This document shows positions 1 through 64,000 of a stretch of 64,000 bases of DNA, piece after piece. This DNA is from Eutreptiella sp. 'Long Island Sound 2002' (Eukaryota; Protista; Euglenida), in the NCBI GenBank assembly GCA_964036045.1, contig OZ038379.1:17732001-17796000 (forward strand), written 5' to 3'. The position numbers and the translations under genes were made by a program. The notes below the pieces were generated by a model. It made no database searches, was not told the DNA's origin, and saw only the letters and a list, made by a program, of their open reading frames with translations. The first letter of the stretch is position 1. The number at the start of each line of letters is the position of its first letter.

Positions 1-1642
1 TGGCGGCAGCAGAGGGGATGCTTACGGTTTTGAGTTCACCCTTTGCAAGCGGCCCTGCCACTTCCATTTCAATGTTTTCCAGCAGCAATGCATGTCTGCG
101 GGCACGAAGCCCACGAACCCCCGTAGACGTGAGAACCTCGCTAATGCCCCCCACCTCCTCCCATACCCCAACCCCCCAAGTCTGTGGTTTGCCCCTACCT
201 GTTTAAGTCTCGTATCAATATTTCAACACATCAAGTGTTTATGCCAATGTTTGAGCCCCCCCGTCTTGGGCGGAGCAGGTGGAGGATTTCATGACACAAG
301 CCATTGAGCCGAGAGCCGGAAGATTTCGATTTTGTCACGTAGCTTCTGGGTGGCGACTTCTCTGCGCCCCCCGATGGGCTCTGTGTTGTATTCTGATTTG
401 TCCGCACGAGTGTTGAGAATGTACGGTGGTGAAGGTTGGTGGCTACAGGGCGCAGAAGGCGTCACAGAGTGGGCGTCGCGCTCACGCATTGGGGTCTCGC
501 TATCAAGTGGTGCATAGCGGTGCAGGGGAGCCGGCTCGGCCGGCGGTCGGTCACTGTGGCCCAGGGCTGTCACAATATTTTCGTGTTCCACCGTCAGATG
601 CCCTTGGGCAGCCGCACTGAAGGGCACTGCGGTTGAGTTCGATGCTCGCTATCACGGTCTGCAGAACGGGGCCGTTGAACGCCCTGTACCACGGAGGTAC
701 GGGGGGGCACCAGAGGGAACGCAGGGGACACCACCGCAGGGGCAGATTGATGCGACGGCACGGATGGCAGAGCGTTGAGCCTGGGTAGGTCCGCCCGTTG
801 TACATGGCGCAGGGGTCCGGTACTGAGGCGCCCGCAGTGGGAGTTCCATATCAGTATCTTGTACGTGCCCCACTCCCCCTTTCCTCCGCAGCCGCATGTG
901 TGCCGCACCGCCTCCCTCGTTTGGGGTATGTAGGAGAACTTGTCCCAATTGGTGAGCGAACATGGAATTTGGTTCAACAAAGACGTCTGAAACTGCTTGA
1001 CAGCACATGAACAGTGTTGGTGGGTGGAGCCTGGCTGGAGGGTCGGGGGGATGACTGCAAAACCTCGAATTCGGCCAGTCTACACCCTCTCAGAGCCCCA
1101 ACCCTCAATCTCCTTTGCGAAAAAGAGCTCCGTGACCCTCTTCCTCTTGTGACAGCAGTCTCCTCAGCGCTGGGGGGGGGGGGGGGGGGGGGCTGACCCC
1201 ATGAGCGGAATCACGTCCGCGGTGTACACACTGTCAAGCGCCATCTTCTAAATGCCTGCCAACCGCTGTCGTTGGATAGCTGCCAACACATCCGCCAACA
1301 ATGATCACAGTGCTGAGAGTTCAGGGCTGCAGCAAAAGCTGGGCAAACCCTGGCAAACAGCAGTCACATGCGGTGCACAGGCACGCCCTGCGCAGCCTTC
1401 ACTGCCTGGCTCTCTCATCCCCCCAGCCACTCCGAACACGGCGAGTTAGACAGTGTAGCTTTCGCGTACTGCACTGGGGCCAGCAAACCAATAGGCTTGT
1501 CCAACGACCACCCAGTCAGACGATGCTTTTGACCCTGAATGACTACAGTTTGGCGAAGGGATGCATGGTCACATCTCCTGATTTCGACACCAGCGTTGAC
1601 CCAGCGACGACGTTGTGAGACATTTCACAGACAAGCACAATC

Positions 1643-1644
<2 letters not shown>

Positions 1645-1698
<54 letters not shown>
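1645..1698. repeat. (CT)n microsatellite
   Basis: Uninterrupted CT dinucleotide run, followed by a short CTGT run. Confidence 0.95.
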
Positions 1699-1702
<4 letters not shown>

Positions 1703-2978
1703 GTCTGTCTGTCTGTCTCATCCACATTTCCACGTGTGTGGGCCACTGCACAATTTTTGTAAATGCAATGGCTGGGGGGTTTCAGGCCCCACACAGGCAT
1801 ACAGGCCACCTGGGGGGGTGTAACAGGCACCCCAGCAAGGGTCTTCAAGCGGGGAAAGGGTTATTCTGTTGGTGGGAAGCGGCTTGGCGGTGACATCCCA
1901 TCCTGTAAATGACAGTGTATCTTGCCTATCAAACACTGTCTGCGGATACACATACCTTTTCCCGCGAGTGTAAAGGGCTGTTGTTGGATGGCTATAAAAG
2001 GGCCCCTGCTGGTTCAACTTTGACACCTGGTCATGCTGAATCTACCCAAATCGTTGCCTGTGACTGGGTGCCTGGTCAGCAATTGTCCTTGGAAAGTTGA
2101 CTAGCCTGAGGTCCACTCCACACGGAGCTTTTGGGGACTATACGAACGGCCATGGTACCCTTGAAAGGAATCTCCCTCCACTTGCCCTCCAATCAGCGCC
2201 ATTGGGCCTGCGGGCCTCACAGTGCATGCGTGGCGCCGAAGGCCACTCATATGCAAAGTGAACATCCTTCGTTGACCAAGCAAGTGCCCACAATTGGCTG
2301 ATACAGGCGGGAGTCCCATAGTTTGCCGACATGAAGGCCAGTGCTGCGTGTATGAGATGCAACCAGTCATACATGTTCCTGTGCCGATGATACGCTTAAA
2401 GGGACCCACCATCTTGGAGCATTCAGCCCCGGGAACCCCGGCCCGCAGCAGCGTTGGGTCTCCAGCATTGCGTGCTTGCACAACTGACGAATGCGCCTCA
2501 AGCCTCCTAGAAGGAGACACTTCCAGAATATTTGCCCGGTGGTGTTCATGGGCCGCTGGGGATGCAACCCTTGCGCGAGTAATGGCAGAAAGTGCCTGGG
2601 TGTGTGTGTGTGTGGGGTGTGCTTCGCCTGGTGCTGCCAATGTGCCAGCTTGTGCAAGACACTACCCTGCTAAGCCATGTTTTAAGCTTCCATTCGAAGT
2701 TGGGTTGAGGTGTGTGTGCGTGCGCGCGCGCTCACTGTCGTATCCGACAGCCTGTCTGTGCAGAAAGGTGCCTGGTCTGAACCACCTGCCTGTGCCGTCT
2801 CTGTGCAACAGGGCCGTCCTTAAGGGACGAGATTTTTTTTTTTTGTTAAGGACAGCCCTTAAGGACAGCCCCTAGAGGCCTTTTTGCCCCGGCCGAACGT
2901 GGGCCATGTCTACCCCCCCTTTTTGGGGATCGCCGAGAAAGCAGGAGTTACGCAGCAATTCCGGCCCTCTTTTGGGCA

Positions 2979-5650
2979 CCACTTCTGATTTTGCCCCCCG
3001 CTCTGAAGCGGTGGGGATCCCCGAGACGGCAGGGGTGAGGTAGCCATTTCGCCCACAAGTGGGCCACTTCTGATTTTGCCCCCCGCTCTGAAGCGGTGGG
3101 GATCCCTGAGACGGCAGGGGTGAGGTAGCCATTTCGCCCACAAGTGGGCCACTTCTGTTCCCCCCCCCCGCTCTGAAGCAGCGGGGATCCCTGAGACGGC
3201 AGGGGTGAGGTAGCCATTTTGCCCACAAGTGGGCCACTTCTGATTTTGCCCCCCGCTCTGAAGCGGTGGGGATCCCCGGGACGGCAGGGGTGAGGTAGCC
3301 ATTTCGCCCACTTGTGGGCCACTTCTGATTTTGCCCCCCGCTCTGAAGCGGTGGGGATCCCCGAGACGGCAGGGGTGAGGTAGCCATTTTGCCCACAAGT
3401 GGGCCACTTTTGATTCTGCCCCCCGCTCTGAAGCGGTGGGGATCCCCGAGACGGCAGGGGTGAGGTAGCCATTTCGCCCACTTGTGGGCCACTTCTGATT
3501 TTGCCCCCCGCTCTGAAGCGGTGGGGATCCCCGAGACGGCAGGGGTGAGGTAGCCATTTTGCCCACAAGTGGGCCACTTCTGATTTTGCCCCCCGCTCGG
3601 AAGCGGTGGGGATCCCCGAGACGGCAGGGGTGAGGTAGCCATTTTGCCCACAAGTGGGCCACTTCTGATTTTGCCCCCCGCTCTGAAGCGGTGGGGATCC
3701 CCGGGACGGCAGGGGTGAGGTAGCCATTTCGCCCACAAGTGGGCCACTTCTGATTTTGCCCCCCGCTCTGAAGCGGTGGGGATCCCCGAGACGGCAGGGG
3801 TGAGGTAGCCATTTTGCCCACAAGTGGGCCACTTCTGATTTTGCCCCCCGCTCTGAAGCGGTGGGGATCCCCGAGACGGCAGGGGTGAGGTAGCCATTTT
3901 GCCCACTTGTGGGCCACTTCTGATTTTGCCCCCCGCTCTGAAGCGGTGGGGATCCCTGAGACGGCAGGGGTGAGGTAGCCATTTTGCCCACAAGTGGGCC
4001 ACTTCTGATTTTGCCCCCCGCTCGGAAGCATTGGGGATCCCCGAGACGGCAGGGGTGAGGTAGCCATTTTGCCCACAAGTGGGCCACTTCTGATTTTGCC
4101 CCCCGCTCTGAAGCGGTGGGGATCCCCGAGACGGCAGGGGTGAGGTAGCCATTTTGCCCACAAGTGGGCCACTTCTGATTTCCCCCCCCGCTCTGAAGCG
4201 GTGGGGATCCCCGGGACGGCAGGGGTGAGGTAGCCATTTTGCCCACAAGTGGGCCACTTCTGATTTTGCCCCCCGCTCTGAAGCGGTGGGGATCCCCGGG
4301 ACGGCAGGGGTGAGGTAGCCATTTCGCCCACAAGTGGGCCACTTCTGATTTTGCCCCCCGCTCTGAAGCGGTGGGGATCCCCGAGACGGCAGGGGTGAGG
4401 TAGCCATTTTGCCCACAAGTGGGCCACTTCTGATTTTGCCCCCCGCTCTGAAGCGGTGGGGATCCCCGAGACGGCAGGGGTGAGGTAGCCATTTTGCCCA
4501 CAAGTGGGCCACTTCTGATTTTGCCCCCCGCTCTGAAGCGGTGGGGATCCCTGAGACGGCAGGGGTGAGGTAGCCATTTTGCCCACAAGTGGGCCACTTC
4601 TGATTTTGCCCTCCGCTCGGAAGCGGTGGGGATCCCCGAGACGGCAGGGGTGAGGTAGCCATTTTGCCCACAAGTGGGCCACTTCTGATTTTGCCCCCCG
4701 CTCTGAAGCGGTGGGGATCCCCGAGACGGCAGGGGTGAGGTAGCCATTTCGCCCACTTGTGGGCCACTTCTGATTTTGCCCCCCGCTCTGAAGCGGTGGG
4801 GATCCCTGAGACGGCAGGGGTGAGGTAGCCATTTTGCCCACAAGTGGGCCACTTCTGATTTCCCCCCCCGCTCTGAAGCGGTGGGGATCCCCGGGACGGC
4901 AGGGGTGAGGTAGCCATTTTGCCCACAAGTGGGCCACTTCTGATTTTGCCCCCCGCTCTGAAGCGGTGGGGATCCCCGGGACGGCAGGGGTGAGGTAGCC
5001 ATTTCGCCCACTTGTGGGCCACTCCTGATTTTGCCCCCCGCTCTGAAGCGGTGGGGATCCCCGAGACGGCAGGGGTGAGGTAGCCATTTTGCCCACAAGT
5101 GGGCCACTTCTGATTCTGCCCCCCGCTCTGAAGCGGTGGGGATCCCCGAGACGGCAGGGGTGAGGTAGCCATTTCGCCCACTTGTGGGCCACTTCTGATT
5201 TTGCCCCCCGCTCTGAAGCGGTGGGGATCCCCGGGACGGCAGGGGTGAGGTAGCCATTTTGCCCACAAGTGGGCCACTTCTGATTTTGCCCCCCGCTCTG
5301 AAGCGGTGGGGATCCCTGAGACGGCAGGGGTGAGGTAGCCATTTTGCCCACAAGTGGGCCACTTCTGATTCTGCCCCCCGCTCTGAAGCAGTGGGGATCC
5401 CCGAGACGGCAGGGGTGAGGTAGCCATTTCGCCCACAAGTGGGCCACTTCTGATTTTGCCCCCCGCTCTGAAGCGGTGGGGATCCCCGAGACGGCAGGGG
5501 TGAGGTAGCCATTTTGCCCACAAGTGGGCCACTTCTGATTTTGCCCCCCGCTCGGAAGCGGTGGGGATCCCCGAGACGGCAGGGGTGAGGTAGCCATTTT
5601 GCCCACAAGTGGGCCACTTCTGATTTTGCCCCCCGCTCTGAAGCGGTGGG
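2979..5650. repeat. 85-bp tandem satellite, about 31 units
   Basis: Unit gtggggatccccgagacggcaggggtgaggtagccattttgcccacaagtgggccacttctgattttgccccccgctctgaagcg recurs every 85 bp (e.g. 3011, 3096) with few variants and no unique spacers. Confidence 0.98.
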
Positions 5651-6754
5651 GTGCTAGAGAATCTGCGTGCTGTTCTGGAACACCTGCCCGAGTACATTAG
5701 TCATGAGGCTGACCTGGGGCGGAGGGCGAAGGCCCAGGGCTTGTTTGATGCACTTTCGCACCCCCTCTTCAAGTTGACGGCGGCCCTTTTTTGCGATGTT
5801 TTTGCTGTGGTTTGTGCCACAAGCAAGAAAGTTCAAGCGACCAAGGGGGCACGGGTCGCCGCCGTCCAGGGTTTGATGAACGTGATGTGCACACAGCTGT
5901 TGCACACCATGCGTCATGTCATTCGCAGGGGGTGGGAGGAATCGTTGGGTGTTGACGTAGGGAGTAGCGTCATCAAGGGTAGCCGGATGAAGTTTCTTCG
6001 CAGTTTGATTGAGGACGTGCAGACACGATTCAAGCGAACTGAGTGGGATGGTAGTGCTAACTTGGAGGATTGGGTTGAGGCAAGCTCGTGTTCGTGTGAG
6101 AGAGTTTTTAGCTACGTGACGGCTACGGACTTTGGCCAAACCACGGAGCGCATGTGTGAGACGCTGTGGGTAAGGTGCAATGGGGAGGCACCAGAGGATT
6201 GGGGGCCCTTTGAGGTTTTTGAGGACCTTCGCAAGACCCCTTTCCGCCCGCGCAAACGGAAGCAAGGGCATGCGGTTGAGGTGGAAGATGGTGGTTTGCT
6301 TGGGTTTGCGGCTTTCAAGGATTTGGCAGTTTCTTTGGAAGAGGATGGTCAGGCAGAGGTTCCGTTGGACATTTGAGATTTGTGGGTTGTCCCCAGGAGG
6401 GCGACACGTGACGCCGACATTGGCGATGTGTATGGGGTTGAGTTGGAGGGTGAGGACGAAGACAGCGAGGACGAGGATTTGGAGCAAGCGGGTGCAGTTG
6501 CCAGTAGCTCCTCTTCTGACCTTCGTAACCCCTCAGCTGTCCCCTCCACCTCTTCTAACCCTGCCGCGCAGTTGGTGTTTCGGTATGATGTGGATGAGGC
6601 GGTGTTGAAGGCAATGGAGAGGGGGAGGTTGCATGAGTGGACTAAGGTTGAGTTTAAGGCCATTTGTAGGAAGCATGGTTTGAGTGTGAGCGGGGGGAAG
6701 GGTGAGCTTATGGAGCGTGTCAGGGTGCACTTCCAGAGGTTGTACCAGCAGTAG
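5651..6754 (+). pseudogene. 5'-truncated hAT transposase (C-terminal dimerisation domain) with acidic linker and C-terminal SAP domain
   Basis: SSCSCERVFS...WVRCNG (from 6083) matches the hAT dimerisation motif. ORFs 5651-6376 and 6380-6754 are in the same frame, separated by one TGA. LHEWTKVEFKAICRKHGLSVSGGKGELMERV (from 6629) fits the SAP pattern. The N-terminal/DDE part is replaced by the satellite. Confidence 0.8.
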
Positions 6755-7075
6755 GGAGTTCCGACAACGACTGTGCCACCGGCGATGGAACATTCGGGTG
6801 GTCGAACGCTGCATCACTGTATTTGATCAGAAAAAGTATTGCTCTTGTTCATGTTGAATTGTGCAGGGTGTGAGGTAGGGTTCTGATTCTGTCATGCAAC
6901 ACATGTGGGGCTAGGATCATATGGTTGTGTGCTGAGACCAATTTGGGGCTAGGGACTCATGGTTGAACCATTGGGAACACCGGAGTGAAGACATGCATTG
7001 TCCGTGGGCTCTTTTGAAATTACCTGGTTCTGGAACAACTTTTTTTTTTGCGTTAAGGACAGCCCTGCTGTGCAA

Positions 7076-7082
<7 letters not shown>

Positions 7083-7125
<43 letters not shown>

Positions 7126-7133
7126 TGTGTGTG
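7083..7133. repeat. (GT)n microsatellite
   Basis: GT run with one interruption. Confidence 0.9.
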
Positions 7134-7139
7134 CACCCA

Positions 7140-8122
7140 CAGGGCCCCTAATTACCCACTTCCAGAAATGAGTGGGTAATGCCGCCGAAATAGCCCCGAG
7201 TAGGAAGAATGGGGGGAAATGGGTCTTGATGTGAGAGTTTTCCGATGTTTTGTGGAAAAATGGGGACAACGTTGCGTGAAAAGCCCAAAAAACCACTTTT
7301 CGTTGGCCCTCGGGGGGGTTGGGGGGGTGTATTGAGCAACATGCCTGAGGAAAAATGGGGGAAAATGGGGAAAATGGGGGAAAATGGGTCCTAGGGGGCG
7401 CCTTAAGCGCAGTGCGCATGCAGTGCGCGCGCAGTGCAATTGTTTGGGCGTTTGGCCACAGTAGAAACCCATACTTTGTGGTACTTTGGACATCATTGTT
7501 CTTTGATAGTAGCTTTTGATGCATTGGGGATCTGGCATTTTTGGATGTTTACCCATTTCTACTTTTGTGCGCAAAATGTTTTCCCATTTCCACCACATCT
7601 ACTCTTTTTCTCGGTCCTTCAAGGTCCCCTCCAGTCCAGTTTGGGTCGCCTGATTCTAAGGGTGTTTCCAAAGGGCGTGCCTAGGGGCTCTTCGAGGGGA
7701 ACATAGTCTAAAAGTAGCGCGCAGTGCGCGCGCAGTGCAAGGATTCCCCCCCACTATGAGAGTTTTCCGATGTTTTGTTGAAAAATGGGGACAACATTGC
7801 GTCCAAAGCTCCACACACCACTTTTTGTTGGCCTGGGGGGGGGCAAGGTGGCGAGCAACATCCTCAGGAAAAATGGGGGAACATAGAGGAAAATGGGGAA
7901 TAACGTGTTTGGAAAAAATTTGCCACTTTGGTGGACAACTGAGTATTTTTGAAATCTTCCTCCACCAATTTCTCTATATTTTCCCCTGGTTTCTTCCCCA
8001 TTTCCCCCCATTCTCCCCCATTTCCCCCCATTTCCCCCCCATTTCCCCCCATTTTTCCTTTGGCAGCGGGAAGTTGAGCGGGTAACTGGGGTGCCACTCT
8101 GGGCGGGTAATCAGGGGCCCTG
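7140..8122. mobile_element. Non-autonomous TIR element (MITE-like, 983 bp) rich in GGGGAAAAT repeats
   Basis: 18-bp TIRs cagggcccctaattaccc (7140-7157) and gggtaatcaggggccctg (8105-8122) differ by 1 mismatch. 6-bp direct repeat caccca at 7134-7139 and 8123-8128. Internal diverged duplication (about 7215-7400 vs 7755-7920). No credible ORF. Confidence 0.75.
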
Positions 8123-8219
8123 CACCCAGGTGGATATGCCTGTATGTCAGTTATGATCTTAGGAATGTAAATGTGGTTGCGAGGGAGGTGAGCCATATGA
8201 CTAAGGACTGACTCTTTTT

Positions 8220-8220
<1 letters not shown>

Positions 8221-8265
<45 letters not shown>

Positions 8266-8313
8266 AATGTGTGTGTGTGTGTGTGTGTGTGTATCTGAAT
8301 GTGTGTATGTGAA

Positions 8314-8350
<37 letters not shown>
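8221..8350. repeat. Interrupted (GT)n microsatellite
   Basis: Long GT run with atgt/gaat interruptions. Confidence 0.9.
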
Positions 8351-9448
8351 ATTTGTGTCTGAAAGAGAGGGCCACAGCAGGTCTCCATATTGAGCTGTAT
8401 GGGCATTGCAGTGAGAAAACCATGCCCGACATCAGTGGCCTGCGCTACGACCATGTTGTACAAAGGCATCGTAACTGCAGTGAAGATGCAAGTTTTCTGG
8501 TGTCATGCGCATTCTTTCGTTCTGTTGTTGGGGATGTGTCATGAGTGACTGGTGACAACATGTCTGCGGCAACACCAACAACTCCTGTAAACATCTCCTC
8601 ATTGTGTACAAAGGCGCCTTGGCAAGGTGATGCAGAGCTCACTATTGTGCCTCATATCACAGACATTATGGACTCTCTTGGAACCCTCATTTTGACAGGA
8701 CGATGCTTCTATGGCACGTGCCTCGCGACAATTTGACCATTTGTTCTGGAGACCTCCAAGGCTTTTGTTGTTTTCGCTTTAGGGTGCTTAGCCTGTCTCT
8801 ACGTGGGGCACCAGACTGAACGCGATGTGCCTATCTTGTATGAGGCCAATGATTGTACATATTTCTGCCATGCAGTTGCGGTGTTCCTGTCTCTTAGCGT
8901 CACCAAAACTGTAGCACTGCAATTTGTTTGGCACAGACATATGAAATGATCAGATCTTTGAGTTTGGTTATTGAGTGCCAGCGCTTCATTTTCGATGTAT
9001 TGAGCCTCCGCTTTGCATGCTTTTTGAAATGGATGGTGCGGACAAGTCCCCATGTCTGTGGACAGCCCCCCCCCCCCTGTAGGGTCCACTGACACGTTGT
9101 GGAACTGAGCCATGGGCTTTAGCTTTGCTAAATGTGTTTCCCAAGGCAAGCGGGACAGTGACAATTCCGAAAACGAGGCCGTTAGTGCTGCAAGTGGCTG
9201 GCAGCATGCATTGCCTTACGATTACAAAATATTATGATGACACTCACACCAATGCATCAAAAGGGCTTTTATAAAAGGTAGGTGCATTTTTCAGTCCTTT
9301 GTGGCATCTTTTTGGGCCATGGTCTTTGATGAACGACGGCCTTTGTTGCCCTATCGATTTTGGGAAGGCATAGGTTTCGGTGTCCCATCATCATGCCACA
9401 GCTTCTTTCAGTGTATGGGTAACAATGATCTAAATTGTGATGCTGCTA

Positions 9449-9661
9449 CCCCTCCCCCCCCTAAGGGGGGAAACCGTCACCTTGGCCCAAAAAGCATACG
9501 AAATACTAGACGCCAAAGGCGCCAAAGAAAATTTTGACAAGGTGCCGAAGCTGATTTACACTGTGATACTATGGTGCAGATTTGTGGTGTGCCCCCACCC
9601 CCCCAAGGGGGGGGTACCGGCCCGACAAAAGGGGGGAGATTTCGGGGGGGGGGGGGGGGGG
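9449..9661. repeat. Short dispersed repeat / possible MITE bounded by a C-run and a G-run
   Basis: Starts with a C-rich run and ends with a G-run. Internal gccaaaggcgcc...aattttg (from 9512) recurs at 22932. No TSD seen. Confidence 0.35.
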
Positions 9662-9773
9662 CAAGGCTCCAATGGTGATGAAAGTTTGTGATAAAGTTAC
9701 AATGCAGAAGCAAATGATACCAACATCTGGCATTTGTCAAGGATGCCCTGTGTCCCCATCTTGTTTGCACTCC

Positions 9774-9776
<3 letters not shown>

Positions 9777-9837
<61 letters not shown>
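9777..9837. repeat. (TC)n microsatellite
   Basis: Uninterrupted TC run. Confidence 0.95.
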
Positions 9838-9840
<3 letters not shown>

Positions 9841-12800
9841 TAGTATATTTGTTAGATGTTGGTAACCACAATACAGTTTTGCTGTTTGATGATGAACTTT
9901 TGATCATAACTGAGGCGTCTCTTGAATAGGTGGCCCTTTTGATCAACTTTGAATTTTGGGCTTTGGTACGGCCGAGGGTGTGCAGCCTTCGCTTTCTTCC
10001 GCTTGGTTGGTGGTGGTGGCCGCCGCTGGCGGGAAGGGGGTTCTCTACCACCAGTTCCCCTAGCCGCCCCCCTCACAGGTAGCTGTCGTAAGTTCCCCTA
10101 GGGCCTAATTGCGGGTAGGTTCCCCTAGGAGACACCCTCTCCATTTGGTCCCCCTGATTCCGCGATGGGAACACCCACCGGCCTTCCCAACCGTCCTTCC
10201 CAATACCCTAGCATAGCCTGTGGGGCACCTATGGGCGGGCTTCCGGTGGATAGCCTTGCCGACAGTAGAGCATTCCCATCAACCGCCTTCCACCACTCTG
10301 CGTACCTCACGGGTGTGGAGTACCCACTCGGTCCTTGGGTGCACTTGGTTGGCATCCACCTGCGCCTCAAGGTTAGGGACCCCCGTGCACTGAGATCCCT
10401 CACGGGTACCCTCTCACGGCAGGGCCTTTGACTTCGGGGCCTCGGGGCCTAGCCCTCCTCTCTGTGCCCCTTGAGGGTGCTCCAAGGCATGGCTTGCCTC
10501 ACTTCTTGTGGTTAGGATCCCCGCGGTTGGCCCGCCGTTCCGCACTCCATGGCGATTGCTGAGCCAGTTTCACGGAGTGTGTTGTCCGGCTACGGCCTAT
10601 AACCCACGACTCCCGCAGAGTTCCCCGCTTGTGTGCCTTTGGTGGGTGTGCTTTGGTGTCCGCATCCGTGGTGCTATTGGTTCAGTCGACCTCCCCTTAT
10701 ATCCCATATCCCCTGTTTGCCCTTATGGTTACCCCCAATCGGTTCCGCTACTAATTGCCCGCAGTGGCCACCCGTTTTGCTCACCGCTTAGGGTCACACG
10801 TAATCATTACCCCTACTGTTTGTCCCTAATGGTTGGGTTCCTCTACTAGTTGTGCTTCATAAGGTTCCGTGCAATTGTTAGTCAACCACTACATTTATGA
10901 CTGGGGCATTTCCTCCGCCATGAACCACTTTGATCTAAACTGAGTGTCATTAGACCAGCAAAACACTAGCTTATGCTCCACCAAGTAGGGTGTCATGTCC
11001 GTCCTCGAGGATAGCAAGGTTGAGGGTGACCTTGTTGACATCAGTCATGAGACAGTGCACATCATCCCCGCCGATGACGAAATCAAAACATGCACTGTGG
11101 AGTTTCGTACACGCCAACCGGGGTTGAAGCGCCAAATGGTTGAGGCCGGGGTGCAACGTACCTACAAGGGCGGACGTATGCTATGCGTCGACTATGTTGG
11201 CAAGCAATTTCCGCGGTGCTTTCCCGCAGAGCCTGCCTTGGGGTTTACTGCCTTTGCGCAGTCCTTTCCCTTCCCATGCAAGTACTTGCTCTGCCCCGCT
11301 TCCTCCTTTCCGTCCCCTCCACGCCAACGAATCCCAATCCCATTTAGCAAAACCATTGCCCAACCGCTGCAAACACATCCAATCTTAATTCAATCCAATT
11401 GCCAAGTGTTGCTCGGACAAAGGCACTGTTTGCACCAACCGACATATACCAGAGCCGGGCGGCAATGTCCCATGCCCGTCCTAATGGTGTCCTATGGAAT
11501 GCAGTCCACAACTCCAGCTGGCTTATGCACAACGTGCCCAGCACCACACTCCTCATGGCAAATGGAGCCGTTTCGATCCCTCCCTCAGTTGAACAGCATA
11601 ACTCACCATTCCTTCGTGGGAGGACCTGCCTGACTTTTTGGCGCCCTCAGATCAGGATATCAAGTGGATAAAGGTCCCGTCACATGTGAATGTTTTTGGC
11701 AATTAGCAAGCCAACGGTTTGGCCAATAAAAGCCGACTTTCCAATTCTCTCTACCCCACCCAAGATAACCCAGCAAGATGCCGCATGAATAGCACAAATA
11801 GACCCCAATTGGGGCCTGCCTCCAGAAGGTCAAGGGTCACACAAGGGGATGTGGAATCCTCTATTCGCCCAACTGCCTTGTATGCACATGGTGACGAATT
11901 TTTTGATGTTCCAAACCCAAAACCTCCTGCTGGAGGGGCTGGATGAGCCTCAAGGTGATCTGCCGGTCGATGTGTGGGCAGATTTGGGGATGAATTTGTT
12001 CACACCATCTTATCTTTTATGGGGAGACTTTGCTCAAAGCGCTCCTTGCACAGCAATTCAGGTGGATAAAGGGATGGAGTAAGGGAACCGTCCGCGCCCC
12101 ACAGTGATCGATCTGGGTATCTGGCAGTCAATAGGAGGACACAATCAGCCTAGTCCAGGTTAGGTGGGTCTGCGCATTACAAAGTGTCACACAGAGTGAT
12201 GACTGTACATAGAGTAACAGAACTGGGAGTTTGTAGGGTAGCAGCTGAATGCATGAGGAACATCCAGTATCTGAGAACGACCATTTTGCGCCCAAAGGAA
12301 AGCACAAGGCCAAGAATATCCCGTTTCCGGAACCTTAGCAGAACCTTATCTTCAAAATGTGACAATTCAGGGAAAATCGGCAGAAATAGGGGGACATGGG
12401 TTTTTGTGTTTTTGATGGAAAAATGGGAATTCTTAGGCCAAACCCCGAAAAATGCACTTTTGGTTGGGGGATGTCATGGGAGGGGCGGGTAATTCCCATT
12501 TTCCCTCGTTCGGTAACAAGGAAAAATGGGGAACACAAGGGAAAATTGGGGGGAAATGGGGGAAATTGGGGGAAAATGGGAATTTTTTGGCTGTTTGATG
12601 GTAAAATGGGAAACTCTTGGGCAAAAAACCCTCAAAGTGCACTTTTGTTGGGGGATCTCACGGAAGGTGCGGTCGATTCCCATTTCCCCCCGCTTGGCCA
12701 CAGGAGAAAATGGGGGAAAATGGGTTGGTTGGTTGGTTGGTTGGTTGCTGCCGCTATGTCCCAGCGCTAGGCCAGGGCCCCCTAGGCTGCAGGCCATGGG

Positions 12801-13199
12801 CGGCAGGGGCTGCGTGACACGCTGTACGTCGCATGAACCACGCGCACCGGGGCTCGCGCGTGCTGCTCTGGCGCGCTTCCGCTCTGTCAGGCACGTCCGG
12901 GTCCACCGCGTTGCGCGCGGCGCCTTGCCCGCCCGTACCTTGTTTCGTCGCTCTCACCTCCTTGCTCTCCCCCCCTCCCCGTCCGTGGTGTGTCCGCGGT
13001 GCGCCCCTCTGTTTCGTGCCGGTGCGCGCCGGCTGAGGCGCCCCGGTGCGTTCCGCCCCGGGGGAGGGGTGGGCGCGGAGGCTCGCCCTCGGCGCTGGCC
13101 CTAGCGCCCCCCCCCTCCCCGCGGGGCCCGCGCGTCCGCCTCGTGTCCTCCCTCTCCCACCCCTGGCCGCATGCACGGGCACTAGTCGGGTGTCGGGCT

Positions 13200-16100
13200 T
13201 CATTCTGTCCACGGTGTCCGAGGGTCCCAGAGGACGGACCTCCGCGGCGCTAGGCCTGTCGAGTGCACATGTCCGGCGTGAGTGTGGCGCACTGCCCACT
13301 CGTGATCTGTGTCAATGAGGTACACGTGGGCGGCGCTTGCCGCCTCCGTGAGCTGGATGTCGTTGTATTCTAAATCTAAGGCATGTACACACATATAAAC
13401 CACAGCTGCCTGATGCCCCAGTACCCCACTTAGCGCCGGTAGTGGCTGCTGCAGCCCATATCGAATGCGTAGCACCCACCGGTCCAGCGCTCGTAACACA
13501 TATTGCAGCAGGACCTCGTCCCCGAAAGACAGCCACTGCCCTGTACCAATTGCTGGGGGCTCCAGGCCACACCGCCCCGGGGCCCACTGTAGTGTGTGAT
13601 CCGGGTGTGCCACCGCTGCCAAGACGTCCTGTACGATGCTGTCGATGTCTTGTCCGGCTGCAGGTAGTACCGGTTGCGCGTGGGCGTGGTCGCTCGGGCT
13701 GATGTCCACGCTGGGGGGTTCCATTGCCGCTGTGCGATGTACGGGGTGTATGATAGAGTACTCGGTCCCCGAGGCATCGCTGACTGCTAGTCCTCGTCGT
13801 CCGCGGGCAGGTCGCAGGCGCCAGGCGGCCCAGGAGGGTCTGGTACATGTCAACGCGCATCAGGTAATGGGCCCGGCATCCCCCCGCCAGGTGTGCGCCC
13901 AGGTCCAGCGCCGGGCCGTGGCAGAACGGGCAGTCCGACGCGCCATACCCCTGTGGCGGAAGACGTACCTCCATGAGGCGCACCAGGGTCATGCGCTGCA
14001 GCTGCAGCAAGGGGAGGTCGTCGGCGCGCAGGGCACACAGAACGGAGGGGTGCCACGGGCGAACGCGGGCTGCGGGGTACCTCCGCAACAGGTCCAGGCG
14101 AGTGCCCGTTTGGTACAGCTCCTGGGCAGCCTCCTTGACGTTGATGATCAGGGCTCGGTGCCAGTGCGCCACGACCCTGCCTGCCAGCAGGTGCGGCCAT
14201 GGCACTGTGGCGCTGCTGGGGCGCTGAGCTGCCCGCTGGGCCAGGTCGTGGGCCGCGCGGTGCATGCTCAGGAGCTGAGGCGCCGGTGGCTGGGCTCGGG
14301 GCCTGGAGGGGACCCACACGTCCACGGAGGGGCTGGAGACGCGCAGCGGAGCAAGCGCACGGTACCAGGGCTCCACCAACGTGCCTGTCGTGGGGGCACG
14401 GTCGTACGTCGAGGCTAGGGTGCTGGTGGAGTCGGCCACGAAGTGAACTGTCCCGCCCCAGCGTCCCAGGGCGTGCAAGGCCTCCAACCGCCCCATCCAT
14501 TCGGCCACAGTGGCGTCGCTACCAGCGGTCCGCAGCGCGCGCCCGCAGCCGTAGAAGTATCCCAAGGTGTCGTGCCACATGACCATGGCCCATGCCGTCA
14601 CCCCTGCGACGTACGCCCCGTCGTAGGAGATGTGCACACTGTTCACTCCGCTCAGGGTCGCCAGGGACCCGAACTCCAGGGCCTCAGTCGGAGCCACGGC
14701 TGACGGCAGGGCGGTCAGGTATACCCCTCGGTCGCGCAGGGCGTCCTGGAGCGCGATGCCCTCATGTTCCCAGCCTCGGATGGGCGGCGTGCTGACCAAG
14801 TACTGCACCGCGGACGCCGCTGCGGCGTTGCGTGACCACGATGATTGCAGGTACGACTGCAGGAGCAGAAGTTCGCAGCGATCTCTGAGCTTGGGTGCCC
14901 CAGGGCCCCCTTCCTCGAGTGCTAGCGTCAGGAACTCCACCGGGGTCCATTTGGGCAGGCAGAACGCTCGGCGGTAGGGCTTGTGTACCTGCACCTGGTG
15001 GGCAGCCAAGCTGCGACCGGGTACTAGGAGGCATTGCAGTAGGTTGCCTCCGCTGGAGACCCCGTATGCCAGCATGGCCCGCAGCCGCAGCAAGGGTGGC
15101 AGCCGGCGTCGCGTTGCTGCTGCCGAGGCCCGCCGGAGCGCCCGAAGGAACCGCCCCAGGGCCGCCGTCAGCGGGAGCTCAGCCAAGATTGGCACCCGCA
15201 GCACCTCTGGCGTCTCCATGGTCGTCAACAGGCCTGCAAGTCCGACTTCTCGTTCAACCAGGCGCGGTCCCGCGGCGTCCAGGCGGACGTAGTGGAAGGC
15301 CAGCTTGGAGGGGTGAACTACCCTGCCGGCAGCCGTAGACACGTCCATGCATCGCGTGACCAGCGCCACCACGCGCGCCATAGTGGCCGATTGGAACCGC
15401 CGGTCATCCGAGTAGGCCTGGTGCTCCATCGGCAGTGAATGCCCTGGCCGGAGGACATCGGGGATGGACAGGGTTGTCCCTGTGAGCATGCAGGTGTTCA
15501 GGACGCACTGAAGAGCCTGAAAACCCTCCCCTGCAAATGAGTCTCCTTGCTCCCTGCCCTCGCCGGGGCTGTAGTACGGGGCGAGTCCCTCGTCTGTCAC
15601 CGGGTGGATTCGCTGACGCGAGTAGAACGCGTCACACCAAGTGCCAAAGTTCCAAACCCCCGGCAGTAGGCGCAGCAGCTCTTCATCATCTTCCCGTTGG
15701 GTGCGCAAGTAGGCGTCCGACTCGTCCCACTCAGCGTCAGCGCATGCCCCAGATAATTCCATTGCTCGCAGCACCGACGCTCGCGTCGTCAGGACCATCA
15801 TGGTGGCTGAAACGGCTGTGCGGTAAGCGAAGAGGTCGGGTGTAAGGGCGCCGGACAGCTCCAGGGTGTAGTTGAGCCTTGTGCGCCCAACCCCCGAGTA
15901 GGAGCGCATGAGGTCGGACTCCACGGCAACCGGCCGATGCGACCTAGCCAGGTGCAGCGGGCCTTTGCCTTTGTACGACCCGTAGCGGATGGTGTCCCTA
16001 GCCACCGAGTCCACATTCCTCAAGAAGCTGCAGTGCATGTAGCGTACTCCCGCCACTGTGCCCCCGAACCTGGTGTGGGTGACGGTACCCGGCACATTGT

Positions 16101-18365
16101 CCAAGGCCGTGGCTGGCGATGTCCGTCTCTCCAGCTGCCGGGCCACGTCGGGCGTGTCGTACAGCGGCCGACCGTTCAGTTCAGCCAGGAGTGCGTCCCG
16201 GTCGTTGCTGGCGTCAGGGTCCCGCCCTCGTCGGAGGGCATGGTGCAGCTGGTCCATTGGGAGCTCGGCTGCGAACCACGGCGTGCGGTGTCGCAGCGGT
16301 GGGACCGACTGGATGGCAAAGCGCTCCTTGTCGATGTGTAGGTGGCGGTACCGTGTCGCGTAGGAGACTTGGGCTGTGACTTCTGGCAGACGTTCTTCCC
16401 TGCTGGATAGGACTGCCCCAGGGGAAGGTAGAATGCCTGAGTACGGCCGGAGGGGGACTGTGGGCAGGCACAGGGCTCGACGGGTCTCACGCCCAATCTG
16501 TACCAAGCTCAGGGCCAGCCGGACGCGGTCGCGGTGAAGTTCCTGTGCTCGTTGACGGTGCTCCTCAGCCCGCGCTTGGAGGAATGCGTCATCGTACGGC
16601 GGCGGTTGGCGCGCCAAGCGCCGGACGTACTGGCTGTCGGGCATGGGCGCTGGCAGACGTTGGCGGGCCAGGTCGTGCAGAGTGGCTATAAACGTATCTG
16701 GCCTGGCGGTGGTGGCGGCCAGGTGTCCCCAGGCTGCACTGGTGAGCGCCCGGACTGCGTCCATGACCGCTCGGGGGGCCAGGCGCCAGCGGAGGTGTTT
16801 CCAATGGAACGGGGCAGGTGCTGGTGAGGGAGATGTCTGCCAGCACTGCCAGGTGGGAACTAGCTGTGGGGATCAGGTGGTGTTCGCTGCTGTGCACGGG
16901 GCCGTTGACGAAGAGGTGGTCTATGGCGGTGGCGCGGATGCGCCCCTGAACGCTGACAAAGTTGGTCGGCGCGTGCGGGGGCAGCACCCGGACATATTTC
17001 TGTAGTCGCGGGTCCCGCCGGAGCGTTACAGCCAGGGGCGCTGAGCCCTCGTCGGTTGAGTTCAGGTCGCCTTGGATGATTGACACGGTCGCTCGGACGT
17101 GGTGAGCACAGGTGAGGAGGCTGTCCATGGTGGTGCACCATTGCGCGTGAGAAGCGTGGGGGTCAAAGCGGGCGTCCAGCAGGAGTACCCGGCTCGCGTG
17201 TCGGGTGTGGCACAGGACCCCCAGCCAGTCGCGGGAGTCATAGATCACGGTGGGGGGGTGCATGGGGAGGATGTCGGCCAGCCGAATCCCCACCGCCAGA
17301 CCGCGCCCCTGTCCAGTCACGGTACCCTGGACCAGGGCGTAAGTCGGGGGCACCAGCGCCTGGGCCGCTGCCAGGTCCCACGTCTCCTGCAGCAGAACGT
17401 ACGAGGGGTCCACTGCCTCTATCAGCGGGCCCACTATTTCTCGCTGGTGCTCAGCGCCAGCCAAGTTGTTACCCAGCACCCAGAAGCTGACGGGTTCGGG
17501 TGTGGCCTGGGGCGCGTCGGGCGGCGGCAGTCGCAGGGCCCACGTGGGCACAGGCAGTACAGTTGCAGGCGGTGGCAGACCCATGCACATTGCCCAGCGG
17601 GACCCGAACAGGGCGACTCCGCCTGTGTAGTGGTGGCAGCCGTCCCACAAGTGCGCCCTTTTTGCCACGTCGGCCGTGAGGAGGGGGTGCTGGGCCGATT
17701 GAGCTACGCAAAAGAGTCGGGGCTGGGGGGCGGCGTCCTGGGGTGCGTGCACTGCTGCTACCGATGCCCGCATTTTACCGCACATGGCGCAGACGGACGA
17801 GAGCACGTGGATGTCGGGGGAGGAGGACCGTAGTAGCCACGGTTCATGCGGGCCACGTCGGGCGTACGAGGGCGGCAGTATCGGCACCTTCAGCACGGGG
17901 GGGGGCGTCGTCCCAGAACGAGACCCACGTGTCCGCGCACCGGATCGGGGGGGTGACGGCGGCCGCGGGGGGCAGTTGGCTGACTGCGCGCACCCAGGCG
18001 TGGGTCGCATCCAGGGCGGCGCCACGAGCTTCAGGGGGCAACTGGCTGATTGCCGCTGGGATGGGGTCGCAGAGGGCGCCTGGCGAGGGGGACTGTAGCG
18101 CGTAGGCCTGCAGGGACGCCGGGGAGCCACATGACGTGCAGGCCATATTGGCGATGGACCCGTGTCGAGACATGGCCCATGTGCCGCAGGCGGTGCAGAT
18201 GCTGGACGGGTGCAGCAAGCTTGGGGGTTCGGTCGCTGGGGCGGTGGGCAGGGGGATCTGCCGGCGTGTCGTCGGCCTGGGGTGGGTCTCAGCTAGGGCG
18301 TGGGCCAATCGGAGGACCCCATGGTCCGGGGTGCAGGTGGGGGGGAGGGTGAGCGGCAGCAGCAG
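13200..18365 (-). pseudogene. LINE ORF2: N-terminal Cys-rich fingers, APE endonuclease, reverse transcriptase, RNase H, CCHC finger, C-terminal extension; about 3 frameshifts
   Basis: APE motifs GNNLAG, LLQET, QGDLNS, AIDHLF, SSH (about 16850-17490). RT motifs EQGDSFAG and YSDD (15403-15414). RNase H motifs ISYDGA, AEW, ADS, WVPSR, AAHDLA (about 14250-14640). CPFCHGPALDLGAHLAGGC finger. Frame changes near the G9 run (17897-17905), at about 16825 and at about 13830 join ORFs 17844-18308, 16589-18130, 13312-16764 and 13200-13853. Confidence 0.9.
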
Positions 18366-20420
18366 TCATTTTCGGCGTCGCGTGGGCCAGGGCTGTCCCT
18401 GCGACATCTGCATGGGGGGGGGGCCAGTTGACTCCGAGCGGGCGTGCAGGGCCACGTGCGGTCCGTGCGGGGGGGGGCGCTCCGCGCTCAAGGGCGGCGG
18501 TGGCCCAGGGAGGCTCTGCGCAGCGCGGTCCCAGGATGACGGCGGGCGATGGTGCTGAGGGCCTTCGTCAGTACGTCTGCGCTTCATGTCCTGCTCCGGT
18601 GAGGGGCCTGGGCGCAGGTGAGGGGGCACCGTTAGTGCAGTGAGGTCCACGTGGAAGACCTCCCCGTTGGTCTGCCTGCGGCTGTCGAGCGTCACCCCCC
18701 ACATGCCGTCAAACTCGTACCAGCGGGAGGGGTAGTCGGAGAAGAGGTTCTCGAACACGGACGCTGGGATGACGGCGAACCCGTATCCCCGCTGTTGGTC
18801 GGGGGGCGTCAGATAGACGGGCGTCTGGAACAGGGCGCTGAGGCCAACTGACACCTCAGGGGCTCGCAGGTCGCGGAGTCCAGAAATCCGCACCACCCTG
18901 GTGGGCGGCGTGCGGCCAGGCCCAGCTTCGCTTGCGGGCGCTGGCTGGTCCACCCAAGGGCGGGGGGCTGTCGGCGACGGTTGCTGTGTGGCCTCGTTCG
19001 GCGGGCGGGCCATGGGGGGGGCCGTGGCAGCGGTTGCGAGAGGGGGGGGCGCTCCGAGCTTGGGGCCCTTCCCCAGGAACCACTGGTAGCTATCTCCTTC
19101 TGTAACGGCGAGGGCCCTCTTGGTGGCCTCCAGCAGCACGTCGTGTTGCGCTATGCGGTCGAGGCCCCTCACGAGCGCCAACATGCCCTTACGGAACTCC
19201 TGCTCGTCGTTCACGTTGCCGATGTGCTGGAAGGCGGAGATGGGCAGGTCGTCGGTGGAGGCCACAGCCAGCCCAGCCTGGGACCATCTGGCATAGCCCA
19301 GGGACGCCGCGTCCGCTATGGTCTTGTCCACGGTTTCGAGTGTGCGACATACCCTAGCTCCGTCAACTGCCGAGCCGTGGCGCTGTTGCACATGGTCGAG
19401 GAGGCGCTGGAGGTCGGCTGTCATACGGGCCTGGGTGGATGCCGGGCACGAGGACCACACCGCTTTGACGGCGGTGACTAGGGCCGCTGGGACTGATGCC
19501 ATGCCCAGGTTCTGCAGCACGCGGGCGGATGTGCCGTATGGGCGGGCGAGGGCCGCGACCGCCGCAGCGACTTGCCCGACTTGCGGCCCCGGGACACATC
19601 CGAGCGTATCCAGCTCTCGCAGCATGTTCTCGGGGTCGGCTGGCGCGGGCCCCTGCAGAATTGACAGCCACTGTGGGGTGTCACTCTGGCTGGACCCGTG
19701 CGGCTGCGAGAGGCTTCTCTCCAAAGACTGCAACCGCGTGAGAGCATCCGGCATGGCGAGGCTCCCGTCCTTCTCCCGTTCCCGGAGCTCGTTCTGCCAT
19801 TCCCGCTGGGATAGGGGGCACGGGCCGGGGAGCTTGACCCTTGCGGCGTTAGTGGTGAACGCGGGGGTCTCCCATGCCAGCTTCAGGCCGTGCCTCGACG
19901 CTGTCCAAGAGGCCAGCCAGTGCAGGAGGGGCACCCGCAGCGTGACCGGCTGCACTGTGGTGACGTTCCCCAGAAGCAGCAGGAGGTCCTCAAAGGCCAG
20001 GCCACGGATCTGGTCGCTGCCCCAGGCCTCCATGTGTCTCGCCGCAGCTTGCACCAGGTCCGATCTCCGAGGCGCCGCTTCCCGCGACGCGTACTCCATC
20101 AGCTCCTCCATGCACGTCTGGTAAGTGCGCCACGAGTACCCCGGCAGGCGCTCCTCCATGACGCTCAGGTCGTACGGCTGCAGTCTCGGCGGCTTCGACG
20201 GGCTGGCCGGCGCGCACCAGGTCACCGCTACGGACGCCAGAGTGGGGCTGCGCGGTACAGGCACCCCCATGACATTGATCTTCGCCTCGTGGTGTCGCGC
20301 CGTGAGCTCCACCGTCGCTTGAGCCGCGTTCCACACGGCGCCAGTGATCGGGAACGCGTCTGCGGGGCGGAGCTGCTCCTGCTGCTCAGCCGGCGAGAGC
20401 GACGCGAATGGGTGCGGCAT
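18366..20420 (-). CDS. LINE ORF1 (684 aa) with a C-terminal RRM-like domain
   Basis: Long uninterrupted ATG-started ORF directly upstream of ORF2. RNP2-like VRISGL (about 18877-18894) and RNP1-like RGYGFAVI (18768-18791). Confidence 0.8.
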   Translation of the reverse strand: MPHPFASLSPAEQQEQLRPADAFPITGAVWNAAQATVELTARHHEAKINVMGVPVPRSPTLASVAVTWCAPASPSKPPRLQPYDLSVMEERLPGYSWRTYQTCMEELMEYASREAAPRRSDLVQAAARHMEAWGSDQIRGLAFEDLLLLLGNVTTVQPVTLRVPLLHWLASWTASRHGLKLAWETPAFTTNAARVKLPGPCPLSQREWQNELREREKDGSLAMPDALTRLQSLERSLSQPHGSSQSDTPQWLSILQGPAPADPENMLRELDTLGCVPGPQVGQVAAAVAALARPYGTSARVLQNLGMASVPAALVTAVKAVWSSCPASTQARMTADLQRLLDHVQQRHGSAVDGARVCRTLETVDKTIADAASLGYARWSQAGLAVASTDDLPISAFQHIGNVNDEQEFRKGMLALVRGLDRIAQHDVLLEATKRALAVTEGDSYQWFLGKGPKLGAPPPLATAATAPPMARPPNEATQQPSPTAPRPWVDQPAPASEAGPGRTPPTRVVRISGLRDLRAPEVSVGLSALFQTPVYLTPPDQQRGYGFAVIPASVFENLFSDYPSRWYEFDGMWGVTLDSRRQTNGEVFHVDLTALTVPPHLRPGPSPEQDMKRRRTDEGPQHHRPPSSWDRAAQSLPGPPPPLSAERPPPHGPHVALHARSESTGPPPMQMSQGQPWPTRRRK

Positions 20421-21582
20421 ACTGTGTCACTGCCCTGTGACAAGTACGCCGCTGGTGTGCGGGGTGCAGGGCGCCAACGCACACACACTGGTTGGGGGCT
20501 AGCCCTCGTCCAGCGCATCTAGTTGGCACCCGGGCCAGCCTGTCCGCGTCGCTCCGCGTGGGGGGGGGGTCCCCTTGCCCGCTCTGTTACGCGTGGTCGC
20601 CGTGGTCGCGCGCTCGCTCCGTGCTGTGCTAGTGTGTGTTCGTAGCCCAGGGCGGCGAACCGAGTGGGGCTGGCTCAACAACCCCCTAGAGGGCCTGTGT
20701 CTGTGTGGTGCTGTGGCGAGGCGTCGAGACGCCTGAGGGGGCGCTGGTGTGTGTCGCGCTGCCCCTTTGGCCCTAAGGCCTTTGTGCATTGTGCGGTGGA
20801 GGTGGGGCTGGCCGCTAGGGCTCAGCCCGGGGGCCATTGAGCCTGGCCCCCCCCTCGTGCTGTGCTGCCCGGGTGCCACCAGGCCCTAGGGCCCCTCCGG
20901 GTACGCCACCCTGGGAGCAGGAGGGGGTCACCTGTGCGGGGCACCGTCGGGGCACCCGCTCCCCTTTGTCGTCGTCCTTCGCCACCTGTTGAGCGGGCAG
21001 GGGTGCGGCGGGGCGGGGGGGGGGGGGGTACACTTGGTATGGCAGTGGTGCGACTGCCCCTCACAGGCTGCACCTCTGACCCCAGGGGGCGCCCAGGGCG
21101 GGTGGCGGCAGTGGCCGGCCTGACTCGGTGGGGGAAAATGGGGAAACATCGGGGAAATGGGGGAAACTGGCATCATGACTTTTCCCGAAGTTTCCATTCC
21201 GTTTTCCAAGCCACTCCCCCTTTAGTTTCTCCATATTCCCCATTTCCCCCATGTTTTCCCCATTCACCCCCCCCCCCCCAGCCCCCCGTTTTCCCCCACT
21301 TGCCCCCATTTTCCCCTCCCCCCCCCCCCCCGGATTTTTCCTATTTCCCCCTTTTTTGTCCAGGAACCTTATCGGGGACTCAAGGTGCCACCTGGGCCAG
21401 GATATTCCGGGCCTTGAAAGCGCCATGGATGCAGAGAGTGCCTGAGATCCCTGGCCGAGGTCTTGTGCTGTGCCTCGTAAACCATTGCGCTTCACCATCG
21501 CACCTTTTCATCTGCCAGGGCCCAGCACTTTCTTCGCCCCCGTCCCCCCAAATCGTGCGGTCGTCCTTCGCTTCGTCTCGCC

Positions 21583-22689
21583 ATGGCCCCCAAGCGAAAA
21601 GCAAGACCGGCCCCGGAGCCAGTGCCGGGCCCCAAACGGCCCAGAACTTGCAGTGCGCATGCGGTCCCACGGGGCGCCCCCCTGCCCCCGGCCCCCGCCG
21701 TGCCCCAGACCACGCCCCAACCCATTCAGACCAAGGCCAAGAAGGCCCCCCGGAAGGCCGCCCACAAACCCATCCCGGACCGTTCCCCCAAGACATCCCC
21801 GTCCGAGGCGTGCGTCCTGCACTCCCTGGGGCACGCCTGCAAAGGCACGCTCCTGCGGCGCCCCTCCAGCCAAGTCAAGTCCCCGTACGTGTGTGACGTG
21901 GAGCTGGCGGAGGGCAAAGGGGTGGTATTGGCGCACGTGCCCTGTCTGGACATGGGGGGGCTGTGCGTTCTCGGGGTGAAGGTGCTACTGACCCCCACGG
22001 CCGTGGCCCCGGGGGCCACGACGAAGTGGGGCAAGCCCCGGTGCACGCACAAAGTGCAGCTGGTGCACGCGGAGGAGCCGGAGGCCGGCCCCGGCGGCGT
22101 CTGGATAGGGGCGCACCCGGAGCTCGGCAATGTGCTGGCACGACGGCTGCTGCTGACCGGAGCTGTGGCGGAAGTGGGGCACCCGGACGCCGCAGGGCTG
22201 AAGGCCGAAGTCACATCTCAGAACGGCAAAATGCGCTCTGATTTCATAGTGCAGGGGCCCCAGGGGCCCGTGACGGTGGAAGTCAAAAACGTGGTCTGTG
22301 CTGACTACGCCGAGGAGACGAAGCCCGATCGCAAGGCGTGCGTGTTTGTCAGTCCCCTGAAGCCCTTCCGCAGGGCGGCGATCTTTCCGTGGGGCCGCTT
22401 GGGCCAGAAGTACGACGGCCAGACGGTGGTCTCGGAGCGTGCCCTCAAGCACTTGGATGAGCTGATGCATTTGCAGCGGCGGGGGGCGCAGGCGGCCGTC
22501 CTCTTCGTCGTGAATCGCGGGGACTGTCGCGTGTTCCGCGCCTGCCATGAGGCGTGCCCGGTATTTGCACGTAAGCTGCAGGAGGCCCGCAGAGTGGGAG
22601 TGACGGTGGTGGCTTACCAAGTGGCGTGGGACAGCGCTGGTGTTTGTCGACTGCAGGGCAAATTGGATATTGTGGATTTTGCTCCGTGA
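21583..22689 (+). CDS. sfsA: SfsA-family (sugar fermentation stimulation protein-like) PD-(D/E)XK nuclease with a basic Pro-rich N-terminal extension
   Basis: Intronless 368-aa ORF. Motifs RSDF, VEVKNV, AIFP, SERALKHLDELM and AAVLFVVNRGD match SfsA. The N-terminal OB-like segment LLRRPSSQVKSPYVCDV...LAHVP also fits. It starts MAPKRKAR. Confidence 0.9.
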   Translation: MAPKRKARPAPEPVPGPKRPRTCSAHAVPRGAPLPPAPAVPQTTPQPIQTKAKKAPRKAAHKPIPDRSPKTSPSEACVLHSLGHACKGTLLRRPSSQVKSPYVCDVELAEGKGVVLAHVPCLDMGGLCVLGVKVLLTPTAVAPGATTKWGKPRCTHKVQLVHAEEPEAGPGGVWIGAHPELGNVLARRLLLTGAVAEVGHPDAAGLKAEVTSQNGKMRSDFIVQGPQGPVTVEVKNVVCADYAEETKPDRKACVFVSPLKPFRRAAIFPWGRLGQKYDGQTVVSERALKHLDELMHLQRRGAQAAVLFVVNRGDCRVFRACHEACPVFARKLQEARRVGVTVVAYQVAWDSAGVCRLQGKLDIVDFAP

Positions 22690-25600
22690 AGGTACAGGTA
22701 GAGGTTCAGGACATGGGTGGACTGAGACACCGCGGCACTGAATTGCACGTGATCACGGCTGGAGTCAAGTCTGTTGCAACGCCCGAGCTCCCGGTGTGTG
22801 TTGTGCCTGGGCGACCCGAAAATTGCTTTGCCGGGTGGGGGGGGGGGTGGGGCGCCCGGCGAATGAGGGGGGCGTTCCAGAAATGGGCTTCCGTGCCGGG
22901 CCCTTTGTTTTGTGTAAGGACGGATGTTGCCGCCAAAGGCGCCGGAACACAAATTTTGGCCCGGAAAAGTTTTTTTCACGGAAAATTTTTCCCCCACATA
23001 TGTGCAGCCAAAATGATCAGCGCGACGTGGGGATCATTTTGAGCCATACATGTTGGGGTCGACCCCCCCCCCCCCCCCGGCACGGCAGGTAGGGCAGCCC
23101 CGGCCCAAACCCCCCTCCCGGCACGGGGGGCGGGGTGGGCAAATGGGCTTCCATGCCATCCCCCCCCCCCCCCCCCACAAAGCCATTTTCTTCCCGCCCT
23201 GTCCTCTGACAACCCTTACTGCGCGTTCTGGCAGTTCTGAAGTGGATCAAAGCCCCCTTCAGGTTCGAGGTAGTGGTCGAGACCGTGACACGGGTAAAAC
23301 CACAGGCAACGGTACAGGCAGAGGTTTTCGGCGCAGCAGCCGCCGGATGTTGTTTGAATTTCTCGCAGCCCCCATTTGCCCCCCTGTCCCCCTCTGCAAA
23401 GCATGAGTTCTGGTGGTGGAGGTATCGGCGTATGGATTACCCCTCCATTGCCCCCCATGTGTGGCCGTGGGACTGCGTTGCTTGCCTTCCCCAGTGCTTT
23501 CGGGGGGAAGTTCTTGGTGTGGCACTGGCGTTTGTTATGCAGCGCTGACGGTCTGACGCTTTTCTCAGGCGTCACCCCAGTGCACACGATGTCGTGACGT
23601 GGGTTCAACGCAAGTTCAGCGGTGGGGGGCGGTGTCTAACGCCAAAACTCCAGCGCATTGAGATCAGCCGCGCCGTTCGATGGTCATTGCTTTACTTGGC
23701 GTCACAGATCGCCAGACCAGATCTCCGCACCGCAAGACAGCACACATGAACCAATGCGGATGTTGCGCCAGTCCTTTGGGCTCGGGGAACTATATTTGTC
23801 AGCCAAACATCAATTGTGTGGGGGGTAACAACGTCTCGTGACAGGGCCGTGCCCTGCGCCCCTGCACCGTGCCCCTGCCCCTGCATCACCCGCAGGTCGG
23901 ATCTTACGAATTCGCGAAGACTGTTACAACGCCCCCCCACTCACTGTGCGGTTCCCGAATGTGTTGCCACCGCCGCTTGTTGTTTAATACGCCATGCGGT
24001 CTGTGTGCAAAGGGGTTTGTGCAGCGGGCCGCAGGCCGGAGTTGGTTCCATAGCGCTCCGAATCGCCTGCATTTCAAGGCTCTGGGTGTAACGATGTCTT
24101 TGACCTCACTGTCCTATCTACTTGAATGCCTCTGCAGCCACGGCTCATTGACCCCCGAGTGCCAGGCAGTCGATTGATGACATGCAGAGCGTGCGGCCCG
24201 GGTGATGAGACGCGGGGGGGAGGGGGGGGGGTGCTTCTCTTACAGGGTGACCCTAATGCAGGTTGCTCTATTCCACCCAAGCTGTGTTTCCTCATTCGGC
24301 ATGTCAAACTGCTCAGTTGCAAAGACGGGGGTGAGGCGACGGGTGTCAAGCGCCCCACCAGGGCAGGGGAGCAGATAATGGACGTTGCTGTATGGTACTG
24401 TATCGCAGGAGTAATGCTCGTGTGCCACCACCCTGGCCACCAAAAAAAAAAGGGAGCCTGTGTTCCCCTTGGGCATTCCCACCTCTGCTCCTTGAGTACC
24501 TGTGCTGCGAAGGTGCGGAAGGCCCCTCCACGCCTGCGCAGTTGCACGAACTTAACTGTGCGTATCTTCGGCAAGTTTTTGCACATAAAACCCTGTCAGC
24601 CACCAAACCCTGAACCAGTGCCGGAAAGGGAAGTGCAACGGTTGTCCTGAAACAGACACACACAATTTGGCAGCCCTTCGGTCTGCCAGTGTTGAGCTGC
24701 AGTAAGTGGACAGTGAAGTGTGGGTTGCAGATCATAACCACAATGCCGCATATTACCACACCTTTTCTGACCCCGCGATTTAGCGCTGGGTTATGCTTCA
24801 GTGGCTTCTATGTCATTACTCGCAGGGGCTCATTCCCTGACGCGTCAGTCTGTGCGTGTGACAAACAACTGCGGTCAGGGTGCAGGTTTTCCCACACTTA
24901 CGCGTGCGCTGCGGAAGTCTAAGTGTACAATCCTCATTTCCTCATTCCCAGCACGCGGCATATGGGCCTATGTCTTGAGCTATGCTTCTGAACGCAAGAA
25001 CATAGAGCAGGCATTGTCTGCTCTCTGAACTCTGTGTCTGAAACAATGAACACGAGACGACGGGATGGCAATTCTGATGGAGATGCGAATGGATGGGGGT
25101 TGGGCTGGGCGTGGTTGGGACGTCATTGGACGTTAAGAGATTTTTTGACCAGCTGCCAGTCATGGTTTGGTATTTTGCTGCACACGCAGCGTGCATTGCG
25201 CACCTGGCACACTGTGCAGCGTGCAATCTGCGCACTGGGCATTCTGCACACCGCACTGCACAACAAACACCCACTGTACACACCAAATTGAACAATACAC
25301 GCTACATGATGACCACTGCGTACACTGCAGACTGCACTTGTTAGATTGCGTATCATGAACACTTCACTGTGCATCATGTGCACTCTGCACACTCCGCACA
25401 GCGCAGTCTGCTAATTGCACATTCTGGGGCAAGACGGCGTCAAAACGGACTAAAGAACGTTCATTTGAGCATCCCAAAGCTCTGGTATCAACTCTGGCAA
25501 AAGGCAATTTTGACCAATTTTGCACCTTGTCTCTGTTCTCTGAGTTTGACGGGTTTTGTTTGAATGCATATGCCCCCTGCCACATGCCTGTGAAAACAGT

Positions 25601-27559
25601 CGCATTGGTGGGGTATGGAGTGCCGACCTGTGGAATCCTAAGTGTGCGTCGCATGTTTATAAGGTGACTGTTGCCGTTGATATGTTGGCAATATTATATG
25701 GATTTGCCCCTTGGCCCCCGGGGCATCGGCTGATTTTTTCATTTGGGATGGGTATGGACCTTCTCGTACCCGAGGTGATTTCTTTGATTTGGAGTTGTTG
25801 AATTCACAGCTATTGCCTTATTATGCAACGTGCTTTGTCGGGAAGGTGTGTAGTCCAACGTGGTCTACTTGGGGGGTTTCTCCATGAGAGGGTAAATCTG
25901 GGACGGAAGTCGGGATAGTTAATAGAAAAGTAGAGCGCCGGGCGCGCGCCGGGCAAACATTCCCTCAAAGGGAGGGGGCTCTCGAGGGACATGCCAGTTG
26001 TTGGACTAAGCGTGCAACATACTTTATGAAATGACGCTTCGCAGCAGTGTGTGTCGTGATTCTTGCCATAAGTTTTGGTGATACGCCCCGCATAGGGGTA
26101 TGGGATAAAATGCCTACACGTGGTACACAGTGTCTACGTGTGGTGTGGAGCATGTAATGTGGGGTGTGTAGTGTCCATACGTGGTGTATCTTGTTTACAC
26201 TTCACTTCATATCTCACGTCTATATGTGTTGTGCACTGGCTACATGTGGTGCCTATTGTCTGCACGTGGTGGATAATGTCTACGTTCAGAGGTGTACTGA
26301 ACCCCCCTCCTATCCCACATATGAAGGGATTTGTGGACCCCGGCTGAGGGACACCATGGTTTTTCACTGCCAGTGCAATGTTTCACAATATTACCTTTTG
26401 GGGGGCAGTTGGCCTTGCCACTCTAGGTTCTTCACAACATAGGGACAAACTTGCCTGCTCACTCTACGTTGTCCATGGCAGTGGACCGGACCATGGATCG
26501 TGCTGTGGATCGTTGAATGAAGGTCATGACCCCCCCACCCCTCCCAAGGATCGGCATGGATCGTGGATAGGAGGTCCAAACCCCGTAGTCCCTACATCCC
26601 GCTGGTGCTGTTTCAACCTCAAAAAGTTTGAATACCGACAACCTCAAGGCGCATTCATGCAGATGTTACACGGAGACACCAAAGCAACACGTTCGAAACA
26701 TCATTCCGGACGCACTAATCCGCCAAAAATGACCCAACGCAAAGAGGTGGTGAGCTTTCAATCATCGCGGGGTGTGAGTGTGGCTTACAAGTTTGAAGAG
26801 ACTCTTGGGAGGTGAATGCGTGGCGGAGACGCCAAAGAATCTCCTGCCCCACCACAAATCGGGTCAACCCCTCGCCTTAACGTACGAAAACGGACAATCC
26901 GCATGCTCAGAGTGAGAATTTTGGTGGAAAAAACGCACCATGCGGGGACCTTGACCACCACCCAAGTGTTGCCTAGACTGGACACATGCTTTCGTGTGCA
27001 CCATGCCTACTCTTCTTCTCATAGCCCCCCAACCCGGATGGGACTCATTTATGGATGAATTTAAATGAATTGGCACCACACCATCGGCACCACACGTAGT
27101 ACATGTTGTCTATTGGGAAACAATAAATCTTTCTAGGCAAAGAATCCCAAATATCTTGCAAAGACGTTTCCCAAGCCGATCGTGGGTGAGCAAGTCCGAC
27201 ATCGGTACGGCGTGATTTGCGGGTATTCTAATATGTTCCTCTGATAGCCAAAGGCATCAATCATCTAGAAATTGAAGTTCTTTCTAACTATCCACGTGAC
27301 TATTCTCCATATCGCCGGGTGCTAGTCGGTCATGCAAGTAGGAGCGCAAGAAAGCCACACAGTCTACGAAGCTCAAATTAGGCTTGAGAGAGTCAAGCAA
27401 CCCAAATCAGGGCTTACTAGGTTGTCAAGTATGTGTGTGTGTGGGGGTCAATAGAGCCCCAAAAATCTGGAGGGCGGGGGTTGGGGGTTGGGAAAAGGGC
27501 TCATTTGACACACATCATTCTTGCATGGAGAAGAGGCACCACTATGTCTCTTGTCCATG

Positions 27560-30500
27560 TCTCCCGACACTAGGGAACCCCGAGAAGGTAGGGGTTATGT
27601 GGCCACTTTGATCCTTCCCCATAATGGGGACCCCCAAGAAGGCAGGGGTGACATAGCCACTTTTGATTATGTGCCCTCTTCCAGGGACCCACAAGAACAC
27701 AGGGGTGAGCTAGCGATAACAGCCACTTGTGGGCCCCCAAGAAGGCAGGGGTGGTTGAGCCATTTCTGATTTTGTGCCCTCTTTTGGGGACCCCGAGAAC
27801 GAAGGCGTTGCGTAGCAATTCCGCCCAATTGTGGGCCCCCGAGAGGGCAGGGGTGATGTAGCTAGTTCTGATTTCGTGCTCTCTTTTGGGGACTCCCGAG
27901 AAAATAGGCGTTGTGTAGCAATGCCGCCCACTTGTTGGCCCCCAAGAAGGCAGGGCTGCTATAGCCACCTCCGATTTTGTCTGCTTCTCTCGGGACTCCC
28001 GAGAACGAAGGGGTTACGTAGCAATTCTCCCCTATTCTGGCCCCCGAGAAGGCATGGATGATGTAGCCATTTCTGATTTTGTCCCTTCTTCTGGGAATCC
28101 CCGAGAATGCAAGGGTTACGTTGCAATTCCGCCTAATTTCGGAACCCCGAGAAGGCAAGGGTGATGCAGCCACTTGTCATTTTGTCCTCTTTGTTTGTGA
28201 CCCCCGAGAACGCCGGGAATTATGTAGCAATTCCGCCCTCTTGTGGCCCTTTGAGAAGGCATGGGTGATGTAGCCACTTCTGATTTTGTCCTCTTTTTTC
28301 GGGACCCCTGAGAACGCCACGGATTATGTCGCAATTCTGCCCTCTTGTGGGCCAATGGGAAGGCATGGGTGATGTAGCCACTTCTGATTTTGTGCCCTCT
28401 TCTGGGGGGGCCTTAGAACACAGAGGTTAAACAATTCCACTCACTTGTGGGCCCCCGAGAAGGCACAGGTGATGTAACCAATTCTGATTTGTCCCTCTTT
28501 TTGGGGACCCTCGGACGGCAGAGGTGATTTGGCAATTTTGGTTGGTGCCCTTTTTTCAGATCATGAGTAGGTTTGGGCTTATGTAGGCACATCGATTGCT
28601 CCCAATTTTGGGGACCCGCGAAGGCAAGGGACATGTAGCCACATTGATTTTCACCACTTTGGGGTCTCCGCAAGGAAAGGCTTATGCGGGCACCTTGATT
28701 GCTCACCATTTTGGCCACCCCGAGAACACAGACATTATGTCGCAACATTGATTGCTCCCCATTTCAACGATCCCCGGAAGGCAAAGGTGATGTGGCCACA
28801 TTGCTCCGAGAGGGAAGGGGTTATGTAGCCATATTGATTGCTCCCCTCTTTCGCAGCCCTGGGAATGGCAAGGTGACTTAACCACCATAATTGCTCGCAA
28901 TTTGGAGGACCACAAGAGGGAACGGACTACGTAGCCACACTGCTGGCCCCCTACTTTGGGATGCTTAGAAATCAACGGTTAGGTTGGCACATTGATTGTG
29001 TTTAACTTTGGGGACTCTGAAAAGGTTGGGGTTACATAGCTTCATTGATTGCTCCACTTTTTGGGGATACCGAGCAAGCAATCGTCACATAGCCACATTC
29101 GTGAGTTGACTTTGCCACATTGATTGCTCCCCATTTTGGGGACCCCAAGAAGGAAGGAACTATGCAGCCATGTCGCTTGCTCCCCACTTTGGGGATTCTC
29201 AGAAATCAACGGACAGGGAATCACGTTGATTGTTTCGCATTTTTGTGACCGTGAGAACGTAGTGTTGATGCAGCCTCATTCACTGCTTCGCAGTTTGGGG
29301 ATCCTCAAGAGGTATTTGTTATGCAGGCACCTATATTTCTCCCCTCTTTGGGAATATCGCAAAGACAAAAATTATGTAGCCTCATTCATTTTAGCACATT
29401 TTGTGGACTCCACCAAGGCACGGTTGTATAGGCCCTTCGTATCGTGCCCACATCGCCACAATAGGTGAAGGCAGTGGATTATGTGCCCGTTATGGTTGTT
29501 CCCCGCTTTGGGGATTGTGAGATGGCAAGGTTCTGTACCCACATGGATTGCTCACCACGTTGGGGAACTTGAGAAGGCACGCGTCATGTATCCACAATGA
29601 TTGCTCACCAAATTGGGGACTGTGTGAAGGCACAAGTTCTTTACCCAAATTGGCTCCTCTCACATTGGTGCCCGCGACAAGGTAGTGGTTATGTAGCTGT
29701 ATTGATTGCTCCCCGCTTTGGCGACCTCCAGGAGGTTATATAGGCACATTCATTGCTCCTTGCCGGGGCATCCATCGATGTAGCCACATTGATTGCTCAC
29801 CACGTTGGAAACTCTCCCAAGCCAATGGTTATGTAGCCAAGTTGCATGGTCTCACATTGGCGCCCGTGAGAAGCCAATGGTTATGTAGCCATAATGATTC
29901 CCCCCCGCTTTGGGGACCTCGAGAAGGCAGCGGTTTTGTAGCAACATTGATTCCTCACCACGTTGAGGACCCCGCGAAGGAAGCAGTCGTGTGACCACAT
30001 TTATTGCTCACCACGTTGGGAACTCAAGGGTCGTGTGGCTAGAATGACTGCTCTCACACTAGGGCCCACCAGAAGGCAAAGGTTTTGTGACCGTATTGAT
30101 TGCTCCCCGCTTCGGCGATCTTGAGAAGGCAGCAGTGATGCAGCTACATTGATTGCCTACCACGTTGGCGACCCCGACAAGGCAGCGGTTATGTAGCCAC
30201 ATTGATTGCCCAGGATGTTGGGGGAACCGGGAAGGAAAGGGTTATGTAGCCGGATTGATTCCTCTCAGATTGCGGCGTGCGAGAAGGCGGTTAATTTGTA
30301 GCAGTATCGATTGCTCCGCGCTTTGAGGATCTCGAGATGGCAGCGGTAAGGAAGACCCATAGATTGCTCTCCTCTTTGGGGAATCTGCAAAGGTAAGGTT
30401 TTGCAGCTGCATTGTTTGCTCAACACTTTGGAGATGGCGAGCAGGGAGAGCTCATTTAGCTAGATTCATTACTCCTAGCTTTGGGGACCCTAAGATGGCA

Positions 30501-33500
30501 GCGAATATGTAGCCATATTGATTGCTCACCATGTTGGGGACTCTCTCAAGGCGGTGGTTATGTAGCCATGTTGATTGTTTCGCATGTTCCAGGCGTCGAC
30601 AAGGCAGCGGTTATGTAGCCACATTGATTGCTCACCACGCCGGGAACCCGTTTAGGCAAGGGTTGTGTGGCCACAAACACTGCTCCCACATTGGGGCCCG
30701 CGAGAAGGCAGTTGTTTGAAACCACCCTATTGATTGCTTTCCGCCTTGGGGACCCCGAGACGGCAGTGGTTATTAGCCACATTAATTGCGCATCCCCTTG
30801 AGGACTCTACAAAGAGGGGGTTTACGTAGGCCCATCGATTGCTCACCACGTTAGAGACACTAATAAGGCATGGGTAATGTAGCGACATTGATTGCTGACC
30901 ATCTTGGGAACACGGAGAAGCCAAGGGTTATGTAGCCATAGTCATTGCTCTCACATTGGGGGCCGCGAGAAGGCAGCTTTCCTGTAGCTGCATTGATTGC
31001 TCCCTGCTTTGGGGACCTCGACAAGGCAACGGTTAGGAATGCACATTGATAGCTCTCACTTCTAGGGAAGTTGCAAAGCTGTCATTTTGGAGCCGCATTG
31101 GTTGCTCAACACTTTGGTGACACTCAGAAGGGACTAGATACATTGCTTTTAGCTTTGGTGACCCCGAGGAGGCATTGATGGTGTCGCCATGTTGATTGCT
31201 CCACTCTTTGCGGATAGCAAGAAGGCGGTCGTTACGTCATGACTTTGATTTGTCCACTCTTTGGGGATCTTGCAAAGACAGGAGTTATGTAGCCACATTT
31301 ACTGCTCCCCCCTTTGGAGACCCTGAGAAGGGTGAGCTGACTTAGGCACGTCCATTGGTCCCCACTATAGGGGGCCCACCAAGGAAAAGTCTATCTAGCC
31401 ACGTTGCTTACTCCCCACTTTGGGGATCGTGGGAAAGCAACCGCTAGGTAGGTGCATTCATTGTGTCCCATCGTGCGGACTCCAAGAAGGCGTTTGTTAT
31501 CTAGCCAATTTAATTGCTACACATTTGCGGATCGCAAGAAGGTAGTCATGATGTTTCCACACCGATTGCCCTGCACTTTGGGGTTCCCGCTAGGCCAGGA
31601 GCTGTAGAGCCCCGCTTATTGCTCCCTACGTTGGGGCTTCTATAAGGTATGGGTTTTGTAGCCACATTGGTTGCCCACCATGTTGGGGACCCCGAAAAGG
31701 CAGGGGTTTTGTAGCCAAATTGATTGCTCTCACATTGGGCCTTGTGAGAAGTCAGCGTTTATGTAGGTGTATTGATCGCTCGCTGCCATGGGGACATGGA
31801 GAATGCAGCAATTATATAGCCGCATTCATTGCTCACCACGATCAGGACCTGGAGAAGGCATGGGTAATTTGTCCACATTGATTGCCCACCACGTTGGGAC
31901 CCCGAGAGGGTAGGGTTTACGTTAGCCACGTTGATTGCTCACCACGTTGCGAGACCTAAGAAGGCAGGGGCTAAGTGGCCATATTCATTGCTCTCACATG
32001 CAGGCCCGCGAGAAGGAAGTGGTATTGTAGCCGTATTGCTTGCTTCCCGCTTTGGGGACCCTCAATAAAAGCCTCGGTTATGTGGCCAATTGGATTGCTT
32101 CACTCTACGAAGGCGGGGGTTATGCAGCCAAATTAATCACATTGGGATTTCGGACAATGCAGGGGATATGTGGCGGTATTGATTGCTTCTTGGGGACCCC
32201 AAGAAGGCATTGGTTATGTAGCCACCTTCAATCCGCACCACGTTGTGAACCACCAGAACGCAACTGTCATCTGGCCGTATTGATTGTTCACCACGTTGCG
32301 GCCCCGAGAAGGCAATCACCATGGAGCCGAATGGATTGTTCGGGCCCACGAGAGGGCAGTGGTTTTTTAGATGTGTTGATTGCTTCCCGCTTTGGGGACC
32401 TAGTGATGGCTGCGGTGAGGAGATATTAGTTAGAAAATCTTCCAAGTTACATTTTCGCAGCCACATTGACAGCTCAACGCTTTGGTGACACTGAGGAGGG
32501 AGAGCTCATTTGTCTAGATTCGTTACCATGAGCTTTCGGGACTCTGAGAAGTAGTGGTTATGTTGCCATGTTGATTGATCCACTCTCTGGGGTTATCCAG
32601 AAGGAAATTTTTTATCCACCAATTTAGGATCTGGCAAAGGAAAGAGTTATGTAGCCACATTTAGTGCTCTCCCCCTTGGAGACTCTCGGAGGGCAGGGTG
32701 GCCAATTCAATTGTTCCACATTTCCACACACATCGTCAGAAGGTCGTCTTAAAGTTAGCACGTTGATTGCCCCGCATGTTGGGTTGCCCGCCATTGCAGT
32801 CAAGTTGGCTGCATACCCTCTACCTTCGCAGAGTTACCTAACACAATGAGCAATCGATGTGGCTACATATCCCCCGCTTTCGTAGCGTCCCCATCGGGGA
32901 GCAACAAATATAGCTACATCACCGTCACCTTCGTGAGGTGCCCAGTGGGGAGCAACCAATACGGCTACAAAATGATTGCCTTCTAGCGGACCGCAACGTG
33001 ATAGCATTGAATCTGGCTATACAACGAGGGCCCCATCATGGTGACGAATCAACGTGGATGCACGAACAATGCCTTCACGCAGGGCCGAATGTGACAGCAA
33101 ACAATTTGACTACATAGCGCCAGCCATCTCGGGGTCCTCAACGTGCTAAGCAATCAATGTGGCTACATAGCTGCCGCCTTCGTAGAGTGCCCATGGTGGA
33201 GAGAAATCCTATTGGCTCAACCCCGTGAAAGTGCGGTGGTTTGTAGCGGCATTGATCGCTGCCACCTTCAGGGACCTCGAAAAGGCAGCGGCTATGTGGC
33301 ACATGGATTGCGCACCAAGTTCGGGACCCGGAGAACAACGTTTATGGAGCCACAATGATTGCTCACCATGTTGGGGACCCCGCAAAGACATGGTTCATGT
33401 AGCCACATTGAGAGCTCACTCTGTTGGGGACATTACCCACCATGTTCTAGACAGCAAGAAGGCAGGGGTGATATAGCTACATTGATTGCTCTCACATTTG

Positions 33501-36500
33501 GCCCCCCAATCAGGCCATGGTTTTGCAGCCGTCTTGATTCCTCCATCATTTGGGCCCTCGAGCAGGCAGCGTTTCTGTGGCCGCATTGATTGCTCACCCC
33601 TTTGGGTGCTCTACGAACACGGGTGTTATGTAGCCAAATTCATTGCTCACCACGTTGCAATGACTGAAATGAATGGGGACAGTGAGAAGGCAAGGATGAT
33701 GTTGCCACATTGATTGCCGCACATCAGGGCCCGCGAGGAGGCCGTCGTTTTGTAGCCGGTTTGATTGCTCTTTTTTTGGAGACCTTGAGAAGGCGACGGT
33801 TGTGTAGCCACATCGAATGCTCCCCACTTATGGGACTACCCCGCAGTAGGCGTTATGTAGCCACTTTTATTGCTCCCCATTTTTCCGACTCCCCCGCAGC
33901 ACGTGTCCAGCAGCCACTTAGATTGCTCCCCGGTTTCTAAACCCTGACGCCATAGAGGTTATGTGGCCACATTAATTTCACCCCACTTCGACGATGCCAG
34001 CAAGGCCGAGGTGATGTAGCCACGTTGATCGTCCCCACATTGGTGACCTCGAGAACGTTGGAGTCAGGTAGCCACATTCATCCCCACGTTGAGCACCCGG
34101 GAAGTGTGAGTTGACTTTGCCAAATTGATGCCTCTCCAATTCGGGGACCCCAAGAAGAAAGGAACTATGCAGGCATGTTGCTTTCTCCCCTCTTTGGGGA
34201 TCCTCACATCTCAACGGTTAGGGGGTCAGGTCGATTCATTCGCAGTGTTCTGATTGTGAGAATGCAGTGGTTATGCACCCTCATTCATTGCTCCACATTT
34301 TGGGGATCCTCAAAAGGTATTTGTTATGTAGGCACTTATATTTCTCCGCACTTTGGGGATCTTGCATAGGCCAAAATTGTGTAGCCTCATTCATTACTGC
34401 AGATTTTCTGGGCTCCGAGAAGGCAGGGTCATATAGGCCCTTCGTATCGTGCCCACACTGCCGCGATGGTGAACACAGTTGATTATGTGGCCATAATGGT
34501 TCTTCCCCGCTTTGGGGTTTGTGAGCTGGCAACGTCAGTTACCCACACTGATTGCTCACCACGTTAGGGAACGTGAGAAGGCAAGTGCCATGCGCTCAGC
34601 ACATTGGGGACTCTTTGGCGGCACGGGTTATTTACCCAAATTGACTCCATTCACATTGGTTGCCGCGACAAGGCAATGGTTACGTAGGTGTATTGGTTGC
34701 TCCCCACTTTGGCGCCCTCCAGAAGACAGCGGTTATGTAGCCACATTGCTTGCTCACGACGTTGGAACCGCTGCGAAGGCAAAGGTTATGTAGCCGATTT
34801 GCATGCTCTCACATTGGCGCCCGCGAGAAGCCAATGGTTATGTAGCCAGATTGATTGCGCCTCGTTCTGGGGACCACCGCAAGGCAACGGTTATGTAGCA
34901 ACATTGATTCCTCACCACCTTGGGGACCCTAGAAGGCGGCAGTCATGTGGCCACATTCATTGCGTACCTTGAGTATTGAAAAACAATGCCGTTTGTGACC
35001 CGTGTTCAAAAATTTTAACTTCTATTGCTGTTAGGCCTAGTTTTCATGAACACTTGTTGGGGGCATTTCGAGGGGGGGTTTATTTTTTGGGCGGGTGAGC
35101 AACTTGGGCCGTCCAAGTGGAAGGGCGAGCTAACTTCGGCAAATTCATTGCTCCCCCCGTTTGGGACCCCAACAACAAAGAGACTATGTGCCCGTATTCC
35201 TGGGCCCTACTTTCTCGATCCTTGGACATCACGTCTTTGGTGGCTTCATTGACTATGTCGCATTTTCGGGACTCCGAGATTGCAACGCCACGTTTGTTGT
35301 TCCCCGCTTTGGAGATCATCAAGGCTATCCATCAAGGCATGGGTTATGTATCCACGTTTTTGACGCCAATTTCCTGCATCTTGCGCAAGCGGGGCTTATG
35401 TAGCCACATTGATTGCTCACTACGTTGGGCACTCTATGAATTTAGGGGTTATGTAGCCACATTGATTGCTCTCACATTGGGGCCCACATGCAGGAAGTGG
35501 GCCTATAGCCACATTCATTACTCCCTGCTTTGGGGATGCCAAGAAAGTGGTTGGTATGTAGCCATGTTGATTGCTCTCGGCTTTGGGGATTTTTAGAAGG
35601 CAAGGTTAGATAGCCATCTTGGTTGATCAACGTTTTCATGACCATAAGAAGGCAGAGTTGATTTGGCAATTTTGGTTGGTGCCCTTTTTCCAGATCATGA
35701 GTAGGTTTGGGCTTATGTAGGCACATCGATTGCTCCCAATTTCGGGGACCCGCGAAGGCAAGGGATATGTAGCCACATTGATTTTCACCACTTTGGGGTC
35801 TCCGCAAGGAAAGGCTTATGCAGGCACCTTGATTGCTCACCACTTTGGCCATCCCGAGAACAGAGACATTATGTCGCCACATTGATTGCTCCCCATTTCA
35901 ACGATCCCCGGAAGGCATAGGTGATGTGGCCACATTGCTCCGAGAGGGAAGGGGTTATGTAGCCATGTTGATTGCTCCCCTCTTTCGCAGCCCCGGGAAT
36001 GGCAAGGTGACTTGGCCACCATGATTGCTCGCAACTTGGAGGACCCCAAGAAGGACTGGACTACGTAGCCACACTGCTGGCCCCCGACTTTGGGATGCTT
36101 AGAAATCAACGGTTAGGTAGCCACATTGATTGTGTTTTATTTTGCGTATTCTAAGAAGGCTGGGGTGAAATAGCCACGTCGATTGCTTCATTCTTTGGTG
36201 ATACCGATCAAGCAGTCGTTACATTGCCACATTGATTGCCCACCATGTTCGGTACGCCGAGTAGGCAGGGGTGATGTAGCCACATTGATTGCCGTCACAT
36301 TCGGGCCCACAATGAGGCCATGGTTTTGCAGTCGTCTTGATTCCTCCGTCATTCGGGATCTCCACTAGGCAATCTTTCCGTCGCCACATTGATTGCCCAC
36401 CCCTTTGGGCGCTCTGCGAAGGCGGGGGGTTATGTAGCCAAATTCATTGCTCACCATGTTGGGGACAATGCGAAGGCAAGGTTGATTTGGCCACATTGAT

Positions 36501-38250
36501 TGCTCTCAAACTGGGGCCCGCGAGAAGGCCGTGGTTTGGTAGCCGTTTTGATTGCTCTCTTTTTGGGCACCTCGAGAAGGCATGGGTTATGTACACACAT
36601 TGATTGTGCTCCCCTTTGGGGATTGTACCAAGGCGGTGGTTTTTTTAGGCACATTGATTGGTCACCACATGGTTGACCTCGAGAACACATGGTTATGCGG
36701 CCACGTTGATTGCTCACCATGTTGGGGCCCGGCAGATTGTAGGGGTGACGTAACCACATTGGTTGCTGTCACATTGCGGCCGCCGAGAAGGTATTGATTT
36801 TGGAGTTGTTTTGATTGCTTGCCTCTTTGGGGGCACCCAGAAAGCATTGGTCATGTAGCCACATTGACCGCTCTCCACCTTAGGCACACTGCGTAGGCGG
36901 CATTTATGTCGCCACATTGATTGCTCACTACGTTGTGGACCCGGAGAAGGCAGGGGTTATGTAGCCACATTGCTCGCTCTCACATTTGGGCCCCCCGGAA
37001 GGCCATGATTTTCTCGTAGTCTCATTTGCTCCTTCTTTGGGGACCTCGAGAAGGCAGTGGTTGTGTAGCCGCATCAATTGCTCCCAATATCTAGGACTCC
37101 CCTGCAGCACGCATTATGTAGCCACTTTGATTTCTCCCCACTTTGTAAACTCTTCGGCCACAGAGGTTATGTGGCCATATTAATTTCACCCCACTTCGGC
37201 GATTCCGGGAAGGCACAAGTGATGTAGCCACATTGATCGTCCCCACTTTGGTAACCTGGAGAACGTCGTAGTCCCTCCCCATTTCAGCTATCCTCGGAGG
37301 GCATAGGTGATGTGGCCACATTGCTCCGACAAGGAAGGGGTTATGTAGCCATATTGATTGCTCCCCACTTGGGCCCCGGGAGCAAGCTGACGTAGCCACC
37401 ATGATTGCTCCCAACTTGCAGGACACCACAAAGAAAGGGACTACCTAGCCGCATTGCTTGCCCCCTACTTTAAGGATGCTAAGAAGTCAACGGTTAGTTA
37501 GCCACATTGGTTGTATCATGTTTTGGGCACTCCGAGAAGGCCGGGGTTAAAAAGCCACAATAAGTGCTCCACCCTTTGGGGGTACCGAGCAAGCAGTCGT
37601 TACGCGGCCACATTCATTGCTCATCATGTTCGGTACACCGCAAACAGACATGTGATATAACCACAGTGTTTGCTCTCACATTCAAGCCCGCACCTAGACC
37701 ATGGTGTTGTAGCCGTATTGAACCCTACATCATTCGGGACCTCGAGCAGGCAGCGGTTCTTTAGCCACATTTTTTGCTCTCACATTGGCGCCCGCGAGAA
37801 GCCAATGGTTATGTAGCCGAATTGACTGCCCCCGGTTTTGAGGACCAGTAGAAGGCAAGGGTTATGTAGCAACATTGATTCCTCACCATGTTGGGCACCC
37901 CAGAAGGCGGCAGTCATGTGGCCACATTCATTGCGTACTTTGAGTATTGAAAAACAATGCCGTTTGTGACCTGTGTTCAAAAATTTTAACTTTTATTGCT
38001 TTTAGGCCCAGTTTTCATGACACTTGTTGGGGGCATTTCGAGGGGGAGTTTATTTTTTGGGTGGGCGAGCAACTTGGGCCGTCCAAGTGGAAGGGCGAGC
38101 TAACTTCGGCAAATTCATTGCTCCCCCCGTTTGGGACCCCAACAACAAAGAGACTATGTGCTCGTATTCCCCGGACCCCACTTTCTCGATCCTTAAACAT
38201 CACGTCTTAGGTGGCTTCATTGACTATGTTCCATTTTAGGGACTCTGAGG
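27560..38250. repeat. Degenerate satellite, about 53-bp period (about 104-bp dimer at the left end)
   Basis: Approximate consensus ggggaccccgagaaggcaggggttatgtagccacattgattgctccccacttt. aagg anchors at 30126, 30179 and 30232 are 53 bp apart. The dimer period is visible at 27731 vs 27833. Confidence 0.92.
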
Positions 38251-38699
38251 GACCCGCTTTGGAGATCTTTAGTTTCAGTAGAAACTGAAGTTTAATTCGT
38301 TCCCTGGAGCTGCCGTCGATAGTGTGTTTATGCAGCATCTATATGTTCCCTTTCCGCGCTTAGTCGATTTTCGTAATCGAAATGGAGGGTGCACCGCATG
38401 GATTAGACGCACTGATCAAATTCTCCACAGATCACCACGAGAAGTGGTCAGAAAATGCAGGCAAAAAGCAGGTGCTGGACGTGGCCCATTTGGAGTGGAA
38501 AAGGATCAATCAGAGTCGCGGTTGGGTGGCTCGGATCCAGCATGCGGTTCAGCAGGTGGTGCCTGCGGGGCATGATGTCAGGGAGTTGTGGAATTTGCTG
38601 GCTGCATACAAGCTATACACAGGGACGCCGTTCAACGTGCCTCCATGCAGACTGTAGAGGGCGGTCTTCAAGCCACTGTCATCAGTCACCTCACGCAAA

Positions 38700-39800
38700 G
38701 GATCAATACCTAGTTTGTCATAGCTCCTCCTGTTGTTCCTTGCCTTCTTTCCATAGGTGCCCCCCCCTCCTACTTCTCCTTCCACTCCCGCGGCTATTTC
38801 CGCTCACACCGGGCGACCAGCCTAGTGGAGCGACAGCCCTCGTGTTGCAGTACGGCGCCACCAGCCACAACCGGCACCCCAGCAAAACGAGGAAGGCGGC
38901 CCACAGACCGCACTCAGCCAGCTCCGCCCCACTAGGCGGCGCCATTGGGAACCGCCGTGTGTCTTGGACCTTTGAAACCACCCAGTGCCCAACCCCCAAG
39001 ACACTATGAGCTCCATGCAGGCTGTAGAGGACAATCTTCAGGCCAATGTCATCCGCCACCTCATCCAACGGATGAGTACCTAGTCTGTCTTAGCTCCTCC
39101 TGTTGTTCCTTGCCTTCTTTCCACAACCGCTCCCGCTCCTCTTGTCTCTCCTTCCATCTCGGCGGCTACTGCCGCAATCCAGGGCAAGGCTCACATAGCG
39201 CAACCAGCCTGGCCGAGCCGCCAACCTTTGTGTTGCAGTAGGGCGCCAGCAACACAAGGACGACGGCCCGCGGGCCGCACTCAACCGGCCGAGCCCCACT
39301 ACGCGGCGCCACTTGGAAACCCCATATGTCTTGGACCATTGAAGCCACACGCCGCCCAACGCCCATGACACTACTAGCTCCATGCGGACTGTACAGGACA
39401 ATCTTCAGGCCAGTGTCATCGGTCACCTCACACAACCAGATCAATGAGTAGTCTGTCACATGCCAAAGGTGAAACCCTGGTTTGTACTATATGCCCTACT
39501 TCTTGAACCTGGCGGTTGCCTGAGAGCTCACATTACACTCTTTGAACTTGTTGAGCCCGAGGGAAAAAAAATGCGTAGTCTGTCATAGCTCCTCTTTTTG
39601 TTGCTTCACTTCTTTCCGCAGCCGCTGCCGCTCCTCCTGCTTCTCCTTTTGCTCCCGAGGCTGCCGCCGCAGCTGAAGGCAAGGCTCACCTAGCGCAACC
39701 AGCCTAGCCAAGCCGCCAATCTTCATGGTGCAGTAAGGCGCCACCAGCCACAGCAAGCAGCCCAGCAGCACAAGGAAGGCGGCCCACGGGCCACACGGCT
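38700..39800 (-). repeat. Diverged ~370-bp tandem repeat with coding-like units (hydrophobic helix + charged helix); second copy at about 51470-52450
   Basis: tagt(t/c)tgtc(a/t)tagctcctc anchors near 38711, 39081 and 39576. The minus-strand translation repeats KEGKEQQEEL...GLKIVLYS...AAFLVLLG.LLWLVAPYC. Confidence 0.65.
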
Positions 39801-42800
39801 CTTCAACACAGGAACTCAAGCTGCATGTGGTGCATACCGACCACGTGTGGCAATTTTGAATAGGTTGCAAACCTGTTTTGGGCAAGGAAAAAAGCTGGCT
39901 GTTTTTGGCCCAATAAGGAGGTGAAGAATTAGGAGTGCACCACTTGGTGCCTATGCCCCACGCCAGCATTGGGGATTTTTTGGCTCAAAACTTGGATTTG
40001 GCAAGGCCACCAGCTCAGCTCTAGTATGGCTAGAGTATAGTATACCATGAAGCGCTAGGAAGGAATAGTGACCAAAACAAAAAGGTGACGTGGTTGCTTG
40101 CCAGCAATATTACGACACCCCTCTCTCCTTAAACCTAGCTGAAAACAAGCCACAACAAGCGAGCAACAAGCAACACTTCTCCGTTCTATTTTGGCCATTA
40201 CTCCATCCCCACACATCACGCTCTATTGTACTCTAGCCATTTTCTACATTGACACATGGCCTGCCCAGAACCAAAGGTGGAGCCCAAAACTCACCAGTGG
40301 CGGCCCGGGGTGTAGGCACCAAGTAGGGAGGTGCCATCCCAAATCTGCACAATTTAGGGCCCAAATCAGGCGTTTTTTTTGCCCAAATCAGCCCCAAAGT
40401 GCATTCTAAAACAGCCAAAGGCTTGCTTTCCCCGCCAGCGATGCATCCATTGGTGCAACACCACACACGTGTACCTCAGCAAGGGACGTGGTACCCGAGC
40501 AGTGGCACAGCCAACTGGTGAAGGACTCAGGCACCTGAAAGGACGGGCGGCGATCATCAAGCACAGCTGTTGCTGATGTGCACACCTGTTGCACATGTGC
40601 ATGGTTCAACGCAATGAATACAATGCCAAATATGGCAGGCCTGCAATCCACAACGGGATGGGCTTGTGAATCCAATTGAACCATGGACTGATATGCAGAG
40701 TTGGTGAGGGAGGACAGATACGACTCCCCTTCAGCCGATAGAATGGCTGGGTCCAAGTTGAAGACCTTGCCCTGGACAATGAACTGCAGCACCTTTGCAT
40801 CTTCACAGACACATGCGACATCAACTCCCCTGCAAGGACGTAAAAGCTGCCGCTGGAGGGCTCTGCATAGCACAGGGCGCACAAAGCAGGTTTGGCACGC
40901 ACGCACAACGAATATCCAGCAGCTGCCTAGCAGCCAAGCATAGCGACTTTCCGCATGGTAGGCACAACACCGCATGCTAATAGGGAAACAAAACAGGGAA
41001 CAAATTAATGGATCACATGACACAAGACGCATGACACCACACAGAGTCTGATGGATCCAAATCCTTATCTTCTTGGTCATATCTTGTGGTGCAACGTATG
41101 CAGTGACATGTGGGGTTGTTCCCATGCTATGTGCATTTTCTCTCTTAAAGACGATGATAGCCCCATGATAACCCTAGACAACTCCCCTGAAGCCTGGAGC
41201 GTAAACCCCTACCAGGTCAACCCCCCCTCTCCCTCCCGCGTCGCCTGGGAGAGGCAAAAACTTATTTGGGGGGACGGTAAATAATAGGCCCGGTTCATGA
41301 TTTACCCGTTGAGAACACTCCATATGATTATAGATTCGCTGCAAACTGTACCACAGGTCCATAGCACAAAAAAAGGAGCCCACCCAATTCTTGTGTGCCA
41401 ATATGACAGATACAGCTAATACCTTAGAACCAGTGGCGGCAAAACATGATGTCGTCACCCAAAGACATGTCCCTTGGAACCATTTGGTCACATGTAATCT
41501 ATGTAGTCCTAGTGTGTGCAGCTATTCACCGGTCATCTCAAACACCCCCTTTTTCCTACTTGAGGGCCAGATAGAGTGAAAGCAGCGACTGAAACTTTAA
41601 TATATGGCAACCGGCCGGGTCACCATGTCAAACAGGTGTTGTGCACGCATCAAAATCAAAAATGCTGAGCCCAAGGTGCGTCCTGTTTGCAGGTTACCGC
41701 AGACTTCTGCATACAGTGCACCCCACCATATTGTGTATTGGCGGCAGCGGCAGCGGTATAGCAGTACTGACAGCTACCGTGCACCGCTTCTAGAGGCGAT
41801 ACTGCAGCCAGAGCTCTTGGTCGTTGCTGCACTCAAACTAAATTCAGTGGGCATGCATCACAACGCTGGCACACAACAACATCTAACAAAAGATAACAAG
41901 TTACCTGACTTCTGTTTGTCGATTGGTGTCATATGCTCGGACTGGGCTTGTCCAAGACTTTTTTGGGGTCTCTTGCGCAGGCGCTGTCCGAAATGTAATT
42001 GACCAATGGTTGGTACTCTCATGCTGCTCTGTCTCCCAGAAGGCATCGACAAAGGGACCAAGCTAAGGAAATGCCACTTTGATTGCAACTTTGAATTGCT
42101 GGGCATTATCAGAAGTAGCAAATGCCGCCATCGCTTATCTCGCACCTGTACTTGATAGTTGTTCTTTATACTTAATGAAGCAGAGGGTCAACTCCTGCCA
42201 CCTTGCCCTTTGGAGGGATGTCGAAATACACCTCCAGCCCTACCACAGGCATTGTGTCGGACTTCGCCATCACTACCAAATGATTTGGTGCTTGTGCCCC
42301 CCAGTGCTCCAAATCGTTACGGTCGAACGGCTTCATAGGTGAGGAGAACATAAAGCTTGCGGTTCTACGCTGCAATGAAGTGATGCAACGAAATAGCCTT
42401 GTTTCAATCGCTAAAAAGCGAGCAATGCCTGATTGCAATGAGACAATACTTTTGGGGATTTGGCATCATCCTCCTGATCATCTTCTTTGCGTTCACGCCT
42501 CCTTGTTTGTATTTGCTGTGGCGCATGCTGCCAACAATGCACCTCATTCTTCACCCAGCGGCCCCGGACATGTTCGTCACACTGTGGACAAGGATGATCG
42601 GCCGTTTTCGCATCGGGCTGCTTGTTAAACTGAATAAGAGTGAATGGAGCCCGCAGAAGACTAACCTTGTTTAACGCACAAATCAAACCCAAGCCCGACC
42701 CAACTCCCAGGGCATGTTTAAGTTGAGTGGGTGCAATTCTTGACGGCAAGTGTGCAAGTGTTTGGGAAGTGCACTCTTCAAGAGGATGCCTAGTACGTCA

Positions 42801-42924
42801 TGCAATCCCCACACAGCACAACTAAAAATGGTATTTCGTAGGAAGCCACAACATGACAACATGCATGCTGCCCCCACTCGTCAGCTGCACTCCGGAACCA
42901 AAATTAAACCGTTGCACATTCACA

Positions 42925-45400
42925 CAAGGAAAGGCTTATGCAGGCACCTTGATTGCTCACCACTTTGGCCATCCCGAGAACACAGACATTATGTCGCCAC
43001 ATTGATTGCTTCCCATTTCAACGATCCGTGGAAGGCATAGGTGATGTTGCCACATTGCTCCGAGAGGGAAGGGGTTATGTAGCCATTTTGATTGCTCTCC
43101 TCTTTCGCAGCCCCGGGAATGGCAAGCTGACTTGGCCACCATGATTGCATGCAACTTGGAGGACCCCAAGATGGAATGGTCTACGTAGCCACACTGCTGG
43201 CCCCCGACTTTGGGATGCTTAGAAAGCAACGGTTAGGTAGCCACATTGATTGTGTTTTATTTTGGGTATTGTGAGAAGGCTGGGGTGAAATAGCCACGTC
43301 GATTGCTTCATTCTTTGGTGATACCGATCAAGCAGTCGTTACGTTGCCACATTGATTGCCCACCATGTTCGGTACACCGAGTAGGCAGGGGTGATGTAGC
43401 CGCATTGATTGCCGTCACGTTCGGGCCTACAATGAGGCCATGGTTTTGCAGCCGTCTTGATTCCTCCATCATTCGGCATCTCCACTAGGCAATCTTTCCG
43501 TCGCCACATTGATTGCCCACCCCTTTGGGCGCTCTGCGAAGGCGGGGGGTTATGTAGCCAAATTCATTGCTCACCATGTTGGGGACAATGCGAAGGCAAG
43601 GTTGATTTGGCCACATTGATTGCTCTCAAACTGGGGCCCGCGAGAAGGCCGTGGTTTGGTAGCCGTTTTGATTGCTCTCTTTTTGGGCACCTCGAGAAGG
43701 CATGGGTTATGTACACACATTGATTGTGCTTCCCTTTGGGGATTGTACCAAGGCGGTGGTTTTTTTAGGCACATTGATTGGTCACCACATGGTTGACCTC
43801 GAGAACACATGGTTATGCGGCCACGTTGATTGCTCACCATGTTGGGGCCCGGCAGATTGTAGGGGTGACGTAACCACATTGGTTGCTGTCACATTGCGGC
43901 CGCCGAGAAGGTATTGATTTTGAAGTTGTTTTGATTGCTTGCCTCTTTGGGGGCACCCAGAAAGCATTGGTCATGTAGCCACATTGACCGCTCTCCACCT
44001 TAGGCACACTGCGTAGGCGGCATTTATGTCGCCACATTGATTGCTCACTACGTTGTGGACCCGGAGAAGGCAGGGGTTATGTAGCCACATTGCTCGCTCT
44101 CACATTTGGGCCCCCCGGAAGGCCATGATTTTCTCGTAGTCTCATTTGCTCCTTCTTTGGGGACCTCGAGAAGGCAGTGGTTGTGTAGCCGCATCAATTG
44201 CTCCCAATATCTAGGACTCCCCTGCAGCACGCATTATGTAGCCACTTTGATTTCTCCCCACTTTGTAAACTCTTCGGCCACAGAGGTTATGTGGCCATAT
44301 TAATTTCACCCCACTTCGGCGATTCCGGGAAGGCACAAGTGATGTAGCCACATTGATCGTCCCCACTTTGGTAACCTGGAGAACGTCGTAGTCCCTCCCC
44401 ATTTCAGCTATCCTCGGAGGGCATAGGTGATGTGGCCACATTGCTCCGACAAGGAAGGGGTTATGTAGCCATATTGATTGCTCCCCACTTGGGCCCCGGG
44501 AGCAAGCTGACGTAGCCACCATGATTGCTCCCAACTTGCAGGACACCACAAAGAAAGGGACTACCTAGCCGCATTGCTTGCCCCCTACTTTAAGGATGCT
44601 AAGAAGTCAACGGTTAGTTAGCCACATTGGTTGTATCATGTTTCGGGCACTCCGAGAAGGCCGGGGTTAAAAAGCCACAATAAGTGCTCCACCCTTTGGG
44701 GGTACCGAGCAAGCAGTCGTTACGCGGCCACATTCATTGCTCATCATGTTCGGTACACCGCAAACAGACATGTGATATAGCCACAGTGTATGCTCTCACA
44801 TTCAAGCCCGCACCTAGACCATGGTGTTGTAGCCGTATTGAACCCTACATCATTCGGGACCTCGAGCAGGCAGCGGTTCTTTAGCCACATTTTTTGCTCT
44901 CACATTGGCGCCCGCGAGAAGCCAATGGTTATGTAGCCGAATTGACTGCCCCCGGTTTTGAGGACCAGTAGAAGGCAAGGGTTATGTAGCAACATTGATT
45001 CCTCACCATGTTGGGCACCCCAGAAGGCGGCAGTCATGTGGCCACATTCATTGCGTACTTTGAGTATTGAAAAACAATGCCGTTTGTGACCTGTGTTCAA
45101 AAATTTTAACTTTTATTGCTTTTAGGCCCAGTTTTCATGACACTTGTTGGGGGCATTTCGAGGGGGAGTTTATTTTTTGGGCAGGCGAGCAACTTGGGCC
45201 GTCCAAGTGGAAGGGCGAGCTAACTTCGGCAAATTCATTGCTCCCCCCGCTTGGGACCCCAACAACAAAGAGACTACGTGCTCGTATCCCTCGGGCCCCA
45301 CTTTCTCGATCCTTAGACATCACGTCTTAGGTGGCTTCATTGACTATGTCCCATTTTAGGGACTCTAAGATTGCAAGGCCACGTTTGTTGCTCCCCGCTT
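42925..45400. repeat. 53-bp satellite block (duplicated copy)
   Basis: Same motifs as 27560-38250; part of the 7120-offset duplication. Confidence 0.9.
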
Positions 45401-45734
45401 TGGAGATCTTTAGTTTCCATAGAAACTGAAGTTCAATTCGTTCCCTGGAGCTGCCGTCGATAGTGTGTTTATGCAGCATCTATATGTTCTCTTTCAGCGC
45501 TTAGTCGATTTTCGTAATGGAAACGGAGGGTGCGCCGCATGGATTAGACGCACTGATCAAATTCTCCACAAATCACCAGGAGAAGTGGTCAAAAAATGTA
45601 GGCAAAAAGCAGGTGCTGGACATGGCCCATTTGGAGTGGAAAAGGATCAATCAGAGTCACGGTTGGGTGGCTCGGATCCAGCATGCGGTTCAGCAGGTGG
45701 TGCCTGCGGGGCATGATGTCAGGGAGTTGTGGTA

Positions 45735-47312
45735 TTTGCAGCCATTGTAGGGGGGGGCTTCTTCAAATCGGAGAGCCCAAGTTTTGCCTTGAGTGCAGCG
45801 GACAATGCACTCACGTCAGGGTCTTCATCACCTGCACCCAGGACCCGGGAAAGCAGCTCCATGGTCTCATCGAGACCAAGCTTAGGGGCTGCCATACGTT
45901 GGGGCAAACCTCGCTCCACGCATGAGGGTTCAGGAGCCACCCCCTTTGGGGAGGGTACTGGCTCCAGGCACTCAGGCTCCTTCGGCTCCTTCGAAGGTGT
46001 AGGTTCTCTGGAAATCTAGTCAGGTTCCCAGTCTGACGAATGGGCCGACGCCAACGCATCCAATTTGCCGTACGGTATCTCGAATATCTCGTCGCCCCAA
46101 GTAGCCCCGAACATCGGTCCCAAAGCTGCATCTTTCCCTTTTCCTTTCATCGTTGTGCTTCTCCAGGCTTTGACCTTGGCATTGGCCACTTCGAACCCTA
46201 GAATAGGCGTGGTTTCGGACGGGGGCAATGAGGACACGACGGAAGCTAAGGCGGTTGCCACGGGGTCCTTGTCCTCGAGGCGCGTGAGATTCGCCCGCAT
46301 TAAGCCAGGCACCTTAGCGCCCGGCCGGACTTCTTCTGTATATATTTTTGTATTCTCTTCCGCCCCTCTTGGTTCTGCATGTCCTCCCAGAGGACCAGTA
46401 TCACGGGGTACACCACTTGTAGATGAAGGTCCAGCCTTCACATCATCAGTTTTTGATCTGGTGCTTGTGATCGGTACGGTTTTGGCAGACATCTCCACAG
46501 TTCAGAATACAAGTGTTTCTTAGTGTTCTTCGTGTTTTGCTTTAGTCTTCTAGGGCCCGTCTCTGCTACCAGAAAAGGTTTCTGGTTTGCCCACACTTGT
46601 GCTTGTTCCTTGTATTTGTTTTAGAAAACCTTGCTGATTTTCACCAAGTCAAAATAAGGTCCACACAGAGATAAAGTAGAGCAAGTCCAAGCACCGGATC
46701 GATGAAATCAGGATAAATCCTTCCACAATCAAAACATGTGCAACAAAGAGGGGCCGCACAAAGACAATGCAGGCTCAAATACAATGCTTCAGTCACATAC
46801 GGACAAAACAAATGATTCTGTAGAGAAAACTGACATAAGTCTGGCCACAAAGATAGACCCAAGCACCTCATGTGCATGCAATGGAGTTGGTTAGGAATCT
46901 GGGGCAAGTAGGTTGGGCCAGACACACGATATGGCTTGGCCAGCATGGCCAAGCAACTGAATTCAGAATCCGTTAAAAGGTAGCCCCACAATAAGTAGGT
47001 GAAACAATTGAGTATAGGGGTCCTGAGGTGGGAGACCACTAGGCTTAACCTGCAAGGCCCAAGGCGTGAGGTGCCTATTTTATTTCGGTATAACCTCCAT
47101 GAAGGAAGATACCTCCGCCCACTTAAGTGGTAGGGGTGAATTTCATGGGGGGCTAGGGTTATAACCCTAGTTACTTTGAAAAATGTTCTTAAAACTTCAA
47201 AAAGAGTGATAAAAATGATTAAGTGTTAGCCTACACAACTTCCCAAGGTTTAGGGGGGGCTTCGCCTGGATCACGTACCCCAAGAAAGACATGGTAGTGA
47301 CTTTTTCTTACT
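45735..47312 (-). mobile_element. LTR retrotransposon 5' fragment 1: LTR (46572-47312), PBS, N-terminal gag
   Basis: About 740-bp repeat homologous to 49043-49773. It is followed on the minus strand by TGGTAGCAGAG (46561-46571), then the in-frame ORFs 46016-46498 and 45719-45940 ending ELLSRVL...ALKAKLGLSD, similar to ELLAKLL...AVRAKLGIT in fragment 2. Confidence 0.75.
46561..46571 (-). other. Primer-binding site complementary to the 3' end of initiator tRNA-Met
   Basis: TGGTAGCAGAG is the reverse complement of CTCTGCTACCA, the 3' end of animal-type tRNAiMet. A variant CGGTAGCAGAAG lies at 49031-49042 and an identical copy at 63143-63153. The host tRNA sequence is not known to me. Confidence 0.7.
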
Positions 47313-49773
47313 TTTTGGACCCTCGCGACTCACCACTATTAGGGGTGGGGTTGGCACCTCTCCCCAAGTGCCTCTTGAGGAATTTTTCCATATGGGAGTC
47401 GTTCTCCCTCTCCACAGCCAGCTCAATGAGCAGGTCCACCACGTCATCGTACGTATGAGTACGCCGCTTCCTCTCGGAAGTAGCCCTGCAATCCTCCCAC
47501 GTACGAGGGGGGATTTTACCCACAAGCCACAGGTGAGGTTCAGCCGGTCCCCCACGTTCATCCTGGAGAACAAATACTCCAGGTTGCCCACATAATCAGA
47601 GATACGCGCAGCGGGAGGGAATTCAGGGAGCATAGGAAGCTCTGCAATCTGTGTGCGAACACTGAGATCCGTCTCATAGACGGGGAATGTTTTCTCCAAT
47701 CGTTGGAGAACCTCAGCCCAAGTCAAACAGGTTTTTACAATTTCTTTAACCTGTTTTTGCAGAAATTTCTTTTTACATGAACGCTTCAGAAGCGAACATT
47801 TAGTGGTCACATCCACGTGAGATTGGCCAGTCAGTAGAAGAAATTCAGCAAATTCCTCTGCCCATTCTGGCAGTTTTTTTGGATCGAACTCCGGCAGTTC
47901 TAGCTGGATATTCGCTGGGGCAATAGGTTTCACTCTTCACTCTCCCCACCCCCTGAGGTTGGATCCGAAGGGAGGGGAAACTTGCCAGCGAGTGGTGCCA
48001 AAGCCGTTAGTCCCCTCTTCTCGGCCTCGGTCACTAGGACATCCTGTAGCTCAGCGATGGGAACTGTTCGGGAACGAGGGTGAAAGGGACTTGGGGCAAG
48101 TGACCTTGGGTAGGAGCCTGGAAACCCTTGCTCTCTTGACATCGTCGGCGAGTGAGGTCAGACCTGGAGAAGGTGAGGCCATCGCCGGTTTTGCTAAGGG
48201 TTCAGTGATACCCAACTTGGCTCTTACAGCCTCAGACAGGGCTCCAGATAACAGTTTGGCCAGCAGTTCTGCCGTACAGTTGAGAGCACCATCAGCTGGC
48301 CCTGGGGTACGAGAACCCCTGACTGTGGGGTATGGGTATTCGTAGGCTTGGCACGCTTCTGGTGTTCTCGTTGCTGTGGGAGGTTCTAGTCGCCACGTAG
48401 GCTCTTCGCATAGTGGCACAGTGAACCTCGAGCGTCTAGGCAGGGAGGCTGCGTCCGCCACGTCGGTCGGGGGACCCGAGTAGTAGTACCAGTCCATGTC
48501 AGTCTGGGGAGGAGACCCTATTGCGTCGATGGGCTCTTCGCCATCCTCTCCTCGTAGTGACTGGTGATAGTCCCTGTGTAGCATGTACTGATCCATGCGC
48601 CTCTTCAGGTCATCGTGCTCTTCAACGCTAGTGGACGACGAGGCAGGACATACCGAACGGGTGAGGGAGACTGCAACGCGCCTGCGAAGGTGCTCCAAAC
48701 TGTCACCATGGGCCGCAAAGGCCTCAGTGGTTAATGGTACTCCGGGCGCTCCTAGTGCAGGTCTAGGCGCCACTGTTTCAAGTTCTCTGGGCGCTTCTTT
48801 GTCCGCCCTTCTCTGATGTCGTGGATCTTCTTGAGACCCAAATGCGACCCCAACTCTGAGTCTAGGCTGAGTGAGGTTGAGCCCAGTCGCCAGCTATACA
48901 TTCCTGATGGGATACGTTCTTGGTGACATTGTCACCGATGGGAGGGACATGTTCTTCAGCTGGTTTTCCATTTTGGATTGTGTATTGCTCATTTTTGTTC
49001 AGGGTCGGTTCGAAAGGTACTCAAGGGAAGCTTCTGCTACCGGAAAGAATATCCTCAATTATTGCCCTAAAGGTTTTGATGAAATCCTGCAGGTTTTGTA
49101 GTTGAAAAATAGGACCACAACAGCAAGTAGAGCATGAAAAGGATAAGGATCGAGTCACCGAATAGTTTTGAAATCCAATGTATCACACAAGGGTTGCAGA
49201 TAACAACAAGTGTAGTGTATAGACAGAAGCAAGTCTAAATACAATGCATTCAACAAAATAGATGATTTTAAAAGAGAAAACTGACATAAGTCTGGCCTCA
49301 AAGATAGTCCCAAGCACCTCATGTGCACCTTTTGACATGCAATGCAGTTAGTTAGGCATCTGGGGCAGGTAGGTTGGGCCAGACACACGATATGGCTTGG
49401 CTAGCATGGCCAAGCAACTGAATTCGGAATCAGTTAAAAGGTAGGCCCACAATCAGTAGGTGAAACAATTGAGTATAGGGGTCCTGAAGCCGGAGACCAC
49501 TAGGCTTAACCTGCAAGGCCCAAGGCATGAAATGCCTATTTTATTTCGGTATAACCTCCATGAAGGAAGATACCTCCGCTCACTTGAGTGGTAGGGGTGA
49601 ACTTCATGGGGGGGCTAGGGTTATAACCCTAGTTACCTCGAAAAATGTACTTAGAGCTTCAAAAAGAGTGATAAAAATGATTAAGTGTTAGTCTTCATTA
49701 CTTCCCAAGGATTAGGGGCGGCTTGGCCTGGATCAAGTACCCCAAGAAAGACATGGTAGTGACTTTTTCTTAC
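47313..49773 (-). mobile_element. LTR retrotransposon 5' fragment 2: LTR (49043-49773), PBS, gag pseudogene truncated by fragment 1
   Basis: ORFs 48051-48773, 47271-47933 and 47308-47523 give a gag-like capsid (LPEFDPKKLPEWAEEFAEFLLLTGQ...KCSLLK...WAEVLQRLEKTF) with frameshifts. It is cut at 47313 by LTR 1. No pol in the window. Confidence 0.75.
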
Positions 49774-52700
49774 TACGGGTGCAGCGTCTAATTGCGTCGA
49801 CGAGAGAACACTTCCAAGTAGCTTCCAAGGTGCCCAAGGCGGTGAAGGCTGCCAAGCGACACATTTGGCGTAGTTGCTGGGATTTCTTGGGGCCGAGAAC
49901 CAAAAACAATGAGAGACGCCATAGATGGATACAGAAGTCGACATGGCGGAGACGGCAAGGCATTGCGGCTGAACATGCCTTGTTTCGCATTTATTTCCAT
50001 GAGGCTAACTTCCGCTTAGGGGAGAAATATGGGCAGATCCTGTTGCACCGCATGCCAACCCATGCTGGGAATGCCGGTTGGACCCCACCCCCAAATGTGC
50101 CTCATTTTGGGGCATCTAAATTGTGCACGCACAACAGAGGGCAAGAGCACGCTTCTAGTAACGAGCCTACCATGGGAAAGAGCACAGCAGCAAGCACGTG
50201 TGCATCTCCGTGACCAAACCCAAAAGGGACTCATTACTACTAACGTACAACTTGCCCACTACTCCGCCACTGGTAACCAAAGGGCGTGGACACCGGAGGA
50301 GTTTCATACCATAAGAGTGCTCATGCAAAGGTGCCAAGAACTAGGCAGGAGGCCGAACCAATACTTGTAGCGGTGCCAACGTGAATTGTATGTTTTATGT
50401 TCCAACAATGGTGTACGTCATCACATGGATGCAATTCCCCCACTTTGTCGCTTTTAAATTGCCGTTGTTTGTCATTGTGTGTGTCTTCCTTCCGTTGCGC
50501 CGAAGGCGCGAAAGAAAATTTTTTATGATACGGTTAAGGCTAAGGTTATGCTCCCCCCTTAGTGTTTGACTCACCAAGACCCTTTGCAGAAAAAGCCGAA
50601 GGTGGGCTTTTGCCGAAAAGGGCCGAAGATGGTGGAGGCCGTGCCGTTAGACCATTAAATGTGATAGGGGTCCTAAATGTACTAGTACACTGCCAACCCA
50701 ATGTGCCACTCAAAGTGACACTAATGTAATCAAACCATTTCAACCAGTTCTTCTGTACCTTCAACATGGGACAAATCCTCGAGATGCAAGGAAAAGCGCT
50801 GTTGACCAAGTTAAGTTTGCACAACAGGTACCCTATCACATTTAGGCAATAGGGTGGTATATCACCCTATCCGCGCCTGTGATAGATTGTGCTTGACAAT
50901 TTTTTTTGCTTCCCTTTCTTACGAGCAGGTGTGAATGCTTTTGTCGGCTGCGAAGCATTGGTGGAACACAGCTTGTTGTGCCCATGTTTCCGGCGGCACG
51001 GTCAACACCAATTATTTTTGGGTCCTCTTCCAAAATCCGGGGCTGGTTGCAGCCACAGGTGCTTGGCAAGGCACAGTTGCGGGTTCCCGGACCGGTTATA
51101 CTAAACGCCACAAGTAACAGAGGTTAACCATGTACTCATTCTTCAACCGATCATTCAATGCTCAACACACAGCAAGAAATCAAGGCACTGCACCTCCCAG
51201 CATCAACATGTTGCCTCCACCGCCGTCATTCCTGACCGTCGAGTCCACTGACGCTCACATTAGTGTAATAGCACAGCCTGGAGACAACCGAGCGACGACA
51301 GCGACAGGCAAAAGCACATGCAAACGACAGAACCGCTTTATCATCACAACAGTGAAGTAATATATGTGCACAGATTTCGAAAGCATCCGGACACCAGAAT
51401 AACAAACAACACTGTAGAGGGCAATCTTCAAGCCGCTGTCATCAGTCACCTCACGCAACGGATCAATACCTAGTTTGTCATAGCTCCTCCTGTTGTTCCT
51501 TGCCTTCTTTCCATAGGCGCCCCCGCTCCTTCTACTTCTCTTTCTACTCCCGCGGCTATTGCCGCTCACACCTAGCGACTAGCCTAGTGGAGCGCCAACC
51601 CTCGTGTTGCAGTACGGCGCCACCAGCCACAACCAGCACCCCAGCAAAACGAGGAAGGTGGCCCACAGACCGCACTCAGCCAGCTCTGCCCCACTAGGCG
51701 GCGCCACTGGGAACCGCCGTGTGTCTTGGACCTTTGAAACCACCCAGTGCCCAACGCCCAAGACACTATGAGCTCCTTGCAGGCTGTAGAGGACAATCTT
51801 CAGGCCAATGTCATCAGTCATCCAACGGATGTGTACCTAGTCTGTCTTAGCTCCTCCTGTTGTTCCTTGCCTTCTTTCCACAACCGCTCCCGCTCCTCTT
51901 GTCTCTCCTTCTATCTCGGCGGCTACTGCCGCAACCCAGGGCAAGGCTCACATAGCGCAACCAGCCTGGCCGAGCCGCCAACCTTTGTGTTGCAGTAGGG
52001 CGCCAGCAACACAAGGACGACGGCCCGCAGGCCGCACTCAACCAGCCGAGCCCCACTAGGCGGCACCACTTGGAAACCCCGTACGTCTTGGACCATTGAA
52101 GCCACACGCCGCCCAACGCCCATGACACTACTAGCTCCATGCGGACTGTACGGGACAATCTTCAGGCCAGTGTCATGGGTCACCTCACACAACCAGATCA
52201 ATGAGTGGTCTGCCGTAGCTCCTCTTTTTGTTGCTTCACTTCTTTCCGCAGCCGCTCCCGCTCCTCCTGCTTGTCCTTCTGCTCCCGCGGCTGCTGCCGC
52301 GGTTGAAGGCAAGGCTCACCTAGCGCAACCAGCCTAGCCAAGCCGCCAATCTTCATGGTGCAGTAACGCGCCACCAGCCACAGCAAGTAGCCCAGCAGCA
52401 CAAGGAAGGCGGCCCACGGGCCACACGGCTCTTCAACATAGGAACTCAAGCTGCATGTGGAGCATACCAACCACGTGTGGCAATTTTGAATAGGTTGCAA
52501 ACCTGTTTTGGGCAAGGAAAAAAGCTGGCTGTTTTTGGCCCAATAAGGAGGTGAAGAATTAGAAGTGCACCAACTGGTGCCTATGCCCCACGCCAGCATC
52601 GGGGATTTTTTGGCTCAAAACTTGGATTGGGCAAGGCTACCAGCTCAGCTCTAGTATGGCTAGAGTATAGTGTATACCATGAAGCGCTAGGAAGGAATAG

Positions 52701-54025
52701 TGACCAAAACAGAAAGGTGACGTGGTTGCTTGCTAGTAATATTACCATACCCCTCTCCCCTTAAACCTAGCTAACAACAAGCAACAACAAGCGAGCAACA
52801 AGCAACACTTCTCCGTTCTATTTTGGCCATTACTCCATCCCCACACATCACGCTCTATTGTACTGTAGCCATTTTCTACATTGACACATGGCCTGCCCGG
52901 AACCAAAGGTGGAGCCCAAAACTCACCAGTGGCGGCCCGGGGTGTAGGCACCAAGTAGGGAGGTGCCATCCCAAATCTGCACAATTTAGGGCCCAAATCA
53001 GGCGTTTTTTTTGCCCAAATCAGCCCCAAAGTGCATTCTAAAACAGCCAAAGGCTTGCTTTCCCCGCCAGCGATGCATTCATTGGTGCAACACCACACAC
53101 GTGTACCTCAGCAAGGGACGTGGTACCCGAGCAGTGGCACAGCCAACTGGTGAAGGACTCCGGCAGATTAAAGGAAGGGCGGCAATCATCAAGCACAGCT
53201 GTTGCTGATGTGCACACCTGTTGCTCATGTGCATGGTTCAACGCAATGAATACAATGCCAAATATGGCAGGCCTGCAATCCACAACGGGATGGGCTTGTG
53301 AATCCAATTGAACCATGGACTGATATGCAGAGTTGGTGAGGGAGGTCAGATGCGACTCTCCTTCAGCTGACAGAATGGTTGGGTCCAAGTTGAAGACCTT
53401 GCCCTGGACAATGAACTGCAGCACCTTTGCATCTTCACAGACACATGCGACATCAACTCCCCTGCAAGGACGTAAAAGCTGCCGCTGGAGGGCTCTGCAT
53501 AGCACAGGGAGGCACAAAGCAGGTTTGGCACGCACGCACAACGAATATCCAGCAGCTGCCTAGCAGCCAAGCATAGCGACTTTCCGCATGGTAGGCACAA
53601 CACCGCATGCTAATAGGGAAACAAAACAGGGAACAAATTAATGGATCACATGACACAAGACGCATGACACCACACAGAGTCTGATGGATCCAAATCCTTA
53701 TCTTCTTGGTCATATCTTGTGGTGCAACGTATGCAGTGACATGTGGGGTTGTTCCCATGCTATGTGCATTTTCTCTCTGAAAGACGATGATAGTCCCATG
53801 ATAACCCTAGACAACTACCCCGAAGCCTGGAGCGTAAACCCCTACCAGGTCAACCCCCCCTCTCCCTCCTGCGCCGCCTATGAGAGGCAAAAACTTATTT
53901 GGGGGGACGGTAAATAATAGGCCCGGTTCATGATTTACCCGTTGAGAACACTCCATATGATTATAGATTCGCTGCAAACTGTACCACAGGTCCATAGCAC
54001 AAAAAAAGGAGCCCACCCAATTCTT

Positions 54026-56230
54026 CGAGGAAGGCTTTCCACTTCGCTGGCTGCTACTAGCCATGAGGGCTACGCCCAACCACATTAGGCTCGGGTCCCT
54101 CGACAACACTTTCTCGCCGGTACACGTTTCCGGGGTCGAACCTGGGTGTCACTGCCCCCCGAGTCGCTTGCGCTGCACCCCCCGCCATTATTACTATCTT
54201 CGTTGTCGCTGAGAACGTCGCTGGGGAACAATCCTGTCGGCCATATATTGCGGACTTCCAGTCTTGAAGACTTCTTGGCATACATGTCCTTGCTGATGGG
54301 ATTTGGGGCTCTTGGCTAGTAGCTCTAGGAGTGCCTTCTTCCGGACATTCAGTGTATCCCCGTGCCGTTTGGGTTGATCTCCATCGCCACCATGATTTGA
54401 TGCTTGGCATCGGGGTTCCCGCCTGGTACAGCGTCGCTGCGCAGAGTCTGTGCCATCTGTGCCAGCGGACATTCTGCCACTTTGACCCTGCGAGCAGCTT
54501 CGCCATGACTCTTTCCAACTGTTGTGGCCCACTGAAGATGGTGTCGTGCGGGCTGCGTCCCATTTAGCGGATTGCCCACCAATGTAAAAACCACACCCAG
54601 CGGAGCGCCTAGGGTCCCACTCTTCTAGAGTACGCCCGGTGGTTGACCTTTTCGTCCCAGAACGTGATCGTGCCTCGTATTCCATCAAGTCCTCGGACTT
54701 TGATACCCGCCATTTCCCCGACTTGTAACCCCGCCACCGTAGACGAGACCATTGTTGCCACCACCGCCCATTCGGTTGGGTTTTGGGCTTGGGAAGCTGT
54801 CTGCAGGGCCGCAACCAATCCCCGCAGGACTTTGCTATCGTCCTAGGCGTTCTGCGGTCCCTTGACATATTTCCAGAAAAAACTTTGCACTGCATGCTCT
54901 GCGATGCCCATGGAGACCGCCCAGGTTGCTGCCGAGAGCACCGCTTTGTTGGTGCTAGGGCTTCTCCGCAGTGCCATTTCGTCCGGCTACTGCTCTTCAA
55001 GGATATTCCATTCGGGTACACTAGGAGCTACCGTGTGCCGCCTGTGCAGTTTTTGGAGCCAAAACGCGAACGTCCCTAGGGAGAATGTTTTCCAAGCGAG
55101 GGCCAACAACGTTCTTTTGTCTGGAGGTTCGCCAGATCTGCGATGCTGTAGGATGCCTCCCAGGACCGCTGCTGCCGTCTGGTAGGTTGGCCATGACGTT
55201 GGGAAACCCCACTGATTGTCCTCCTCTTCAGGGCGGGATCTGTCGCTCTCACCTCCCCCGGTGCCCTCCTCAACGTGTAGTGCGGCTTGGGTATCGTATG
55301 GGACCCCACCTGATTCTATCCCAGCGTCAGGACGCCAGGATGGCTCTGGCCCCCTGCGGCACGACGCAGGGGATTTTCTCTCCAAGGCCCGGTCCTCTCC
55401 TGGGTCAGCCCCCGAGACATGCGACCCCAGTCCTCCTTCGCCGCCCGGGATCTCGCCCCGTCAAACCAAGTCGCAGGTCCATACCCAGTGTCCTTTGCCA
55501 CACTTGCACGCCTTCGGGAATGGCGACACCCCCTCCCCCCGCGGGCCCATAGGCCCCAAGTGGACGGGGGTTGCGGGGTCATGCAAAGGCGCGACAGAGA
55601 ACCGTGCAGTCGGCGCACCGAGAGACACAATGCACCCCCGCGTCCGTGGGCGGAGGTAACTGCGCCAGCTTGGCCTGCAGGTCCCGCAGGTCCCCCTCCA
55701 ACTTGGCATTGTCCCTGCACTTTTCCGGCAGATCATTCTGCACATTGTACGCGTCTCCAGCCTTTGTCATGTAGAACTTGTATCCCTCATACTCCACAAA
55801 CCAGAAGTACCACGCTTTGATTTTCTTGCGGTACTTTCTTCTGCCTCTGCCAACATCTGCTCAACGGAAAGGTTGTGCTTTTTTCTCGGTTTGGACCCTT
55901 GCGATTGTGAGCTCCTGCCTCTATTGTCTTGGCATTCCGTGGACGTATGGTGGTATTTGTTCGCGCACGACTCTTTCATGCCCCACATGGTGGCCCAAAC
56001 GTCGTTGCTCCGGAACTGGATGGGCTTCATGCCTTCCGGCGCCTCCAGATCTTGAAAAAGCTGCACGAGGGCGGCTCCCAACTTACCGATCCACTTTGGC
56101 ACACCCTTTTCCAAGAGCACGGTTTCCACCGCCTCTCCGGACAGTTTTGGGCGCACTTTTTCTTTTTCTTGTCCTCCCCGCTTGGATTCCAGCTCTTTTA
56201 TCCATCTGCTCAGTTCTTCAACCACGGAGT
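54026..56230 (-). mobile_element. Decayed tyrosine-recombinase retrotransposon fragment (TATE/VIPER/DIRS-like): gag-like ORF then YR
   Basis: Gag-like ORFs at 55767-56225, 55579-55797 and 55461-55745 include CKCGKGHWVWTC. The YR follows downstream. An overlapping frame (54194-55021) occupies the position expected for the RT ORF but is cut at 54025; no RT motif is visible. Confidence 0.65.
54290..55230 (-). pseudogene. Tyrosine recombinase pseudogene
   Basis: ORFs 54987-55385, 54609-54818 and 54057-54563 share one frame interrupted by 4 stops. Box I is GLQVGE (catalytic R replaced by Q), followed by TITFWDEK. Box II is WHRWHRLCAATLYQAG...IKSWWRWRSTQTARGY with the terminal catalytic Tyr. Confidence 0.8.
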
Positions 56231-59200
56231 CGGGATTTTTTTTCGCCCTCCACCTGTTTGGTGCCTCGTACGAACGTCACACTTGCCCTGGACCCCACCA
56301 CTCGGATTTCAAATCCTTTATCCGTGTACCGACCAAACAGTGAATTTTTGGGAACAGTGAATTTTTGCATGTGAAAAAAGAATTAACATTTTGTCAAAAA
56401 ATTTGCGTGAAAGGGCAGAATGCCAAAAAATGGTTTTTTGCTATTTATTTTTTGGAATTAGTGTTTTGCGACCAAAATAACACCGAGCCGGGCAAATATT
56501 TATTACAATTTAGCGTTGCTGTTCTGCTTCCCAAGGACCTAGATTTCTGCCCCCATCTCCAAACACACCTTTCTTTTGGTTGTTTCGCAATTAGAGTCAC
56601 AAGGAACCCACATTCCGTGATTTAAAGAAAAAAGTCACCATCCGGCTTGTACGTAGTCCTTGATCAAGGTACGGGAACGAAGCTCAGTGACCTAGTGGTT
56701 ATAGCATGGGACAACTCAAACTGGAGCCCTTAGTTCAAACCACAACCGGGGCAATTTTGGCAACCGCCCAAATACCATCAGCTTCCTGGAGAAATTGTTT
56801 TTCATGCACAAACAGAGCGTGTCACAATGATGGGGCGGTACTGCGAGCTGTGCGCAGGCTGTGCACAAAGTTTTTACAGGGCCATACCCAAGCTGCGTAG
56901 CAGTGCCTGGTACCAGTAACAATGAGCTGTGTTATGCATTTATTTCCCATGCATGTCCATCCTGGGATTCACTAACCAAGACATCTTGAGAACACTGGCA
57001 GTGTATGCCCTGTACCGTAGAACCGTTGAGATTTCATGAGGGTAGGTTATTCTGGAATTCGTTTGCCTTGTAAAGGTGCCGTTTGCAAAAAATAAAAAAA
57101 CGCAACAAAAATTAATGAATTATCTTGCGGTGCCTCGGCAAATTCCCCGCAAATTTAGAAAAATAATGAATTATTGGCCTTGTGCTTCCCCATGCAGGTT
57201 TTTGTTGGCTGTTTCCACTTGACAGATGTTCACTTTGCAATCATATTTTTCTTCTTTGCCCCCGGAAGATGCCATTGCGCAGCGTTCAACGCGTCTTGAG
57301 CGGGCAGATGTTGAACAGTTCTGCCGCACTATTGTGATGGGAATGGTTGGCAGATGAGATTGTTGTGTGTACTCGTCTTGTTTGTGGGTGATGGCTCCCA
57401 AAAAATCTAACTGGGTTGCATATAGGCCTCTGTAGGGTGCAAGGTATGCTGAGTGGAGCACAGGAGCACAAATGACCATCTTGATGGGGCATCTGGGGGT
57501 GCTCTTGGTTGGCGTGTCCCATTTTTGGGGTTGGGCCATGACGCACCCAGATGTCATGTCATTCTTAGGCTAGCTCCCATTTGACTTGCTGCCAAATGTA
57601 ACCCCCCTTGAGTACCTACCTGTGTGTGGCGGTATCCCCACATCCCTAGGGAAACATAGCCAAAGTGGCTGCCCCCCAACCACGAGGGAAAACAACAGAG
57701 CCGTGATGCGACGCAAGACAAGCAAACACGAGGGTGTATGATCTAGTAAATGACTAGGGATCTACCTGTTGGGATGCACGTCCAGCTCTACTGAGAGATA
57801 GGCACTGTGTGCCACTTTTTCTGGCTTGAGTATTTCACTTTGAAGAGCTGCCTGCACATGCTCAGCAGGGGGCCACTGGGATGCACTCTCTAGTTGTAGG
57901 CTTGGCTGCACTCTTGGCCGAGGGAGCAAGAACCTTCAAGAACACAACACTGCGATACTACTAGTAGACACACAGGAGAAGCTCAGTATCCAACCTTCCA
58001 AGTAAAATTGGAAAAATCAAAGTGACACCCCTCCCCCGGGCACCAATCAAGGGTGGGTAGTGATAAGGGGGAGGCGGGGAGGTACTCTTGGTCTAGCATA
58101 TCCATTAGGCACCATCACATGATACTGTGGGCAAAATCATCCAGAGAGAGGGGGGGTGTTTGCCCTGCGCACTACTGTTACTATGACGTTCCCATATTCA
58201 GTCCCCCAATTCACCATTACCCAATGAAGCCTCTCTGAATGTATCACCATGTGCCCAGCTTAGCATGCCTGTTTCACAATACACAAAGATGCACCTTGTA
58301 GCCCTGAAACACATTACACTGCGTGAACTGGGGGGACAACAGTTGAGGGAAAGGGGCTAGTGCATATCCCCATTTGGAAAGGGGTCGGTCCATATCCCCA
58401 ACCGGAAAGGGGCAAGTCCACGACGAGAAATCATACCAAACTGCCCATCCCACCGACCCACCCACCCACTCACCCATCCGAGGGGTGGAATCCACCCAAA
58501 AAACAAGAAATGTTCATGAGTACTCAAGATAGTTCTTGGAAAACAGGCGACTCAAGTGTATGGTACACCGAATCCCCGTTAGACAAGGCACAAGGCGCAG
58601 ACACATAGCTCATATACAAGGAAAGAGTGCGGCGGGCAACCGCCGCACCTTAATGGCAAAAGCCTGTCCGGAGGTACAATGGTAATCAAATGTGGGTACT
58701 TGGACCCTTCATTGTCGACTGGCGCTTTCCCAAAGGATGCGCATGGCCATGTCGTCACTTTGGTGCTGCTTGGCGCACTCATATGTGTCGACGCAGGGGC
58801 GCTTCCGCAACACACCTAGACGATGGCCACATGCTTTCTTGGCGCTGGGACAATGTTTGCAGATGTGTTTGGCCTGCAATCTTCCACAGCTTTCTACAAC
58901 ACCCAACAAACCCCCGCACACAAATCACGGAGGCAATACAGTTCAGAGTCCTGATGATGGGAAGCAGACGGGAATCAGACGCTGCACCCCATTATCACTC
59001 CCAATCTGCGCCTTTGGGTGTGTGATGCATGGACGCACCTCCAAAGCCGTAGCCGCATCAGCACCACCTTCGACCTTGTCTGCCTCCTCTGCCGCAACTG
59101 TGCTGGATTCCTGTGAAGCGGCTGAGACAGGCGGTTCGCTGGCCGCCTCAGGGTCAGGTTTCTTCCTTTGTCGCTTTTTCGCCGGCGATGCCTGCGTCAC

Positions 59201-60945
59201 AACAGTCGGGCTGCAACACCTGTGGATGCCCCCCACAGCCACGCCACTAGTTAGTAACCCGACCAAACCTTTGGTGTGGTGTGGTGTGGTGTGGTTTTAG
59301 GTATGGGGCGCACCGGCCCACCCCCTCCACCGTTCCGCTCGTCCGTGAAGAGGAGGGCGTATGCAAAATCGTTCCCATAGGAGAGTCTTGGGCTCCAGTT
59401 TCCTCCCTGCATTCACTGGACCGGAGCTCCGCCTTGCCCCTCCGCCATCCGCTCATGTGGGAGCTGGGGTTCAAGCAGGCGAACTTTCAACAACACGCCA
59501 TAAACTATACCTCCATACCTCCAGGCCACCACCCACGGTCCCAAGAAAGGGGGGTTAGGTCGCTTGAAACCTCACTTAGCCACCAACGGACCAATGAGAA
59601 ATGACAAACCCATCCCCTCCTCCTCCACAGGGGGCCGGCATACTACCACCACCCGAGTAGCACGTACACACATGCATCGGCGGGTCGAACCAGGAAAATA
59701 GCTGAACACAGCGCGATCACAAACTACAGCCAACACATCACATGCACCATTTTACTGGCCCTTAGTCCCAAGCCCCAAAACGAAGCAGCCGCAACAACAA
59801 AAAGCCACCCCCATCGCCAGTTGGCGGCGGGGGGGGGGTTCCCAAATGACTGGAAAAATATGGATGTGCGGGGCGTCCCGTAGCCGTTCACCTTCCAATG
59901 CGGAGGTGTTGGTTCAAGTGTCCACGGACAAAACTGCGGCGGCACCGCCATGAAGGCAAGCAGCCCTGCACATTGGTGTCGATGGGGCTTGGAGGGGGGG
60001 GCTACCTCTGCCGCTGCATCCCCCGAGCCACCCTCAGCATCCTCCTCCATGGCAGTCTCCGAATCAGTCGGGCCGGCCGCTGGGTCGTCCTGCTTCTTCT
60101 GCCGCTTCTTCGCTGGCGATGCCTGTGGGACAACACCAACACCTCCGGGACCCCTTGCACTGCTCGAAGGGGGCATCGGGGCCGGTGGACGAGGAGTTGT
60201 TGAGTAGGTTGTTGAGGCGTCTGCGTTTTCATGTGCACTCCTCGTGTAACTGTTTTTGCGACCCATGTATGTTGGTAAACTAGGTCACCGCCTCCCCATC
60301 ATTTGCACCGTGTGCTGCTTGAAGCCATAGCTCAGCGTCAACTATTATAGTTGTTCTCGTCCCCGCCTTGCGCTTCCGGTTCCGTGCCACGTACCGCACT
60401 GGTGCTCCTACTAGGTCACGCAGGTTCCGTGCGGTTTCCCGTGGTGGTCGGGGCTGTGCAATAAACCTATTTAGCCATAGGGGGGGCGGGGGTTGCTTTG
60501 GTGTGGGGTCGGCTAGCTTCTCTCTCAAGGCTTGAACGGCCTGGATTATCTGAAACTGGAAGAGGCCCAACTCGGCCCGTAGTTTGTGTCTTTATACATC
60601 GGATATGAACGGCGAAATGGTGGGCCTGCACGCTCCGATGCCCATCTTGGGGTCATTTTGAGCCCCAACCAACACCCATGTTGTGCCCAAATCCGCGTTT
60701 TTTGCCACTTGGCACGCACAGGGGGTCTCAAGGCGGTAAAAGGCACGATCTGATATGTGCACCACTCGTAGCGCATTAGAATTTTTTTCATTTTTTGTAA
60801 TTGTCTTATAATGTAGGCCAAGTGCAAGGGGTTGTGGTGCGCTGCACGTGAAATTTTTGGGCAATAGCACTGTCGACAAAAGGGGCCTCAATATATGAAA
60901 ACATGTTGAACCTGCGAGGATCACATCCTCAATTCTAATTGCATG

Positions 60946-62000
60946 CACTTTGGTAACCTGGAGAACGTCGTAGTCCCTCCCCATTTCAGCTATCCTCGGA
61001 GGGCATAGGTGATGTGGCCACATTGCTCCGACAAGGAAGGGGTTATGTAGCCATATTGATTGCTCCCCACTTGGGCCCCGGGAGCAAGCTGACGTAGCCA
61101 CCATGATTGCTCCCAACTTGCAGGACACCACAAAGAAAGGGACTACCTAGCCGCATTGCTTGCCCCCTACTTTAAGGATGCTAAGAAGTCAACGGTTAGT
61201 TAGCCACATTGGTTGTATCATGTTTCGGGCACTCCGAGAAGGCCGGGGTTAAAAAGCCACAATAAGTGCTCCACCCTTTGGGGGTACCGAGCAAGCAGTC
61301 GTTACGCGGCCACATTCATTGCTCATCATGTTCGGTACACCGCAAACAGACATGTGATATAACCACAGTGTTTGCTCTCACATTCAAGCCCGCACCTAGA
61401 CCATGGTGTTGTAGCCGTATTGAACCCTACATCATTCGGGACCTCGAGCAGGCAGCGGTTCTTTAGCCACATTTTTTGCTCTCACATTGGCGCCCGCGAG
61501 AAGCCAATGGTTATGTAGCCGAATTGACTGCCCCCGGTTTTGAGGACCAGTAGAAGGCAAGGGTTATGTAGCAACATTGATTCCTCACCATGTTGGGCAC
61601 CCCAAAAGGCGGCAGTCATGTGGCCACATTCATTGCGTACTTTGAGTATTGAAAAACAATGCCGTTTGTGACCCATGTTCAAAAAATTTAACTTTTATTG
61701 CTTTTAGGCCCAGTTTTCATGACACTTGTTGGGGGCATTTCGAGGGGGAGTTTATTTTTTGGGCGGGCGAGCAACTTGGGCCGTCCAAGTGGAAGGGCGA
61801 GCTAACTTCTGCAAATTCATTGCTCCCCCCGCTTGGGACCCCAACAACAAAGAGACTACGTGCTCGTATCCCTCGGGCCCCACTTTCTCGATCCTTAGAC
61901 ATCACGTCTTAGGTGGCTTCATTGACTATGTCCCATTTTAGGGACTCTGAGATTGCAAGGCCACGTTTGTTGCTCCCCGCTTTGGAGATCTTTAGTTTCC
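60946..62000. repeat. 53-bp satellite block (third copy of this segment)
   Basis: Near-identical to 44364-45400 and about 37244-38250. Confidence 0.9.
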
Positions 62001-62316
62001 GTAGAAACTGAAGTTCAATTCGTTCCCTGGAGCTGCCGTCGATAGTGTGTTTATGCAGCATCTATATGTTCTCTTTCAGCGCTTAGTCGATTTTCGTAAT
62101 GGAAACGGAGGGTGCGCCGCATGGATTAGACGCACTGATCAAATTCTCCACAAATCACCAGGAGAAGTGGTCAAAAAATGTAGGCAAAAAGCAGGTGCTG
62201 GACATGGCCCATTTGGAGTGGAAAAGGATCAATCAGAGTCACGGTTGGGTGGCTCGGATCCAGCATGCGGTTCAGCAGGTGGTGCCTGCGGGGCATGATG
62301 TCAGGGAGTTGTGGTA

Positions 62317-64000
62317 TTTGCAGCCATTGTAGGGGGGGGCTTCTTCAAATCGGAGAGCCCAAGTTTTGCCTTGAGTGCAGCGGACAATGCACTCACGTCA
62401 GGGTCTTCATCACCCGCACCCAGGACCCGGGAAAGCAGCTCCATGGTCTCATCGAGACCAAGCTTAGGGGCTGCCATACGTTGGGGCAAACCTCGCTCCA
62501 CGCATGAGGGTTCAGGAGCCACCCCCTTTGGGGAGGGTACTGGCTCCAGGCACTCAGGCTCCTTCGGCTCCTTCGAAGGTGTAGGTTCTCTGGAAATCTA
62601 GTCAGGTTCCCAGTCTGACGAATGGGCCGACGCCAACGCATCCAATTCGCCGTACGGTATCTCGAATATCTCGTCGCCCCAAGTAGCCCCGAACATCGGT
62701 CCCAAAGCTGCATCTTTCCCTTTTCCTTTCATTGTTGTGCTTCTCCAGGCTTTGACCTTGGCATTGGCCACTTCGAACCCTAGAATAGGCGTGGTTTCGG
62801 ACGGGGGCAATGAGGACACGACGGAAGCTAAGGCGGTTGCCACGGGGTCCTTGTCCTCGAGGCGCGTGAGATTCGCCCGCATTAAGCCAGGCACCTTAGC
62901 GCCCGGCCGGACTTCTTCTGTATATATTTTTGTATTCTCTTCCGCCCCTCTTGGTTCTGCATGTCCTCCGAGAGGACCAGTATCACGGGGTACACCACTT
63001 GTAGATGAAGGTCCAGCCTTCACATCATCAGTTTTTGATCTGGTGCTTGTGATCGGTACGGTTTTGGCAGACATCTCCACAGTTCAGAATACAAGTGTTT
63101 CTTGGTGTTCTTCGTGTTTTGCTTTAGTCTTCTAGGGCCCGTCTCTGCTACCAGAAAAGGTTTCTGGTTTGCCCACACTTGTGCTTGTTCCTTGTATTTG
63201 TTTTAGAAAACCTTGCTGATTTTCACCAAGTCAAAATAAGGTCCACACAGAGATAAAGTAGAGCAAGTCCAGGCACCGGATCGATGAAATCAGGATAAAT
63301 CCTTCCACAATCAAAACATGTGCAACAAAGAGGGGCTGCACAAAGACAATGCAGGCTCAAATACAATGCTTCAGTCACATACGGACAAAACAAATGATTC
63401 TGTAGAGAAAACTGACATAAGTCTGGCCACAAAGATAGACCCAAGCACCTCATGTGCATGCAATGGAGTTGGTTAGGAATCTGGGGCAAGTAGGTTGGGC
63501 CAGACACACGATATGGCTTGGCCAGCATGGCCAAGCAACTGAATTCAGAATCCGTTAAAAGGTAGCCCCACAATAAGTAGGTGAAACAATTGAGTATAGG
63601 GGTCCTGAGGTGGGAGACCACTAGGCTTAACTTGCAAGGCCCAAGGCGTGAGGTGCCTATTTTATTTCGGTATAACCTCCATGAAGGAAGATACCTCCGC
63701 CCACTTAAGTGGTAGGGGTGAATTTCATGGGGGGCTAGGGTTATAACCCTAGTTACTTTGAAAAATGTTCTTAAAACTTCAAAAAGAGTGATAAAAATGA
63801 TTAAGTGTTAGCCTACACAACTTCCCAAGGTTTAGGGGGGGCTTCGCCTGGATCACGTACCCCAAGAAAGACATGGTAGTGACTTTTTCTTACTTTTTGG
63901 ACCCTCGCGACTCACCACTATTAGGGGTGGGGTTGGCACCTCTCCCCAAGTGCCTCTTGAGGAATTTTTCCATATGGGAGTCGTTCTCCCTCTCCACAGC
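62317..64000 (-). mobile_element. Duplicate of LTR fragment 1 (LTR 63154-63894, PBS 63143-63153) plus the end of the fragment-2 gag
   Basis: Copy of 45735-47418 at offset 16582. Confidence 0.75.

Follow-up and report, generated by a model that had tools for sequence, protein, structure and literature searches.

The I factor of Drosophila has two ORFs, the second of which encodes an AP-endonuclease (APE), a reverse transcriptase (RT) and an RNase H, and its reverse transcription starts at a (TAA)n tail. Repeat-like tails that are related to the target are also carried by Kibi and Koshi of the Tx1 group, by Waldo, Mino, TRAS and SART of the R1 clade, and by Dong. In human LINE-1, which is without RNase H, the nick is made at TTTT/AA and the T-run pairs with a poly(A) tail that is added by polyadenylation. 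The L1Tc/ingi elements of trypanosomatids, the other LINEs of Euglenozoa that are well studied, encode AP-endonuclease, RT and RNase H within one long ORF, end in poly(A) and are accompanied by non-autonomous derivatives (NARTc and RIME) that keep both the 5'- and the 3'-end. What is more, diverged LINE families of trypanosomatids share a conserved 5'-terminal hallmark, namely Pr77 (PMC4748587).

Here we describe a LINE of a host in the same phylum as the trypanosomatids (Euglenozoa), found in a window of 64,000 nt on contig OZ038379.1 of the euglenid Eutreptiella sp. 'Long Island Sound 2002'. With a probability of about 0.8, we regard it as one copy, young, complete in structure and coding-dead, of a family of 8.4-kb APE-type LINEs, which would nick their targets at GGG^G and prime reverse transcription on their own tails. 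The element, a non-LTR retrotransposon of 8,404 bp, lies on the minus strand at 12725-21128 between the two copies of an exact 14-bp target-site duplication (TSD), tgggggaaaatggg, each of which abuts an element end. On the element strand the upstream (5') copy, at 21129-21142, reads CCCATTTTCCCCCA, and the downstream (3') copy is at 12711-12724. The tail occupies 12723-12746, where the plus strand reads (GGTT)6, that is (AACC)6 on the minus strand of the element; this run is unique within the window, with 0.02 expected by chance, and its final CC falls inside the TSD. The original prediction, made from the letters of the window, had named the 14-bp TSD, the (AACC)6 tail in place of poly(A) and the overlap of its terminal CC with the end of the target, and all of these are exact in the window. 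It had also called the target motif abundant, which is borne out by 22 matches to GGGGAAAATGGG with at most one mismatch in the window vs 1.0 expected, found at 7358-7388, 7886-7897 and 12549-12580 as well as in both element flanks. Both flanks of the window element are made of this GGGGAAAATGGG repeat, and because of this the 14-bp match between them is less improbable than it would be in unique DNA; the position and length of the TSD agree with the 12-14-bp duplications of other copies. A paralogous empty site was sought within the window, and a short repeat motif was the sole match.

Reading on the minus strand from the 5'-end, the element begins with a structured and conserved leader of about 100 nt (21029-21128), followed by the remaining 5' UTR up to the ATG of ORF1 (20421-21028). 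ORF1 in the ORF list is intact (684 aa, 18366-20420) and ends with an in-frame TGA, at which ORF2 (13203-18365) follows in the same frame, its extent being taken from tblastn of intact relatives, from stop-to-stop frames and from pairwise alignment with L032, a copy elsewhere in the genome. Among scored copies, at least 40 retain the 3' UTR (12747-13202) with an identity of 82-98%. L032 is itself intact (ORF1 684 aa, ORF2 1,726 codons) and is 98.2% identical to the window copy, in which three frame-shifting indels, near 17905, 16816 and 13818, split ORF2 into four frames. The earlier description of a full-length LINE thus holds for structure, since the 5'-end is common to L032 and to deletion derivatives, and fails for coding: the window copy is full length and coding-dead, and it belongs to a young LINE family.

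For the encoded proteins, sequence profiles gave little and fold comparison gave more. ORF1 had no match in Pfam or Atlas, and the Pfam scan of the three long ORFs, taken to E values of 10, returned only a weak match for APE and none for RT. The APE match, PF03372 at 16910-17485 (ORF2 aa ~294-485), has E=0.012 in the window copy; full-length relatives have it in the corresponding place with E between 3.5e-13 and 3.5e-4. The RT core at 15070-15972 carries the motifs RPV, DESDAY, QGDSF, YSDD (15417) and HPSK; sequence searches of the PDB, with phmmer and with a profile of 14 sequences, brought up no RT, and the AF2 model of the core (pLDDT 88.5) was matched by Foldseek to R2 at 1e-14 and to LINE-1 ORF2p at 5e-13. 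Over all matches to these two, E runs from 1e-14 to 2e-11, vs about 1e-7 for group II intron and DRT9 RTs. In addition, 27 of the 30 Atlas neighbours of the RT are RVT_1, and a distant relative, P0116, has a weak RVT_1 match (E 4e-6). Downstream of the RT, the AF2 model of 14170-14652 matches E. coli RNase HI in Foldseek (E 6e-7, target TM-score 0.6-0.7), so that RNase H comes after RT as it does in ingi/L1Tc. There follows a CCHC knuckle (C-x2-C ... H-x4-C, 13870-13932); alignment A4 shows hardly any variation at its residues C265, C268, H278 and C283. The C-terminal domain of ORF2 (13203-13829), located by tblastn of intact relatives and lying in another frame in the window copy, gave a confident model, yet the fold search returned RNase H matches only.

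Copies of the family have no terminal repeats, are bounded by variable TSDs, are frequently truncated at the 5'-end and close with a simple 3' tail, all of which are traits of LINEs. With an APE upstream of a modelled RT of non-LTR type in ORF2, the element is an APE-type non-LTR retrotransposon. The likeness to the I factor of the I clade is one of architecture only, comprising two ORFs, the order APE-RT-RNase H and a tandem-repeat tail replacing poly(A), whereas the repeat unit is another, as is the target, and neither Pfam nor HMMER detects any sequence similarity. Human LINE-1 has a matching RT fold in ORF2p as well as 5' truncation and variable TSDs, but the structural alignment has a sequence identity of 9-10%.

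At least 128 3'-ends of the family can be recognised in the 2.28-Gb genome, the 3'-end signature matching 128 times vs 0 for the reversed control. An association with telomeres was set aside, no obvious clustering at contig ends being apparent on uncounted inspection of the match list. Of the 30 copies retrieved by way of the 3' UTR, all have (AACC)3-7 at the end, mostly five or six units, and none has poly(A). Among the copies, 5' truncation occurs at many positions, and there are short non-autonomous derivatives in which element positions 1-1144 are joined to 7804-8404.

We then compiled a target profile from 86 distinct 3' flanks, some of them near-duplicates by segmental duplication (e.g. 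L065/L066 and L011/L018/L064/L088), and read both junctions in ten further copies; the extra 60 flanks had been chosen by a tail-containing pattern, which leaves them unbiased for the flank and biased for tail presence. The host DNA at the 86 sites is the GGGGAAAAT repeat in 3 cases, poly-C of six or more in 15, CT-rich repeats in 8, the ATCCTCCCC satellite in 3 and other DNA in 57. The original prediction had proposed a LINE dedicated to the GGGGAAAAT repeat, with this dispersed repeat as a safe harbour. That proposal draws on the abundance of the motif in the window and on three insertions in such repeats (the window copy, L024 and L030), but these three are the only ones among the 86 sites, no single host sequence dominates, and apart from a leading C-run the duplications at other copies are unrelated; we consider it very improbable. 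Of the outcomes that would speak against the proposal, insertion outside GGGGAAAAT is seen in most copies and an end in poly(A) in none of the 30.

What the targets have in common is a C-run that opens a C-rich duplication of 12-14 bp, corresponding to a G-run on the nicked strand, and the DNA around it may be a poly-C tract, a CT-rich repeat, another satellite or unique-looking. In the ten further copies, which include full-length, 5'-truncated and internally deleted ones, the TSDs measure 9-16 bp; eight are of 12-14 bp and start with CCC, and the other two comprise one that is a poly-C run and one of about 9 bp. Wherever it can be read, the base preceding the TSD is another C. At +1 there is a C in 70 of the 86 sites (81%, p=3e-16 vs 38% local C); C then averages 59% over +1 to +13, with 65-72% at +7 to +9, and falls to 34-41% at +14 to +16. 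The C-run at the start of the TSD points to GGG^G as the nick site of the primed strand, as judged from the TSD edges, and the window copy would owe its place in a GGGGAAAAT repeat solely to the G-runs on offer there.

It might also be supposed that (AACC)n microsatellites are the specific target of the element and that what we call its tail is target sequence. Sister families do occupy long microsatellites, e.g. (GTG)n, and would lend such a view some ground, but no AACC units occur at any 5' junction or in the TSDs, and the tail length is tight, with 5-6 units in 73 of the 86 copies; this explanation, too, seems to us very improbable.

The mechanism that we favour for the AACC family is one in which the element RNA is predicted to end in about five AACC units that belong to the element itself. 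The ORF2 protein, with its AP-endonuclease, RT and RNase H, would nick the target strand at GGG^G, inside a run of G; the ...GG-3' end so released may then pair with the CC of the tail over two nucleotides and prime reverse transcription, and a cut in the second strand 12-14 bp away would give a C-rich TSD beginning with CCC. Pairing between tail and target had been put forward in the original prediction, and it is supported in that the tail end overlaps the target in nearly every copy, with the C at +1 given above. A parallel with human LINE-1 would then hold, with a G-run facing the CC of the tail here and a T-run facing poly(A) there, but the tail is predicted to be encoded by the element here.

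The same overlap can be accounted for without a preference for G-runs at the nick. An endonuclease of low preference could cut widely, with the C-run arising from those ...GG-3' ends that anneal to AACC, i.e. by selection at priming, and both the two-nucleotide overlap of junction and tail in nearly all copies and the way in which the overlap tracks the tail sequence in sister families fit this. However, pairing over two nucleotides leaves the C at +1, the C before the TSD, the peak at +7 to +9 and the dip at +14 to +16 unexplained, and one and the same position of a host repeat is occupied both by L011, a longer copy, and by L018, a deletion derivative, which suggests that more than two bases are recognised. 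We therefore hold selection at priming alone to be unlikely. Because the third C and the signal at +7 to +9 go beyond the two-nucleotide pairing, nicking at GGG^G with priming on the tail would need some putative recognition at the level of protein.

The 5' leader sets the element in a wider group. Its ~100 nt are kept across families whose proteins are merely 20-39% identical (alignment A5), and the consensus fold has 28 pairs, 4 of them with compensatory changes. In a search of the element against Rfam, no family matched the leader, and weak miRNA-like noise appeared in the flank alone. A 5' HDV-like ribozyme was considered and found unsupported, since no Rfam ribozyme model matched the element. 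The comparison with L1Tc/ingi is close in several respects: AP-endonuclease, RT and RNase H stand in the same order, a 5'-terminal hallmark is shared across diverged families (the likeness to Pr77 being one of conservation and position), and the 1-1144/7804-8404 derivatives have the same make-up as NARTc and RIME. On the other hand, poly(A) and a single long ORF there are replaced here by (AACC)n, by ORF1-TGA-ORF2 and by the CCHC knuckle.

Regarding relatives, word-index protein searches returned unnamed ENA proteins only, and the three that were checked (P0008, P0037 and P0116) are encoded with 100% identity in the same genome. An exhaustive profile search gave 804 matches, none of them named bar one 'ribonuclease HI' and some 'hypothetical protein', and among these no bridge to any described clade was found. 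In the literature searched, we found no account of Euglena LINEs or of any (AACC)n-tailed LINE. Judged by its sequence, the lineage appears to be very divergent and unnamed; the suggestion in the original prediction that it might be undescribed is sustained by the absence of a named relative in these searches and by an RT that escapes Pfam.

The same genome harbours sister families, each with its own repeat tail of 4-7 nt and a target that matches the tail end: C-runs are the targets of CCCAA-type tails, (GTG)n is that of tails whose end is ...CTG, and families with (AACTG)n or (GACCCT)n tails are found inside (GTG)n arrays. In this they resemble, by description, Kibi/Koshi, Waldo/Mino, TRAS/SART and Dong, whereas the AACC family is confined to no single repeat, a short G-run being sufficient. 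It is conceivable, at somewhat less than even odds, that all these form a deep, unnamed clade confined to euglenids, in which a family-specific tail of 4-7 nt matches the nicked target, tail and specificity co-evolve from a loose G-run (AACC) to a strict (GTG)n, and the 100-nt 5' hallmark has a role like that of Pr77.

For the window alone, the outcome is modest, namely a G-run insertion of a young family whose copy here is dead. As to the lineage, the assembly of Euglena gracilis was assigned 1.5% LINE and 33% unclassified repeats (PMC11252322), and a LINE lineage whose RT escapes Pfam, and for each of whose families the present genome gave first-look candidates by the thousand, probably explains part of this gap in unclassified repeats. 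Moreover, related elements with differing tails and matching targets allow a direct test of the part that tail-target pairing has long been assumed to play in target-primed reverse transcription (TPRT).

The element occupies 8,404 bp on the minus strand, with its 5' end at 21128 and its 3' end at 12725. The 14-mer tgggggaaaatggg lies on the plus strand at 12711-12724 and is repeated exactly at 21129-21142, while the 3' end is formed by (AACC)6 (plus strand 12723-12746), the sole such run within the window, whose last CC falls inside the duplicated 14-mer. These coordinates, the 14-bp target-site duplication (TSD) and the tail with its overlapping terminal CC are exactly those of the original prediction. 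Behind a 5' UTR of 708 nt comes ORF1 (20420-18366, minus strand, 684 aa), for which neither Pfam nor the Atlas gave a match. It ends at a TGA (window 18363-18368, minus strand; L032:6104-6106) beyond which ORF2 continues in the same frame, and since the first ATG of ORF2 stands more than 60 codons past this TGA, stop-codon readthrough or reinitiation is suggested by the sequence. The intact sister copy L032 on contig C17 is full length, 98.2% identical to the window copy and has a single uninterrupted ORF2 of 1,726 codons, whereas ORF2 of the window copy is broken across four frames. Because of three frame-breaking indels relative to L032, near 17905, 16816 and 13818, the window copy is structurally complete and yet unable to encode its enzyme, so that the predicted full-length status holds for structure and fails for coding competence.

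From the N-terminal side, ORF2 carries a Cys motif close to its start, an AP-endonuclease (APE) domain (PF03372, E=0.012 in the window copy and 3.5e-13 to 3.5e-4 in full-length relatives), a reverse transcriptase (RT) with the motifs RPV, DESDAY, QGDSF, YSDD and HPSK, an RNase H, a CCHC knuckle and a C-terminal domain (about 200 aa) of no recognised type. Pfam found no RT in the window ORFs at E up to 10, nor did phmmer and the family profile find one among all PDB chains. In P0116, a more distant relative, RVT_1 is matched at E 4e-6, just below the curated cut-off, and RVT_1 is also the label of 27 of the 30 nearest named ESM-Atlas clusters. Residues 700-1420 of ORF2 were modelled with AlphaFold from a 38-sequence alignment (pLDDT 88.5, pTM 0.90); compared with known folds by Foldseek, the model matched best R2 from silkworm, zebra finch and turtle (E about 1e-14), then human LINE-1 ORF2p (5e-13 to 2e-11), with a far lower score for group II intron, DRT9 and viral polymerases (about 1e-7). 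The P0116 match, the Atlas neighbours and the modelled fold together settle the identity of the RT. Residues 1216-1726, modelled separately, have the fold of E. coli RNase HI as their match (E 6e-7, target TM-score 0.6-0.7). The APE domain and the predicted RT and RNase H folds make the element an APE-type LINE with RNase H, of unusually divergent sequence.

The genome (2.28 Gb, 2,317 contigs) was searched with the last 600 nt of the element, which gave at least 163 first-look candidates, 40 of them scored, at 82-98% identity. All 30 copies retrieved, which were located through the 3' UTR and not through the tail, terminate in (AACC)3-7 and none in poly(A); the (AACC)n in place of poly(A) that the original prediction noted in the window copy is family-wide. 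A 26-nt signature of 3' end and tail matches the genome 128 times, and its reversed control 0 times. Contig C20 (17.83-19.05 Mb) has about 19 of the matches, on the same strand and 45-97 kb apart, a series which looks like a large tandem segmental duplication carrying one insertion, not like separate insertions. Over 86 distinct sites the tail has 5 units in 49 cases, 6 in 24, 4 in 7, 3 in 4 and 7 in 2, and so narrow a range speaks for a tail carried by the element RNA. The two copies of a duplicated insertion (L065/L066) differ, one with 6 units and one with 10, a sign of some slippage once the element was in place. An internally deleted, non-autonomous derivative of ~1.75 kb, in which element positions 1-1144 are joined to 7804-8404, accounts for six of the 30 copies (L015, L016, L018, L019, L020 and L025); because each has its own TSD, the derivative has been mobilised repeatedly, in trans.

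TSDs were read in ten further copies: a full-length copy, three truncated ones (one at position 5037, two shorter) and six deletion derivatives. On the element strand the TSD of the window copy is CCCATTTTCCCCCA, and the others are CCCGCCCCGTCT (12 bp), CCCTCCCCACCCT, CCCTGCCGTATCG, CCCCCCCCCATAC and CCCTGTCCCCCAC (13 bp each), CCCACATCCTCCCC and CCCTGTGCTGCACT (14 bp each), a run of about 16 C, a 16-mer with one mismatch and a 9-mer (about 9 bp) that also includes 5 bp common to the element 5' end. In 8 of the ten the TSD is 12-14 bp long and starts with CCC, and the base preceding the upstream TSD copy is C wherever it is readable. Since the strand opposite the downstream TSD copy is the one that primes the cDNA, such duplications would put the first nick on it at GGG^G; in the window this is the plus strand. 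Two 5' junctions differ in kind: at L017, a 5'-truncated copy, about 30 unmatched nt separate the upstream TSD copy from the start of the alignment, possibly through added nucleotides or through a template switch when the 5' end was joined, and L025 has 5 bp of microhomology.

Counting from the first base after the last AACC on the element strand (+1), C occupies +1 in 70 of the 86 distinct 3' flanks (81%, against 38% for local same-strand C, p=3e-16) and in 27 of the unbiased first 30, which lends support to the predicted pairing of tail and target. Over the 86 flanks C makes up 47-72% from +1 to +13 (apart from the 81% at +1 itself) and peaks a second time, at 65-72%, over +7 to +9 (p=2e-10); at the end of the TSD (+14 to +16) it is down to 34-41%, and it goes up again at +17 to +20. 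These data show a repeat tail specific to the family, a run of C where tail and target meet, and a target of about 13 bp that is C-rich and structured. In the mechanism we propose, ORF2p would nick inside a G-run, the resulting ...GG-3' end would pair with a CC of the AACC tail and prime reverse transcription, and the second strand would then be cut 12-14 bp downstream. It is unlikely that this pairing selects the sites by itself, with no preference on the part of the protein, because two-base pairing reaches neither the third and fourth C nor the peak at +7 to +9. We favour a loose but real site preference of the protein, to which pairing would add a further filter. L011, a longer copy, and L018, a deletion derivative, occupy an identical position within one host repeat, which hints that such recognition may involve more than two or three bases.

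The sites are distributed over poly-C tracts of six or more (15 of 86), CT-rich repeats (8), the ATCCTCCCC satellite (3), GGGGAAAAT-type repeats (3) and other sequences (57). With only 3 of 86 distinct sites, the GGGGAAAAT repeat cannot be kept as the family target that the original prediction made of it; the window copy lies there simply because the repeat supplies GGGG runs. The GGGGAAAATGGG motif is abundant in the window (22 matches against 1.0 expected), at the places listed in the original prediction, and is present on both sides of the element, whose flanks consist of this repeat, so that a 14-bp match is less surprising than in unique DNA; nevertheless, the position and length of the window TSD agree with the duplications of other copies. 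The element sits in a dispersed repeat (window 12400-12724 and 21143-21340, with a further stretch at 7212-8049). GGGGAAAATGGG-like units form arrays on one of its sides and complementary units do so on the other, and these give rise to weak hairpin-like Rfam noise (miRNA models) at 21113-21283. Elsewhere, three family 3' ends (L091, L092) lie within 5 kb in a CATAGGTCCCCA-type satellite at G000:C2:48380268-48385336, which could reflect repeated insertion, or an insert amplified along with the satellite; the flank of L043, at another place in the genome, is similar to this satellite.

Word-index protein searches returned 12 and 6 proteins, and a profile search run exhaustively over 1.84 billion representatives returned 804 at E up to 1e-3, all from ENA, Logan or JGI; none of these relatives bears a name beyond one 'ribonuclease HI' and some 'hypothetical protein' labels. 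The three ENA proteins checked, P0008, P0037 and P0116, are each encoded in this genome at 100% identity, with first-look candidates numbering in the thousands for each, and several sister families have many intact copies of 99-100% identity, numbers which mark the lineage as large and, on sequence grounds, recently active. The 3' ends of five sister families were read at loci L093-L104 (contigs C2, C13, C6, C18, C22, C14, C15, C19, C7, C4 and C3). The P0008 family ends in (CCAAA/CCCAAA)n followed by C-runs, its 75%-identical sister in (CCCAA)3 followed by a C-run or poly-C, and the P0037 family in (AGACACC)3 followed by T/C-rich sequence, while the P0116 family, with (GACCCT)3, and its 39%-identical relative, with (AACTG)3-4, are followed by long (GTG)n tracts of about 0.5-0.9 kb. 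For each of these families, the final two or three bases of the tail could equally belong to the target. The sister families share the design of the AACC family with different repeats, and this lineage-wide link between tail and target is the main interest of the system. Copies of the (AACTG)n family are clustered, about 9-10 kb apart, at C14:40.67-40.72 Mb and C22:16.25-16.38 Mb, with some P0116 copies interspersed in the C22 cluster.

Tail-target matching is also found in LINE-1, where a TTTT/AA nick site is paired with a poly(A) tail, whereas here a nick in a G-run would be paired with an AACC tail. The Drosophila I factor likewise ends in a tandem-repeat tail and encodes APE, RT and RNase H, and the sister families resemble microsatellite-specific LINEs in their way of working. 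In host phylum, RNase H domain, deletion derivatives and a 5' hallmark common to its own diverged families the element recalls L1Tc and ingi, and it differs from them in its two ORFs, its CCHC knuckle and the lack of poly(A). L1Tc and ingi carry Pr77, the 5'-terminal hallmark of trypanosomatid LINEs, and have the derivatives NARTc/RIME (PMC4748587). We found no paper on Euglena LINEs or on an (AACC)n-tailed LINE and, with relatives that lack a family name, the lineage is undescribed as far as we can see, as had been suspected.

The 5' hallmark comprises the first ~100 nt of the element (window 21029-21128, minus strand; L098:715-816, L101:1010-1110 and L015:334-433 in other copies) and is far better conserved across families than the proteins, which are 20-39% identical. 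No Rfam family matches it. It folds into a multi-branch structure of 28 pairs, 4 of them with compensatory changes, and by analogy with Pr77 of trypanosome LINEs it may be a promoter or RNA-processing hallmark.
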